Shown piece after piece: positions 1 through 64,000 of a stretch of DNA of 64,000 nucleotides. The notes beneath the pieces are model-generated. The model did no database searches, was not told the origin of the DNA, and saw only the letters and a list, made by a program, of their open reading frames with translations. Positions within the stretch are counted from its first letter, which is position 1, and each line of letters starts with the position of its first letter. The DNA lies in contig CAXXTH010000017.1 in the NCBI GenBank assembly GCA_963668025.2, positions 928,001 through 992,000 on the forward strand. Direction: 5' to 3'. Source of the stretch: Candidatus Hydrogenedentota bacterium (GTDB lineage: Bacteria; Hydrogenedentota; Hydrogenedentia; Hydrogenedentales; SLHB01). Made by a program: the position numbers and the translations under genes.

Positions 1-683
1 GTCGTGCCGGGGATATCGGTGACGATGGTGCGCTCTTCGTTGAGAATGGCGTTGATGAAAGACGATTTGCCTACGTTAGGCTTGCCGATGACGGCCACTT
101 TGGTGATGATTTCTTCTTCGGCGGATGCTTCGCCTTCCCCTTCCGGCTCTTCAATCGCTTCGCCCTCGGGCAAAGCGGGCAGGTGTTCCAACACGGCAGC
201 CATCAGCTCATCGATGCCCATATTATGGGAGGCGGAGATGGCGTATGGTTCGCCGAGGCCCAGCGAGTAGAATTCGGTGCGGTTTTGTTCGAGCTTGGCG
301 TTATCGAGTTTGTTCACCGCCAGCACCACCGGTTTTCCATACCGGAACAGCTCCGAACACACTTCTTCGTCGACGCGCGTGATTTCCTGCTGGCCATCCA
401 GGACAAACAGGATCACGGTGGCCTCCTCGAGGGCGGCCCGGGCCTGTTCCTGCATTTTATGCGTAATCGGGTCGAGCGGATTCTCGACAATGCCGCCCGT
501 ATCCACGAGGCGGAACCGGCGGCCCTCCCACGCGGCGCTTACGATGAACCGGTCGCGCGTGATGCCTTCCTCTTTATGCACAATGGCGCTTTGCCGGCCC
601 GTGATGCGGTTGAATAGGGTGGATTTGCCCACGTTGGGCCGGCCGCAAATGGCCACCAGGGGCAAACGCCGCAGCTTAGTCAT
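1..683 (-). CDS. der: Ribosome biogenesis GTPase Der/EngA (3' part runs off the window)
   Basis: Minus-strand translation MTKLRRLPLVAICGRPNVGKSTLFN...DTGG...NKLD followed by a second G domain GKPNVGKSS. Not in the ORF track because it is truncated by the window edge. Confidence 0.93.
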   Translation of the reverse strand, partial: MTKLRRLPLVAICGRPNVGKSTLFNRITGRQSAIVHKEEGITRDRFIVSAAWEGRRFRLVDTGGIVENPLDPITHKMQEQARAALEEATVILFVLDGQQEITRVDEEVCSELFRYGKPVVLAVNKLDNAKLEQNRTEFYSLGLGEPYAISASHNMGIDELMAAVLEHLPALPEGEAIEEPEGEGEASAEEEIITKVAVIGKPNVGKSSFINAILNEERTIVTDIPGT

Positions 684-1233
684 GCGAAATATCCTCATTT
701 CCAATTTGTTTGACGCCATCACGTAAATAATCGAAGAACGATACCACGGATACGGCCAGCGTGACATACACCACCAGCAGCGTAAACCGCATATCGAGCA
801 ACACCGCATACACGGTGGCCATTTGAAGCACCGTGTTCAGCTTGCCCGAGAACCGGGGCCGTATATTTACGGGACCGTATAGCTCGTTTATCAAATACGC
901 TCCAATGCTGATAATAACGTCCCGGCTCAGCATAATCACGGGAAACCATGCCGGAATAGGATACGCCAGCTCCCTATTCACCGCTAAGAACACGAAAGCG
1001 ACATTGATAAGCAATTTATCCGCCATCGGATCGAGCACGGCCCCGAGGCGGGTTTTCTGATTATACACCCGGGCCACGAAGCCGTCGAGGCCATCCGATA
1101 CCGACGCCACGATGAACACCGCCAGCGCGGCATACCGGAACACCTGCTCCTCGCGCGTGAACGACATGATCAACACGGCGAACACCGGAATCAATATGAT
1201 ACGCGTAATGGTAATCCGGTTTGCGAGCGTCAT
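676..1233 (-). CDS. pgsA: CDP-alcohol phosphatidyltransferase (PgsA-like)
   Basis: MTLANRITITRI start and the DGLDGFVAR...GAVLDPMADK motif. Overlaps the der start. Confidence 0.8.
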   Translation of the reverse strand: MTLANRITITRIILIPVFAVLIMSFTREEQVFRYAALAVFIVASVSDGLDGFVARVYNQKTRLGAVLDPMADKLLINVAFVFLAVNRELAYPIPAWFPVIMLSRDVIISIGAYLINELYGPVNIRPRFSGKLNTVLQMATVYAVLLDMRFTLLVVYVTLAVSVVSFFDYLRDGVKQIGNEDISHD

Positions 1234-1437
1234 AAAAATCCAGCTCCCCTGGCGATGCGTTACCTGCGCGCTTGCCCCGCTGCACGCCCCTCTAATGTCC
1301 AAATGCCAAGGTATAGATACCATAAAGGAGGGGGATATAAGAAACGGGGGGCGTCAAAAGTGAATTATTATACGATGCAAGGCTGGATAAAAAACGGCGC
1401 ATTGGCGGCATTCATGAAAATCGGTAGAGATGCACCA

Positions 1438-2418
1438 CTAGCGCGCCCCGCTCAAATGGCGCGCCAGCCAGCCGGTGATGGGCTCCATTTCGAAAGAAGG
1501 CTCCTCCACCGCGCCGACGTTCTGGCCAAGGACGGCAGCGATGACAAATGGATCTTTTCGGATTTCCTGGTCGAACCAGTCCAGCCACGCTTCGTATGGT
1601 TCAGGTGCGCCGTTCCCGCCGCTTCCTGTCCATGCGGCATGCACGAGCAACGGCATATCCGCCAGCCTGGGATGGGTGCGCGAGAAATAGTCATAAGCCA
1701 TGCGATAGCGCAAGGAGGTTTCACGCGCTTTCGCGGGGTCCATGGAAAGGTCCGTGGAGTAGGCGGGATATCCCCAGGCTCCATAACAGTGTTTCGCGGC
1801 GTATAGGGCGGGCGCATAGGCGTCCAGTTTCGCTTCCATTTCCTCGAGCGGGCCTGGCGGAATGGCCGTGGTGATGGGGCCGATGCAGGGCCGCAATCCC
1901 ATTTGTGCGATTCGTTTGGCGATGCGCGCATCGAAACGGCCCCGCCAGGCCGCCGATTCGAGCGTTTCCCAGCCGGGTATGCCATCGCACCCGCTTGGCC
2001 CTTCGAGAAAACCAATCAACGCGCGTTCTCCTGGCGCAAGCTTGGCCAGCGCCGGGGCCAGCACCCGGGCAAACCAATCATCGGCGGAGGCTTTTGGATT
2101 GCCTGCAAGCGCATAGCGGATTCCCGTGGCGTTCTCCGTGATGCGCACCACCAACCCGCCTGGGGGATGAAGCCGTTTGTATTCGCTCATTGCGATACGC
2201 TGGCTGGGATTGCGTTGCGGATCGAGCGCCTGGAGGACACGCGGGGCCGCCTCCACCACTTCCTGTGCGCCCGGTGTATAGTCTTCCGCCACATACAGCG
2301 AAAGCTTGCTTTTCGAGAGGAACGGCGAATCTTCTCCACATGCGCAAGGCGATGGTGCATGGGCGCATGCCGCCAGCAGCAGCGCCGCGCCCGACGCGGT
2401 GATGACGCGGAGTCTCAC
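1438..2418 (-). CDS. Hypothetical lipoprotein
   Basis: Likely GTG start at 2418 gives a signal peptide with lipobox LAAC; lies just downstream of the DUF1573 gene. Confidence 0.55.
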   Translation of the reverse strand: MRLRVITASGAALLLAACAHAPSPCACGEDSPFLSKSKLSLYVAEDYTPGAQEVVEAAPRVLQALDPQRNPSQRIAMSEYKRLHPPGGLVVRITENATGIRYALAGNPKASADDWFARVLAPALAKLAPGERALIGFLEGPSGCDGIPGWETLESAAWRGRFDARIAKRIAQMGLRPCIGPITTAIPPGPLEEMEAKLDAYAPALYAAKHCYGAWGYPAYSTDLSMDPAKARETSLRYRMAYDYFSRTHPRLADMPLLVHAAWTGSGGNGAPEPYEAWLDWFDQEIRKDPFVIAAVLGQNVGAVEEPSFEMEPITGWLARHLSGAR

Positions 2419-2431
2419 GTGGAAACGCTCC

Positions 2432-3508
2432 CTACGATTTTTGCTCCGCTGGAACGGCGGCGGCAGGGGGGGCTGTTGATGGGGCGGCGGGATCTGCATT
2501 GGCCGCAAAGGGGATGCCGTCCGCCACGGATTTCGTGTCGGAATGCACGGTGAAATCGATGCGGCCACGCAACTGCCCCTTGGGCGCCGTTTCGGAGATA
2601 CGCACCTCGATCACGAGTTCATTCGGGTTTTGCCCGGGCCGGACATTCGGCTGGACGAGTTCATTGGACGCTTTTAAGCCGTCGATTTGGATAGGCGTAT
2701 CCGCGCAAATCGTCAGCACATTCGGCGAGACTTGCCCCTGCGCGACGCGCCCTAAATTCAGCAAATGATTAGGGGTGATTTTATAGAAGGGAACGACTTG
2801 CCCTTTCACTTGCACGGTAAAACCTTGGGCCATGCGCGCTACATTCGTAAAAAGGCGCACCACGCCTGGCACCTTGCCACGCGCCGCCGTCTCCGACACT
2901 TTCCCTGTGATCCAGTATTCCGCCTTGCCCGGCGAAAGCCATTCGGATTCGGGCCGTTTTTCGAATGTATATATGATATCCTGGTTTGGTGAGGAAAGCG
3001 CTACGCGTTCAATCGCCACTGGCTCTTCGCGTAATTGGCGCAGCAAAATCCGCCGGGTCACGGATTCGCCTTTAGGCACGTCGCCAAAATCAAACAGGCC
3101 CGGCTCCAAACTGAATTCTGGATCAATTTTAGCCGTCATCTTGACCGAGAGCGAGCGCGCGGTCGGATCATCCGTGATTAAAACGATGCTCTTTTGCGCA
3201 TCAAACCCCGCCACTTTTGCCGGATCGAGCTCCACTAACAAGCGGGTCGTAGCTCCTGGCGCAAGCACGTCCTGCTCGATTTTTCCCGATACGCACCCGC
3301 AAGACCCGCGCACGGATTTGATATGCAAATCGGCATCCCCCGTATTCTGGACCGTGGTTTCGCCTTTGGCGATTTGCGTGCCGGGCACCGTGCCCATGTT
3401 AATCTCTCTGGTTCCGGCCACTACCACCGGCCCCGCATAGGCCATGGCGGACGCCAGCAGGCTGAACACCCATATCGGAAGCACATAACGAGGAAGCAGT
3501 ATACGCAT
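2432..3508 (-). CDS. Secreted DUF1573 / Ig-like domain protein
   Basis: Signal peptide, NTGDADLHIKSVRGSCGC motif typical of DUF1573, repeated Ig-like modules. Confidence 0.75.
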   Translation of the reverse strand: MRILLPRYVLPIWVFSLLASAMAYAGPVVVAGTREINMGTVPGTQIAKGETTVQNTGDADLHIKSVRGSCGCVSGKIEQDVLAPGATTRLLVELDPAKVAGFDAQKSIVLITDDPTARSLSVKMTAKIDPEFSLEPGLFDFGDVPKGESVTRRILLRQLREEPVAIERVALSSPNQDIIYTFEKRPESEWLSPGKAEYWITGKVSETAARGKVPGVVRLFTNVARMAQGFTVQVKGQVVPFYKITPNHLLNLGRVAQGQVSPNVLTICADTPIQIDGLKASNELVQPNVRPGQNPNELVIEVRISETAPKGQLRGRIDFTVHSDTKSVADGIPFAANADPAAPSTAPPAAAVPAEQKS

Positions 3509-3739
3509 ACGAATGGACTCCTGAGCAGCTCATTGTCCCGTGCGCCAAAGTGGACCGTATTTATTCCACATTTTTCCGCCTCTTGATGCTATCGGGAAGC
3601 CCAAAAGACGGCCGGGATTGATTGTGCGCCTTGCAGGGCCGCCCATGCAACTCACCCAACCGGCGTGGCAAAAAAAGACTGCAATTGGAAGAAGAAGCCT
3701 TTTTCTTTTTCATGCCGTTGTGTATCATGCATTTCTTGG

Positions 3740-5170
3740 ATGAATGAACGCCTCAAATGGCCCCAAGTTCGAGGCGAGCAGGAGCGGATTGTGCGATTGC
3801 CATTAGTGCCATTATTGCGGGAACTCGACTCGGCCCCCCGCCGTTTTTTGGTTTTTTCCGTATTTAATGTGATCTCATGGCAATGTATTGCCGGTCCCAT
3901 GCTGGTGCTGTTGGGCCGAAAAGTAGGCATGCCCGCCTCCTGGATCGGGATGCTGCTCTCTTTCCTGCCCTTTTCCATGGTGTTGCTCATCGCCACGGTT
4001 CCCTTGATGCATCGTTTTGGGTGCAAACGGCTCATGCTGGCCACGTGGCTCTTGCGGAATCTAGCCGCGTGCCTGGCATTCGCCATGCCTTGGGCCATGG
4101 CTGCCTGGGGCGTACGCGGCGGATGGTATGTGCTGCTGGCGTCCGTGCTGGCGTTTTGCGTGATGCGCGCCGCAGGCGTTGGCGGATGGTTTCCTTGGCT
4201 GCATTCCTTATTGCCGGTGCGGCAGCGTGGGGCCTATTTCAGCGCGGAAGCTTCCGTTGTGCAGATTGTCACGGTTGCCGTGGGGATCATCCAAGCCCAG
4301 TTATTGAGTGGCGACGCCAGCCTGGGGCGTTATCTTTTCGTATACAGCATAGGCGTAGCCGCAGGGATCTTCAGCCTGTTGTTGATGGGCCGGATTCCGT
4401 ACGACGAGAGCATCGAGGTCGAAGCGCAAGAACACGCCGGACTCCGGTCGCATTGGCAAGCGCTGCATGATCGGAATTACATCCACTTTATCGCGAACGC
4501 GGCCGTTTCGTATTTCGCCATGTCTTGGCTCACCTCCATCATGGTGCTCTATATGCGCGATATACTTAATCTTTCCTCGCAATCCATCCTCATCCATACG
4601 TCCATCGGCAGCCTGGCCATTTTGTTGACCATCCGCTCCTGGCAAAAATTCGCGGAGTACAACGGCGATACGGCGGCTATATCCAGTTCACTCGCCGCGA
4701 CGGGATTATCCGCCACCTGTTTTCTCGTATTAATACCTGGTACGACTTGGATCGGCGTGGCGCTGCCGGTGTCGGTGATTTTGGCGTATGTGTTCACGGC
4801 GGCCTACAATATGGCGGTGCAGCGCTCCATGATGAATCTTGTGCCGGAGAGCGAACGCATGGGTTACATGAATGTATGGGTGATTGGCACATCGCTGGCG
4901 CAAGGATGCGCGCCCATTCTCGCTGGCAAGATCATTGATCAATGGGAGCTGGCGGGCTTTCGATTTTGTTTCGCCCTCTCCGCGATATTATCGTTGCTGT
5001 GCGCGTTTGCGGTTCGGTATAAAGCCAGGTCCGAATCGGCTTCGAGTGGAAACATGCTGTATATGTTGAATCCGGCGTTCTCTTTGCGGGGGCTGGCGCG
5101 GATCGCTTGGATCACCATTGGACTCGACAAGAGCAACACGGATACAACCGCGAAGGACACGCGTGAATAA
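3740..5170 (+). CDS. MFS transporter
   Basis: About 12 hydrophobic segments in two halves. Confidence 0.8.
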   Translation: MNERLKWPQVRGEQERIVRLPLVPLLRELDSAPRRFLVFSVFNVISWQCIAGPMLVLLGRKVGMPASWIGMLLSFLPFSMVLLIATVPLMHRFGCKRLMLATWLLRNLAACLAFAMPWAMAAWGVRGGWYVLLASVLAFCVMRAAGVGGWFPWLHSLLPVRQRGAYFSAEASVVQIVTVAVGIIQAQLLSGDASLGRYLFVYSIGVAAGIFSLLLMGRIPYDESIEVEAQEHAGLRSHWQALHDRNYIHFIANAAVSYFAMSWLTSIMVLYMRDILNLSSQSILIHTSIGSLAILLTIRSWQKFAEYNGDTAAISSSLAATGLSATCFLVLIPGTTWIGVALPVSVILAYVFTAAYNMAVQRSMMNLVPESERMGYMNVWVIGTSLAQGCAPILAGKIIDQWELAGFRFCFALSAILSLLCAFAVRYKARSESASSGNMLYMLNPAFSLRGLARIAWITIGLDKSNTDTTAKDTRE

Positions 5171-5445
5171 GGCCGGATTCGGGTGTGGGCCTTCATGCTT
5201 GAAATTAGCCCTGTCGAATGCCCAGGCCACGAGTGAGCACAAGCAAACAACCTTATCCCTCGCTGCGGCGTGAGTAAGGGCTTCTTTGGCCTGTCTATTT
5301 TTGGAGGATTTCGCCTAATTGGAAAAGTCTGTTTCGTTCCGGGCAAGGTCTTTGGTATAATCGCCCCCCTTACGTGGTACGCGCACGCGAAAACCGGCTG
5401 TCGGCCATGCGGCGTGCTTCCCATAACAAAAGAAGGAGCCTACTT

Positions 5446-6408
5446 GTGAAGAGAATACTTGATGCGGGATTGATCCTGGCCTTGCTGCTTACTTTTCTGC
5501 CCGCTTGCGCGCAGGAAGCCGCGCCACCCGCGCCACCGCCAGCCGCTGCCGCCGCTGATCCCGCCACTGATCCCGCCGCTGCCGCCACACCAGAAACGTC
5601 TTCGGCCTCAGTTGACTTCGCTAACGATGATGAGAAAATTAGCTATCTCATGGGAGCCGATATGGGGGCAAGATTCGGCAAATACGGCTTTACGATTAGC
5701 CCTGAAAAATTCATGAAAGGTTTTGAAGATGGGAAAGCAGGCAATCCGCCAGCCTTCTCGAATGAAGAACAGCAAAAACTCGGGATGGATTTTAAGGCCC
5801 GCATCGGCACCAAGCAGAAGGAAGAACAAAAGAAACTGGCGGATGAGAATATCGTGAAGGCCAATGAGTTCCTCGAAAAAAATAAGGCCGCGGAAGGCGT
5901 CGTCACGCTGCCCAGCGGATTACAATATAAAGTGCTCACGGACGGCACGGGCGAAATACCAAAAACCACCGATAAAGTGGAAGTGAATTACAGAGGCACG
6001 TTGGTTGATGGCACGGAGTTTGACAGCTCCTATAAGCGGAACAAGCCATTCGCCACGGCGGTCAACAAGGACGTCATCAAAGGCTGGCAAGAAGCGCTGC
6101 AATTGATGAAAGTCGGCTCGAAGTGGCAGTTGTTCGTCCCGCCGGCGCTTGCCTATGGCGAGCGGGGCAACCGCGGCATTCCTCCCAATTCGGCGCTTAT
6201 TTTTGAAATAGAAATGCTGCGAATCGTTCCGCCAGAGGAGAGCGCGCCCAAAGCTGGTCCGAATATGAATCCGAACGTGCAAGTCGTTCCGTCTCCCACG
6301 ACTGTAGCGCCCGGCGTACCGGCTGCACCGGCTGTTGCACCGGCAACCCCGGCTACTGCACCCGCTGCACCTGCTGCTGCACCGGCTGCACCCGCGCCTG
6401 CGCAATAA
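5446..6408 (+). CDS. FKBP-type peptidyl-prolyl isomerase (FkpA/Mip family)
   Basis: AGGAG RBS before GTG; signal peptide; SGLQYKVL, YRGTLVDGTEFDSS, VIKGWQEAL, PPALAYG motifs; Ala/Pro-rich tails. Confidence 0.92.
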   Translation: MKRILDAGLILALLLTFLPACAQEAAPPAPPPAAAAADPATDPAAAATPETSSASVDFANDDEKISYLMGADMGARFGKYGFTISPEKFMKGFEDGKAGNPPAFSNEEQQKLGMDFKARIGTKQKEEQKKLADENIVKANEFLEKNKAAEGVVTLPSGLQYKVLTDGTGEIPKTTDKVEVNYRGTLVDGTEFDSSYKRNKPFATAVNKDVIKGWQEALQLMKVGSKWQLFVPPALAYGERGNRGIPPNSALIFEIEMLRIVPPEESAPKAGPNMNPNVQVVPSPTTVAPGVPAAPAVAPATPATAPAAPAAAPAAPAPAQ

Positions 6409-6423
6409 TACGAGTTGTACAGT

Positions 6424-6471
6424 AAAGGGGGAAAGCAGCCGAATCCGGGCTTGCTTTCCCCTTTATCTTTT
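6424..6471. terminator. Intrinsic terminator between convergent genes
   Basis: AAAGGGGGAAAGCAGCC-loop-GGCTTGCTTTCCCCTTT hairpin followed by a T-rich tail. Confidence 0.7.
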
Positions 6472-6478
6472 CGGTCTT

Positions 6479-6874
6479 CTACCAAACAGCGTATTCCGCC
6501 GGCCTGGCAATATAGAACAACAGCGCGACACCGATATAGACAATCCCCAGCAAACGGTGGGGCGTATTGCCTTTCGCCAGCCAGGCTTCATTGAGCACAA
6601 TCATGGGCTCGGGCAGGAGCAAGTTCACCCCGCCCGCCAATACGTGCGCGAGCACCATGGCCTCGAAGAAGAGATCTTTCCAGCCCGCCCCTTCTTTGAA
6701 GAAAAACAGCATCAACGCCAGCGCCACCAGCGCCGTCCCGAACATGCGCACCTTGCGAGGATGCGTTAATGCCGTGATAAAGCGCCGTTCTATTGCCGTG
6801 AACGCCACGCTCGATACGCCGAGCAGGCCATACATCAAGATAAAGGCCCAATCCACCATTAGCGCGAGAACCAT
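6479..6874 (-). CDS. Small integral membrane protein
   Basis: 131 aa with about four hydrophobic helices. Confidence 0.6.
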   Translation of the reverse strand: MVLALMVDWAFILMYGLLGVSSVAFTAIERRFITALTHPRKVRMFGTALVALALMLFFFKEGAGWKDLFFEAMVLAHVLAGGVNLLLPEPMIVLNEAWLAKGNTPHRLLGIVYIGVALLFYIARPAEYAVW

Positions 6875-7030
6875 ATGCTACGCCCTTTCTTATTCCCGGC
6901 CTGTGCTTGTTGGTTGATTATAAAATCCCCGTGCAGGTGAAACAATGAGTGGAACCATGCCGTATCCTTGGGGTTTAAAAGAACGGCAGCCGAACCTGCA
7001 AATGGAAACGAATGAAAAGGAGCAAGTAGC

Positions 7031-7693
7031 ATGCATAGGCAATCCCGTATCTATTGGTGCGTATCCGTGATGATTCTGGCGCTTGCGGCCTGGGGCATTC
7101 CCGCATGGGCGCAGCCTGCCGAAACCGGCCAGGAAACAAAATATGCTGGCCCCGCCAAAGCGGACGCCAATGGCGACAATCAAGTCACTTTTGATGAACT
7201 CAAGGCCGTGCGCACCGATTTGACCCAAGAGCAGTTCAACAAAATGGACACCAACAGTGATGGCGTACTGACGCAAGCTGACCGGCCAGATCCCGCAAAA
7301 CGCCGGGAAGCGTTCATGGCGAAACTATGGGAAGCGGATGCAGACTCGAACGGGCAAATCTCATTCGAGGAACTCAAGGCCAAGATGCCCAATCTCACCC
7401 AGGAACGGTTCAATAGAATGGACGCCAATGGCGATGGCGTTATCACCAAGGCGGATCACGAGGCCGCCCGCGAATCGGTTATGAAGGCGGACGCCAATGG
7501 CGACAAGCAAGTCTCATTTGATGAGCTCAAGGCGGTTCGGACCCAATTGACGCAGGAGCAATTCAACAAAATGGACCGGAATAGCGATGGCGTGCTGACT
7601 GCGGCGGATGTGCAGCGCCCAGCCCCCAGTGAAGTCAAGGGCGTGGAGGAAAAAGCCAAGAAAACCGCCAGCGAGGATAAACCGGCGTCATGA
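7031..7693 (+). CDS. Secreted EF-hand repeat protein
   Basis: Signal peptide; six DxNxDG-type loops; internal duplication of KADANGDxQVxFDELKAVRTxLTQEQFNKMD. Confidence 0.85.
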   Translation: MHRQSRIYWCVSVMILALAAWGIPAWAQPAETGQETKYAGPAKADANGDNQVTFDELKAVRTDLTQEQFNKMDTNSDGVLTQADRPDPAKRREAFMAKLWEADADSNGQISFEELKAKMPNLTQERFNRMDANGDGVITKADHEAARESVMKADANGDKQVSFDELKAVRTQLTQEQFNKMDRNSDGVLTAADVQRPAPSEVKGVEEKAKKTASEDKPAS

Positions 7694-7721
7694 TAGGCCG
7701 CATGTTTTCCTTATAATCGAG

Positions 7722-7792
7722 CGTGGCATGGTCGTCCCGCCCATGAAGTAAGCGCTTCAGCCATTGTTTCATGGGTGGGACGCCATGCGACG
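7722..7792. repeat. REP-like palindrome doublet, CGTAGCATGGGCGTC(T/C)CGCCCATG family
   Basis: Same family recurs at 18234-18257, 23355-23404 and 61068-61116. Confidence 0.65.
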
Positions 7793-7802
7793 GGAATGAA
7801 TG

Positions 7803-7840
7803 AAAAACCGCCCCTGGGCCGTGAAGCGCAGGGGCGGTTT
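7803..7840 (-). terminator. groEL intrinsic terminator
   Basis: AAACCGCCCCTG-loop-CAGGGGCGGTTT hairpin; the A-run gives a U-tail on the minus strand. Confidence 0.8.
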
Positions 7841-7863
7841 GGCATTGTATGGAGTTTAGCGGC

Positions 7864-9498
<1,635 letters not shown>

Positions 9499-9573
9499 TT
9501 ATCCTCCATATTGCTCCTTATGCGGAGCGTGTCACCACCGACCATATCACTGAATAACCGCCGGGGTTTCAAT

Positions 9574-9861
9574 TTATTCGATGATCGCCAAGACATCGTC
9601 TTCGCGCATGATGATGTGCTCGATGCCGTCAATCTTCACTTCCGTACCCGCATATTTGCCCATGAGGATACGGTCGCCTTTTTTCACTTCGAGAGCTACG
9701 CGCTTGCCGTCTTCATCCAGTTTGCCAGGGCCGACTTCAACGACGCGGCCTTCTTGCGGCTTCTCTTTTGCGGTGTCCGGAATAATGATCCCGCCGCGAA
9801 CGGTCTCGCTCGGTTCTTCACGCTTCACCAAAATTCTATCTGCAAGCGGACGAACTTTCAT
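9574..9861 (-). CDS. groES: Co-chaperonin GroES
   Basis: [12 protein letters not shown]...[16 protein letters not shown]. Confidence 0.99.
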
Positions 9862-10005
9862 GGTCTACCTCCTGTTAGCGGCGCGCTGATGTGATACCAG
9901 CTTCGCCTGTCAGTTTGCTGTTTATTGTTATTGCCATTTTGACATATTCAGAACGCGAAAAGCAACTGTTTCGTGGCCGTTCCGCGCCTGAATGCACTTT
10001 TATAA

Positions 10006-10022
10006 AGCAAAGGGCATGCCAA
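10006..10022 (-). promoter_or_regulatory. Sigma54 (-24/-12) promoter of groESL
   Basis: Minus strand reads TTGGCATGCCCTTTGCT, matching TGGCAY-N5-TTGCW with correct spacing. Confidence 0.7.
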
Positions 10023-10181
10023 GTTGGTTGTCGTATATATAAAAGCTTGTAATATAATATGTTACGTAAATTTTTATGCGTTCGCTCCTCGGAGTGAAAA
10101 AGTGGCGTTTTGCCCATTTGGCATGCTTCCTTCCGATAAATCCGCAATCGAGGGGTATTGTCCTGCCAAAATGGCATGATA

Positions 10182-10208
10182 GTAGCACTCCTTATAATTG
10201 AGTGCCAA
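10182..10208. promoter_or_regulatory. CIRCE (HrcA operator)
   Basis: GTAGCACTC-N9-GAGTGCCAA versus consensus TTAGCACTC-N9-GAGTGCTAA, upstream of groES. Confidence 0.8.
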
Positions 10209-10371
10209 GGCGAAGGCGCACAACACGTCCCGCCAGCCGCGAAATCTCCACGCATCCCGTGCTCATGAAATCCTAACTTCTTCTAAATGAAACAGTTATA
10301 TCATGCTCGCGTTGATTTGCGGCTTTAGAAATGATCCGCGCCATCGCTCGCGAAAAAGGATACCCCATACC

Positions 10372-11574
10372 ATGATGTCCATCTCGGAGAAAACAAGCGC
10401 CGCCCTGTTTAGTTATGTGCATGGCAATAATCTGGTCTACAACACCTGCTGGGAAGACCCCCGGATTGACCGCGTGGCCCTCGAGTTAACGCCGGATGAC
10501 ACGGTGGCCGTGATCACCTCGGCGGGCTGCAATGTGCTCGATTACGCCCTCGAACAGCCCAAGCATATCTACGCCATCGATATGAATTACCGGCAGAATG
10601 CTTTGCTTGAGCTTAAAATGGCGGGCATCCGCCACCTCGAGTTTGATGAATTTTTCCAACTGTTCGGCCGGGGCCGCATGCCCGGCTTCCGCGAACTCTA
10701 CCGCAGCCGTCTTCGCTACGCCCTGCCGCCCGCGGCGCAGGTGTATTGGGATGACCATCTCTATTTCTTCGAGGAGTCGGGCCGCCGTTCGAGTTTTTAT
10801 TTTCATGGCACTTCGGGTTTATTCGCATGGCTCATCAACGTGTATCTGAACCGCCGCCCCGGCCTGCGCGACGGGGTGAACGCCTTGCTGAACGCCCAAT
10901 GCATCGAGGAACAGCAGGAGGTTTACTTCGGATGGCTGCACAAGGCCTTCTGGAACCGCTTCATTCGGTGGGCCGTGGGGCGCGATGCGTCGCTGTCGCT
11001 CTTGGGCGTGCCGCAGGCCCAGCGCCGCCAGGTCGAGCGCCATTATGAAGGCGGCATCGCCCGCTTCATCGAGGACTGCGTCGAGGCGGTCTTCGCATAC
11101 CTGCCCCTGGGCGACAATTATTTCTGGCGCGTCTACCTCACGGGCGAATACGCCGGGGCGTGTTGTCCCGAATACTTGAAAGAAGACAATTTCCATGCCC
11201 TCAAAAACGGCCTCGTGGACCGCGTAAGCGTCCATACCGACACCATGCAAGGCTTCCTGCGTTCTAATGACGTAGCCATCTCGCGCTATGTCCTTCTCGA
11301 CCATATGGACTGGCTCAGCGCCCACCGCATTGCCGCCCTCGAGGAGGAATGGCAGGCGATTATCGAGCGCGCCGCGCCGCGCGCCCGCATTCTTTGGCGC
11401 AGCGGCGGGCTTCATGTGGACTTTGTGGATCCCATCCGGGTGCGGGTGGGCGGCGAGGAGGCGCGCCTCGGTGAACTGCTGGCCTACCGCTCCGAGTTGG
11501 CCGCCGAACTGCATGCCCGCGACCGGGTCCACACCTACGGCAGTTTCTATATCGCCGATTTGGCGGCGGGGTGA
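10372..11574 (+). CDS. btaA: SAM:diacylglycerol 3-amino-3-carboxypropyltransferase (BtaA, DUF3419)
   Basis: [48 protein letters not shown] motifs. Confidence 0.88.
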
Positions 11575-12308
11575 ACGCCATGGCGCTGCTGGGCGATCTT
11601 AAAATCCTGCTCCACATGGCCTTGTCATCGAACCGGGGGGAAACCCATGCCGGGCGTATGGAAGGCTTCTATCGCGGCCAGGCCGAAGGCTACGACGATT
11701 TCCGCCGCCGCTTGCTGCAAGGCCGCGCGGAGTTGTTCGCCGCCTTGGATGTGCCTGAAAACACTATCTGGGCCGATATGGGCGGCGGCACCGGTTCGAG
11801 CCTCGAATTCATGGGGGACAAATTGTCCCGCATGCGCAAAACCTATATCGTGGATCTCGCCCCTTCGTTGCTCGAAATGGCGGGCCAGCGCGTGGCGGCC
11901 CATGGATGGAACCATGTCGAGGCCGTCGAGGCCGACGCCACCCGTTTCGCGCCCGAGGCGGGCCAGCTTGGCCTGGTGACATTTTCCTATTCGCTTACAA
12001 TGATTCCCGATTGGTTCGCCGCCATAGACCACGCTCTCGAATTGCTCGAACCAGGCGGCCTCATTGGGGTAGTGGATTTCTATGTGTCCCGCAAGCATCC
12101 CGTTGAAGGATTCACGCGCCACGGCTGGGCCACGCGCAGCTTATGGCCCATCTGGTTCGCCCGCGACAACGTGTTTCCCAGCTCCGAGCATCTGCCTTAT
12201 CTGCACGCCAGATTCGAGCCTCTCCTTTGCATCGAGCGCCTTGCCCGCGTTCCATACCTGCCAGGCTTCCGCACGCCGTACTATCTATTCATCGGGCGAA
12301 AACGCTGA
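11571..12308 (+). CDS. btaB: Class I SAM methyltransferase, BtaB-like (betaine lipid synthesis)
   Basis: [28 protein letters not shown]; translationally coupled to btaA. Confidence 0.82.
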
Positions 12309-12588
12309 AAACCTCCACCATGGTGGAATCCGGGAAAGGGGTCCCGAAGAGACGGCCCAACACAGCCCAGTTCCCTATTTTAACGCTATTCCCGTTTCCG
12401 GTTTTATGGCGATGTGAATTCACACGGGGCATTCTCAGAAGGCCCCTTTCGTGAAAGAAAACACAGTTCTTTGGTGTTTCCAGCTTAAATGCAAGGCATA
12501 CCGGGCCGAGTTTGGCCTGAAACCGTGGCGGCATGTACACTAAGGAGTTTCTGGTGTTGCGCCAGGCAGTGGCGGAAAGGATGTTTTC

Positions 12589-13821
12589 GTGCAACAAGCC
12601 CCGAAAGGCTTTCGGCTTCATATCGGCCTGTTTGGCCGACGCAATGTGGGCAAATCGAGCCTGTTAAATGCGATTACACGGCAGGCGGTATCCATCGTGT
12701 CCGATACGGCGGGCACGACGACCGATCCGGTCGAAAAACCGATGGAACTGCTTCCCCTCGGCCCCGTGCTCTTCATTGATACGGCGGGTGTGGACGACGA
12801 GGGGGCGCTGGGCGAATTGCGCATCCAGCGGACGCGCCAGACCTTCGACCGCACCGACCTGGCCGTCATCGTGGCCGAGGCGGGGCATTGGGGCGATTTC
12901 GAGCGCCGTTTGCTTGACGCCTTCGCGGAACGCGGCGCACCCGCGCTGGTGGTGTTCAACAAGGCGGACTTGGCCGCGCCAGACGCAGCCACGCTGGCGG
13001 AACTCGACGAGCATGATACGCCCTATGTCCGCACGGTGGCGTCGCGCGGCGAGGGCATCCTCGATTTCCGCCAGGCGTTGCTCGACCATGCGCCCGATGA
13101 ATTCGTCAACAATCCCGCCATCCTGGGCGACCTCGTAGGGCCGGGCGAGATGGCCGTGCTGGTCGTGCCCATCGACAAGGAAGCCCCGAAAGGCCGGCTC
13201 ATCATGCCGCAGGTGCAGTCCATCCGCGACTTGCTCGACAGCGACGCCTTTTGCATGGTGGTGAAGGAGCGCGAACTGCGCGAAGCGCTGGACCGCCTCA
13301 AAAAGCCGCCGAAACTGGTGGTGACGGATTCGCAAGCTTTTCTCAAGGTCGCGGCGGACACGCCGCCGTCGATCCCCATGACCAGTTTCTCGATCCTGTT
13401 CGCGAGGTTCCGGGGCGACCTCACGGCGCAAGTCGAGGCCACGCTGGCCATCGAGCGCCTGCATACGGGCGACCGCATCCTCGTGGCGGAGGCGTGCAGC
13501 CACCACCCCATCGGTGAGGATATCGGCCGGGTGAAGATCCCCCGCTGGCTCACCCAGTACGTGGGCGGCAAGCTGGAATTCGACACCGTGCAAGGGCATG
13601 ATTTTCCGGATGATGTGTCGCCCTACAAACTCGTGGTCCATTGCGGGGCGTGTACGACGAACCGGCGCGAAGTGTTGAGCCGGCTCATGCGCTGCCGCAT
13701 GGCGGGCGTGCCCATGACGAACTACGGATTAACCATCGCCTACAGCCTGGGCATCTTCGAGCGCGCCCTCGAACCGTTCCCGGCGGCCCTCGATGCGTAC
13801 CGGGCGGCGAAGGCGGTGTAG
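12589..13821 (+). CDS. hydF: [FeFe]-hydrogenase maturation GTPase HydF
   Basis: GRRNVGKSS, TTTDPV, APKGRLI, ACSHH and HCGAC cluster-binding motifs. Confidence 0.96.
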   Translation: MQQAPKGFRLHIGLFGRRNVGKSSLLNAITRQAVSIVSDTAGTTTDPVEKPMELLPLGPVLFIDTAGVDDEGALGELRIQRTRQTFDRTDLAVIVAEAGHWGDFERRLLDAFAERGAPALVVFNKADLAAPDAATLAELDEHDTPYVRTVASRGEGILDFRQALLDHAPDEFVNNPAILGDLVGPGEMAVLVVPIDKEAPKGRLIMPQVQSIRDLLDSDAFCMVVKERELREALDRLKKPPKLVVTDSQAFLKVAADTPPSIPMTSFSILFARFRGDLTAQVEATLAIERLHTGDRILVAEACSHHPIGEDIGRVKIPRWLTQYVGGKLEFDTVQGHDFPDDVSPYKLVVHCGACTTNRREVLSRLMRCRMAGVPMTNYGLTIAYSLGIFERALEPFPAALDAYRAAKAV

Positions 13822-13844
13822 ATTTTGCATTATAGAAACAAGAG

Positions 13845-13995
13845 TTTTTTGACATGATTTACAAGATAGACAAGATTCATATGATTCATTAAGCAGGATA
13901 AACAGCGCCAAGTTTTGTGTTATATATTTATGTTTTCTATTTATTATTAATCAACTCTGAAAAATCTTGTTCATCTTGTAAATCATGTCTAAAAA
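13845..13995. repeat. AT-rich miniature element with ~33-bp terminal inverted repeats
   Basis: TTTTTTGACATGATTTACAAGATAGACAAGATT ... AATCTTGTTCATCTTGTAAATCATGTCTAAAAA; second family member at 32851-33012. Confidence 0.75.
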
Positions 13996-14046
13996 GTAAA
14001 ACACCGGATGTAATATGTAACCTGCTATTTTGTTTTAAGGATCAAT

Positions 14047-15099
14047 ATGGACAAAACAGAAATACTCCAATGGCTGCGTGAGGAAAACGAATCCCGCCTC
14101 AAAGAGTTGTGGCGCATGGCCGATGCGGCGCGCCGCGAGCACGTGGGCGACGCGGTGCACCTGCGCGGGCTGATCGAGATATCAAACTACTGCTGCCGCG
14201 AATGCGGGTATTGCGGCCTGCGCGCGGGCAACCGGGGCGTCGAACGATACCGCATGGGCGAAGACGAGATCGTGGAGTGCGCGCATCAAGCGAAACACTA
14301 CGGATACGGCACGGTGGTCATGCAGTCGGGTGAGGATTACGGCATCGAGTGCGCATGGATGGTGGGCGTGATCCGGCGGATCAAATCCGAGACCGGCCTG
14401 GCCGTCACGCTGAGCTTGGGCGAACGTTCCGATGAGGAACTCGATACGTGGCGCGCGGCGGGAGCGAACCGTTATCTGCTGCGTTTCGAGACTTCGGACC
14501 CGGAGCTGTTCCGCCTGATCCACCCCTCGCTGCCCCATCGCCCAGCGTCGGACCGCATCGCCATGTTGCGCCGCCTGAAGGCCTTTGGTTACGAGGCGGG
14601 CAGCGGCGTCATGATCGGCATTCCCGGCCAGACCTATGACAGCCTGGCGAATGACATCCAGATGTTCCAGACGCTCGATCTCGATATGATCGGCGTCGGC
14701 CCCTATATCTCCCATCCCGCCACGCCCCTGGGCGCGGGTGATATCCCGCGTGCGCCCGAGGATGAGCAGGTTCCCAATACGGAGCTGATGACCTATAAAG
14801 TCGTGGCCCTCACGCGCCTGGCCTGCCCCGAGGCCAACATACCGAGCACGACGGCCCTAGCCACGCTCAATAAGGAATCGGGGCGGGAACTGGGCCTTCA
14901 ACGAGGCGCGAATGTGGTGATGCCCAACCTGACTCCTGTACAATATCGCGATAAGTACGAAATCTATCCAGCGAAGGTATGCATCCACGAGACGTCAGGG
15001 CAATGCCGTTCCTGCATGCAGGCGCGGATCGTCTCGATTGGCCGGGTGGTGGGCGAAGGGCCAGGTGGGCGCATAAGCCATAGCGACGCCTCGCGTTAG
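14047..15099 (+). CDS. hydE: [FeFe]-hydrogenase maturation radical SAM HydE
   Basis: RGLIEISNYCCRECGYC, LRFETSD, MIGVGPYISHPATP, GANVVMPNLTP. Confidence 0.95.
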   Translation: MDKTEILQWLREENESRLKELWRMADAARREHVGDAVHLRGLIEISNYCCRECGYCGLRAGNRGVERYRMGEDEIVECAHQAKHYGYGTVVMQSGEDYGIECAWMVGVIRRIKSETGLAVTLSLGERSDEELDTWRAAGANRYLLRFETSDPELFRLIHPSLPHRPASDRIAMLRRLKAFGYEAGSGVMIGIPGQTYDSLANDIQMFQTLDLDMIGVGPYISHPATPLGAGDIPRAPEDEQVPNTELMTYKVVALTRLACPEANIPSTTALATLNKESGRELGLQRGANVVMPNLTPVQYRDKYEIYPAKVCIHETSGQCRSCMQARIVSIGRVVGEGPGGRISHSDASR

Positions 15100-15122
15100 G
15101 CTTGAGAGGGGGAAACAGCATT

Positions 15123-15803
15123 ATGATGGAACATAAGGATGAACGGCTTCTCAAGCATGCCTTGCTCGAGCGCCTCATGCATTATCATTACATCGTCGGA
15201 GAGAAGCACAAACCCAATGCGCCCGGCGAACCGGCTAACGAAACGATATCGAGCGCCGAAATCGCCAAATATCTCACCATGGACGACACGCTTGTCCGCA
15301 AAGACCTTGCGGCCATCGGCGTCCGGGGATATCCCCGCGTGGGATTCAAATCGGCGGAGGTGCTTAAAGCCATTCGGGAGGTGCTGGGATTCGACGACGA
15401 GTTTCGTTCCGCGATCATCGGCGCGGGGCGCATGGGCGGGGCGCTGGCGTCTTACCGCAATTTCGCCCGGTATGGCCTCGCCATTATGGCCGCTTTTGAT
15501 AACGATCCCGCCAAACATGGAACGTATCTCGGCCAGATTGAGGTGCAGCCCATGGAATGTCTGGAGGAAGTGCTCGAGAGTTTACATATCCGCCTGGCGA
15601 TTCTCACCGTGCCCGCAGGCCCTGCGCAAGCCATCACGGACCGCCTGGTGCGGGCCGGTATTCGCGCCATCTGGAATTTCGCCCCCGACACCCTCGCCGT
15701 TCCCGACGGCGTGACCGTCCGGCACGAGCATATCAGCGTGGGCCTGGCGGAACTGGCCTATCACCTCAAACAATCCGGCGCTGGCCGCAGCGAGGAGGAA
15801 TGA
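15123..15803 (+). CDS. rex: Redox-sensing transcriptional repressor Rex
   Basis: ISSAEIA...VRKDL winged HTH, IIGAGRMGGAL, IWNFAP. Confidence 0.92.
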   Translation: MMEHKDERLLKHALLERLMHYHYIVGEKHKPNAPGEPANETISSAEIAKYLTMDDTLVRKDLAAIGVRGYPRVGFKSAEVLKAIREVLGFDDEFRSAIIGAGRMGGALASYRNFARYGLAIMAAFDNDPAKHGTYLGQIEVQPMECLEEVLESLHIRLAILTVPAGPAQAITDRLVRAGIRAIWNFAPDTLAVPDGVTVRHEHISVGLAELAYHLKQSGAGRSEEE

Positions 15804-15810
15804 GGATTCT

Positions 15811-16445
15811 GGACCACGAAATACACTAAATACACTAAAATCTGTAGGGTGGGGCTTGCCCCACCGCTCAAGGAATACCTCTGTGGACTGGATGTAACTA
15901 TCTAATGCAAATTAGCTTCCAAAGAGAATCCTTGTGAGAGAACAACTTTTTGGCAAATAGTAGTACGGAGCAGCATACACGTAGCCAAACAGGGGGCTTT
16001 ATTAAATTATCTATTTAACATAAATAGCTTGGAATAGGCATATGTAGACATATCGAGGTATAGGTATGATCACTTATTACAAAATAAGGTATATTGCCTG
16101 GAAACTGCTCTATGAGGCTGTTATAGGTGCTTTCTGGGGAACTATTGGAGGATCGTCCATCATGATACCGCACGACGTGTTGGGGCTCAATTGGTTTTTA
16201 TCACTGATAATAAGCATCTTTTCTTTTACGCTTGTTGTTCTATTCCTCGTCCTTATCAAACATATCATTGATAGAGCAAAAGAACGAAGAGCCACCAGCT
16301 AGTCATTTTCGTAGTACTATCTGGCAAAACGTCGTTTCCTTGTGAAGATTTTGCATAGAACTCAAATTCTATCAAATAGTGGGGCGCACCGCCCTGATCG
16401 GTGGGGCAAGCCCCACCCTACATATGTTGGTGTATTTAGTGGTCC
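15811..16445. repeat. Nested inverted repeats enclosing AT-rich cargo
   Basis: Perfect 24-bp IR TGTAGGGTGGGGCTTGCCCCACCG at 15843-15866 / 16399-16422 lies inside an imperfect IR GGACCACGAAATACACTAAA at 15811-15830 / 16426-16445. Confidence 0.8.
16066..16302 (+). CDS. Small AT-rich two-TM membrane protein
   Basis: GAGG RBS; 78 aa hydrophobic ORF in low-GC DNA. Confidence 0.5.
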   Translation: MITYYKIRYIAWKLLYEAVIGAFWGTIGGSSIMIPHDVLGLNWFLSLIISIFSFTLVVLFLVLIKHIIDRAKERRATS

Positions 16446-17530
16446 GAAACCGTTTCTTCGAGCATATTCATGTGGCAGCGCAAGAGTTTGCCAGTCCGTT
16501 CGTCCCGCAGATGAAGCCCGTTGCCTTCGCACCATGTCCAGGAAGGACAGTCCGCGCACTCTTCCGTACGCGCCCACGAGCGGTCGCGCATGTTGGCGAA
16601 CCGGTTATTCCAGCAATCGAGGAAACTGTCTTTATAGATGTTCCCTTGGATGTAATCGCCACGCAAGCTCGGGCACGCGCTGATCGAGCCGTCGGCCAAT
16701 ACGGAGCCGATGCATATCCCCGCACGGCACCAGAAATATCCATTGCGCACTTCCCCCTCGAAGGGGCCTAGGAAGCCTTCGCAGCCGTAACTGGCCTTAA
16801 TCTGTTTTTCGTTGCGCGCCGTGCGGATGAATTCGAGGAGCGATTCCAATTGGCGGCCCGAGACATCAAGAAGCGCATTGTCCTCGGCGCGGCCTTTCGG
16901 GAAAATCGTGAACAAGCGCCATTGCCGGACGCCCCGGCTGATGAGCAAGTCGCGCACGGTTTCGAGTTCATCGAAATTGCGCTGGTTCACGCAGGTCACC
17001 ACGTCGAAGGCCATATCTTCCGCTTTTGCGGCAATCGTGATGGCTTCGAGCGCGCGGGCATAGGAATCGGGGCGGCCCCGCAGCCAGTTATGGCTTTCTT
17101 CGAGGCCATCGAGGCTGATGGTGAGCGAGCGCAGCCCACTTCGGCGCAATCCATTGAATCGCTCCGCCGTGAGGTGGTAGCCGTTCGAGACCATGCCCCA
17201 GGGGAATCCACGTTCGAGGAAGGCCGCGCCGCACGCCTCGAGATCGTCGCGCATGAGCGGCTCGCCGCCCGTCAGGGCCAGCATGACCCGTTCCGGGCGG
17301 CATTGTGTTTTCACTTCATCGAGCACGCGCAGGAAATCCGCAAGCGGCATATCCCGCACCACGCTGTCGCGGTGGCAATCGCTGCCGCAGTGGCGGCAGC
17401 CCAGATTGCAACGCAACGTGCACTCCCAAAACAAATACGTCAGGTCATGCAGCGCCGCTTGAACATGACGATACCGCGCGAACACCCCGAGCGTCATGCG
17501 TTTTTTAAAGCCGGGCCGTGTGTCTTTCAT
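16436..17530 (-). CDS. Radical SAM/SPASM enzyme (TIGR04133-like rSAM/lipoprotein system)
   Basis: CTLRCNLGCRHC, ALTGGEP, SPASM CRAG...ISACPS...CADC....WCEGNGLHLRD. Confidence 0.88.
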   Translation of the reverse strand: MKDTRPGFKKRMTLGVFARYRHVQAALHDLTYLFWECTLRCNLGCRHCGSDCHRDSVVRDMPLADFLRVLDEVKTQCRPERVMLALTGGEPLMRDDLEACGAAFLERGFPWGMVSNGYHLTAERFNGLRRSGLRSLTISLDGLEESHNWLRGRPDSYARALEAITIAAKAEDMAFDVVTCVNQRNFDELETVRDLLISRGVRQWRLFTIFPKGRAEDNALLDVSGRQLESLLEFIRTARNEKQIKASYGCEGFLGPFEGEVRNGYFWCRAGICIGSVLADGSISACPSLRGDYIQGNIYKDSFLDCWNNRFANMRDRSWARTEECADCPSWTWCEGNGLHLRDERTGKLLRCHMNMLEETVSDH

Positions 17531-17781
17531 TTCTTAGGCAGTTCAATGCCTTGCCGTACGGCGTCCGCGACTGGAGGCGCTGGCTGCTCGATTGTGATTT
17601 TCGCTTCCGGCACGCCGTATAAAGGCTCGACGCCATATTCGGGCGCGGGGCCATACATGACCGTGCATGGGCAGCCGGCCAACGCCAGCCCCATCACACC
17701 CAGTAAAAGCGACAACACAACACTTCGCCCCCGCAACCCCATCCGGCGCAGCCAATGGGCTGCTTGTTTTGCTTGCGCCAT
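17527..17781 (-). CDS. rSAM-associated small lipoprotein with repeated XYG motifs
   Basis: GGAGG RBS; lipobox LAGC followed by MYGPAP-EYGVEP-LYGVP; stop overlaps the rSAM start (ATGA). Confidence 0.8.
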   Translation of the reverse strand: MAQAKQAAHWLRRMGLRGRSVVLSLLLGVMGLALAGCPCTVMYGPAPEYGVEPLYGVPEAKITIEQPAPPVADAVRQGIELPKK

Positions 17782-18425
17782 TTCGTTGTCCTCCCTTAAT
17801 CGTACCTACTTACCAATGTATACAGTATGCATTATGTTTTGTTTCGTGTAAACAGAAAATTCAAATAATTTCCCAAATAGTATTGAATTCGCATAATCGC
17901 GATGCATGCGCTTTTGCCAATCCATGGACCACTTAAGCAAGGAATTCAGCCTGCAAGCTGATTCATCCAGAATGTTACGCCATGTTCCTTGGGCATATGT
18001 TTCGTAAACGCCTTTCGTTCTCCGTGGCTCCCCGTGTCCCCGTGGTTAAGAAGCTTCTTTGAATAGGATTGCCACTACCTGCATGCTATCCCTAGTTCTT
18101 CAACACACATAAATTCTCACGAAAACCCTCATAATGCTGTTTTCTTGCGAAGATTCCGGTGTAAATCAAATCACATTAGATAGTTGCATGTCTCGGCTCT
18201 TTACATGGTGTTTTGTTTGAGCCTTACTCATCACATGGGCGAGACACCCATGCTACGGGTGTTAAAACAGGGAGAAAATTCATTGGTGTCCATTGGTGGT
18301 TCAAAATAAACGTCCCGGCTTGATTGCCGCCGCGCCTCTTGTGTACCCGGTCTTGGCATGAAATCCTGTTAAAAAATACACGGCGTGCTATAATCGCACG
18401 GCCATTAAGGATGAGAAGTATTGAT

Positions 18426-19769
18426 ATGGCGCAAGCAGCGGCACATCGGACATCGCAAGGGAAACAGGGCGCGCTCACCCTCGGCAATCTGGCATGGTTT
18501 GCCGTAGCAGTGTGTGCGGTCGCCGTGGCGTTTCTCGTGCGCAGCCCGTATATGGCGTATATGCTATACGCCTTCTTGCTGCTGGTTGTATTGTCCCATA
18601 TCACCTCCCGCGCCTGGCTTTCAGGACTCGACTGCACGCGCACGCTCAGCGCGGATACGGTGCGCCAAGGTGAGGAGGTCGAGATCGAGACGACGATCAC
18701 CAACCGACGGGGCTGGCCCATTCCGTGGATTTTCTTCGAGGACCATATCCCGGAAGGCTTCCCGCTGCGGGGCGACAACCTGCGCCTGGCGATTCTCATG
18801 CCGGGACGTTCGGTCACGCTGCGCTACGCTTTACGCTGTACGCGCCGGGGCTACCACCGCGTCGGGCCGCTCTTGATGGAATCAGGCGACCTGTTCGGCC
18901 TGCAAAAACGCTTCCGCACGGGTGTGCGCCAGGACTACGTGTCGGTGCTGCCCACGGTGGCGTATATCGACACGTTCAACATCAGCGCCCGGCGGCCCCA
19001 GGGGCCGGTGCGCATCAGCAACCGGGTATATGAAGACCCCACGCGCATCACCGGCGTGCGGGAATATGTCCCCGGCGATCCCATGAACCGCATTCACTGG
19101 AAAGTGTCAGCGCGGGCGGGCGAATTGTATGTGCGGCAGTATGAACCATCGAGCGTGCTGGGCGCGACGCTTGTGCTTGATCTCTTCACGCCGTGGTACC
19201 AGGGAGAGGATGGCCCCAGCCGCATGGAGCTGGCCATTACCACGGCGGCCTCGGTGGCTTATCTCCTCCAAATGTCGGGCGAGCAAGTGGGCCTCCTGAC
19301 GAACGCCCGCGACGCCGCCGAAGTGGCGCGCTATGAAGTCGAGTCATCGGACACCCTCAGCCGCCAGGAGGCTGACGCGGGTATGGCGGGCGAAGCCGGT
19401 AGTGATCGCCTCAATCCGCTTGAAGTGCCCACGCGCCGCTCGCCCATCCAGGCGCGGATGATCATCGAGAACCTGGCGCGCGTGCTGCCCTCGGACGGGC
19501 TGGATGCGGGGCGGCTGCTGATGTCCGCCTTCCGGCGTTTGCCGCGTGACGCCGCCTTATTGCCCATCGTGCCCACGGTGACGGAGGATTTCGCACTCGC
19601 GCTGGGCGCACTAAAGCTATCTGGATTCGCGGTGACGGTTTTTCTCATCGCCAACGCCGCGCAACACATGAAAGTGGCGGACCTATTGGCCGCCCAGGAA
19701 ATCAACCTGATTCATATCGAACACGAGCGGAATTTGCATGAATTCTCACCCGCCCAAATCGGACGATGA
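18426..19769 (+). CDS. DUF58 (VWA-like, MoxR-associated) protein
   Basis: GVREYVPGDPMNRIHWKVSAR, ELAITTAASVA; N-terminal TM segments. Confidence 0.88.
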   Translation: MAQAAAHRTSQGKQGALTLGNLAWFAVAVCAVAVAFLVRSPYMAYMLYAFLLLVVLSHITSRAWLSGLDCTRTLSADTVRQGEEVEIETTITNRRGWPIPWIFFEDHIPEGFPLRGDNLRLAILMPGRSVTLRYALRCTRRGYHRVGPLLMESGDLFGLQKRFRTGVRQDYVSVLPTVAYIDTFNISARRPQGPVRISNRVYEDPTRITGVREYVPGDPMNRIHWKVSARAGELYVRQYEPSSVLGATLVLDLFTPWYQGEDGPSRMELAITTAASVAYLLQMSGEQVGLLTNARDAAEVARYEVESSDTLSRQEADAGMAGEAGSDRLNPLEVPTRRSPIQARMIIENLARVLPSDGLDAGRLLMSAFRRLPRDAALLPIVPTVTEDFALALGALKLSGFAVTVFLIANAAQHMKVADLLAAQEINLIHIEHERNLHEFSPAQIGR

Positions 19770-21729
19770 TGCATCGAAGAACACCGCCAGCGGCGCGCCC
19801 GTCCCGCCGGATGCCTGGAGCATGCCTGAAGATGATCCGGGCGAGTTCGATGAGTTGATTTGGCCCGGCATCAGCAGGCAAAAGAAAAAAACTGCGCCTG
19901 CGCCCATGCCGCCCGCCTCTTTGCCTGCCGCGCCGAAACCGGTATTTGATGAACTGCCTGTGTTCGACTCCCTTGAAGCGGAGCCGCCCGCGCCAAAACC
20001 ATCCGCGCAACAGCCCGCGCCCGTGGAAGCCACGGATTTCTTTTCATTGCTCGCGGCGGAATCGGCCCTTGAACACACTCCTGAACACCAAGAAGACACC
20101 AGCTTCGAGGCCTTGCGCAAAGATGCGGTATTGGGCCAGCAGCGGAAGTTTTATCACCGTACGCTGAGCGACTACCTGATCGAGTCGTCTACGCCCATTC
20201 TTATTTTCCTGATGGTCCTATCCGTGGTCGAATTTTTGCTCGAGGTGCGTTTCGTATACACCGAGAAACACGCCATGAACATCCAAATCGTGGCGTTCTT
20301 CTTTTTCATGGGCGTCGTGGCGCTCAACCGGCTCATCGCCCGCGATGGCGTAGACGAATCTCTGCTCTACATCCTCGCGCTGGGCGGCGCATCCATCCTG
20401 TATACGACGGGCTTGCAGGCGTATGGAGCAGGTTCTCTCGGCGGCGCATTCCTGGAAGGCCCTTGGGCGGTTGTATTCAACATGATACTGGTGTTTTTCA
20501 TGTGGGTGCTCACGAGCCGTCTGACACATGAGTGCTGCGTGGATTCCCACCCGGAAGCGGGGGATATCGGCATTCTGACCGGCACGGCGCGCCGTTTGAG
20601 CGAAGCCCTGGCGCCCCGCGAAAAGCCGCCCGCGCCGGTGAAGCCGCGCACGGTATTCCACGGCCTCGTGGACGAATATGTCCCCATGGACCCCGGCGAA
20701 TGGAAGCCGCCGGAGAAAAAGAAAGCCCCGCCGGTCGCCGCCGCTAATAAACGCCTGGGCAGCCGCCATCCAGGCATCTCGATTCTGCTGTTCAGCGTGC
20801 CAGTCATGTTTGTGTTCGCCGTGGGCCATCGCGTCGTGCAGCACGGCGGCGAAGGCATGTTGCGGCGCACGAATGCGTATGTGCTGGCATATACTGCGGT
20901 GGCTTTGTCGCTGCTCATGCTCACGAGCCTGGGCAAACTCCGCGAATACTTCCGCGTGCGGCGCACTAAAATCCCAAACGCCCTATCCATTTTCTGGATC
21001 GGACTCGGGGCGTTCATGGTGGCGCTGGTGTTGTTCGGGGCGGCTGCGCTGCCCCATCCCGATGCGCCGCCTCTGGCCCATGTGGCCAAGCATGAATACG
21101 ACCCTTGGAATCCCGGCTCCACCTTCCAGCTCCGCAATGAGCTGGTCTCGAAAGAAAAACAGGCCATGCAAAACGCTTTTGCCCGGCGCGTGGGGCAAGT
21201 GGTGCTCGGTATGCTGGGGCTTTTTATACTTTATGGCTTGCTGCGCGCGGCGTCCGCCGGAGCATTCGCACTCGCGCGCCGGCGGGATATTCTGCCTGGC
21301 TTTTTAGCCCGTTTTTTTGTCCACCTGGATCGGGGGCTCCAGCGGCTGTCGAATTTGCCTCGTTTGCCCCAATGGCGCAAGCAGGTCCGTGTTCGTCCTG
21401 AGGTGGCTTCATGCAGTATTTACCGCAATCCTTTAAGCGATCCTCGCGCGGCAAGCATGGGCATCAACGGCCAAGTGGAATACGCCTATGCGGCCCTGTG
21501 CGCCCTCGCGCTCGATCTGGGCCATCCCAAAGAACCGGGCCAAACGCCGTACGAATTTCTCGATCAATTCCCCCAGGCGCTCGATCGCTTGCGCGAGGAA
21601 GCCACGGATCTGACCCATTTGCTGGTTCAATCGATATATGCAGGCGTGCGCTTGGATGAAAAAGCCGCCGACCGCCTGCGGCGTTTCTGGCTTTCCTACG
21701 AACGCGTCCGCAACCGCATCGTGCGGTGA
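19738..21729 (+). CDS. Multi-TM protein with C-terminal DUF4129-like domain
   Basis: Acidic/Pro-rich N-terminus, many TMs, C-terminal GQTPYEF...LT..L...Y. Confidence 0.7.
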   Translation: MNSHPPKSDDDASKNTASGAPVPPDAWSMPEDDPGEFDELIWPGISRQKKKTAPAPMPPASLPAAPKPVFDELPVFDSLEAEPPAPKPSAQQPAPVEATDFFSLLAAESALEHTPEHQEDTSFEALRKDAVLGQQRKFYHRTLSDYLIESSTPILIFLMVLSVVEFLLEVRFVYTEKHAMNIQIVAFFFFMGVVALNRLIARDGVDESLLYILALGGASILYTTGLQAYGAGSLGGAFLEGPWAVVFNMILVFFMWVLTSRLTHECCVDSHPEAGDIGILTGTARRLSEALAPREKPPAPVKPRTVFHGLVDEYVPMDPGEWKPPEKKKAPPVAAANKRLGSRHPGISILLFSVPVMFVFAVGHRVVQHGGEGMLRRTNAYVLAYTAVALSLLMLTSLGKLREYFRVRRTKIPNALSIFWIGLGAFMVALVLFGAAALPHPDAPPLAHVAKHEYDPWNPGSTFQLRNELVSKEKQAMQNAFARRVGQVVLGMLGLFILYGLLRAASAGAFALARRRDILPGFLARFFVHLDRGLQRLSNLPRLPQWRKQVRVRPEVASCSIYRNPLSDPRAASMGINGQVEYAYAALCALALDLGHPKEPGQTPYEFLDQFPQALDRLREEATDLTHLLVQSIYAGVRLDEKAADRLRRFWLSYERVRNRIVR

Positions 21730-21755
21730 AACGAGGCTTCGTAGGATCGGCGGGA

Positions 21756-23327
21756 TTAGCTTTCTCCCGCGCCGCCCCAGGCGTACAGCGTCACATCGGC
21801 GCTGGAAGCTTCATCCAGCTTCTTCATGTTGCCCTCCACCCAGGCGACCTCCGGTGCAAACCGTGCATGGAAACTAAACCGCCGCCATTCCGCCAAATAA
21901 AAACCTTTGGGATGCGCCGCCATGTAGGTTTTCAAATCATCCAAGAAGGGGAGGCCCGGCAAGCCGGATTCGATGGTTTCATATTGCAAGGCGCGGCTAG
22001 GATACCATTCGTCAATACGGCCCACATAATACAGGACGGGAAGCGCCGTTGTGCTGAGCACCACGGTGTCCGGGGTGAGATGCTCGCGCACATACGAGCA
22101 GGGTTTTCGCCATTGCGGATGGCGGCGCGCCAAAGTCACGTGCGCACCCGCCGCCGCATGAATCGAGTCGCCTGTCAAGCGCGCTGCCGATACCCCCAGC
22201 CGCGCCAGAAACAACACCAGCAGAATCGCCAACGCCCGATCAAACCGGCCCCGTTTGGGCGCTGCAAGAAAACGCACGATCACCACGAGACCATATGAAA
22301 ACACCGCGATGAAAAATGGCCACGCGAAAAACAGAAACCGATCGCGCCGGTAGCCAACAAGAAAACTGAGCACCAAAAATGGAGCCCACCACCCAAGGGC
22401 GGCGTAGAAGCTGCGGCGGTTCCGCCGCACCAGCATGGCGGCAGTTCCCACGAGCATGGCGAAAATATAGCCCGAGCTGAGATTGGTGCGAATCCATTTC
22501 GCGTAAAACCAGGGATCCGACTGTATATAGTCACGCAAATCCGCGGGCTGCGAGCCGCCTAATCCCGCATTGGCTCCAAAAATGACGGATTTTTCAAATG
22601 GACTGAGCAGCAGAAAGTAGGCGCATAACACCAGTCCGGCGGATACAAGCGCGCCCGCGAAAACGGCCGCTTCGCGGGAGTCCCATCGCCTGGCGTACAA
22701 GGCCATGCATCCCGTGTACGCCAATACGGATGCCAAGTAAAAAAGGCTGTGGAAGGAGATCAAGTTCCCGAGCGCCAGCAGGCAAAAGGCCGCCGCTCCC
22801 CATCGTATGGCGCGCGCGCGTGTTTCCGATTCGAGCGCCGCCCACACGCACCACAAAAAGCCCAAATAGACGGTGGCTTGAAAGGTGTAGAATCGCGCTT
22901 CCCGTGACCACGCGACACTCCAAGGCGAGAGCGCGTAGAAAAACACGGCGATTAATGCGGTGGGCGCGCCTAGCAAGCGCCGGATGAGCAAATAAAGCAG
23001 CACCACGTTCGCTGTGGCGAACAGCACGGAGGGGATGCGTACGGCGATTTCACCATCACCTGCCATATAAATGAAAACGCCCAAAATATAGCTATAGGCA
23101 ATGGCGTTTTGATAAACACCCCCGCCAGGCAAACGCGGCACGCCCGTGTCCGCCACGCTTTTCCCCGCGAACACATGCACCAATTCGTCATGCCATAGAC
23201 TAGGACCGGCCAAGTTCGCCACACCAAGCGCCAGCGCGGCGGCGGCGGCCAATGACACGAGCGCCACGCGCCAAGGCTTGCCCGGCCCTTCATTGAGCAG
23301 ATGCATTGCCCATTTATGTATCAACAT
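21756..23327 (-). CDS. GT-C (ArnT/PMT, GT39/83-like) glycosyltransferase
   Basis: SLWHDE loop after TM1, RIPSVLF, SREARFY; polytopic. Confidence 0.82.
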   Translation of the reverse strand: MLIHKWAMHLLNEGPGKPWRVALVSLAAAAALALGVANLAGPSLWHDELVHVFAGKSVADTGVPRLPGGGVYQNAIAYSYILGVFIYMAGDGEIAVRIPSVLFATANVVLLYLLIRRLLGAPTALIAVFFYALSPWSVAWSREARFYTFQATVYLGFLWCVWAALESETRARAIRWGAAAFCLLALGNLISFHSLFYLASVLAYTGCMALYARRWDSREAAVFAGALVSAGLVLCAYFLLLSPFEKSVIFGANAGLGGSQPADLRDYIQSDPWFYAKWIRTNLSSGYIFAMLVGTAAMLVRRNRRSFYAALGWWAPFLVLSFLVGYRRDRFLFFAWPFFIAVFSYGLVVIVRFLAAPKRGRFDRALAILLVLFLARLGVSAARLTGDSIHAAAGAHVTLARRHPQWRKPCSYVREHLTPDTVVLSTTALPVLYYVGRIDEWYPSRALQYETIESGLPGLPFLDDLKTYMAAHPKGFYLAEWRRFSFHARFAPEVAWVEGNMKKLDEASSADVTLYAWGGAGES

Positions 23328-23508
23328 GGCTCATGTTTCCATTTTTCTATTCCGCGTAGCATGGGCGTCCCGCCCATGCGCATGGCCGGGACGGCCATGC
23401 TACGAGAAGCGCATAGTTCTTTTCTCTTACCCGGCGATGAGGGGTCTATTCCATTGCATTCTCGCTCTTCATTTCGTATACTTCGCGACGTGCAAGTTGT
23501 ATTGCGCC

Positions 23509-23595
23509 GCCGGGATGGCGAAATCGGCAGACGCGCCGGACTCAAAATCCGGTTTCCGCGAGGAAGTGGGGGTTCGACTCCCCCTCCCGGCACCA
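23509..23595 (+). tRNA. tRNA-Leu (CAA)
   Basis: GCCGGGA/TCCCGGC acceptor stem, CCGGA-CTCAAAA-TCCGG anticodon arm, long variable arm, GGTTCGACTCC, encoded CCA. Confidence 0.96.
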
Positions 23596-23799
23596 TTGAA
23601 AACAAAGGACTTACATAAATCTGTGAGTCCTTTCTTTTTTTGCCCATAGGGCCGCTTGGACCAAAACGGTGACACGCCCCCAAAAATCCGCCATCAATCC
23701 CTAATTTGTATTCGCCTAATAAGGGGATGATAGCATGGCGGCACAGGAAAGGGCCAAGCAGGCCTTCCTGCTATTGCCAAGTTCTGGATTCATCTCTTG

Positions 23800-25621
23800 G
23801 AGGCATTTGCGAAATAAAGAAAATCCGTATTGACAAGGGTTTACAAAGCGGCGGAATTGGCGCCTACCCCGGAGAATGCGGGGAAAGGGGCTTGGCGGGG
23901 GCATGAATAAGGATTTTTTGTGAAAAATCACCCCAAATGCCCTCGGCGAGCGGGAAAAGGCGTAACGTCTCCCGTGTGTGATTGTAGTATAGTTGACCAC
24001 ATAACCACGCACACACCAAGGAGACGTTTGCGATGGCCATTATACACCAAATGGGGTTGTTCTCGTGGAACCAGGTCGACGCGGCGTCGGATCTGGATCG
24101 GCTGAACCTGTTGCTGGCGGCGCTGCCGGATGAAGATTTGATGCGGGCGATGGAAGCCGAACGCAAGGGGCGGCGCGACGATTATCCTATCCGCGCGATG
24201 TGGAACAGCATACTGGCGGGGATCGTCTTCCAGCACGACGGCGTCGAAAGCCTGCGCCGCGAACTAGCCCGAAACGGGCAATTGCGCCAGTTGTGCGGAT
24301 TCGACGTGTTGCGGGGCGCCAAGGCGGTCCCGCCCGAATGGGTGTACACGCGGTTCTTCGCCAGATTACTGCGCCACTGGAAAGAAGTGGACCGGATGTT
24401 CGACGCGCTCATCGTCCGGCTGATGGAACGCTTGCCGGATCTCGGGGTGCGTCTGGCCGTAGACTCGAAAGCCATCCAAACCCACGCCAAGCCTCCGCGC
24501 AAAGACGCGGTCCTGGAAAACGAAGAGCCGGACGGGCGGCGCGACCGCGACGCAGACTGGGGCACGAAAACCTACAAGGGCGTTCACAAGGACGGCACGC
24601 CCTGGGAGAAGGTCAAACGGTGGTTCGGCTACAAGCTGCACCTCATCGTGGACACGAAATATGAATTGCCGCTGGGCTACGCGGTCACGAAAGCCAGCGC
24701 CAACGACTCGCCCTTTCTGCTGCCCCTCGTGGCGGCTCTCGACGCGCGCCACCCCGAACTCGTCCAACGCGCCGAGTACCTCAGCGCCGACAAGGGCTAT
24801 GATTCCGAAGCCAACAACAAGGGCCTCTTCGAGGAACATGAAATCCGGCCCATCGTGGACATCCGGGCGACCTGGAAAGAAGAACCGGAACGGCCCCGCC
24901 CTTTATATCCCGAACGGGTAGACACGATCTTCCATACCGAACGAGGTGAAGTCCTCTGCCGGTGTCGTAACGGCGCCCCAAACGAACGCGACAACTATGA
25001 TTCCATGGCCTACCAAGGATTCGAGCAAGATCGGGGAACCTTGAAATACCGTTGCCCAGCCAAGGCACGCGGGAGCGCCTGTACCCAGCAAGACCTCTGC
25101 AACCAAGGATGCCAGCCCGAACACGGACGGATTGTCCGCGTGCCCATCGCTATCGACCGGCGCATCTTTACCCCCCTGCCCCGCAGCGCCAAATCCTGGC
25201 GCCGCGAATACAAACACCGCACCGCCATCGAGCGAGTCAACAGCCGACTCGACGGCGCATACGGATTCGAGCGCCACTACATCCGCGGTATGAAAAAGAT
25301 GCGCGCCCGCACCGGATTAGCCCTCCTCGTCATGCTCGGCATGGCCCTGGGATGGCTCGAAGCCGGCCAGGCAGAACGCATGCGCTCGCTCCTCGGACAG
25401 CCCCGCGCCGCATAGATCACATCGAATCCGCACAAGCAATGATGGCCCGAATCAAGGGCAAACCATGCCCATTCGGGCCGCAAGGGTCCTACACGCGAAC
25501 CTCCTGCATGATTTATTGCACCCGTAGCGGAGGCGTAATCCCATTGCCACAGGCGAAAACCGCTCCGCGTGTGCCCGCACCGTCCGCGCGTTCGCAAACC
25601 ACGCTATTTCGCAAATGCCTC
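23800..25621 (+). mobile_element. IS-A (IS1182/IS5-like), intact, 1822 bp
   Basis: 17-bp IR GAGGCATTTGCGAAATA at both ends; TSD TCTTG. Confidence 0.92.
24033..25415 (+). CDS. DDE transposase with DUF772-like N-terminus
   Basis: AVDSK, FGYKLHL, ADKGYDS, RTAIERVNSRL. Confidence 0.92.
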   Translation: MAIIHQMGLFSWNQVDAASDLDRLNLLLAALPDEDLMRAMEAERKGRRDDYPIRAMWNSILAGIVFQHDGVESLRRELARNGQLRQLCGFDVLRGAKAVPPEWVYTRFFARLLRHWKEVDRMFDALIVRLMERLPDLGVRLAVDSKAIQTHAKPPRKDAVLENEEPDGRRDRDADWGTKTYKGVHKDGTPWEKVKRWFGYKLHLIVDTKYELPLGYAVTKASANDSPFLLPLVAALDARHPELVQRAEYLSADKGYDSEANNKGLFEEHEIRPIVDIRATWKEEPERPRPLYPERVDTIFHTERGEVLCRCRNGAPNERDNYDSMAYQGFEQDRGTLKYRCPAKARGSACTQQDLCNQGCQPEHGRIVRVPIAIDRRIFTPLPRSAKSWRREYKHRTAIERVNSRLDGAYGFERHYIRGMKKMRARTGLALLVMLGMALGWLEAGQAERMRSLLGQPRAA

Positions 25622-25754
25622 TCTTGAAGCCATTGTTGCAAACGGCGGAAAACCATGCTAGGATTTCCGCATGGGTTCGATTGCGTGGCAATCGGAGGTA
25701 AATTTGGATGGTCGGGCCGCCGTCCTCTTCAATTTGAATTGAGGAGGATAGGCT

Positions 25755-26111
25755 ATGGCCGGTTTTAATCACCCTAATCACACCAATCCGCAAGAAAAAA
25801 AAGAACAAAGCACTTGTGCGTTGCTGTTACGCGTGTTTTGGATGTTCCTTGGCAATTCGGTTCTTGCATTAAGCGCGCTTCTGATTATGCAAAAAGGAAT
25901 GTCCTTCTCTCCTATAGACATCCTCTATTGGCTGATCATACCTCTTCTTATAGCAGCAAGGTATGCGGATATTTCTTGGTTCAAAGGGGACACCGCTTAC
26001 GGGGAGCCGGCCTCAATGACTCATTGGCGGCAGTATGCTGTTAAGCTCCTGCTTATTGGAGCCGGGGTGTGGTTCGCCGCCCATGGCGCTGGATATTTAA
26101 TCGCCAAATAA
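25755..26111 (+). CDS. Hypothetical membrane protein (lower GC)
   Basis: GAGGAGG RBS; 118 aa with about three TMs. Confidence 0.6.
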   Translation: MAGFNHPNHTNPQEKKEQSTCALLLRVFWMFLGNSVLALSALLIMQKGMSFSPIDILYWLIIPLLIAARYADISWFKGDTAYGEPASMTHWRQYAVKLLLIGAGVWFAAHGAGYLIAK

Positions 26112-26261
26112 AACTGCATTTCAGTTGCACTGGTGAATGGCGTTTTTATGCCTGCATCCTCGTGTCGACTACTTTGTGCCCGCTCCTGGAAGAATATATC
26201 ATGCGTATGTACTGGAAAAATGACGTAAAACCGCCTACCTGTCATCCTCGCGAAAGCGGGA

Positions 26262-26328
26262 GGTCGACTCCCCTTCCCGGCGCCATTGATAACAAAGGGC
26301 TTGCGAAGATTCGCAAGCCCTTTTCTTT
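26262..26328 (+). repeat. Degenerate copy of the tRNA-Leu 3' end plus terminator (att-like)
   Basis: GGTCGACTCCCCTTCCCGGCGCCATTGATAACAAAGGGCTT versus tRNA GGTTCGACTCCCCCTCCCGGCACCATTGAAAACAAAGGACTT; hairpin AAAGGGCTTGCGAA-GA-TTCGCAAGCCCTTT. Confidence 0.8.
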
Positions 26329-26374
26329 GGTGCGCCCGGCAGGGCGTGTTTACTTGAAGGTGCAAGTCCTTTAC

Positions 26375-28065
26375 CCTAAAAAAGGCAGTAAGAGCTTGCT
26401 TTGGGATTTTTCCGGCCCAATTTTGTAAAGAAATAACTGTCCTGGCCCGCTCTTTACGTTGGCGCCGACAGCAGGTTGGGGGTGGCCAGCGGCCTTCCCT
26501 CGAGTATTTTGGCGAAGATCCGGCTGAGGATCGTCCGCCATCGTTCGTTCCAGTTCAACTGCCGCGCAGTTGCTTTCACCTCCAATAAAAAGGCGTTTAC
26601 GGATTTCAGAACTTGTTCCATAGCATGTCCTTGCGCATGCACGGGGGTGATGGTGAGCGTGGTTTGGCCTCCGTGGCGGGTCTGCTGTCCCACACCATAC
26701 AGCAGCAGAGGGCGGCTTGTGATCGCTTCGGCGTGGCGCTCCGGAATGGCCAAGCGCACGTACAAAGACCACCAATTGTAAATCAGGGCTATGATTCGCG
26801 CCATGATTTGGCAGCGCTTCATATCGTGGGTGGTATACCCGCCCCACCCCCACTGGTTTTTCTGTTCATCGTAGATGTTTTCCGCATCGCCCCGGTCGCG
26901 ATAATGCTGGGCCAAGGCCGATAGGGGGTCTGTCAGCGAAGTGGCCAGCAGCGCGTATTCATACTGCTGCACGGCTCCCGCTTGGATCTCGATGAGCTGT
27001 AGTTGGGGGGAGGGGTCAGGCAATAGCGGCTCCGTTTCCAGAACGATACTCCCTTTGAGCTTGCGCCGCAGAACGATTACCCGGCGTTTGCTCGTCCATC
27101 CCATAAGCTCCAGACGGTCTTCCAAACCTTCCCAGCCTTGGCCTGCTGGCGTCCAGTCCTTAGAACAAAAGGCCTGCTGGATAAGCCGTTTCACGTTGCT
27201 GGTCTGCCGCAATTTGAACAGATAGGGCACTCCGCGCGCTTCGGCTTCGCTCATGTCGCGTTCGTTGCCGAAGGCGCAGTCGCCGCGAATCATGCCCGGC
27301 CAGGCCGCGCGCGGCAAGCCATCGAGAAAATGCCACAATCCAGGCATGGTGTATTTCGCCGCCGTCTCGTTGCCCGGCCGGACTTCCACGTCCAGCACCA
27401 AGCGCGTGTTCGCCATAAAATAGGTATGCAGCACATGAGAAGGACGGCCCTGTTTCGCCGGATTGTAGCCCAGCACGGCCCCTTCTTGATGGCCGAACAG
27501 GGGCTTCACGCTTGTATCCACGTCCAAAATCCAAGGCTCATAAAGCAACGGCTCATAACAGCGGCGCAGGTGCTTCTGTAGCCAGCCCGCGCAGGCTTCC
27601 CCGTCCGCCAGAATAAATGCCCGCCGCGCCGAGGAGGCGCTCATGATCTTGCTCATACCCAGCAAGCCCGGGTTCACCGCGTCGTAACGGACCGCGTCAA
27701 TGTGCGCATAGCGGGTGTGGCCCGCCAGCACTGATAAAAATAGCGTGCCCAGCACATCCCTCTTGCGCGGCGCATTATTGCTGGCGTACGCCAGCGGACA
27801 GTCCTCCACCCACGCTTCAAAAAGCTCCGCCGTCTTGAGGAAATCGATAAAGAACGCCAACTGGCCAAACGGCGTCGTTGCCGCCTCCCGGTCCCATTCC
27901 ACATGCACCCGGCCCCCGTAGCTATCTACGAAAATCGGCGCCTCCAAAGACAACCATTCCTCCTCTCCCAATGGGGGAGCATCTTGCTGTTGCGATTCTG
28001 TTTCCATGTTCTTTATCTTGAACTACTTCCTGCTCGACACTCAAGATTCAACTGGCGTTTTTAGG
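26375..28065 (-). mobile_element. IS1380-family element, 1691 bp
   Basis: Ends CCTAAAAA...TTTTTAGG; 5-bp TSD TTTAC. Confidence 0.88.
26454..28007 (-). CDS. IS1380-family transposase
   Basis: ILDVDTS, RPGNE, IRGDCAF, YRDRGDAENIYDEQKNQ. Confidence 0.88.
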   Translation of the reverse strand: METESQQQDAPPLGEEEWLSLEAPIFVDSYGGRVHVEWDREAATTPFGQLAFFIDFLKTAELFEAWVEDCPLAYASNNAPRKRDVLGTLFLSVLAGHTRYAHIDAVRYDAVNPGLLGMSKIMSASSARRAFILADGEACAGWLQKHLRRCYEPLLYEPWILDVDTSVKPLFGHQEGAVLGYNPAKQGRPSHVLHTYFMANTRLVLDVEVRPGNETAAKYTMPGLWHFLDGLPRAAWPGMIRGDCAFGNERDMSEAEARGVPYLFKLRQTSNVKRLIQQAFCSKDWTPAGQGWEGLEDRLELMGWTSKRRVIVLRRKLKGSIVLETEPLLPDPSPQLQLIEIQAGAVQQYEYALLATSLTDPLSALAQHYRDRGDAENIYDEQKNQWGWGGYTTHDMKRCQIMARIIALIYNWWSLYVRLAIPERHAEAITSRPLLLYGVGQQTRHGGQTTLTITPVHAQGHAMEQVLKSVNAFLLEVKATARQLNWNERWRTILSRIFAKILEGRPLATPNLLSAPT

Positions 28066-28089
28066 TTTACAGGCCTGACAGGAGGAACT

Positions 28090-28120
<31 letters not shown>

Positions 28121-29020
28121 AGTGGAATCTGGAGGAAGCCGCAGGCAAATCACTGGCCCGACGAACAGGAACCGCATAAGAGGCAGCCATGCTGGGTGAG
28201 AAGGCCAATAGATTCAAAGCCCCATACCTGTACGGAAAGCATGGAAGTAGATGCGGCGGGCATAAGTGTGAAGGTGAACGCGCATTACCCGAGGAGATCT
28301 GCCAGTCTGCCTTTGCGCTACCAGCGTCGAGAGGCGTTGGGATGGGCTGGCAGAAGTCAGCAGAGGCCATAGTAGTTGGCGTAAGCCAGCGAAGGGCCGA
28401 ACCTACGGGAGGTTGTGTACCGGATTTCTAAGTGCTTTGAGCAGATGCCTCGCAAGAGGGCCTAAAGCTGGAAGTAGCGGGCGGAACTCGCAAGGTAAAG
28501 CTGGGCGCTTATACGGCACAAGGCAACGAGGTAGTAGAAACAAGCGAACGTAGGAACCGCCGTATACGGAACCGTACGTACGGTGGTGTGGGAGGGCGGC
28601 GGAGGCGACTCCGCCCCCTACCCGATGTGTGCCAAGCATGGCGCGGATCTAAGGGGTGTAAGTCCCCTGCAAGCCCTGATGGTGGGAATTGCTAGCCAAG
28701 AGCAAGGGCGTCGCCGCGAGGCGGGGTCTGGAGGAAGCAGGAGGCAAAAGTCGGACTCGACGCACAGAAACCGGATAGAAGGCCGGGGTGGCGGGGCAAG
28801 CCAGCAATGGATGGCGACGCCCAATAACCATTCGGACACACCTTGGTAAATCCGGCGAGGCCCGGCGGAAAGAGGCGCGTCTTACCTTGGGAGACCTGTT
28901 CATCTGTCTGGAAGAGCCAGACTAGCGGGAAGGCAACATGTCGCGAGGGGTGGGCAGGAGTCAGCCGAGGCCATAATACCCGCAAGGGGAAGGGCCGAAT
29001 CGATCATTCAAGGAGCAGCA

Positions 29021-30484
29021 TTGAACGTCTCGTGGGATAGGGAGCGGCAGGAAGTAGCAGGTTGCCAGATGGAGTTCCCACTGGAGTCGGCTTGCCACGG
29101 CGCAATCGGAGAAGGCGGAACCGAATCGGATGCGTTCGAGGCGCGGCAACTATCCCCGGCGGCGAACAAGAGGCGAGCCTTGACGCAAGACTTGATGGAA
29201 CGGGTCGCGAGTCTTGCGAACCTGACGGAAGCGGTACGCCGGGTGCAACGGAACAAAGGCGCGGCGGGTGCGGACGGCATGAGCGTACGCGACCTGAAGC
29301 GTTGGTTTCCGGAACACTGGCGGGGACTGCAAGAGGAACTGACGGCAGGGCGCTACCGTCCCCAACCGGTGTTGGGAGTGCAAATCCCCAAGCCGGGCGG
29401 GGGGATGCGGCAACTGGGCATTCCGACGGTGGTGGACCGAGTCGTGCAACAAGCGCTCTTGCAGGCTCTCGAACCGCTTCTAGACCCGGCCTTCTCGGAA
29501 AGCAGTTATGGATTTCGTCCAAGGCACAATGCACATCAGGCGCTGCGGCAAGCCAGCACGTACGTAAGCGAAGGCCGCTGCATTGTTGTGGACATGGACC
29601 TGGAAAAATTCTTCGACCGGGTCAACCACGACATCCTGATGGCGCGCGTGGCGCGGCACGTGTCAGACAAACGCGTACTCCGACTCATCCGCTGGTTTCT
29701 TGAAGTCGGCATGATGCAGAACGGCGTATGCATCGAACGATACGAAGGGACCCCGCAAGGCGGTCCTCTATCGCCGCTGCTGGCCAACCTGCTCTTGGAC
29801 GACCTGGACAAGGAGTTGGAGAAACGAGGGCATCGTTTTTGCCGCTATGCGGACGACTGCAACATTTACGTGCAGACGATACGCGCGGGAGAACGTGTCC
29901 TGACATCGGTCACGCAGTTCCTTGAGGGGAAGCTGAAACTACGGGTGAACCGCGAGAAGAGCGCGGTGGCGTTCGTGGGAGAGCGGAAATTTTTGGGTTA
30001 TCGCTTGCTGGGTGGGGGGCGATTGGGCATCGCGCCCAAGAGCCTCGACCGGGCGAAAGACCGCATCCGCGACATCACGCGACGCAACCGCGGCGACGCC
30101 AAAGTGCGCCAGATGATTGAGGAGCTCAACAGCTTCCTGAGCGGCTGGATAACCTACTATCGGTTTGCCGAAGCAAAGGGCCATCTGGAACGCCTCGGGG
30201 AATGGATGCGGCGCAAACTGCGCTGCGTCATCCTCAAACGCCTCAAGCGCACGAAAACCATAGCGGACTTCCTTAGAAAACTAGGCGTGCCGCAATTTCA
30301 GGCGTGGATACTCGCAGGGTCCGGGAAGGGCTGGTGGCGCAAAGCGGGGAGTCCTCCCGCGCAACACGCCATGGACAAACAATGGTTCGCGAAACAAAAA
30401 CTGATAGACCCGGTTCAACGGTACGAAACGTTCAAAAATGACCGAAACCGCCGTGGTACCGAGCAGGTATGCCCGGTGGTGTGA
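29021..30484 (+). CDS. Group II intron reverse transcriptase/maturase, no endonuclease domain
   Basis: NKGAAGADG, RQLGIPTVVDRVVQQA, GTPQGGPLSPLLAN, RYADD; X domain. Confidence 0.96.
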   Translation: MNVSWDRERQEVAGCQMEFPLESACHGAIGEGGTESDAFEARQLSPAANKRRALTQDLMERVASLANLTEAVRRVQRNKGAAGADGMSVRDLKRWFPEHWRGLQEELTAGRYRPQPVLGVQIPKPGGGMRQLGIPTVVDRVVQQALLQALEPLLDPAFSESSYGFRPRHNAHQALRQASTYVSEGRCIVVDMDLEKFFDRVNHDILMARVARHVSDKRVLRLIRWFLEVGMMQNGVCIERYEGTPQGGPLSPLLANLLLDDLDKELEKRGHRFCRYADDCNIYVQTIRAGERVLTSVTQFLEGKLKLRVNREKSAVAFVGERKFLGYRLLGGGRLGIAPKSLDRAKDRIRDITRRNRGDAKVRQMIEELNSFLSGWITYYRFAEAKGHLERLGEWMRRKLRCVILKRLKRTKTIADFLRKLGVPQFQAWILAGSGKGWWRKAGSPPAQHAMDKQWFAKQKLIDPVQRYETFKNDRNRRGTEQVCPVV

Positions 30485-30500
30485 GAGGGGGGGACCGTGA

Positions 30501-31846
30501 CATAAGCGCTAACCTTATTTGATGTCTCCTGACGAATCTTCTATACTGGGTGCATGGAAGCAGCGTGGAATGAGAATTGGCAGTGTTTACAGCGTTTTCT
30601 CCCTGCTGGATGGGAGGACAAGGCTCGTGAATTGGGCGCGTGGCACCGCAAGCCTCGTTCTATATCGTCGACGGAATCGCTCCTGCGCTTGCTGTTGATC
30701 CATTTGGCGGATGGGTGTTCTCTGCGTGAGGCTGTCGTTCGTGCTCGAGAAGGGAATGTGGCGTCCGTGTCGGATGTGGCACTTCTTAAGCGGTTGCGTG
30801 CTTCGGGGGAATGGCTGCGGTGGATGGCCGTAGAGATACTTCAACGTCGCGCGGGACCGTGCGTTCGGCCTGCATGGCTGGAGTATTACCGTGTTCGCGT
30901 CGTGGATGCGAGCGTTGTCTGCGAACCGGGAAGCACGGGAACGGACTGGCGCGTTCACTACAGCCTATGTTTATACGGTCTTCAATGCGATGAGTTTCAT
31001 ATTACCGGCCCGAAGGTTGGAGAGAGTTTCGCGCGATTCCGAGTCTCGCCTGGCGACCTATTGCTCGGAGATCGTGCTTATGGGCATCTCAAAGGTTTTC
31101 GTTATGTGCTCGGCCATAACGGGAACTTTCTGACGCGTCTTAAGAATAAAGCCTTCAGTCTTCGGAATGGCGCAGGGAACACCTGTCCACTGGCTGGATT
31201 GGTGGCGTCTCTAGAGGTAGGGGAAGTGGGTGATTGGGCCCTGATTGGCCAGGCAAAGGGGCAGGAGGAGCTGGCGCTACGGATCTGTGCGCTGCGTTTG
31301 AGCGAGGAAGCCGCCGCGCAAAGCATCCGCCGGGCGAAGAAAGAGCTAAGCAAGAAGCAACGGAGTCTGGATCCCGAAACGCTTGTGCTGCATCGCTACG
31401 TCATACTGGCCACATCCTTGCCGGATTCAATATCGCCGCACCAGGTTATCGAGTTGTACCGGGCGCGCTGGCAGGTGGAGTTGGCCTTCAAACGGATGAA
31501 GTCGATTATGGGATTGGGACACTTGCCAAAGGAAGACGAGGAGTCGGCCAAGGCTTGGCTCCACGGCAAAATGCTTGTCTCCTGCCTTGCCCAGGCCATT
31601 GTTGATGAGGGGCGCTTTTTTTCCCCCTGGGGATATCCACTGTGACGATATCTACCGCGAGGCCTCCTTGTGGCGCGAACTCTCTTTCGCCTTGCACCTC
31701 CTTCGCCAAGCGGTCAATCCGACGCTTGGATTATCCGAATGCATCAGCCAGTGGCGGGAAATCGCGAGAGATCTGGCAGAGCCCCCAAGGAAGCGAATGC
31801 AACAGTTGCGTGGTTTGATGGAGGCAATATAAGGTTAGCGCTTATG
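30501..31846 (+). mobile_element. IS4-family element, 1346 bp
   Basis: IR CATAAGCGCTAACCTTAT; 11-bp TSD GGGGACCGTGA. Confidence 0.92.
30554..31645 (+). CDS. IS4-family transposase
   Basis: VVDAS, GDRAY, YREK signature YRARWQVELAFKRMK. Confidence 0.92.
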   Translation: MEAAWNENWQCLQRFLPAGWEDKARELGAWHRKPRSISSTESLLRLLLIHLADGCSLREAVVRAREGNVASVSDVALLKRLRASGEWLRWMAVEILQRRAGPCVRPAWLEYYRVRVVDASVVCEPGSTGTDWRVHYSLCLYGLQCDEFHITGPKVGESFARFRVSPGDLLLGDRAYGHLKGFRYVLGHNGNFLTRLKNKAFSLRNGAGNTCPLAGLVASLEVGEVGDWALIGQAKGQEELALRICALRLSEEAAAQSIRRAKKELSKKQRSLDPETLVLHRYVILATSLPDSISPHQVIELYRARWQVELAFKRMKSIMGLGHLPKEDEESAKAWLHGKMLVSCLAQAIVDEGRFFSPWGYPL

Positions 31847-31918
31847 GGGGACCGTGAGGAACCCCCCTACTCGATTCTTGCGTTTTTTTGGCCAGTGGAG
31901 TTGGGTCTCTACTTGCGG

Positions 31919-32734
31919 TTATCCCGGACATGATCTTCGCGGGATTTCTTTGCCCTGCCGCCGCCAGCGGGCGATTTGGCGGGCGCGGCGCTCCGCTTGC
32001 CCTTGCCGCACGCGCTCGAACCACTCTTCCGCCGTATAGCCGGGCGCAGGCTCCATGGCTTGTACAAATGGGCCCAGATAGGAGTCATCTAGAAAATCGC
32101 AGAATGAATCATAAAGCTGTATGTGGTTTTTCAGGCGCATAGGCTCCGTATACGGCTGATCCAGGATAACACTGTCGAGATCAATGAAGTCGAACGAACT
32201 GCCGCCTCGCGTTAGTATATTCTTCCCCGACAGATCGGCATGGCGCGCGCCTGAAGCGCATAACGCCTGGACCGCGTGCGCAAGGCCCCCCAGAAAGACA
32301 TCAAGCGTTGTACGAGCTGCCCCGTCTTGCACCAAGGACTCGGCATGCTGTTCGACCGTGCGCGCGCCATCCAGGTATTCCGACACCATGGCGTTTCCCC
32401 ACATGAACCCGAAACGATTCCATTCCACAAACGCCAGGGGAGCAGGCACGCCGACACCAGCCCGGCGCAGTCTCCAAGCAGAACGCCAAGCCTGGCGGTA
32501 GTGCTCGCGGCAGCAGGTGTGCTTGAGTGGCCCGAGCCCGCCCTCGAACCGGCTTTTTTTGAGGATGCAGCCGCCAATCCGCCACGTAGCCGACTTGCGC
32601 GAGGTTTTCAACAGCACGCCAGGCATGGCCAATGCATCCAGGACGGCATCTAGAGAATAACCGCGCCAGTGCTGAATCCGCATGGCACCGATTCGCGCCG
32701 CCACGATATCTGGGCTATCTGGTTCCGTGCGCAC
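31919..32734 (-). CDS. Kdo/WaaP-family lipopolysaccharide kinase-like protein
   Basis: GVGVPAPLAF, HADLSGKNIL, FIDLD. Confidence 0.75.
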   Translation of the reverse strand: MRTEPDSPDIVAARIGAMRIQHWRGYSLDAVLDALAMPGVLLKTSRKSATWRIGGCILKKSRFEGGLGPLKHTCCREHYRQAWRSAWRLRRAGVGVPAPLAFVEWNRFGFMWGNAMVSEYLDGARTVEQHAESLVQDGAARTTLDVFLGGLAHAVQALCASGARHADLSGKNILTRGGSSFDFIDLDSVILDQPYTEPMRLKNHIQLYDSFCDFLDDSYLGPFVQAMEPAPGYTAEEWFERVRQGQAERRARQIARWRRQGKEIPRRSCPG

Positions 32735-32850
32735 CTGCCGCTCCTATATCTTCACGAGTTTATTTTTCAGTTACATTTTAGCCATCTGAAGCAAAAGCAT
32801 CGGGACGGTTTTTGAGCTTAGAATACATAACAAACCGCCGATGGTGGAGG

Positions 32851-33402
32851 TTTTTTAGACATGCTTTACAAGATGAAACAAGATTTTTTTGATAGCAATT
32901 TTGCTACACAAAAAAACGCGCCCGGACACTTCATAGATTAGCTTTCAAATCTGTAACTAATCCTGGCGATCTTGTCCAATCTTGTTCATCTTGTTAAATC
33001 ATGTCTAAAAAAGAGGTGTAGCTCTGTTATTACCGCTCCCGGAAGAATATATCATGTGTACGTATTGAAGAAATAACGTAAAACCGCCTACCTGTCATCT
33101 CCGCGAACGCGGGGATACAGAGAATTTGCACTGGATTCCCGCTTTCGGGGATTTCCAAAAAAGGAGCTGGCAAGCCCGAGCATGAAAATAGCGGCAAAAG
33201 GATGTAAAAGAGAACAAGAAAGCGGTAGCAAGCTACCGCACTCCATACACGCCCTAAGTGCTTCTTGTGAAAGCATATGGAGTGCGGCAGCTTGCTGCCG
33301 CTTTGGGCGTGCGGTTCTCGCTTGAATGTGCAATTTCGACGCCAAGGCGGTATAAACTCGCTCGTGGGGAGTTTTTGGAAGACCCCTTTCGCGGGAATGA
33401 CA
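32851..33402. repeat. Stack of different palindromic repeats
   Basis: TIR element at 32851-33012; ~80-bp repeat at 33033-33113 matching 26180-26260; TGTCAT..CGCGAA / TTCGCGGGAATGACA element at 33093-33402; doublet AAAGCGGTAGCAAGCTACCGCACTCCATA / TATGGAGTGCGGCAGCTTGCTGCCGCTTT at 33219-33304. Confidence 0.7.
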
Positions 33403-33445
33403 ACAAGGTAGTTTACAAGGTTTTATACAACAAATGCTATTAGTC

Positions 33446-33732
33446 GAGGCATTTGCGAAATAAAGAAAATCCGTATTGACAAGGGTTTACAAAGCGGCGG
33501 AATTGGCGCCTACCCCGGAGAATGCGGGGAAAGGGGCTTGGCGGGGGCATGAATAAGGATTTTTTGTGAAAAATCACCCCAAATGCCCTCGGCGAGCGGG
33601 AAAAGGCGTAACGTCTCCCGTGTGTGATTGTAGTATAGTTGACCACATAACCACGCACACACCAAGGAGACGTTTGCGATGGCCATTATACACCAAATGG
33701 GGTTGTTCTCGTGGAACCAGGTCGACGCGGCG
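33446..33732 (+). mobile_element. Truncated IS-A left end
   Basis: Matches the first 287 bp of IS-A; ends at the ISAs1 IR. Confidence 0.9.
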
Positions 33733-33795
33733 CAGGGCTTACGCATCTAATAGTGCTCAAGAGTCGATTTATCCTGTTGTGCATGATTTTTTCTG

Positions 33796-34095
33796 TCAAC
33801 GTGGCCTGGGATTTTTCGCTTGGGGGAAGGTCTTTGCGCGCTCACGGCGGGTTTGCTTGACGACTTCGTCCACGTAGCGTTCAGCCAGCTTCATGAAAGC
33901 CTGGTAGCCATTGATGGCCTCTTTTAGGAACTCGGTTTCGCGCGCCGGCACATAGCGAACCACGTTCTTCTCGTTCTCCCAGCTCTGGTGGTTAAAGTGG
34001 GGACGCCCGCCCATTTGACAGAGCTTTCCGCGCTCCATCCGCTCAATCTGCGCCATGCGCTCCAGCAATGCTTGCATCTTTTTGGTGTGCTTCAT
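33796..34095 (-). CDS. Small passenger ORF of the ISAs1 element (DUF6788-like)
   Basis: MERGKLCQM...HQSWENEKNVVRYVP; identical in both copies. Confidence 0.7.
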   Translation of the reverse strand: MKHTKKMQALLERMAQIERMERGKLCQMGGRPHFNHQSWENEKNVVRYVPARETEFLKEAINGYQAFMKLAERYVDEVVKQTRRERAKTFPQAKNPRPR

Positions 34096-34166
34096 GGATT
34101 TTAATATATAGAATTCTATATACTAGAGTCAACAGTGCTTCGGCGCATGAATGAAAGGAGCACCCC

Positions 34167-35333
34167 ATGACCGCTGAAAAGAAATCCCTGCCCAAGCCCA
34201 AGCCTATTATCGAGTGTTTCGCGGGCCTGCCTGATCCCCGCATGGACCGGACCCGCAGGCACAACTTCATTGACATCTTGATGATTGGGCTATGCTCAGC
34301 CCTCGTGGGCGGGGAGAGCTTTTCGGATATGGAGCGCTTCGGCTGGCTCCGGGAGGATTGGCTGAAGGGCTTCCTGGAATTGCCCGGCGGCATCCCCTCG
34401 CACGACACCTTCAACCGGGTCTTTTCCGCCCTCGACCCCCATGCCTTTCTGGAATGCTTCGGCCAATGGGTGCAGGGCATTTGCCCCAATCTGAGCGATG
34501 AGGTCGCCGCCATTGACGGCAAAGCCCTGCGGCGCGCCTTGAATCAGGGGGAGGCCATCCCCTACATCGTCAGCGCATGGGCTTGCGAGCACGGCCTGGC
34601 GCTGGGGCAGGTCAAGGTGGACGAGAAATCCAACGAAATCACCGCCGTCCCCAAACTCCTCAACGCCTTAAAGCTCAAGGGAGCCATCGTCACCCTGGAC
34701 GCCATGGGCTGCCAGAAGGATATCGCCTCCCACATTATCCAACGGCAGGCCGACTACGTGCTGGCCCTCAAAGGCAACCACGCCACCGCCCTAGAAGAAG
34801 TGAAGGCCTTTTTCAAGGACGCCGTTCCCCCTTGCGCCACCCAGTGCGCGCCAACAGCCGACGCCACACGGATGGATTTCCACCAGACCATCGACAAGGG
34901 GCATGGCCGCATCGAAACCCGCCGATACTGGCAATCCACCGACTTGGGCTGGTTCGAGGACAAAGGACTTTGGAAGGGCCTCAAGAGTTTCGGCATGGTC
35001 GAGTCCATCCGCAAGGAAAAAGGGAAGAACACCATCGAGCGGCGCTACTACTTGAGCAGCCTGCCCCTCGACGCACGACGATTCGCCCACGCCGTGCGTG
35101 GACACTGGGGCGTGGAAAACAATTTGCACTGGCGCCTAGACATTATCTTTCGCGAAGACGACAACCGCGCCCCGAACAAGAAACGCCGCCCAGAATCTCG
35201 CCTCCTTGAGGAGAATTACACTCAACCTCCTCAAGAAAGACAAGACCAACAAAGATTTCCTCAGGGGCAAGCGCTTCGCTGCTGCACTCGACCCCGAATA
35301 CCTTCTACGTTTACTGGGAATTTAGATGCGTAA
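34167..35333 (+). pseudogene. ISAs1 transposase frameshifted near the C-terminus
   Basis: GIPSHDTF, AIDGKALR, KSNEITAVP, HWGVENNLHW; an extra C (CGCGCCCCGAAC versus CGCGCCCGAAC in copy 2) alters the last ~55 residues. Could be a sequencing error. Confidence 0.8.
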
Positions 35334-35346
35334 GCCCTGACACCAG

Positions 35347-37168
35347 GAGGCATTTGCGAAATAAAGAAAATCCGTATTGACAAGGGTTTACAAAGCGGCG
35401 GAATTGGCGCCTACCCCGGAGAATGCGGGGAAAGGGGCTTGGCGGGGGCATGAATAAGGATTTTTTGTGAAAAATCACCCCAAATGCCCTCGGCGAGCGG
35501 GAAAAGGCGTAACGTCTCCCGTGTGTGATTGTAGTATAGTTGACCACATAACCACGCACACACCAAGGAGACGTTTGCGATGGCCATTATACACCAAATG
35601 GGGTTGTTCTCGTGGAACCAGGTCGACGCGGCGTCGGATCTGGATCGGCTGAACCTGTTGCTGGCGGCGCTGCCGGATGAAGATTTGATGCGGGCGATGG
35701 AAGCCGAACGCAAGGGGCGGCGCGACGATTATCCTATCCGCGCGATGTGGAACAGCATACTGGCGGGGATCGTCTTCCAGCACGACGGCGTCGAAAGCCT
35801 GCGCCGCGAACTAGCCCGAAACGGGCAATTGCGCCAGTTGTGCGGATTCGACGTGTTGCGGGGCGCCAAGGCGGTCCCGCCCGAATGGGTGTACACGCGG
35901 TTCTTCGCCAGATTACTGCGCCACTGGAAAGAAGTGGACCGGATGTTCGACGCGCTCATCGTCCGGCTGATGGAACGCTTGCCGGATCTCGGGGTGCGTC
36001 TGGCCGTAGACTCGAAAGCCATCCAAACCCACGCCAAGCCTCCGCGCAAAGACGCGGTCCTGGAAAACGAAGAGCCGGACGGGCGGCGCGACCGCGACGC
36101 AGACTGGGGCACGAAAACCTACAAGGGCGTTCACAAGGACGGCACGCCCTGGGAGAAGGTCAAACGGTGGTTCGGCTACAAGCTGCACCTCATCGTGGAC
36201 ACGAAATACGAATTGCCGCTGGGCTACGCGGTCACGAAAGCCAGCGCCAACGACTCGCCCTTTCTGCTGCCCCTCGTGGCGGCTCTCGACGCGCGCCACC
36301 CCGAACTCGTCCAACGCGCCGAGTACCTCAGCGCCGACAAGGGCTATGATTCCGAAGCCAACAACAAGGGCCTCTTCGAGGAACATGAAATCCGGCCCAT
36401 CGTGGACATCCGGGCGACCTGGAAAGAAGAACCGGAACGGCCCCGCCCTTTATATCCCGAACGGGTAGACACGATCTTCCATACCGAACGAGGTGAAGTC
36501 CTCTGCCGGTGTCGTAACGGCGCCCCAAACGAACGCGACAACTATGATTCCATGGCCTACCAAGGATTCGAGCAAGATCGGGGAACCTTGAAATACCGTT
36601 GCCCAGCCAAGGCACGCGGGAGCGCCTGTACCCAGCAAGACCTCTGCAACCAAGGATGCCAGCCCGAACACGGACGGATTGTCCGCGTGCCCATCGCTAT
36701 CGACCGGCGCATCTTTACCCCCCTGCCCCGCAGCGCCAAATCCTGGCGCCGCGAATACAAACACCGCACCGCCATCGAGCGAGTCAACAGCCGACTCGAC
36801 GGCGCATACGGATTCGAGCGCCACTACATCCGCGGTATGAAAAAGATGCGCGCCCGCACCGGATTAGCCCTCCTCGTCATGCTCGGCATGGCCCTGGGAT
36901 GGCTCGAAGCCGGCCAGGCAGAACGCATGCGCTCGCTCCTCGGACAGCCCCGCGCCGCATAGATCACATCGAATCCGCACAAGCAATGATGGCCCGAATC
37001 AAGGGCAAACCATGCCCATTCGGGCCGCAAGGGTCCTACACGCGAACCTCCTGCATGATTTATTGCACCCGTAGCGGAGGCGTAATCCCATTGCCACAGG
37101 CGAAAACCGCTCCGCGTGTGCCCGCACCGTCCGCGCGTTCGCAAACCACGCTATTTCGCAAATGCCTC
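35347..37168 (+). mobile_element. IS-A, intact second copy, 1822 bp
   Basis: Same IRs and identical protein to 23800-25621. Confidence 0.92.
35580..36962 (+). CDS. IS-A DDE transposase
   Basis: Identical translation to 24033-25415. Confidence 0.92.
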   Translation: MAIIHQMGLFSWNQVDAASDLDRLNLLLAALPDEDLMRAMEAERKGRRDDYPIRAMWNSILAGIVFQHDGVESLRRELARNGQLRQLCGFDVLRGAKAVPPEWVYTRFFARLLRHWKEVDRMFDALIVRLMERLPDLGVRLAVDSKAIQTHAKPPRKDAVLENEEPDGRRDRDADWGTKTYKGVHKDGTPWEKVKRWFGYKLHLIVDTKYELPLGYAVTKASANDSPFLLPLVAALDARHPELVQRAEYLSADKGYDSEANNKGLFEEHEIRPIVDIRATWKEEPERPRPLYPERVDTIFHTERGEVLCRCRNGAPNERDNYDSMAYQGFEQDRGTLKYRCPAKARGSACTQQDLCNQGCQPEHGRIVRVPIAIDRRIFTPLPRSAKSWRREYKHRTAIERVNSRLDGAYGFERHYIRGMKKMRARTGLALLVMLGMALGWLEAGQAERMRSLLGQPRAA

Positions 37169-37483
37169 TTAGTCGGTGGGGCAAATCCGCCATGTATTTT
37201 GGTTCATAAGCGCGCTCAAGAACGGCTCCAAATAAATTGCGGCTATCCCTCGGCAAGGCGAATGGAGCGGTAATGACAGAGCGGCACCCTCTTTAAAGGG
37301 AACAAAAAAAGCAAGACAATGGGCGCAAGCATCCGATGCGATAGGCGCTAACACTAGGGAGGGATGAAATAATTTGGCAATTGAACTATTTTTCTCTTTA
37401 AATGAGATATTCAATGGATGTAGATTGGAATAGTACTTCCATTTTGTTCGACTTGATATCAACAGAAGAGGAGGATTAGAAGA

Positions 37484-37776
37484 ATGCTACTGATGTTGTT
37501 TGTCTTATGCATTATTTTGACTATTTCCACGATCACCGTATCTGCATTATTTTTGCAGCATAGGAAGTATTCCGAGCAATACAAATCTATGCTTGATTCA
37601 CTAAATCAAAAATACCTGCTAGATCATAACCAATGGACGGAATACACAAACAATCTCAAAAAAGAACTGCAAAGGCTATCGAAATGGCAAATTGTGGCGG
37701 ACGCGGACGTGAAAGCCAAAGAGCTCATTCAGGAAGCTAGAAGTATTCTAGATCGAGCAAATAGAGAGACTTCACA
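37484..37776 (+). pseudogene. 5' fragment of an AT-rich TM/coiled-coil gene (resembles the N-terminus of DUF4041/T5orf172 proteins), truncated by ISKra4
   Basis: GAGGAGG RBS, TM segment, LQRLSKWQIVADADVKAKELI; breaks at the IS IR. Confidence 0.5.
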
Positions 37777-39148
37777 GGGGTGCTCCCTCAATATGATAAC
37801 CTCAATTGACCCCGTGGCGGGCCACGTGTTGCCAGAACTGGTCCCAACGGCCCTCGGTCATCTCCAGCGACCTGAGCGCGATCACCGCGCTCGCGCCCGC
37901 TTCCTTCCACCGCATCCCGGAGCATGCCAGGCGTTGCTTGATCAGCGTCTTGCACGCCGCCTCCGTCACTCCGCTGCCGATGGGAAGGCGCTCCGCCGTG
38001 TGCCGCCAGTATTGCATCTTCGAGCGGTGATTGCCGAAGTAGGTGATCGCCTTGCCGAGTTCCTCGCGGCAAGCCTGGGCGCGCACGCTTGGCAAGCTCG
38101 CCTTCATCTCCTCCAGCAAGCGTCCGGCTGCGCCCCTCGTGTGCTTCAGCCGGTGACTCCAGTCCGCCTCCCACTCCCGGCGGCGCGCGCCATGACCGTG
38201 AATCGCCTCCGCCGCCTTCCCCACGTATTCCCGCGCGTGATAGAAATCCAGCATCTGCCGGTCCGTGCGCGGCGTCAAAAACTTCCAGTTGTCCGGCGCG
38301 CCGTCGGCCAGGCCGATATACAGCGCCGCCGGGTGCCTCGCCCTCACGCGCTCCACCTCGCGGCCGAAGCGCTCGAGGAAAGTCTGCTTGCCGTACTCGG
38401 GCGATGCGCCCGCGTAGATCGTGTGCAGCCGCTCCCCGTCCTTGTCGTACAGGCTGATGGACCCGCACATCGCCTGACGCCAGCCGTCCTCCCTGAGCAG
38501 CATGCAGGTGCCGTCCAGGCCCACGGCCACCGACGCGACCGGCCTGTCCAATTCCGGCAGCTCGTACTCCCACGTCTCCTCCCTGGCCTGCGCCAGGGCG
38601 CCCACAAAATCGCCGATCTTCTTCACATAGTCGCGCGAGATTGCGCGGCCTGTCGACTCGAGCAGGTCGCGGCGCATGACATCGGCGCCCATGCGGGAGT
38701 ATTTTCCGCTGACGATCCGGGCGTAGCGCGGCGTGGCGTTCATGACCATTCGCGCGTCCCGCTCCAGCGGGCAGAAGGTGCGCCCGCCCGTGGCGGTGTT
38801 CTGGTAGACGTGCCGCTCGACGCGGACCGGGCCGTGGGGCGTCTCGTAGGTCTGGCCGAAGCGCCCCTTGGTTTTGAAGGTGGTGGCGCCGACGCGGATG
38901 GGCGAGCCGTCTGTGTCGAAACGGGCCAGGGCCTCGGCCATGACTGCGCGCCCCACCCCGTTCAGGGCCTCCTGGACCGCCTCCTCCATATCGAGCATCG
39001 AACCACGCAGCCTCAGCGAGAAACTCACCTCGAACGTGTCGCCGTCGCGCCTTGTCACCATCGCTGCCATCGGTCTTCCTCCGTTAAGGGTCCGGCATAC
39101 TTATCGACCCGACACGAGGATTTCTTTAGCATTCTGCGGGAACACCCC
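37777..39148 (-). mobile_element. ISKra4-family element (no TSD)
   Basis: Imperfect IR GGGGTGCTCCCTCAATATG / GGGGTGTTCCCGCAGAATG. Confidence 0.82.
37802..39070 (-). CDS. ISKra4-family transposase
   Basis: GLDGT, LADGAPDNW, LDFYHAREY, PIGSGVTEAACKTLIKQRL. Confidence 0.9.
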   Translation of the reverse strand: MAAMVTRRDGDTFEVSFSLRLRGSMLDMEEAVQEALNGVGRAVMAEALARFDTDGSPIRVGATTFKTKGRFGQTYETPHGPVRVERHVYQNTATGGRTFCPLERDARMVMNATPRYARIVSGKYSRMGADVMRRDLLESTGRAISRDYVKKIGDFVGALAQAREETWEYELPELDRPVASVAVGLDGTCMLLREDGWRQAMCGSISLYDKDGERLHTIYAGASPEYGKQTFLERFGREVERVRARHPAALYIGLADGAPDNWKFLTPRTDRQMLDFYHAREYVGKAAEAIHGHGARRREWEADWSHRLKHTRGAAGRLLEEMKASLPSVRAQACREELGKAITYFGNHRSKMQYWRHTAERLPIGSGVTEAACKTLIKQRLACSGMRWKEAGASAVIALRSLEMTEGRWDQFWQHVARHGVN

Positions 39149-39348
39149 TCCCAACCACGAATAGACACCAATCAACGCCAATGTAGAGCGGCATTCCTGC
39201 TATGCACTTTTTCTGGGCATCATCAGCGTAATCGGTAGAAAATCAGAACTGGTATTATTGGAGAGCATTGGAGCTCATTCGTGGTTCAAAATCCGGATCT
39301 TTGCTTGCGGCCATACCGCGCTGCGAGAATTTGTGGGCGTTTGAGCAC

Positions 39349-39540
39349 TAGCTCAACTTTCGCAGTTAGTGGTTGGATTTGCTGTGAACAGGGGTAAATC
39401 GCATCCATAAGCTTTCATACGTCCAGCAAAATGAATGAGGGCGGTTTCGCCGCCTATGAAAACAGCGGTGTAGTGAAGACTTTTGATACTCGATCCAACA
39501 AAATCAACCACTTACAAAAATAACTGCGGAAGTTGGGTTA
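39349..39540. mobile_element. MITE-like element (about 190 bp)
   Basis: TAGCTCAACTTTCGCAGTTA ... TAACTGCGGAAGTTGGGTTA terminal IR; non-coding interior. Confidence 0.6.
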
Positions 39541-40657
39541 AGCTCCAGCTTCTGTAGAAAACAACAAGAAGCTTTGAACCTAAAAACGCCAGTTGAATCT
39601 TGAGTGTCGAGCAGGAAGTAGTTCAAGATAAAGAACATGGAAACAGAATCGCAACAGCAAGATGCTCCCCCATTGGGAGAGGAGGAATGGTTGTCTTTGG
39701 AGGCGCCGATTTTCGTAGATAGCTACGGGGGCCGGGTGCATGTGGAATGGGACCGGGAGGCGGCAACGACGCCGTTTGGCCAGTTGGCGTTCTTTATCGA
39801 TTTCCTCAAGACGGCGGAGCTTTTTGAAGCGTGGGTGGAGGACTGTCCGCTGGCGTACGCCAGCAATAATGCGCCGCGCAAGAGGGATGTGCTGGGCACG
39901 CTATTTTTATCAGTGCTGGCGGGCCACACCCGCTATGCGCACATTGACGCGGTCCGTTACGACGCGGTGAACCCGGGCTTGCTGGGTATGAGCAAGATCA
40001 TGAGCGCCTCCTCGGCGCGGCGGGCATTTATACTGGCGGACGGGGAAGCCTGCGCGGGCTGGCTACAGAAGCACCTGCGCCGCTGTTATGAGCCGTTGCT
40101 TTATGAGCCTTGGATTTTGGACGTGGATACAAGCGTGAAGCCCCTGTTCGGCCATCAAGAAGGGGCCGTGCTGGGCTACAATCCGGCGAAACAGGGCCGT
40201 CCTTCTCATGTGCTGCATACCTATTTTATGGCGAACACGCGCTTGGTGCTGGACGTGGAAGTCCGGCCGGGCAACGAGACGGCGGCGAAATACACCATGC
40301 CTGGATTGTGGCATTTTCTCGATGGCTTGCCGCGCGCGGCCTGGCCGGGCATGATTCGCGGCGACTGCGCCTTCGGCAACGAACGCGACATGAGCGAAGC
40401 CGAAGCGCGCGGAGTGCCCTATCTGTTCAAATTGCGGCAGACCAGCAACGTGAAACGGCTTATCCAGCAGGCCTTTTGTTCTAAGGACTGGACGCCAGCA
40501 GGCCAAGGCTGGGAAGGTTTGGAAGACCGTCTGGAGCTTATGGGATGGACGAGCAAACGCCGGATAATCGTTCTGCGGCGCAAGCTCAAAGGGAGTATCG
40601 TTCTGGAAACGGAGCCGCTATTGCCTGACCCCTCCCCCCAACTCAGGGCTTACGCAT

Positions 40658-41815
40658 CTAAATTCCCAGTAAACGTAGAAGGTATTCGGGGTCGAGTGCA
40701 GCAGCGAAGCGCTTGCCCCTGAGGAAATCTTTGTTGGTCTTGTCTTTCTTGAGGAGGTTGAGTGTAATTCTCCTCAAGGAGGCGAGATTCTGGGCGGCGT
40801 TTCTTGTTCGGGCGCGGTTGTCGTCTTCGCGAAAGATAATGTCTAGGCGCCAGTGCAAATTGTTTTCCACGCCCCAGTGTCCACGCACGGCGTGGGCGAA
40901 TCGTCGTGCGTCGAGGGGCAGGCTGCTCAAGTAGTAGCGCCGCTCGATGGTGTTCTTCCCTTTTTCCTTGCGGATGGACTCGACCATGCCGAAACTCTTG
41001 AGGCCCTTCCAAAGTCCTTTGTCCTCGAACCAGCCCAAGTCGGTGGATTGCCAGTATCGGCGGGTTTCGATGCGGCCATGCCCCTTGTCGATGGTCTGGT
41101 GGAAATCCATCCGTGTGGCGTCGGCTGTTGGCGCGCACTGGGTGGCGCAAGGGGGAACGGCGTCCTTGAAAAAGGCCTTCACTTCTTCTAGGGCGGTGGC
41201 GTGGTTGCCTTTGAGGGCCAGCACGTAGTCGGCCTGCCGTTGGATAATGTGGGAGGCGATATCCTTCTGGCAGCCCATGGCGTCCAGGGTGACGATGGCT
41301 CCCTTGAGCTTTAAGGCGTTGAGGAGTTTGGGGACGGCGGTGATTTCGTTGGATTTCTCGTCCACCTTGACCTGCCCCAGCGCCAGGCCGTGCTCGCAAG
41401 CCCATGCGCTGACGATGTAGGGGATGGCCTCCCCCTGATTCAAGGCGCGCCGCAGGGCTTTGCCGTCAATGGCGGCGACCTCATCGCTCAGATTGGGGCA
41501 AATGCCCTGCACCCATTGGCCGAAGCATTCCAGAAAGGCATGGGGGTCGAGGGCGGAAAAGACCCGGTTGAAGGTGTCGTGCGAGGGGATGCCGCCGGGC
41601 AATTCCAGGAAGCCCTTCAGCCAATCCTCCCGGAGCCAGCCGAAGCGCTCCATATCCGAAAAGCTCTCCCCGCCCACGAGGGCTGAGCATAGCCCAATCA
41701 TCAAGATGTCAATGAAGTTGTGCCTGCGGGTCCGGTCCATGCGGGGATCAGGCAGGCCCGCGAAACACTCGATAATAGGCTTGGGCTTGGGCAGGGATTT
41801 CTTTTCAGCGGTCAT
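40658..41815 (-). CDS. ISAs1 transposase, intact
   Basis: Full motifs plus the normal C-terminus FREDDNRARTRNAAQNLASLRR. Confidence 0.93.
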   Translation of the reverse strand: MTAEKKSLPKPKPIIECFAGLPDPRMDRTRRHNFIDILMIGLCSALVGGESFSDMERFGWLREDWLKGFLELPGGIPSHDTFNRVFSALDPHAFLECFGQWVQGICPNLSDEVAAIDGKALRRALNQGEAIPYIVSAWACEHGLALGQVKVDEKSNEITAVPKLLNALKLKGAIVTLDAMGCQKDIASHIIQRQADYVLALKGNHATALEEVKAFFKDAVPPCATQCAPTADATRMDFHQTIDKGHGRIETRRYWQSTDLGWFEDKGLWKGLKSFGMVESIRKEKGKNTIERRYYLSSLPLDARRFAHAVRGHWGVENNLHWRLDIIFREDDNRARTRNAAQNLASLRRITLNLLKKDKTNKDFLRGKRFAAALDPEYLLRLLGI

Positions 41816-41886
41816 GGGGTGCTCCTTTCATTCATGCGCCGAAGCACTGTTGACTCTAGTATATAGAATTCTATATATTAAAATCC

Positions 41887-42186
41887 ATGAAGCACACCAA
41901 AAAGATGCAAGCATTGCTGGAGCGCATGGCGCAGATTGAGCGGATGGAGCGCGGAAAGCTCTGTCAAATGGGCGGGCGTCCCCACTTTAACCACCAGAGC
42001 TGGGAGAACGAGAAGAACGTGGTTCGCTATGTGCCGGCGCGCGAAACCGAGTTCCTAAAAGAGGCCATCAATGGCTACCAGGCTTTCATGAAGCTGGCTG
42101 AACGCTACGTGGACGAAGTCGTCAAGCAAACCCGCCGTGAGCGCGCAAAGACCTTCCCCCAAGCGAAAAATCCCAGGCCACGTTGA
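41887..42186 (+). CDS. Passenger ORF of ISAs1 (DUF6788-like)
   Basis: Identical to 33796-34095. Confidence 0.7.
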   Translation: MKHTKKMQALLERMAQIERMERGKLCQMGGRPHFNHQSWENEKNVVRYVPARETEFLKEAINGYQAFMKLAERYVDEVVKQTRRERAKTFPQAKNPRPR

Positions 42187-43204
42187 CAGAAAAAATCATG
42201 CACAACAGGATAAATCGACTCTTGAGCACTATTAGATGCGTAAGCCCTGCCCCCCAACTACAGCTCATTGAGATCCAAGCGGGAGCCGTGCAGCAGTATG
42301 AATACGCGCTGCTGGCCACTTCGCTGACAGACCCCCTATCGGCCTTGGCCCAGCATTATCGCGACCGGGGCGATGCGGAAAACATCTACGATGAACAGAA
42401 AAACCAGTGGGGGTGGGGCGGGTATACCACCCACGATATGAAGCGCTGCCAAATCATGGCGCGAATCATAGCCCTGATTTACAATTGGTGGTCTTTGTAC
42501 GTGCGCTTGGCGATTCCGGAGCGCCACGCCGAAGCGATCACAAGCCGCCCTCTGCTGCTGTATGGTGTGGGACAGCAGACCCGCCACGGAGGCCAAACCA
42601 CGCTCACCATCACCCCCGTGCATGCGCAAGGACATGCTATGGAACAAGTTCTGAAATCCGTAAACGCCTTTTTATTGGAGGTGAAAGCAACTGCGCGGCA
42701 GTTGAACTGGAACGAACGATGGCGGACGATCCTCAGCCGGATCTTCGCCAAAATACTCGAGGGAAGGCCGCTGGCCACCCCCAACCTGCTGTCGGCGCCA
42801 ACGTAAAGAGCGGGCCAGGACAGTTATTTCTTTACAAAATTGGGCCGGAAAAATCCCAAAGCAAGTTCCTACTGCCTTTTTTAGGTTGAATCGATTTGCG
42901 TGACCGCTTGATAAGACTAGGTTTATCATATGTGAAAACTGCGGCGATTATTTCAGCGATCAGGGGTATGGGCAGCCTCCACGCCAGTGTCTTAGCCCCA
43001 GCTTCAACAAGAAAACTAGGAGTTTTTTCATTGCAGGTATGTCGCGCTTTAAATGGTTGCATTCTTCGCGGCTCGCGTGAAATAGATGAGTAAGACTGGC
43101 GCGCCGTACTATCAACAGGAATCCCATTCGATTGATACGCACGCAAAGGTAAACGAGAATAAACAATGTTATGTCGTTGCATTGGATTGTGGGTAACGTC
43201 CACA

Positions 43205-43741
43205 TCAGGCATTTTCTGCATTATCCGGTGACAGAATGATTCGCGCTGGAACGCCAACCGCTAATGCGCCGGGAGGCACGTCATGCAGCACCACGGCGTT
43301 CGCGCCGATCCGGGCGTGATCTCCAATCACCACATTCCCTAGGATTTTCGCACCCGCCCCAATATCGACATGCCCGCCTAGTTTGGGGACATCAAGCTTT
43401 TTTGATTCAGTCACGGTTCCCAGAGTGACTTGATGAAAAATGAGGCAATTAGGGCCGATCTCCACGGAAGGATGGATAACGACGCCATTTGGGTGTATCA
43501 ATAACAATCCGCCGCCTATCTGTGTCGTAAGCTGAATCTCCGCACCCGTCACCACGCTCCAAAACCGGTGCCGTAAGGCATGCCAGCGGGCGATACACCG
43601 TCCTGCGATTCCCCAGCGGTTGCGCCAATATTGATAGCGGCGAATCGAATGGAGAAGCTGGCGGGAGGGATCCCACCATTGCCGCCGGCTCTCCCGGCTC
43701 CAGTCTGGGACGCTTGCGGAGACATTGGATTTGCCTGCCAA
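43205..43741 (-). CDS. Serine acetyltransferase-like hexapeptide acyltransferase
   Basis: GAGGAGG RBS before TTG; IGGGLLLIHPNGVVI, IGAGAKILG, IGANAVV, VGVPAR. Confidence 0.85.
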   Translation of the reverse strand: MAGKSNVSASVPDWSRESRRQWWDPSRQLLHSIRRYQYWRNRWGIAGRCIARWHALRHRFWSVVTGAEIQLTTQIGGGLLLIHPNGVVIHPSVEIGPNCLIFHQVTLGTVTESKKLDVPKLGGHVDIGAGAKILGNVVIGDHARIGANAVVLHDVPPGALAVGVPARIILSPDNAENA

Positions 43742-43776
43742 TTGGAGTAGCCTCCTCTCTTCAGCCTGTTGCCCGA

Positions 43777-44757
43777 TCAAGCCCTGCAAGCTTCTTCGGG
43801 TATCCGGGCATACGTCCGCCCATTGCGCAGCACATCCTCCGCGCGTGCGATGGATTGGGCCAGTTGTAAAGTGAAAGCGGTTCCATATGGGCTCCCCATC
43901 TGCCCTCGAACCGCAGCCAGCCAATCTTCAAGCGCCACTGATTCCGCACACAACGGATGCATTTCCCGCCCGGAAAGCCGCGCGATGCCGCCTACATACT
44001 CGAAGACATCATACGCGCCCCGCACCACGACAGGCTGGCCCGGAGCGGCCCCTTTCCGGCATGCCACGGCGAAGGTATGGCCATTCGCGTATTCCAGCGT
44101 CAACAAAGCCCCGCCGTTTTCATAGGCCCCCGCGGAACAAATCCGAACCGGACTCGATTCACCCGTGGCCAGCATGACGCCCGCCAAGCATCGCGGCAGC
44201 TCCATTCCCGCGCATTCCAGATCGCATGCCGCCTGGCTCCAGCGCGGCGCGCCCAACCGCCCTTCCTCGATTATTCGCCGAAGCGACAGCCATACGCCCC
44301 ATTCCGAACCGGACGGCAACACATGCAGCGCTTTACCCGAACGGGCCGCCGCGCCATCCAGCATACGGGCCTCCGCTGCACCTGGCCATGCCGAAGCCGC
44401 ATATGCGGCGTGGCAGCCCGCGTCCAGCACATCGCACGCCAGTTTTGGGCGCAGCGCATCCGGTGCGGCGATAACCACGCCATCTATCTTCGCCTCACTC
44501 AAGCATACGCGCCCAGCCATCCACTCCGCGGCCGTTCGCCAATGCGCGGCAAGCGCCGCGCCATCCAGCCGGGCAAGCGCTCCACGCCAAACGGCGGCAG
44601 CCGGTTCGCCGCCGATGACGCCGATACGCAGCGGGCTTGTTACCGGAGAAGAGAAACCACGGGCGCCCGGATCCCATGCCAAACAGCCCAATCCGGCTGC
44701 GCCTCGAACCAAGAAATCACGCCGCGACATTGCCGTTATGGATGCGCCTGCCATCAT
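43777..44757 (-). CDS. Tat-signal Gfo/Idh/MocA-like oxidoreductase (divergent)
   Basis: SRRDFL signal; LRIGVIG; IDGVVIAAPD; IEEGRLG. Confidence 0.6.
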   Translation of the reverse strand: MMAGASITAMSRRDFLVRGAAGLGCLAWDPGARGFSSPVTSPLRIGVIGGEPAAAVWRGALARLDGAALAAHWRTAAEWMAGRVCLSEAKIDGVVIAAPDALRPKLACDVLDAGCHAAYAASAWPGAAEARMLDGAAARSGKALHVLPSGSEWGVWLSLRRIIEEGRLGAPRWSQAACDLECAGMELPRCLAGVMLATGESSPVRICSAGAYENGGALLTLEYANGHTFAVACRKGAAPGQPVVVRGAYDVFEYVGGIARLSGREMHPLCAESVALEDWLAAVRGQMGSPYGTAFTLQLAQSIARAEDVLRNGRTYARIPEEACRA

Positions 44758-44991
44758 GTAGCCTCTATTCCTTAACCTGTCACGCACGATAAAAAATGCT
44801 TGCCAACAGAACCACCGTAACAAACGGTACTCGATTCGAGCCTGGCAAGTCCAAATGAAGATAAGCCATGGATGGGAAAGAAAGCAGAAATCAGGAAAGT
44901 TACGACAAACTTGAACCGATGGCGTTCTTCGCGTAGCCTTTAGGTGTCAAGGCGCTGGTGAAACCACTCCTCGGACAAGCCACTACGAAAC

Positions 44992-45066
44992 GCCCCGATA
45001 GTTCAACGGATAGAACGGCCGCCTCCTAAGCGGCAAATCCGGGTTCGACTCCCGGTTGGGGCGCCA
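44992..45066 (+). tRNA. tRNA-Arg (CCT)
   Basis: GCCCCGA/TTGGGGC acceptor stem, GCCGC-CTCCTAA-GCGGC anticodon arm, GGTTCGACTCC, CCA. Confidence 0.95.
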
Positions 45067-45121
45067 TCCTTTGTTAGGCGGCGCACCTAATTGCGGGCGC
45101 CGTGGTATGAAGAGGCATAAA

Positions 45122-46111
45122 ATGATCAAGCACATGGCAATAATAGACAACCGCATCGTAGAATCCACTGAGGGAATCGGGGAGGTTCTGGTCGCAAGTG
45201 CTCCGAATGAGTGCGAACGGGCGGTCATCCAAGAACAGTTTGCTCTAGATGAGTATGATCTGAACGCGATGCTCGATCTAGATGAAGTTCCTCGACTCGA
45301 GTTCGCCGACGGACGGGCGCTTCTTATCTGGAAAATGCCTGAGACCACATCGGTTTCTGAAGCCATTGAGCTTGCCGTGAGTGTAATTGGCCTGTCGCTC
45401 CTCGAAAATCGGCTCGCCTTTGTGCGGGGTTCGGCAGAGCTCTCCTTCGCGGACAGGGAATTCCGCAAGGTCAGCGATGTCAGGGATGCAATGCTGGCAT
45501 TTCTACTTCGCACCGTCCGCCACTTCGTGGGCCACCTAAGAGTCATAAAGCAAATCAGCACCGAGTTGGAGGAGAAAATTACCGTATCAATGGAAAACAA
45601 GCATCTACTGCAGATGTTCAGTCTGAGCGAGAGTCTTGTTTATTATGTGGACGCTATCGAAGGGAACGCGGTTGTACTGGCAAAACTGCGAAGCCTCGGT
45701 GTCCAGCTCGGATTTTTACCTCGGCATCTTGAGATGCTTGATGATGTAATTCTCGAGAACACTCAAGCCGCGCGGCAAGCAAGCATCTACAGTTCTGTGC
45801 TCAGTGGCCTGATGGATGCTCGTGGCACTATTGTGAACAACAATATGAATGTCCTGCTCAAGAATCTCACCCTGATCAACATCGTGTTCCTGCCTCTAAA
45901 TCTTATCGCCAGCATCGGGGGCATGTCGGAGTGGAGCATGATGACCCAAAGACTTGATTGGAGGCTGTCTTACATTCTGTTCTGCCTCGGGATGGTGATC
46001 TTAGGCTGGGGCATGTGGATTTTTATGAAGAAGGTGATCGATCGACGCCCGGCGCGTGCGGGCAATAGAGCTGCCCGAACGTTGCACGAACCCCGTCTAA
46101 CAAGCCGATGA
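45122..46111 (+). CDS. CorA-family divalent cation transporter
   Basis: LSESLVYY, MDARGTIVNNNMN, two C-terminal TMs with GGMS (GMN variant). Confidence 0.88.
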   Translation: MIKHMAIIDNRIVESTEGIGEVLVASAPNECERAVIQEQFALDEYDLNAMLDLDEVPRLEFADGRALLIWKMPETTSVSEAIELAVSVIGLSLLENRLAFVRGSAELSFADREFRKVSDVRDAMLAFLLRTVRHFVGHLRVIKQISTELEEKITVSMENKHLLQMFSLSESLVYYVDAIEGNAVVLAKLRSLGVQLGFLPRHLEMLDDVILENTQAARQASIYSSVLSGLMDARGTIVNNNMNVLLKNLTLINIVFLPLNLIASIGGMSEWSMMTQRLDWRLSYILFCLGMVILGWGMWIFMKKVIDRRPARAGNRAARTLHEPRLTSR

Positions 46112-46156
46112 AGCTTGCCTGTTCTCCGTAGCGCCTCGCTGTTTGTTAGCGGCGCG

Positions 46157-47089
46157 CTAACTGGATGCGGCTTGGGCGACATGGGATGGCCTTAGCGAGA
46201 GCACGGGGCATAACGCGCGGCGGACGACTTTATCGGCTACGCTCCCAAATAAGAAGTGCGAAATGCCGCTCGCGCCATGTGCGGGCATCACAATAAGGTC
46301 CGCCGCAAGCTCTTCGGCGGTGTGGCAAATTTCGCGGTAAGGCACGCCTATGGCTAAGCGCGATTCGACGGGAACGCCTTCTATGCCCTTTTCAAGCCGC
46401 GCCAGCGCTTCATGCGCATGGGCGTCTATATCCGCTCCAAAATACCCCACTGTATCAGGGGCGTATTCTGGCATCACGATGGCCGCCTCGGTGACATGGC
46501 AGAGGGCCAGGCCGGCGTTGAATTCGCGGCATAGTGAGGCCGCATAGAGCAGGGCTTGATCGGCATATTCGGAAAAATCCGTTGGGAATAGTATTTTGCG
46601 GATATGCAGGTCGAGTTCACTTCCATCCACGAATTCATGCTCGGGGTGCTTGATGCACAACACGGGAACCGTGGCGTTGCGCACGACGCGCTCCGCCACG
46701 CTGCCAAACACCATGTGGTCGAAACCGGTGCGGCCATGGGTGGCGATGGCGATGAGCCCGCAGTTTTGCTCTTCCGCAAGCCGGACAATCTCCGCATCGG
46801 GCCGGCCTTGCACCATAAAGCTGACTACGTCCACGCCTTCGCTAGAGATAATGCGCTCCACGCATGCCAGCCGTGTTTCCGCTTGCTGCCGCATGGCGGC
46901 CGAGGCGCGCTCGGGGATATTCGAAGCGCGCCACATGCCATGCTTGCCGCCGGAAAGGGCCGGATCAAGCACATGGGCCAAATAAATGGGCCCTCCAAAT
47001 TTCTTGGCGAAGGCAATGGCGTATTTCATGGCATATAGAGCGTAATGGGAAAAATCGGTGGGAAATAGGATAGGGCTCTTGTGAAACAT
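46157..47089 (-). CDS. Tandem-domain universal stress protein
   Basis: Two ILFPTDFS ... HGR/HGA...FGSVAE/DxVVR domains. Confidence 0.93.
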   Translation of the reverse strand: MFHKSPILFPTDFSHYALYAMKYAIAFAKKFGGPIYLAHVLDPALSGGKHGMWRASNIPERASAAMRQQAETRLACVERIISSEGVDVVSFMVQGRPDAEIVRLAEEQNCGLIAIATHGRTGFDHMVFGSVAERVVRNATVPVLCIKHPEHEFVDGSELDLHIRKILFPTDFSEYADQALLYAASLCREFNAGLALCHVTEAAIVMPEYAPDTVGYFGADIDAHAHEALARLEKGIEGVPVESRLAIGVPYREICHTAEELAADLIVMPAHGASGISHFLFGSVADKVVRRALCPVLSLRPSHVAQAASS

Positions 47090-47146
47090 GGCGCTATCTC
47101 CTCAGCATGCCGCCTAAAAACCAGACCGCTGCTTTTGATAGATATC

Positions 47147-48010
47147 TTACCGCTGGCGCGATGGAGGCGCAAGCTTCTTGTGGACAGGCCCGGGAGCCAC
47201 CTCATGTAATTCCTGAATGGCTTCGAGAAGGGCTGCCGCTTCCGTCCACGGTAAAAAATGATTCCGCCCTTCGAAGGTGTTCACCCGCTTGAGCACGCCA
47301 GGCGGCAAATGTTTTTGGATATACGCTACATTGGCATACGGAGTAAAGGTGTCTTCCGTGCCATGGAATACAATCACCGGACATCGGATGCGCCCCAGCA
47401 TTGGAGCCAGTTCTTTGAGTTGCTTTTTCAGTGACACCGCCTCCATCCGGGCATTGCGCAAACTCGAAGGCATGAGCCTCCGAAACCATTTTGAACGAAA
47501 CACTTTTTTCACCGGTGAGGGCGGTTCAAGCAATTCCGGATCCAGGGCCGCGCCGATTAACACCAAGCCGCCTACTTGTTCCGGGAACTCCGCGGCGGCG
47601 CGGCAGGCCACCGGCGCTCCGTAGGAATGGGCCACCAGAATGGGCCAGCGCTCGTTGCGCTCGACGAGCAACGGCTTGAGGGCTTGCGCTTGTTTGCTTA
47701 GGGTGGGAAAGGCTTTTTCTGGGAGTGTCGCACCAAATCCAGGCCGATCATAGGCGGTAAATTCCATTCCGGGTAGCGGCGAGTGTAGCAGTGGGCTCCA
47801 TTCGGCTGCGAAGCCTGGCGTGCCATGGATGAAGATGACCCGCTGGCCTTCTTTATCACCCGCGCTATACCAGGTAATAGCGCCTTCCTTCCAGGCCGAT
47901 TTTTCTTCTTGGGCTCCGAGCAAACTTTCCACCGGAAGGGCATGCGCCTCTAATCCCACAGCCGCAGCTATTCCAACCGCGATCCATATGCGCCCGAGAA
48001 TTCCACTCAT
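47147..48010 (-). CDS. Secreted alpha/beta hydrolase
   Basis: Signal peptide; FIHGTPG, DRPGFG, AHSYG, HGTED, NHFL. Confidence 0.88.
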   Translation of the reverse strand: MSGILGRIWIAVGIAAAVGLEAHALPVESLLGAQEEKSAWKEGAITWYSAGDKEGQRVIFIHGTPGFAAEWSPLLHSPLPGMEFTAYDRPGFGATLPEKAFPTLSKQAQALKPLLVERNERWPILVAHSYGAPVACRAAAEFPEQVGGLVLIGAALDPELLEPPSPVKKVFRSKWFRRLMPSSLRNARMEAVSLKKQLKELAPMLGRIRCPVIVFHGTEDTFTPYANVAYIQKHLPPGVLKRVNTFEGRNHFLPWTEAAALLEAIQELHEVAPGPVHKKLAPPSRQR

Positions 48011-48330
48011 GGCTGGCCCTCAACCTTTTATCGATCCAGTAGAAAAGCATATCATAATTGCATGCCAAGACTGGGCGAAGCATGAAAATGTACTTACATC
48101 CGTCCAATGCATGCCGAAACGAAGAGTAATGTGTGCATTTTATGGTTTCGTAAGCTGTGCGCCAATATTTTGTTAGAGCGTTATTATTTACCAGGCGGCG
48201 AAGGAGAGTAAGTGACAAATGGGCCAAGACCTGTCATACTAGCCAGGGCAGCCGCGTGGGAGAAAATGGGCGCGGCGCATACGGGTAATGAAGCCCGCAA
48301 TCTCTGTTACAGAAAGGAGGGAAACAAGGC

Positions 48331-48504
48331 ATGTTCGGCATAGATGATCCGTTAATCTGGTCGGCGTATCTCGGCTGCATTCTAAGCACGCTGTTATGCG
48401 TGGTGTATGGCATGGTGAACTGGAACCGCGGCGCGGACGATGAACCCACCAAAGAAGATGTCGATTGGGCCTCGGAAGAAGACAAAATCGGCGAAGAACT
48501 ATAA
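48331..48504 (+). CDS. Symporter small accessory membrane protein
   Basis: AGGAGG RBS; MFGIDDPLIWSAYLGCILSTLLCVVYGMVNWN; sits upstream of the SSS gene; 57 aa, missing from the ORF track. Confidence 0.85.
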   Translation: MFGIDDPLIWSAYLGCILSTLLCVVYGMVNWNRGADDEPTKEDVDWASEEDKIGEEL

Positions 48505-48594
48505 GTACATCGTGTATGCCCGGCGGCCATGCAATGTGGATCTGCCGGAAATAACCATTTGAGCTCGGGCGTATTTCAATCAGGGGGAATTACC

Positions 48595-50436
48595 ATGAGC
48601 GTGGAATTACTGGCGTTTGTCGCAATTCTGTATTTGGGCGCCGTGGCCTATCTGGGCTTCCGGGGCTACCAGGCCACCCGGTCCACATCGGACTATCTCG
48701 TCGCAGGCCGCAAAACCCATCCGTACGTGATGGCGCTGTCATATGGCGCTACTTTCATCAGCACGTCCGCCATCGTCGGCTTCGGAGGCGCGGCGGCGGC
48801 TTTCGGAATGGGGCTATTGTGGCTCACTTTCCTCAATATTTTTGTGGGGATATTTCTCGCCTTTGTCGTGTTCGGCAAGCGCACGCGGCTGATGGGCCAC
48901 CGCTTGCAGGCGCACACGTTCCCGGAACTCCTGGGGCGTCGCTTCAATTCGCGCTTCATCCAGGGATTTTCTGGATTAATTATTCTGCTGTTTATGCCGC
49001 TATATGCGTCGGCCGTGCTGATCGCGGCGGCGCGCTACATCGAAACCACCTTCACCGCCGTGAATTATGAAGTGGCGGTGGTGCTGTTTAGCATCCTCAT
49101 CGCGGGCTATGTGGTGGCGGGTGGCCTTAAAGGCGTCATGTACACCGACGCCTTCCAGGGCGTCATCATGTTTGTGGGCATGGTGATTTTACTAGCGTTC
49201 ACCTATGGCCAATTGGGCGGCATCGTGACGGCCCATCGCAGACTCGCGGACTTGCCCGCCCAGATCGACGCCCAGTATCAAGAACTAACTCCAGCGATAC
49301 GCGGGATAGCACCGCCGGATGTGCAGGATGCCCAATTGTTCGGCTGGTTCGCGGGCAAAGCTACGGCATTGAAAGAAATGTCGGAGAAGAGCGACGCGGA
49401 GAAAGCCGCCGCCATGGGCGCCGATCCCTCCTTGAAAGCCGTGGGCGGCCTTCTCAAGGAAAATCCGGCCCTGACGAATAAGCTCGTCATCGCCAAACTG
49501 GCGAAAGGCGGTTTCTTGGGCTGGACGAACATGCCCGCCACCGGCAGCTCGATGTTTTACGTCCTTGTGACCAGCATCATCATGGGCGTGGGCATAGGCG
49601 TGCTGGCCCAGCCGCAGCTCACCGTGCGATTCATGACGGTTAAGAGCGCGCGCGAGCTGAACCGGGCCGTGCTCGTGGGCGGCGTGTTCATTCTCGCCAT
49701 GACCGGCGTGGCCTTCATCGTCGGCAGCCTCTCGAATGCCTGGTTCGCCGATCCGGCGAATGGCGGCAAAGTGTCGCTTGCGGCCGTTCCGGGAGGAAAC
49801 ATAGACTTGATCATACCGCTGTTCATCAAGCAGGCCTTGCCGCAGTGGTTCGGGGCGATCTTCATGCTGACCTTGCTATCGGCGGCCATGAGCACCTTAA
49901 GCTCCCAATTCCACGCCATGGGCACTTCGATTGGGCGCGACTTTTACGAAAAGGGCATATTGGGGGCGCACGATCACCAAAGCACCGTGCTCATCACGCG
50001 CGCGGGCGTTATCTTGGCTATATTGGCCACGATGGTGCTCTCCTTTATATTGCCCGAAGGCATCGTCGCCGCGGCCACGGCCATTTTCTTCGGTTTGTGC
50101 GCCTCATCTTTCCTGCCCATGTATATTGGCGGCTTATTCTGGAAGGGCATGACCAGGGTGGGAGCCGTATCAAGCCTGTGCGCGGGTTTTGGCGTGAGTT
50201 TTTTCTGGCTCATGTTTGTCCAACAGCCTAAAAGCACGCTGGATGCGATACTCGCGCGGGCGCTTTTTGACAAGGCGACGGTGTTTCCCGAGCCAATTTT
50301 TGGGATTCATTGGAATTGGACAGAGGCGTTATTCGTAGCGCTGCCCATCTCGGCCATCGTGGCGGTCGCTGTAAGCCTTGCCACGAAACCGGAATCCGCC
50401 GAACATTTAGCAAAGTGCTTCAATAAAACAAATTGA
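48595..50436 (+). CDS. Sodium:solute symporter (SSS)
   Basis: DYLVAGR, SYGATFISTSAIVGFGG, GGLKGVMYTD, LSAAMSTLSSQ. Confidence 0.93.
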   Translation: MSVELLAFVAILYLGAVAYLGFRGYQATRSTSDYLVAGRKTHPYVMALSYGATFISTSAIVGFGGAAAAFGMGLLWLTFLNIFVGIFLAFVVFGKRTRLMGHRLQAHTFPELLGRRFNSRFIQGFSGLIILLFMPLYASAVLIAAARYIETTFTAVNYEVAVVLFSILIAGYVVAGGLKGVMYTDAFQGVIMFVGMVILLAFTYGQLGGIVTAHRRLADLPAQIDAQYQELTPAIRGIAPPDVQDAQLFGWFAGKATALKEMSEKSDAEKAAAMGADPSLKAVGGLLKENPALTNKLVIAKLAKGGFLGWTNMPATGSSMFYVLVTSIIMGVGIGVLAQPQLTVRFMTVKSARELNRAVLVGGVFILAMTGVAFIVGSLSNAWFADPANGGKVSLAAVPGGNIDLIIPLFIKQALPQWFGAIFMLTLLSAAMSTLSSQFHAMGTSIGRDFYEKGILGAHDHQSTVLITRAGVILAILATMVLSFILPEGIVAAATAIFFGLCASSFLPMYIGGLFWKGMTRVGAVSSLCAGFGVSFFWLMFVQQPKSTLDAILARALFDKATVFPEPIFGIHWNWTEALFVALPISAIVAVAVSLATKPESAEHLAKCFNKTN

Positions 50437-50664
50437 GCCATATAATGCGGGCATTCACTCCCAAGGCTTCGCTCCACGTGAATGCCCGCTTTTTCGCGAA
50501 TTTCTCCCCAGGCCTCCGCGTGCAGGCGTGATTTTCTTGCACTGTGTTCGGACGTATGCTATAGTCCCGTGTTGCGTCTGGCGCTGTACAGGGGCATTGT
50601 CTGCGTTGTTCATCTCATTTCAGATGGCGCGGGCAGGCCTGTGCGCGGCGCTCGGGAGAACAGG

Positions 50665-51117
50665 GTGATTGAACGGACATTCGTAATGATAAAGCCTGAC
50701 GGCGTAGGCCGGCGGCTGGTGGGCGAGGTGATTCGGCGCTTCGAGCGCAAGGGCCTCACGTTGGTGGGATTGAAAATGCAGATCATCCCGCGCGGCCTCG
50801 CCGAGAAGCACTACGCCGAGCACAAAGGCAAAGGGTTTTACGACGATTTGTTGGCGTTCATCACCACCGGGCCAACCGTCCAAATGGTGTGGGAAGGCCT
50901 CAATGCCATTGCCGTGGTGCGCAAATTGAATGGCGCGACCAATTCGCAAGAGGCGGTTCATGGCACGATTCGCGGCGATTTTGGATTAACGGTCCAGAAC
51001 AATATTGTCCACGCCTCGGATAAGGCGGAGACAGCGGAGCGCGAGATCGCACTCTATTTCGATGCATCCGAGCTGATTACGTATGCTATGCCCGACGGCC
51101 ATTGGCTTGGGGCGTAA
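50665..51117 (+). CDS. ndk: Nucleoside diphosphate kinase
   Basis: ERTFVMIKPDG, GTIRGDFG, NIVHASD. Confidence 0.96.
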   Translation: MIERTFVMIKPDGVGRRLVGEVIRRFERKGLTLVGLKMQIIPRGLAEKHYAEHKGKGFYDDLLAFITTGPTVQMVWEGLNAIAVVRKLNGATNSQEAVHGTIRGDFGLTVQNNIVHASDKAETAEREIALYFDASELITYAMPDGHWLGA

Positions 51118-51151
51118 CTGCGCATAATCTTGACAAGAAAGGAGGAGGCGC

Positions 51152-51241
51152 ATGGCCGGAGGTAGAAAAGTGCGGCGGGCGAAGATCGCCAAGCATAAAC
51201 GCAAAAAGAAGCGTCGCGCGAACCGCCATAAGAACAAATAG
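51152..51241 (+). CDS. Small basic AURKAIP1/COX24-type protein (ribosomal bS22-like)
   Basis: AGGAGGAGG RBS; MAGGRKVRRAKIAKHKRKKKRRANRHKNK (29 aa). Confidence 0.8.
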   Translation: MAGGRKVRRAKIAKHKRKKKRRANRHKNK

Positions 51242-51413
51242 TAGGTCCTAAGCCTGCGTGTCCTGTTTATTTCCAGGCGCATCGAAAGCCGGTGCGCGCT
51301 CGGGAAACAGCATAGTTCCTATCGGCTTCGGCCCCGTGTATGCGGGGCCGAAGCCTTCTGAATGTGTTGGCCGCGAACAAGCCACGGCCTAGTGACAAAA
51401 AGGAGCCTGGAGC

Positions 51414-51857
51414 ATGGCTGGCGACGAGCCAAAGATTTTCATCGACGAAGGCTGGAAAGCCCAAGTCCAGCGGGAAAAAGAATTGGCCGAAGAGCAAGCT
51501 CGCGCCACCGCTGGGACTGAACCGGACGGTGAGGATGCCGAGCAGGAAGAAAAAGGCACACCGTTCATGATGCTGGTGAACAGTTTGGCGACGCAAGCCC
51601 TGTTCGCTCTGGGCCTCATCACCCCGCCAAATTCGAAGCAAGTATACATCGATATTGAAGAGGCGGGTTTTTCCATTGAGATGCTGCTCGTTCTCCGCGA
51701 GAAGACCAAGGGCAATCTAGAGCCTGAAGAAGAAGGCATGCTGGCGGAGAGCATTTCCGAACTGCAGCGGGCGTACGCGGTGCGTGCGCAGCAAGTGCAG
51801 GAAGCCGCTCTCAAAAACGCGGGTGTCCATCCGAACCATCTCAAGAACCGGCCCTAA
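51414..51857 (+). CDS. DUF1844 protein
   Basis: KIFIDEGWK, SLATQALFALG, LREKTKGNL. Confidence 0.85.
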   Translation: MAGDEPKIFIDEGWKAQVQREKELAEEQARATAGTEPDGEDAEQEEKGTPFMMLVNSLATQALFALGLITPPNSKQVYIDIEEAGFSIEMLLVLREKTKGNLEPEEEGMLAESISELQRAYAVRAQQVQEAALKNAGVHPNHLKNRP

Positions 51858-51897
51858 CCGGCAGGCTCGCGGCTGTTATTTTACGTGCGTTCTATGA

Positions 51898-53229
<1,332 letters not shown>

Positions 53230-53243
53230 GGTTTTTATTTACG

Positions 53244-53273
53244 AAAGGCATGGGCCATCGCCCATGCCTTTTT
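53244..53273 (+). terminator. purA terminator; target hairpin of the group IIC intron
   Basis: AAAGGCATGGGC-CATC-GCCCATGCCTTTTT, followed by CGAT and the intron start. Confidence 0.85.
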
Positions 53274-53277
53274 CGAT

Positions 53278-55169
53278 GTGTGCCAAGCATGGCGCGGATC
53301 TAAGGGGTGTAAGTCCCCTGCAAGCCCTGATGGTGGGAATTGCTAGCCAAGAGCAAGGGCGTCGCCGCGAGGCGGGGTCTGGAGGAAGCAGGAGGCAAAA
53401 GTCGGACTCGACGCACAGAAACCGGATAGAAGGCCGGGGTGGCGGGGCAAGCCAGCAATGGATGGCGACGCCCAATAACCATTCGGACACACCTTGGTAA
53501 ATCCGGCGAGGCCCGGCGGAAAGAGGCGCGTCTTACCTTGGGAGACCTGTTCATCTGTCTGGAAGAGCCAGACTAGCGGGATGGCAACATGTCGCGAGGG
53601 GTGGGCAGGAGTCAGCCGAGGCCATAATACCCGCAAGGGGAAGGGCCGAATCGATCATTCAAGGAGCAGCATTGAACGTCTCGTGGGATAGGGAGCGGCA
53701 GGAAGTAGCAGGTTGCCAGATGGAGTTCCCACTGGAGTCGGCTTGCCACGGCGCAATCGGAGAAGGCGGAACCGAATCGGATGCGTTCGAGGCGCGGCAA
53801 CTATCCCCGGCGGCGAACAAGAGGCGAGCCTTGACGCAAGACTTGATGGAACGGGTCGCGAGTCTTGCGAACCTGACGGAAGCGGTACGCCGGGTGCAAC
53901 GGAACAAAGGCGCGGCGGGTGCGGACGGCATGAGCGTACGCGACCTGAAGCGTTGGTTTCCGGAACACTGGCGGGGACTGCAAGAGGAACTGACGGCAGG
54001 GCGCTACCGTCCCCAACCGGTGTTGGGAGTGCAAATCCCCAAGCCGGGCGGGGGGATGCGGCAACTGGGCATTCCGACGGTGGTGGACCGAGTCGTGCAA
54101 CAAGCGCTCTTGCAGGCTCTCGAACCGCTTCTAGACCCGGCCTTCTCGGAAAGCAGTTATGGATTTCGTCCAAGGCACAATGCACATCAGGCGCTGCGGC
54201 AAGCCAGCACGTACGTAAGCGAAGGCCGCTGCATTGTTGTGGACATGGACCTGGAAAAATTCTTCGACCGGGTCAACCACGACATCCTGATGGCGCGCGT
54301 GGCGCGGCACGTGTCAGACAAACGCGTACTCCGACTCATCCGCTGGTTTCTTGAAGTCGGCATGATGCAGAACGGCGTATGCATCGAACGATACGAAGGG
54401 ACCCCGCAAGGCGGTCCTCTATCGCCGCTGCTGGCCAACCTGCTCTTGGACGACCTGGACAAGGAGTTGGAGAAACGAGGGCATCGTTTTTGCCGCTATG
54501 CGGACGACTGCAACATTTACGTGCAGACGATACGCGCGGGAGAACGTGTCCTGACATCGGTCACGCAGTTCCTTGAGGGGAAGCTGAAACTACGGGTGAA
54601 CCGCGAGAAGAGCGCGGTGGCGTTCGTGGGAGAGCGGAAATTTTTGGGTTATCGCTTGCTGGGTGGGGGGCGATTGGGCATCGCGCCCAAGAGCCTCGAC
54701 CGGGCGAAAGACCGCATCCGCGACATCACGCGACGCAACCGCGGCGACGCCAAAGTGCGCCAGATGATTGAGGAGCTCAACAGCTTCCTGAGCGGCTGGA
54801 TAACCTACTATCGGTTTGCCGAAGCAAAGGGCCATCTGGAACGCCTCGGGGAATGGATGCGGCGCAAACTGCGCTGCGTCATCCTCAAACGCCTCAAGCG
54901 CACGAAAACCATAGCGGACTTCCTTAGAAAACTAGGCGTGCCGCAATTTCAGGCGTGGATACTCGCAGGGTCCGGGAAGGGCTGGTGGCGCAAAGCGGGG
55001 AGTCCTCCCGCGCAACACGCCATGGACAAACAATGGTTCGCGAAACAAAAACTGATAGACCCGGTTCAACGGTACGAAACGTTCAAAAATGACCGAAACC
55101 GCCGTGGTACCGAGCAGGTATGCCCGGTGGTGTGAGAGGGGGGGACCGTGAGGAACCCCCCTACTCGAT
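53278..55169 (+). mobile_element. RT-encoding group IIC intron, copy 2, intact (1892 nt)
   Basis: GTGTG...CTACTCGAT; near-identical to copy 1. Confidence 0.94.
53672..55135 (+). CDS. Group II intron RT/maturase
   Basis: Identical translation to 29021-30484. Confidence 0.96.
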   Translation: MNVSWDRERQEVAGCQMEFPLESACHGAIGEGGTESDAFEARQLSPAANKRRALTQDLMERVASLANLTEAVRRVQRNKGAAGADGMSVRDLKRWFPEHWRGLQEELTAGRYRPQPVLGVQIPKPGGGMRQLGIPTVVDRVVQQALLQALEPLLDPAFSESSYGFRPRHNAHQALRQASTYVSEGRCIVVDMDLEKFFDRVNHDILMARVARHVSDKRVLRLIRWFLEVGMMQNGVCIERYEGTPQGGPLSPLLANLLLDDLDKELEKRGHRFCRYADDCNIYVQTIRAGERVLTSVTQFLEGKLKLRVNREKSAVAFVGERKFLGYRLLGGGRLGIAPKSLDRAKDRIRDITRRNRGDAKVRQMIEELNSFLSGWITYYRFAEAKGHLERLGEWMRRKLRCVILKRLKRTKTIADFLRKLGVPQFQAWILAGSGKGWWRKAGSPPAQHAMDKQWFAKQKLIDPVQRYETFKNDRNRRGTEQVCPVV

Positions 55170-55216
55170 TGCAAGCCCGTTCGGAATGAAATAGGGCCAT
55201 TCTGTTTTTCGCGCAT

Positions 55217-56611
55217 TCACTTCAATGCCGGAAGGCTGGCGGCGGCGATGGATTGGCCGACCCGGCGCGCCTTCTCGTCGGGGAGCTGCACGTTGATGCG
55301 CGCGGCTAATTCGGGGAATTCCCCTTTCAACACTTCCATCGCGCCATCGACGAGCAAGTCGCCGCCCCGGCCCGAGGTGCAGCGCCCGAGCACGAGTATG
55401 TGGTTCAACGCATAAAAATCCGCGTAATGGGCGATGCCGTATCCCAGGTAGTATCCCATGCTGCGCCAGATATCCGTCGCGCCCGCCTCCCCGGCTTCGA
55501 GTTTCGCTTGCACGATTTTGAGGCGTTCCGCGTCGGTGATGTCCGTGGGCAGTTCGATGCCCACCTTCGGCGCGAGTCGGAACACGCATTGCTGCGAGAA
55601 ATACAGCGCGCCTACGCCGGCGTCTTTGGACCATTCGTCGGCGGGCGCTTCTGGATTGTAGTCGATGGGTGCAAAGGCCAGTTCATTGAGCCAGCCAGTG
55701 ATGTTGCCGTCCATGGTCACATAGCCGCCCGCCTCGCTCGAACCCAGGGCGATGCCTAGCACGCCGTTGTCTTCGAGCGACATCGAACCGGCCAGCGCGG
55801 TCACTTCGCCATCATTCACCACATCGAAGGGCACGCCGAACTCCTTGCCCAGGCGGAGAAACATCGAGCGCACTTCGTCGAACCGGTCTTTCGGGATGCC
55901 CCGGAACAACGAGGCGATCATGGGGCGGTTGTTGATGTAGACGCCCGCACTGCTGCCGCCGATGGCGTCGACACGCGGCATCTTGGACGCCGCCGTGAGG
56001 AGTGCGGTTTTAATCTCGTTATAGTGGTAACTGGGGTCCGTGTGTTTGCGCGGCTCCCACACGACCTCTTCGCTGTAAACGGCCTGCCCGTCGATGACGG
56101 CGGACACCTTGCGGTCCGATGCGCCTAGATCAAAGCCGATGCGGCAGCCTTCCAGGTGGCGGCCCAGGGCTTGCGTGGTCTCGTGTTCAGGCGGCACATC
56201 CTCCGCCGTACACGAGACAACCTCGAAGGTCCGCTCGTAGACATCCTCGCCCATGAAATGATAATCGAAAGCCTGCGAGCCATCGGCGGCATAGCACTGG
56301 GCGATATACGCCCCGATGCTGGCCGGGCCGCCCACGTAGACCTTACACCCGCCGCGCTGCCAAAGCAGGAATTTCACGATGCGCTCGACATACCGCAGAT
56401 TGGCGGTGGCGCGGGGATGGCCCTCGGGAAACACCTTCGTTTCATAGCGCGATACCGAGCCATCGGACCGTTCTAGGCCCAGTACCAGCGGCGCGCCGCC
56501 CTCTCGATTCACTTCTTCGAGAAAGGCCCGGTTCGCCAACACGGCGGGACGAAATCCAGGATCCAATGGCGGTACAAAACGAGGCTCTACAAGTTTGAAT
56601 GCATCCAACAT
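55217..56611 (-). CDS. ROK-family protein (sugar kinase-like)
   Basis: IGFDLGAS, VVNDGEVTALAG, LGSSEAGG, NELAF. Confidence 0.8.
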   Translation of the reverse strand: MLDAFKLVEPRFVPPLDPGFRPAVLANRAFLEEVNREGGAPLVLGLERSDGSVSRYETKVFPEGHPRATANLRYVERIVKFLLWQRGGCKVYVGGPASIGAYIAQCYAADGSQAFDYHFMGEDVYERTFEVVSCTAEDVPPEHETTQALGRHLEGCRIGFDLGASDRKVSAVIDGQAVYSEEVVWEPRKHTDPSYHYNEIKTALLTAASKMPRVDAIGGSSAGVYINNRPMIASLFRGIPKDRFDEVRSMFLRLGKEFGVPFDVVNDGEVTALAGSMSLEDNGVLGIALGSSEAGGYVTMDGNITGWLNELAFAPIDYNPEAPADEWSKDAGVGALYFSQQCVFRLAPKVGIELPTDITDAERLKIVQAKLEAGEAGATDIWRSMGYYLGYGIAHYADFYALNHILVLGRCTSGRGGDLLVDGAMEVLKGEFPELAARINVQLPDEKARRVGQSIAAASLPALK

Positions 56612-57050
56612 GTCATAGGGCTCCTTATGATGATTCAGTTAAAAGAGGTTAAACGGTGAAACGATAGCATAAAATAGCAGCGCGTATCATACCGCGAAGC
56701 GGTTTGGCGATAAATGCAACCATTTGCCTGCTCTGATGTCGTTGCGCTGAAATAAAAACACGGCACCCACTACGGACAAGGTCCATATGGTGACGCCCAA
56801 TCACTTGGAATGGCGGATAGATGGCCGTCAAGAGTAGTTTTAGCGCAATGAGAAGATTTGCGAATCCGTTATCTATTTGAGATAGATCTTGGTGGTGCCC
56901 CATAAAACCACTTGAATCACCCCGGCGTCCTGGGGATAATCACGACATCAGGTGCTCCATTTTTACGCCGCCACCTGATTCACTTCTAAAACTAGCGCCG
57001 CCATGCGGAAAGCAGGCGAAGGCGCGGCCTTTGCCGGGAAGGGAATAACG

Positions 57051-58058
57051 ATGCGTTTACAGCATTGGATCACTCTTACGTTCATTGTGGTTTTACCCCT
57101 AGGTTGCACTGCGCCCGAACAAGCGGGCAGCCCAGCGGGAAAAGCTGTGCAATCAAGTGAAAAGGAAGCCGCTGCACCTTCCAATCAAGCCGCCGCGAAA
57201 AAGCCTCGGATTGCCCTGGTGATGAAGTCGCTGGCGAATGAATTCTTCAAGACGATGGAGCAAGGCGCGCGCGACTATAACGCTGAACACGCGGATGAAT
57301 TCGAGCTTGTGGTGAACGGGATCAAAAACGAAGAAGACATCAGCGGCCAGGTGGCGCTGGTCGAGCAGATGATGGCCATCAAAGTCGATGCGCTGGTAAT
57401 CGCCCCCGCGGACTCGAAGGCCTTGGTGTCGGTGCTTGAACGTGCTACGAAGAGCGGCATCAAGGTGGTGAACATCGACAATAAGCTGGATGATGCGATC
57501 CTTGCGGAGCGGAATTTGCAGATCCCCTTTGTGGGCCCGGATAACCGGAAGGGCGCCCGGCTGGCCGGTGAATACCTGGCGGCAAAACTCGAACCGGGCG
57601 CGGAGGTGGCCATCATCGGCGGGATTCCCAGCGCCTTCAACGCGATCCAGCGCAAGAACGGGTTCGAAGATGCGATGGCGGCAGGGAAAATGGCTATTGT
57701 CGAAAGCCAAAGCGCCAATTGGGAGATGAGCAAGGCGAGCCAAGTCGTCTCGGGTATCGTAAGCGAACACCCCGGCCTGAAAGCGTTGTTATGCGCAAAC
57801 GACAGCATGGCCTTAGGCGCGGTGGCCGCGCTTGAAGACGCTGGCAAACTCAAAGATGTCCTCGTGGTCGGCTATGACAACATTAGCGCGGCCCAGGCGC
57901 TTGTGCGTGAAGGCAAAATGCTCTGCACCGTAGACCAGCATGCCGATAAGCTGGCCGTGTATGGTATTCAGTATGCGTTGGAGCTTCTGAAAACAGGCAC
58001 ATCGCCCACCAACCAGGAAACGGCTGTAGAAGTGGTGTCGGCTGAGGACCTCGCGTGA
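57051..58058 (+). CDS. Sugar ABC transporter substrate-binding lipoprotein (RbsB-like)
   Basis: Lipobox PLGC; KSLANEFF, VGPDN, CANDSMALGA, VVGYD. Confidence 0.9.
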   Translation: MRLQHWITLTFIVVLPLGCTAPEQAGSPAGKAVQSSEKEAAAPSNQAAAKKPRIALVMKSLANEFFKTMEQGARDYNAEHADEFELVVNGIKNEEDISGQVALVEQMMAIKVDALVIAPADSKALVSVLERATKSGIKVVNIDNKLDDAILAERNLQIPFVGPDNRKGARLAGEYLAAKLEPGAEVAIIGGIPSAFNAIQRKNGFEDAMAAGKMAIVESQSANWEMSKASQVVSGIVSEHPGLKALLCANDSMALGAVAALEDAGKLKDVLVVGYDNISAAQALVREGKMLCTVDQHADKLAVYGIQYALELLKTGTSPTNQETAVEVVSAEDLA

Positions 58059-59029
58059 ATCAATTGAATTTGCCTCAGCCAAAGGAGGGAACGGCAAACC
58101 CTCGATGGAGAGCGCGCCTTGGCAGTGTCTTTGGCATGGCCTTTGCCCTCATAGGACTCATCATTTTGTTTGGCGTGCTCACGGACCACTTCCTGAGCAT
58201 GGGCAATGTGCGCACCATCGCCAATCAGATTCCGGCGCTGTTAATTGTTTCCGTGGGCATGACCTTCGTGCTGATTTCCGGAGGCATCGACTTATCCGTC
58301 GGTTCTGTTTTGGCGCTATCCAGCGGTGTGATGGGTGTGGCGCTGGCGCGTTACTCTGTTCCGCTCTTTCCTGCGCTGCTGCTTGCGGTGTGTGCTGGAC
58401 TGCTATGCGGCATGATGAACGGGATCATCGTGGCGTGGTGGCGGCTGCCCTCCTTCATCGTCACCTTGGGCATGCTCGAGGCGGCGCGCGGGGCCGCATA
58501 CCTTGTGACCGATTCACAAACGCAGTACATCGGCTTGAAGATCGAAAGGGTCGCGGAGGCGGGTGTGGCGGGCATCTCGGTTCCCTTCCTTGTGGCGCTT
58601 CTTGTGGTGATTTCTGGCCATGTCATTCTGACTAAAACCGTACTAGGACGCCATCTGGTCGCGACCGGGTATCGTGAGGAGGTGGCCCATTATAGCGGCG
58701 TCAAAACGCGCGGCATCCACTTTTTCGTATTCTCGCTCGCGGGCGCTTTGACCGGGCTTGCGGCGATCATGCACACGGCCCGGTTATCCGCGGTGGACCC
58801 GAATGCGGGCTTGGGGCTGGAGCTCGAGGCGATTGCGGCGGTTGTCATCGGCGGCACGAGCCTGGCTGGCGGCCGGGGTTCCGTGCTGCGCACCACCTTT
58901 GGCGTCCTAATCATCGCGGTGCTGGGAAATGGCCTGGCGCAAGTAGGCGCTCAAGAACCCACCAAACGATTGATAACAGGCCTCGTAATCGTCGCCGCAG
59001 TCATCCTGGATCATTACCGGAAAGATTAA
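58055..59029 (+). CDS. Sugar ABC transporter permease (RbsC-like)
   Basis: GGIDLSVGS, PSFIVTLG, ELEAIAAVVIGGTSLAGGRG. Confidence 0.92.
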   Translation: MNQLNLPQPKEGTANPRWRARLGSVFGMAFALIGLIILFGVLTDHFLSMGNVRTIANQIPALLIVSVGMTFVLISGGIDLSVGSVLALSSGVMGVALARYSVPLFPALLLAVCAGLLCGMMNGIIVAWWRLPSFIVTLGMLEAARGAAYLVTDSQTQYIGLKIERVAEAGVAGISVPFLVALLVVISGHVILTKTVLGRHLVATGYREEVAHYSGVKTRGIHFFVFSLAGALTGLAAIMHTARLSAVDPNAGLGLELEAIAAVVIGGTSLAGGRGSVLRTTFGVLIIAVLGNGLAQVGAQEPTKRLITGLVIVAAVILDHYRKD

Positions 59030-59105
59030 CATCCGCAAATAAGCTTTGGAGTGAAGATCGAATAGTTCTACAGTGATGATGGGTATCTGCAAATAAGTTC
59101 CCGCA

Positions 59106-59390
59106 TTATGGTGAATATTCGCAAAAAGCAGAGTCAGGACCATGGCCCTGAAGCGGTCCAGCTAAAAAATTCGGACTACCTTGTGCGAGTGAGGAAGCGA
59201 GTGGCGCGAGAAAGGCCTCCACTGCCTCTACAATATCGCGGAATGAAGCAGGAATGTGATCTTGTTGCAGGCGTTTCCTGAAGGCCGTCCATTGAACCTG
59301 TTTGGCGTCGTTGAATGGCCTTTTATCGCTCTTGGCGCGGTTGAGGAGGCGCTGGTGAACGGATGCGGACACATTTTTTATGGGCTTCAT
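59106..59390 (-). pseudogene. AbiEii toxin remnant with large internal deletion
   Basis: N-terminus NVSASVHQRLLNRAKSDKRPFN is joined directly to C-terminus KQVQWTAFRKRL; the nucleotidyltransferase core is missing. Confidence 0.8.
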
Positions 59391-59980
59391 ATACTCGTTT
59401 CCAGGTAGGGACGCATCACTTTTTCGACTCGGCAGATTTTCGCGTATTTGAGTAGTTCACCAAAATCGAATTTCTTACGTGTTTTGTAGAGTTTTAAGGC
59501 CTCCAGCACCACGTCCATACCGATTTTATTTCGGAACTTGAAGCAATCGGCGAGTGTTTTTTCAGGAGTATAGATTTTGACGGCTACGCCGTCGATTTGA
59601 TGTTCCTCAATACCCGCGCGCTATGCCTGGCCGGAGAATCGGTGAACGAGGAGAGGCGGGTAATCAAGCGATGGCGCCCGTGACTCCCTGGAAATCGCTA
59701 CGGAGACGTTATGCGGAACTTGTGTCGTGATATCATGGTAAGCCAGCGCTGAGACGAGGCAGATGATTGCGTTCGGGAAACGCAGTCCAGTCGTCGCCAG
59801 GTCGGGATTACTGATGGGTGGAAGCTCCGCCAGACGATATACTCCTCTGCTTACTGGTTCAATCGCTCCTCTGTCCCTAAGTGAATAGAGCATATAGCGA
59901 GTGATCCCAAGCTCAATGGCTTCGCTCATTCGTAGTTGGCCGCCATATGAACGGAAAATATTTTCTGGATTCTCTTTCAT
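59387..59980 (-). pseudogene. AbiEi antitoxin with internal TAG
   Basis: SRGVYRL, CLVSALAYHDITTQVP; in-frame TAG at 59621-59623, then IYTPEKTLADCFKFRNKIGMDV continues to a TGA overlapping the abiEii ATG. Confidence 0.85.
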
Positions 59981-59990
59981 GCCTGGTCCC

Positions 59991-60034
59991 AGACAAATTG
60001 TCGCCACTTATACACAAGTGGTAACAATTTGTCT
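59991..60034. promoter_or_regulatory. Inverted-repeat operator of abiE
   Basis: AGACAAATTGTCGCCACTT-ATACAC-AAGTGGTAACAATTTGTCT directly upstream of abiEi. Confidence 0.65.
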
Positions 60035-60164
60035 GATTTGCACCGAAAAATCAAGAAGAAAACAAGAAAAAATGAAAACTGGCGCGGCACATACAGACTT
60101 TATCTATTACATCCATTCACGCATCCGGCTTTTCACTCCGTGTGTGGAATCTGTATTTCACTTA

Positions 60165-61052
60165 TTACGTGGGCAGGGTGGAAGCGGAGATCAGCGTATC
60201 TTCGAATCGCAGCGTGCTGGATTGCCGGTAGTGGGAGGGAGACAGCATAAAACACGCTTTGAACTCCCGGCTGAAATGAAACGGATTGCAGAAGCCGGTT
60301 TGTTGGGCGATTTGGGCAATGGATTCGCTGCTGGACATGAGCAGTTTACAGGCCTCGTTCAATCGGATTTGTTTGACATAGTCCATGGGAGAGCATTTCA
60401 TATGCTCTTTGAAAAAGGCGTGGAACCGCGAACGCGACATGTGGGCCAAGCTGGCCAGATGCGCCACATCCATCGGCTCGGCCATATGCGCCCGGATGTG
60501 GGAGAACACCGAAGTCAGCCGTTCCGAGTGTTGCAGGATATTCAGGCTCTCGGGCCGCATGGGCGCACTGGCGCAAAGAATGCGCAGAATCGCATATGCT
60601 TGTTCCTGGCGCCAAGCCAGCCAATACAATGAATCGTCAATCTCTTGAGGATTCACATCCAGCAGGTTCTCCACGACCTTGCCCATTTGGGCGGCTTTGC
60701 TGGCCTCCAAGCACAGGGGCATGTCCAGCAGCGAGGTGAGGTCCACCGTGCCGAATAACGTGAAATGAAAATGAATCCAGCGCGCCCCCATCCAGCCGCC
60801 GCGCCCGGGTTCCGCGTGATGCACAATCGTCATGATACGGTTGGCGGGTGTCAAAAAGGCTTCTCCAGGGCGAATGGCCTCGGTGCGCCCATCACAGGTG
60901 ATTTCATATGCGCCGAACAGCACTTGCGCGAAAATCGTGCAGGGAACAATTTTCTGATGGACCAAGCCATCGGGAAGTTGCTGTGATTGGCCTGGAGCCA
61001 GAAAATGCAGCGTTAAAGCATCAGGCGGAATCGCGGATATCGAAAATTTCAC
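60165..61052 (-). CDS. AraC-family transcriptional regulator
   Basis: Cupin N-terminus; LASLAHMSRSRFH...IAQQTGFCNPFHFSREFK. Confidence 0.92.
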   Translation of the reverse strand: MKFSISAIPPDALTLHFLAPGQSQQLPDGLVHQKIVPCTIFAQVLFGAYEITCDGRTEAIRPGEAFLTPANRIMTIVHHAEPGRGGWMGARWIHFHFTLFGTVDLTSLLDMPLCLEASKAAQMGKVVENLLDVNPQEIDDSLYWLAWRQEQAYAILRILCASAPMRPESLNILQHSERLTSVFSHIRAHMAEPMDVAHLASLAHMSRSRFHAFFKEHMKCSPMDYVKQIRLNEACKLLMSSSESIAQIAQQTGFCNPFHFSREFKACFMLSPSHYRQSSTLRFEDTLISASTLPT

Positions 61053-61288
61053 GGCGGTATTCCTTAAGTGGCATGGCCTTCCCGGCCATGCGCATGGGCG
61101 AGACGCCCATGCTACGGAATAAAGTTCATTGGCTCCATCCTATCAGAGCCAGCAAGGAAACGGAAACCACTTTTTAGAAAACAAGACTCTCAGATATATC
61201 TTCGAGATTCGCGGGCATTCTCATATAACTCGTTGTCTCTTATAATCATATATAGATTCTCAGCCTTAAAATCATAGGAGAGTGCATC

Positions 61289-63568
61289 ATGAGCAGCAAT
61301 GGACACGAACTCGACCGGCGGGATTTCATTAAAACGATGGGCGCGGGTTTGGCGTTAGGCGGGGGAGTGCTGGCAATGAACACGGCGCAAGCGAGCGCGC
61401 CCAGCCGCGTATCCGTATCGGATTGGAGCCGTCCCGCGCCGTTTGCCACCCCGCATCATTTGTCGGACCAGACGCATGTATTGGCCCAGCGCGGATTGGC
61501 GGGCGAACATGGCCGGGCGCTCGTGAATGCCGATTTTAAGATCGATGAGCAAGTGACGAAAGCCCTTTCACCGGATATGCATTATGCCCATGCGGTCCGT
61601 TTGATGGCCGAAAAAGCGCCCTTGCGGGTATTGCCAGGAGAACGCATCATCGGCTCGGCGACGCTGCGCGAGTCTTCCACCCATAAGACGCCGGTGTTCG
61701 AGCAATACAGCACGAGCCACCTGACCATCGGCTTCGATCAAGTGCTTCCGATGGGATATAAAGGCCTGCGGGAGAAGATCCAGGAACGTCTTTCACGCGG
61801 CGGCCTGGATGAGCAGGGAACCGAATTGCTGCACGCGATGCAGATGTGCCTCGATGGGGCTGCAATCTGGAACCAACGCCATATCGAGTTGCTCGGCCAG
61901 CTCGCCACCCAGTCCAGCGGCCCGGAACAAGCCAATTATCTTCATTTACGAGACATCTTACAGCGAGTGCCGGAAAATCCGCCCGCGACCTTCGAGGAAG
62001 CCGTGCAATCGCTTTGGTCCATGTTCGCCTTTCAACGCTTGTGCGGCACCTGGTCCGGCATTGGCCGCATTGACCAAATGCTGGGTGGTTATCTGAAGAA
62101 AGATTTGGCGGAAAAACGCATCACGCTCGATGAGGCGCGTGAACTGCTGGCCCATTTCTGGATCAAAGGCACGGAATGGACCGGGGCTAATCCAGGCCCT
62201 GGTTCGGGCGACGCCCAATTTTATCAGAATGTGATCCTGGCGGGCGTTGATGCGCAGGGCCAGCCGGTGCTCAATGATGTGACTTATCTGGTGCTGGATG
62301 TCGTGGAAGAGCTGCATATCAGCGATTTCCCGATTGCCGTGCGCGTGAGTGAAAACACCCCGAAGAAGCTGCTGCGCCGCGTCGCGGAGGTGCAGCGCCA
62401 TGGCGGCGGAATTGTAGCGCTCTACCAGGAAGACGTGGTTATCGCCGGGCTCGTCAAGCTCGGGTATCCGCTCGAAGAAGCGCGTAAATTCGCCAATGAC
62501 GGCTGCTGGGAAGCGCAAGTGCCGGGAGCCACCTGTTTCTCTTATGTGGCCTTTGATATGTTGGGCATATTGCAGCGGGCGTTGAAAGTGGACAAGCCGG
62601 AAGAGGCCGTCGCCGAGTTTGCCGATTTTGAAGGATTTTACACGGCATTTCGCACGGAAATGACCCGTGTGCTTGACGAAATCGCGAATTTGTCGGATGG
62701 CCACGCCATGGCGGATCCCAAGACAGGGCCGCCCACGCCGCTGGTCTCGATGTTCATCGACGATTGCATCGAGCGCGGACGGGGCTATTACAATCGCGGG
62801 GCGCGGTACAATGTCGTATCGCCTCACGCGGGCGGCATGGCCAACGTCGCCAATAGCCTGCAGGTGATTAAGCGCCTGGTGTATGAAGAGAAGGCAATCA
62901 CGCTGCCGGAATTAGTCGCCACATTGCGTTCGGACTGGAAAGGCCAGGAACCGATGCGGCGGTTGATCCTGAACCGGTTTGAATTCTATGGCAATGACAA
63001 TGAGCAAGCAGATGCCATGATGCAGCGCTTGTTCAACGATTACACGGATTTGGTGTGGCGCACGCCGGAGCGCAATGGCGTGCTCCGTCCGGCGGGGATC
63101 AGCACGTTTGGGCGTGAGATCTTTTTCTCCCACGAGAGCTATTTTGGCTGCACGCCCCGGCTGGCGACGGCCGACGGCCACCACCAGGGTGAATTCTTGG
63201 CCACGAATTTCTCGCCCTCTCCCGGAACCGATCAAAAGGGCCCATCCGCGGCGTTGAATTCTTACTGCAAAATGGATTTCAGCCGGGCTCCCAATGGTGC
63301 GACATTGGAACTGAAGATTCATCCGTCCTGCCTTCAAGGCGATGCGGGCGTCGATGCGCTAGTCGGGCTGATGCGCGGTTTTATCCGCCAGGAAGGGTGG
63401 TTCATGCACGTCGACGTCGTGGACTCCGCCATGCTGCTCGATGCCCAAAAGCATCCCGAGAAGTATCCAAATTTGCCCGTGCGCGTCGCTGGCTGGTCCG
63501 CGCGGTTTGCCACGCTCGACAAGGAATGGCAAGACATGGTCATCAATCGCACGCAGCAGATCATTTGA
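61289..63568 (+). CDS. Glycyl radical enzyme (PFL-like family) with N-terminal Tat signal
   Basis: GIGRIDQ, NDGCWE Cys loop, C-terminal RVAGWS glycyl motif; N-terminus DRRDFIKTMGAGLALGGGVLAMNTAQA. Confidence 0.9.
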   Translation: MSSNGHELDRRDFIKTMGAGLALGGGVLAMNTAQASAPSRVSVSDWSRPAPFATPHHLSDQTHVLAQRGLAGEHGRALVNADFKIDEQVTKALSPDMHYAHAVRLMAEKAPLRVLPGERIIGSATLRESSTHKTPVFEQYSTSHLTIGFDQVLPMGYKGLREKIQERLSRGGLDEQGTELLHAMQMCLDGAAIWNQRHIELLGQLATQSSGPEQANYLHLRDILQRVPENPPATFEEAVQSLWSMFAFQRLCGTWSGIGRIDQMLGGYLKKDLAEKRITLDEARELLAHFWIKGTEWTGANPGPGSGDAQFYQNVILAGVDAQGQPVLNDVTYLVLDVVEELHISDFPIAVRVSENTPKKLLRRVAEVQRHGGGIVALYQEDVVIAGLVKLGYPLEEARKFANDGCWEAQVPGATCFSYVAFDMLGILQRALKVDKPEEAVAEFADFEGFYTAFRTEMTRVLDEIANLSDGHAMADPKTGPPTPLVSMFIDDCIERGRGYYNRGARYNVVSPHAGGMANVANSLQVIKRLVYEEKAITLPELVATLRSDWKGQEPMRRLILNRFEFYGNDNEQADAMMQRLFNDYTDLVWRTPERNGVLRPAGISTFGREIFFSHESYFGCTPRLATADGHHQGEFLATNFSPSPGTDQKGPSAALNSYCKMDFSRAPNGATLELKIHPSCLQGDAGVDALVGLMRGFIRQEGWFMHVDVVDSAMLLDAQKHPEKYPNLPVRVAGWSARFATLDKEWQDMVINRTQQII

Positions 63569-63575
63569 ACCATAC

Positions 63576-64000
63576 ATGAACGAAGCGCTTGTTTTTCAAA
63601 TTCAGCGGTTTTGCACGCACGATGGGCCCGGTGTTCGTACCACGGTGTTCCTCAAAGGCTGCCCGTTGCGCTGCGCGTGGTGTCATAACCCTGAATCGCA
63701 ACGCTTTGAAAAAGAGTTATCGTATTCACCGGCTTTATGCATTGGTTGTGGGGCATGCGTCCAGGCATGCCCCGCAGGCGCGCATCGCATCGTAGAGGGG
63801 CGGCATGTATTGGACCGCAGCCGCTGCCAAAGCTGTTTTCGATGCGTCCAGGCCTGTTCCGCCAGGGCCTTGGAGGCCGTGGGCCGGGAGCAATCAATCG
63901 AGTCCATCATGAAGGAAGTCGAGTCGGACCGCGTCTATTACGAAGAAACAGGGGGGGGATTGACCGTCTCCGGCGGCGAACCGCTGGCTCATTTTCCCTT
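63576..64000 (+). CDS. Glycyl-radical activating enzyme with ferredoxin insert (partial)
   Basis: IQRFCTHDGPGVRTTVFLKGCPLRCAWCHNPES, two CxxCxxCxxxC motifs, GGLTVSGGEP. Confidence 0.93.
   Translation, partial: MNEALVFQIQRFCTHDGPGVRTTVFLKGCPLRCAWCHNPESQRFEKELSYSPALCIGCGACVQACPAGAHRIVEGRHVLDRSRCQSCFRCVQACSARALEAVGREQSIESIMKEVESDRVYYEETGGGLTVSGGEPLAHFP

Follow-up and report, generated by a model that had tools for sequence, protein, structure and literature searches.

To our knowledge, glycyl radical enzymes (GREs) are regarded as confined to the cell interior, since SAM, a radical-SAM activase and a low-potential reductant are required to activate them, and since O2 destroys the radical. We know of no exported GRE. 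We wanted to investigate whether the GRE encoded at this locus, which bears a twin-arginine-type leader, may be exported by the Tat system. The conserved leader, present on two independent GRE families, raises two questions: can a protein with a free radical on it pass through the Tat pathway, and do anaerobes make use of radical enzymes in their periplasm? In the full-text literature outside the subscription journals we found no description of a periplasmic GRE, or of a GRE bearing a signal peptide of the Tat or any other type. In the excerpts of PMC9324843, PMC3306737, PMC5606693 and PMC9719856 that were retrieved, GRE and export terms co-occurred by chance. Throughout the text, the window means the whole stretch of 64,000 nucleotides that was analysed.

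The GRE gene and its N-terminal leader

The window contains an open reading frame encoding a complete GRE of 759 aa. The features of the locus are as follows.

60165..61052, minus strand: AraC-family regulator, divergent from the GRE (PF12833 2.2e-23, PF00165 4.1e-15)
61218..61246, plus strand: promoter-like TTCTCA-17-TATAAT, 10/12 matches, from a consensus scan alone; weak evidence, because 5 such sites were counted in the GRE upstream region, compared with 4.3 expected by shuffling
61276..61280, plus strand: Shine-Dalgarno AGGAG, 8 nt 5' of ATG 61289, read from the sequence
61289..63568, plus strand: GRE, stop codon included (Pfam/TIGRFAM profiles, alignment to 5i2a/1r8w, AF2, Foldseek)
61289..61393, plus strand: twin-arginine-type leader, residues 1-35 (TIGR01409, homologue conservation, low pLDDT)
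61718..61720, plus strand: His144, aligned with His164 of glycerol dehydratase (1r8w, 5i2a), which we take to be an active-site residue
62501..62512, plus strand: Cys loop G405-C406-W407-E408, aligned with GCVE of 5i2a and 1r8w; predicted thiyl-radical Cys and general-base Glu
63482..63496, plus strand: glycine loop R732-V-A-G735-W, predicted glycyl-radical site (PF01228 9.5e-25)
63573..64000, plus strand: GRE-activating radical-SAM enzyme, 5' part in the window, 301 aa in the genome (TIGR02494)

We observed that the GRE begins with MSSNGHELDRRDFIK, followed by a Gly/Ala-rich stretch and by AQA. The n-region reads M1-SSNGHELD-R10-R11-D-F-I-K15, with RRDFIK at 61316-61333, and D9-R-R-D-F-I-K15 fits the motif S/T-R-R-x-F-L-K near the N-terminus, which is the consensus of Tat leaders as given in abstracts. 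The h-region, TMGAGLALGGGVLAMNT (T16-T32), is uncharged and Gly/Ala-rich, and it is followed by the putative cleavage motif A33-Q-A35 before S36, where the cleavage position was placed by the AxA rule. The first 45 residues matched TIGR01409 (TAT_signal_seq) with 20.3 bits (E 4.9e-4; curated cut-off 16.7). The same residues scored 19.4 bits with PF10518, under its cut-off of 22.7, which counts against export. In the AF2 model (mean pLDDT 86.5) the values fell below 50 solely at residues 1-49 and 304-310, and the fold was confident from approximately residue 50. Therefore the leader is modelled as detached from the fold. It is joined to a complete enzyme, with the PFL-like barrel PF02901 at residues 124-605 (2.2e-106) and the C-terminal glycine-radical domain. 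Each element of this N-terminus that the preliminary description had read from the letters, from the ribosome-binding site to AQA and the fusion to a whole GRE, was found as described.

An in-frame stop lies 12 codons 5' of ATG 61289 with zero start codons in between, and 61289 is thus the earliest possible start. Further in-frame ATGs are present at residues 17 and 30. If translation started at Met17 or Met30, 3' of the RR motif, the leader would be an annotation artefact. We consider this very improbable, given the position of the Shine-Dalgarno sequence before ATG 61289, the fact that RRDFIK is conserved as protein sequence in different phyla while its codons change mostly synonymously, and the presence of a paralogous GRE with the same leader. 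The latter belongs to a paralogous AraC-GRE-activase module elsewhere in the genome, where the AraC paralogue is 55% identical and takes the same position. In the first 40 codons of 7 pairs of related loci we counted 77 synonymous and 60 non-synonymous differences (6 and 0, respectively, in one pair), and the non-synonymous changes clustered 3' of the h-region. This synonymous excess, together with the lack of an upstream start, argues that the leader is translated and constrained. Judging from the compared sequences, the leader is a true signal of the twin-arginine type and under selection, with mostly synonymous change in its n- and h-regions.

Relation to characterised GREs

We compared the window GRE with characterised enzymes. 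The closest were B12-independent glycerol dehydratase (1r8w) and 1,2-propanediol dehydratase (5i2a/5i2g, 9rco), with phmmer values of 1.7e-89 and 6.2e-83, and Foldseek gave TM 0.81-0.83 for the AF2 model at an identity of 24-27%. The window GRE has in common with them the ten-stranded barrel, the glycine loop, the Cys-x-Glu loop, the aligned His, which stands in the 'GVGH' stretch of the dehydratases, and, in the neighbouring gene, a radical-SAM activase that has a ferredoxin-like insert. Cys406 is aligned with the catalytic Cys of 5i2a and 1r8w, and G405-C-W-E408, His144, R732, G735 and W736 were invariant in a 30-member alignment. In the ESM Atlas, the nearest clusters were plain GREs.

The known glycerol and propanediol dehydratases lack a signal peptide and are located in the cytoplasm or inside microcompartments. 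The window GRE differs from them at the N-terminus, as the first approximately 140 positions of the PFL-like profile were unmatched and its own first approximately 120 residues, leader included, stand there instead. It differs in the putative substrate pocket as well. In the alignment His281/Ser282 and Asp447 of glycerol dehydratase, presumably diol-binding residues, are replaced by Ser256/Gly257 and Ser418, and glycerol or propanediol is therefore unlikely as a substrate. The scores stayed below the cut-off of every equivalog model (TIGR01774 356.5 against 678.2; HypD 342.5 against 1100; CutC 241.8 against 1050; the sulfopropanediol dehydratase model also under its cut-off). Therefore we file the window GRE in a separate, uncharacterised eliminase/dehydratase-like family. 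The preliminary description had called the GCWE loop atypical. This wording should be dropped, since the loop occurs throughout the family, leaderless members included, and corresponds column for column to GCVE of the diol and glycerol dehydratases. It marks an uncharacterised family and not an aberrant loop.

Conservation and history of the leader

We analyzed the 120 closest homologues and found the leader in 91 of them, while 29 were leaderless, so the expected conservation held for most but not all close relatives. The leaders were counted with our own regular expressions, which missed a few true ones (e.g. P0045 and P0121, recognised by eye). The consensus over the 91 was [MIL]-[NSD]-R-R-[DE]-F-[LIV]-K, with F at RR+2 in 85/91 and K or R at RR+4 in 77/91. 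The RR motif was followed by an uncharged Gly/Ala-rich stretch (median length 18 residues, median hydropathy 1.29), and an AxA motif was present in 68/91, compared with 54 expected from shuffles.

For the tree we used FastTree with SH-like support on 101 rows. All 43 in-family rows with a leader fell into one clade (support 99), and all 45 in-family rows outside this clade were leaderless. The leader clade comprises Planctomycetota, Hydrogenedentota, Armatimonadota and Bacteroidales, and it is nested in the leaderless family. According to this tree, the leader of the GCWE family has a single origin followed by retention across phyla.

The history of the leader is not one of retention only. It was lost several times within the leader clade (8/51 rows), and RR was changed to RK/RS/RA in 10 Bacteroidales; both observations count against export. 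The losses and the leaderless deeper family suggest that the enzyme works in the cytoplasm in close relatives. We also compared the cysteine content of the core as a possible periplasmic mark, and dropped it, as the medians were 10 for leader-bearing and 9.5 for leaderless forms (p = 0.72); this, too, counts against export. All of these results would fit a GRE that remains inside the cell, either free in the cytoplasm or at the membrane's cytoplasmic face. In practice the leader would then not be an export signal; it would be a fading remnant, or it would be bound by a chaperone or the Tat receptor so that maturation is delayed or controlled. The strictly cytoplasmic activation chemistry and the fragility of the radical point the same way. 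A vestigial Tat motif is known from the respiratory nitrate reductase NarG, which remains cytoplasmic, and the RK/RS/RA variants of Bacteroidales resemble this type of decay. The window leader, in contrast, has RR, h-region and AxA complete and exceeds the TIGR01409 cut-off. We regard a non-exported GRE as unlikely, while giving it a real share of our belief, because the full tripartite signal is kept in three quarters of the closest homologues and in four phyla, and because of the two further groups of leader-bearing GREs described next.

The first group are GREs with an inserted LamG (Laminin_G_3 / concanavalin-A-like lectin) domain. Among 35 such proteins in the database, 34 had the leader, and it was present at all 10 genome loci encoding a LamG-inserted GRE. 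Precomputed Pfam assignments gave PF13385 in 34/35, our scan of two long forms detected the domain in both (8e-21 in P0053), and the insert was modelled as a confident beta domain. The second group is a GRE family with a GCEE loop (P0203 and relatives), in which 18 of 34 members have RR leaders and the others are leaderless. By name, its sources are Planctomycetota, Verrucomicrobia and Kiritimatiellales. It is 32% identical to the window GRE, falls in the outgroup with propanediol-dehydratase-like sequences and keeps a canonical GRE N-terminus (PFL-like profile from position 4). This family is also uncharacterised. The leader appears to have arisen there independently, i.e. by convergence, and thus at least twice in the evolution of GREs.

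Tat genes, neighbouring genes and the proposed export route

Further, we searched for Tat components. The source genome encodes TatC (212.3 bits) and two TatA/B proteins (63.7 and 25.9 bits). TatC was detected in 22/23 non-Bacteroidales genomes with an RR-leader GRE, in 9/10 Bacteroidales genomes with an RK/RS/RA leader, and in 36/38 genomes carrying leaderless GREs. There was no match for either TatC or TatA in 3 of the 6 Bacteroidales genomes with an RR-leader GRE, and in 4 of the 16 Bacteroidales genomes overall. The three genomes with RR leaders, which are related to one another, count against export, and they would suit a GRE kept in the cytoplasm. They contained 8-12 ORFs over the TIGR01409 cut-off, compared with 12-13 in Tat-positive relatives. 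Therefore their Tat genes may have been missed, or their leaders may use another route. We rejected the idea that RR decayed in Bacteroidales after loss of Tat, since TatC was found with 9 of the 10 altered leaders and was missing in 3 of the 6 genomes with intact RR.

In some lineages the leader might direct the GRE to Sec, or it might stay uncleaved and anchor the protein in the membrane. Candidates are the Bacteroidales with RK/RS/RA and those lacking a Tat match, and the degenerate RR at 10 loci and the four genomes without TatC or TatA are what it would predict. An unfolded GRE passing through Sec, however, could not meet its cytoplasmic activase, and the loci keep adjacent activases. The window leader, with its intact RR and a Gly/Ala-rich, weakly hydrophobic h-region, is typical of Tat. 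We regard this explanation as improbable, and it bears on the relatives more than on the window gene.

A similar leader was seen in the source genome on a sulfatase, two GH109-like Gfo/Idh/MocA proteins, a phosphodiesterase, a metallo-beta-lactamase-fold protein and a metallophosphoesterase (from 10 candidates chosen by eye among 162 regular-expression matches, 9 of them with a Pfam family). Enzymes of all these types are usually exported.

The activase gene follows the GRE gene directly. Its product scored 190.5 bits with TIGR02494 (cut-off 174.35), and it consists of Radical_SAM and ferredoxin-type cluster domains. The CX3CX2C motif starts approximately 29 residues from the N-terminus, and therefore the activase has no leader, in agreement with the preliminary description. 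A leaderless activase was adjacent at 22/29 assessable leader-bearing loci and at 7/26 leaderless ones (raw counts, kinship ignored), which fits tight coupling of activation to synthesis. LamG forms had an adjacent activase at 2/7 assessable loci.

The last count would be expected if the GRE were exported mostly or entirely without its radical, for a non-radical role such as binding or as a disposal route. Nothing known couples activation to Tat proofreading, and an exported enzyme cannot be re-activated. Nevertheless the leader-bearing clade shows no variation at Gly735, Cys406, Glu408 or His144, and a dedicated activase stands beside most of its assessable loci. These two observations indicate that radical catalysis is under selection, and we give radical-free export little chance.

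We clustered all ORFs of at least 100 aa across 82 loci. Leader-bearing GREs had 165 neighbours at a distance of up to three genes, and we scanned 136 of them (the farthest 29 were left out). Among these 136, the activase and AraC-type regulators were the only conserved neighbours. There was likewise no conserved gene for a dedicated signal-binding chaperone, which speaks against a leader that serves as a chaperone handle. The divergent AraC partner, pointed out earlier for the window, is frequent but not universal, as HTH_18 was found in 5/136 scanned neighbours, 3 of these with a PocR sensor domain. We found no riboswitch 5' of the GRE; the best match was a hairpin far below threshold (20 bits against a gathering score of 90). 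Sulfatases (6 loci), fucose-isomerase-like proteins with FGGY kinase (3 loci) and GH95-like proteins (2 loci) were sporadic neighbours, and we dropped genomic context as a guide to the substrate, these being too few.

Taken as a whole, the reading that we prefer, and believe slightly more than we doubt, is that the window encodes a dehydratase/eliminase-type GRE of an uncharacterised GCWE family that is activated in the cytoplasm and exported by Tat. The AraC-type regulator would respond to an effector by inducing the GRE gene and the activase gene jointly. The GRE would fold in the cytoplasm, where the leaderless radical-SAM activase, which needs SAM and cytoplasmic reductant, would place the radical on Gly735. 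D-R-R-D-F-I-K and the weakly hydrophobic h-region would then be recognised on the folded, radical-bearing enzyme, TatABC would translocate it, and the leader would be cut after A-Q-A35. In the anoxic periplasm the GRE could go on working with no second activation, since every catalytic cycle restores the glycyl radical. There Cys406, Glu408 and His144 may perform a 1,2-elimination, i.e. cleavage of C-O, C-N or C-S beside a hydroxyl, on an extracytoplasmic, possibly glycan-derived substrate. A GRE that lost its radical outside the cytoplasm could not be re-activated, and we count this against export.

Tat is known to export enzymes with cofactors, namely molybdoenzymes of the DMSO reductase family, [NiFe] hydrogenases and reductive dehalogenases. 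These enzymes receive their catalytic equipment in the cytoplasm and then cross the membrane as folded proteins, and the same logic may apply to the GRE. The difference is that the 'cofactor' of the GRE would be a free radical on the protein itself, generated by another enzyme, and not a bound metal or organic cofactor. An exported GRE would represent a new class of Tat cargo and a new compartment for anaerobic cleavage of C-O, C-N or C-S bonds. If the GRE is not exported, we are left with a striking case in which Tat-like N-termini were gained repeatedly to serve some other purpose, and either outcome is informative.

A wider reading, possible in our opinion but rather doubtful, joins these observations: Tat would move a folded, radical-bearing GRE with which anaerobic glycan degraders (Planctomycetota, Hydrogenedentota, Armatimonadota and gut Bacteroidales) cleave C-O, C-S or C-N bonds in the periplasm, the LamG forms would attach to polymeric or sulfated glycans that the cell cannot take up, and the arrangement would have been invented at least twice. 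A periplasmic GRE would then be the radical counterpart to periplasmic glycosidases and sulfatases. In sediments, digesters and animal guts, the organisms concerned are the dominant agents of glycan turnover. Relatives of the family as a whole, leaderless members included, are encoded in at least 513 species-level genomes, among them that of a cultured human-gut Alistipes, whose family member has a degenerate (RS) leader.

The glycyl radical enzyme of the window

We analyzed the gene for the glycyl radical enzyme (GRE) together with the elements that flank it in the window:

61289..63568, + strand: GRE ORF, 759 codons
63573.., + strand: GRE activase, over the TIGR02494 (GRE activase model) cut-off, leaderless; cut by the window end, 301 aa in the genome
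60165..61052, - strand: AraC-type gene, divergent, upstream of the GRE
61218-61246: promoter-like TTCTCA-17-TATAAT, a consensus match only

The GRE was complete, with a PFL-like domain (2.2e-106) and a glycine-radical domain (9.5e-25, Pfam). Among solved structures, its nearest relatives were the B12-independent dehydratases of propanediol and glycerol (1.7e-89 and 6.2e-83). In the sequence alignment G405-C-W-E408 matched the GCVE of these dehydratases, and His144 matched their active-site His. An AlphaFold2 model (mean pLDDT 86.5, input of 30 homologues) gave TM values of 0.81-0.83 against 1r8w, 9rco and 5i2g. Since the protein missed the curated cut-off of TIGR01774 and those of all characterised equivalogs, it would work as the eliminase/dehydratase class does and is a member of none of the known families of that class. 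At the positions aligned with the diol-binding residues His281/Ser282 and Asp447 of glycerol dehydratase, the GRE carries other residues. This makes glycerol or propanediol an unlikely substrate.

The twin-arginine leader and its conservation

Residues 1-35 of the GRE read MSSNGHELD-RR-DFIK-TMGAGLALGGGVLAMNT-AQA. Residues 1-45 passed the TAT_signal_seq model TIGR01409 (20.3 bits, cut-off 16.7) and stayed slightly under the cut-off of Pfam TAT_signal, PF10518 (19.4 bits, cut-off 22.7). The ORF with its leader sequence, the domain matches and the TIGR02494 score of the activase bore out the preliminary description, in which a complete GRE was fused to a twin-arginine (RR) leader and followed by a leaderless activase. 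In the AlphaFold2 model pLDDT was below 50 across residues 1-49, which are thus predicted to form a tail separate from the folded part.

The genome encodes TatC and two TatA/B proteins. A loose genome-wide regular expression for RR leaders gave 162 matches, from which ten ORFs with textbook leaders were chosen by eye. Pfam assigned a family to nine of the ten: a sulfatase, two GH109-like Gfo/Idh/MocA proteins, a phosphodiesterase, two aldo/keto reductases, a metallo-beta-lactamase-fold protein, a metallophosphoesterase and a DUF3604 protein. Thus the leader of the GRE looks like the other presumed Tat signals of this organism. The genome has four GREs, two without a leader and two with one. 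The second leader-bearing GRE is a paralogue 65% identical to the first, with a leader of like kind, MASKASGMNRRDFFK (PF10518, 20.0 bits), its own leaderless activase and a divergent AraC paralogue 55% identical to that of the window. This paralogous module lies at G000:C9:128975.. (locus L003; GRE 1087.., activase 3380-4282, AraC-like fragment 3-599 on the minus strand).

Of the 8000 candidates scored in a word-indexed search, 2001 proteins reached E <= 1e-10, and we analyzed the best 120 of them (56-81% identity to the query, the query itself excepted). Conservation of the leader in homologues, which had been proposed earlier as a check, was detected by regular expression in 91 of these 120. 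Their consensus was [MIL]-[NSD]-R-R-[DE]-F-[LIV]-K, with a median of 8 residues before RR and an uncharged Gly/Ala-rich stretch of median 18 residues after it. AxA was observed in 68 of the 91, while 54 were expected from shuffles. The remaining 29 were leaderless, had their N-terminus within the h-region or were truncated; one protein counted among them, P0045, has a true leader missed by the regular expression.

We compared the first 40 codons in seven pairs of related loci and observed 77 synonymous and 60 non-synonymous codon differences, the latter mostly beyond the h-region. This argues that the leader is translated and under constraint. A wrong start codon behind the leader is a minor alternative. 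The preliminary description had named a translation start downstream of RR as an observation against it; this finds no support in the constrained codons or in the AGGAG placed 8 nt before the ATG at 61289. An in-frame stop lies 12 codons 5' of this ATG, with no alternative start codon between the two.

Distribution and history of the leader

We delimited the family of the query by searching 1.84 billion representatives exhaustively and without a profile. The family was distinct: its members scored 495-995 bits, and other full-length GREs reached no more than 357 bits. In this search nearly all family representatives were approximately 700 aa long and leaderless, and all shared GCWE. The loop had been called atypical earlier, a label that does not suit a motif present in the whole family and aligned with the GCVE of known dehydratases. 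At least 513 species-representative genomes contained a relative. The best 80 of these included Planctomycetota, Hydrogenedentota, Armatimonadota, Bacteroidales (with one cultured Alistipes), Lentisphaerota, Chloroflexota, Kiritimatiellae, Spirochaetales and others.

A FastTree phylogeny was obtained from 101 rows and 715 columns. The leader columns had been removed by a 60% fill filter, the fragments P0126 (protein) and L062 (locus) were omitted, and the leader labels of loci L064 and L075 were set by eye. One clade (SH-like support 99) united all 43 in-family leader-bearing rows. Its 51 rows comprised 33 with RR, 10 with the decayed forms RK, RS or RA and 8 without a leader; all 45 in-family rows outside it were leaderless. 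The tree requires a minimum of six leader changes. The simplest history would be a single gain and spread over four phyla, with several losses and, within Bacteroidales, two decays of RR. Leaderless members of approximately 875 aa from Lentisphaeria/Victivallales (protein P0122; loci L044, L048 and L060) carry an extra segment of approximately 130-150 residues near the N-terminus, with no Pfam match.

RR leaders were also present in 18 of 34 members of a GCEE-loop GRE family of metagenome proteins (P0203, P0270-P0302), whose source names indicate Planctomycetota, Verrucomicrobia and Kiritimatiellales as hosts. This family has 32% identity to the query and fell in the outgroup, suggesting that it gained its leader independently.

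In GREs of approximately 960 aa, mostly from Hydrogenedentota, a Laminin_G_3/concanavalin-A-like lectin (LamG) domain is inserted in the helical N-terminal region, after the helix ending near query residue 170. Pfam identified it in the two long forms scanned (8e-21 in P0053, 2.4e-17 in P0037), and precomputed Pfam data list PF13385 for 34 of 35. In the AlphaFold2 model of P0053 the insert forms a beta domain that is predicted with confidence (residues 185-389, pLDDT 88-97). The leader was found in 34 of the 35 database proteins of this type, the exception being truncated at its N-terminus, and at all ten genome loci (L036, L041, L053, L061, L064, L065, L068, L074, L079 and L084). Lectin-like domains of this kind typically occur in secreted proteins that act on carbohydrates, and a lectin-type insert is not known from other GREs.

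No GRE with a signal peptide, Tat or otherwise, and no periplasmic GRE appeared in the full-text literature searched, where subscription journals were thinly covered and co-occurrences of the terms were coincidental. The predicted Tat leader on one GRE family, and convergently on a second, is probably new, and at the level of sequence the finding is robust. Such a leader on a GRE would surprise the GRE and Tat fields alike.

Possible export, its alternatives and the neighbouring genes

Our data comprise only a parts list, from which we infer export, cleavage, order of events and type of reaction. With modest confidence, we favour activation in the cytoplasm followed by Tat export and 1,2-elimination in the periplasm. 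The AraC-type regulator would induce the GRE and the activase. The GRE would fold, and the cytoplasmic activase would place the radical on Gly735. TatABC would then export the folded, radical-bearing enzyme, with the leader cleaved after AQA35. In an anoxic periplasm it would turn over without re-activation, through Cys406, Glu408 and His144. Export of the GRE without the radical is a minor alternative. Among the loci that could be assessed, a leaderless activase lay next to the GRE at 22 of 29 with a leader, at 2 of 7 with a LamG insert and at 7 of 26 without a leader (raw counts, kinship ignored).

The main alternative, which we consider rather unlikely, is that the leader does not bring about export but persists as a remnant or serves as a handle; NarG, with a Tat-like leader and no export, is a precedent. 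The eight leader losses and the leaderless deeper family speak for it, as in both the GRE evidently works in the cytoplasm, judging from the sequences. So does the decay of RR in ten Bacteroidales, whose leaders read SRKEFLK, SRSEFLK, SRADFLK or SRKDFLK; TatC was found in nine of these ten genomes. The core cysteine count did not differ between leader-bearing and leaderless members (median 10 vs 9.5, p = 0.72), and among the neighbours scanned there was no conserved chaperone gene or other partner beside the GRE.

Four Bacteroidales genomes gave no match to TatC or TatA: three that are related and have intact SRRSF[IL][KR] leaders, and one with an RK leader (metagenome-assembled genomes G013, G014, G015 and G008; loci L032, L037, L040 and L056). 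TatC was detected in 22 of the 23 genomes outside Bacteroidales that carry an RR-leader GRE and, where the GREs are leaderless, in 36 of 38 genomes. Therefore random incompleteness is an unlikely cause of the missing genes. G013, G014 and G015, the three scanned, still had 8-12 ORFs over the TIGR01409 cut-off, a number on a par with the 12-13 in Tat-positive relatives. Either the Tat genes were missed or divergent there, or all Tat-type leaders take another route; under either explanation the GRE is no lone relic. A non-Tat route in some lineages is a minor alternative to the Tat export that we favour.

Carbohydrate-linked genes were present near the GRE at several loci (sulfatase at 6, fucose-isomerase-like and FGGY kinase at 3, GH95-like at 2, PocR-type sensors at 3). 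These are only hints of carbohydrate metabolism.

No riboswitch was found in the search upstream of the GRE. The AraC-GRE intergenic region contains a palindromic hairpin of approximately 70 nt just past the AraC start codon (61055..61124). It scored 20 bits against a microRNA model with a threshold of 90, equally on both strands, and could be a regulator-binding inverted repeat. Downstream of the activase, past the window end, the locus of the GRE (L008) has large ORFs of 595 aa (L008:3625-5409, +) and 523 aa (L008:5476-7050, -). Pfam gave no convincing family for them, the one match being weak (Metallophos, 1e-4), and their adjacency to the GRE was not kept at other loci.

On the other side, an AbiEi-antitoxin-like ORF (59621..60007, -; PF13338, 1.2e-11) and short unassigned ORFs separate the AraC gene, at 60165, from a sugar-ABC-type binding protein and permease (57003..59029). 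No ATPase gene follows the permease, and this transporter operon may have been broken up by mobile DNA. A group II intron reverse transcriptase/maturase is located at 53672..55135 (+; RVT_1 6.6e-41, GIIM 4.4e-18). The genome also has numerous paralogous ORFs with a prepilin-type N-terminus on many contigs (e.g. C10:1095399, C17:840532, C19:79050). These follow a DUF1559-like pattern, and PF07596 was also present among the neighbours at related loci.
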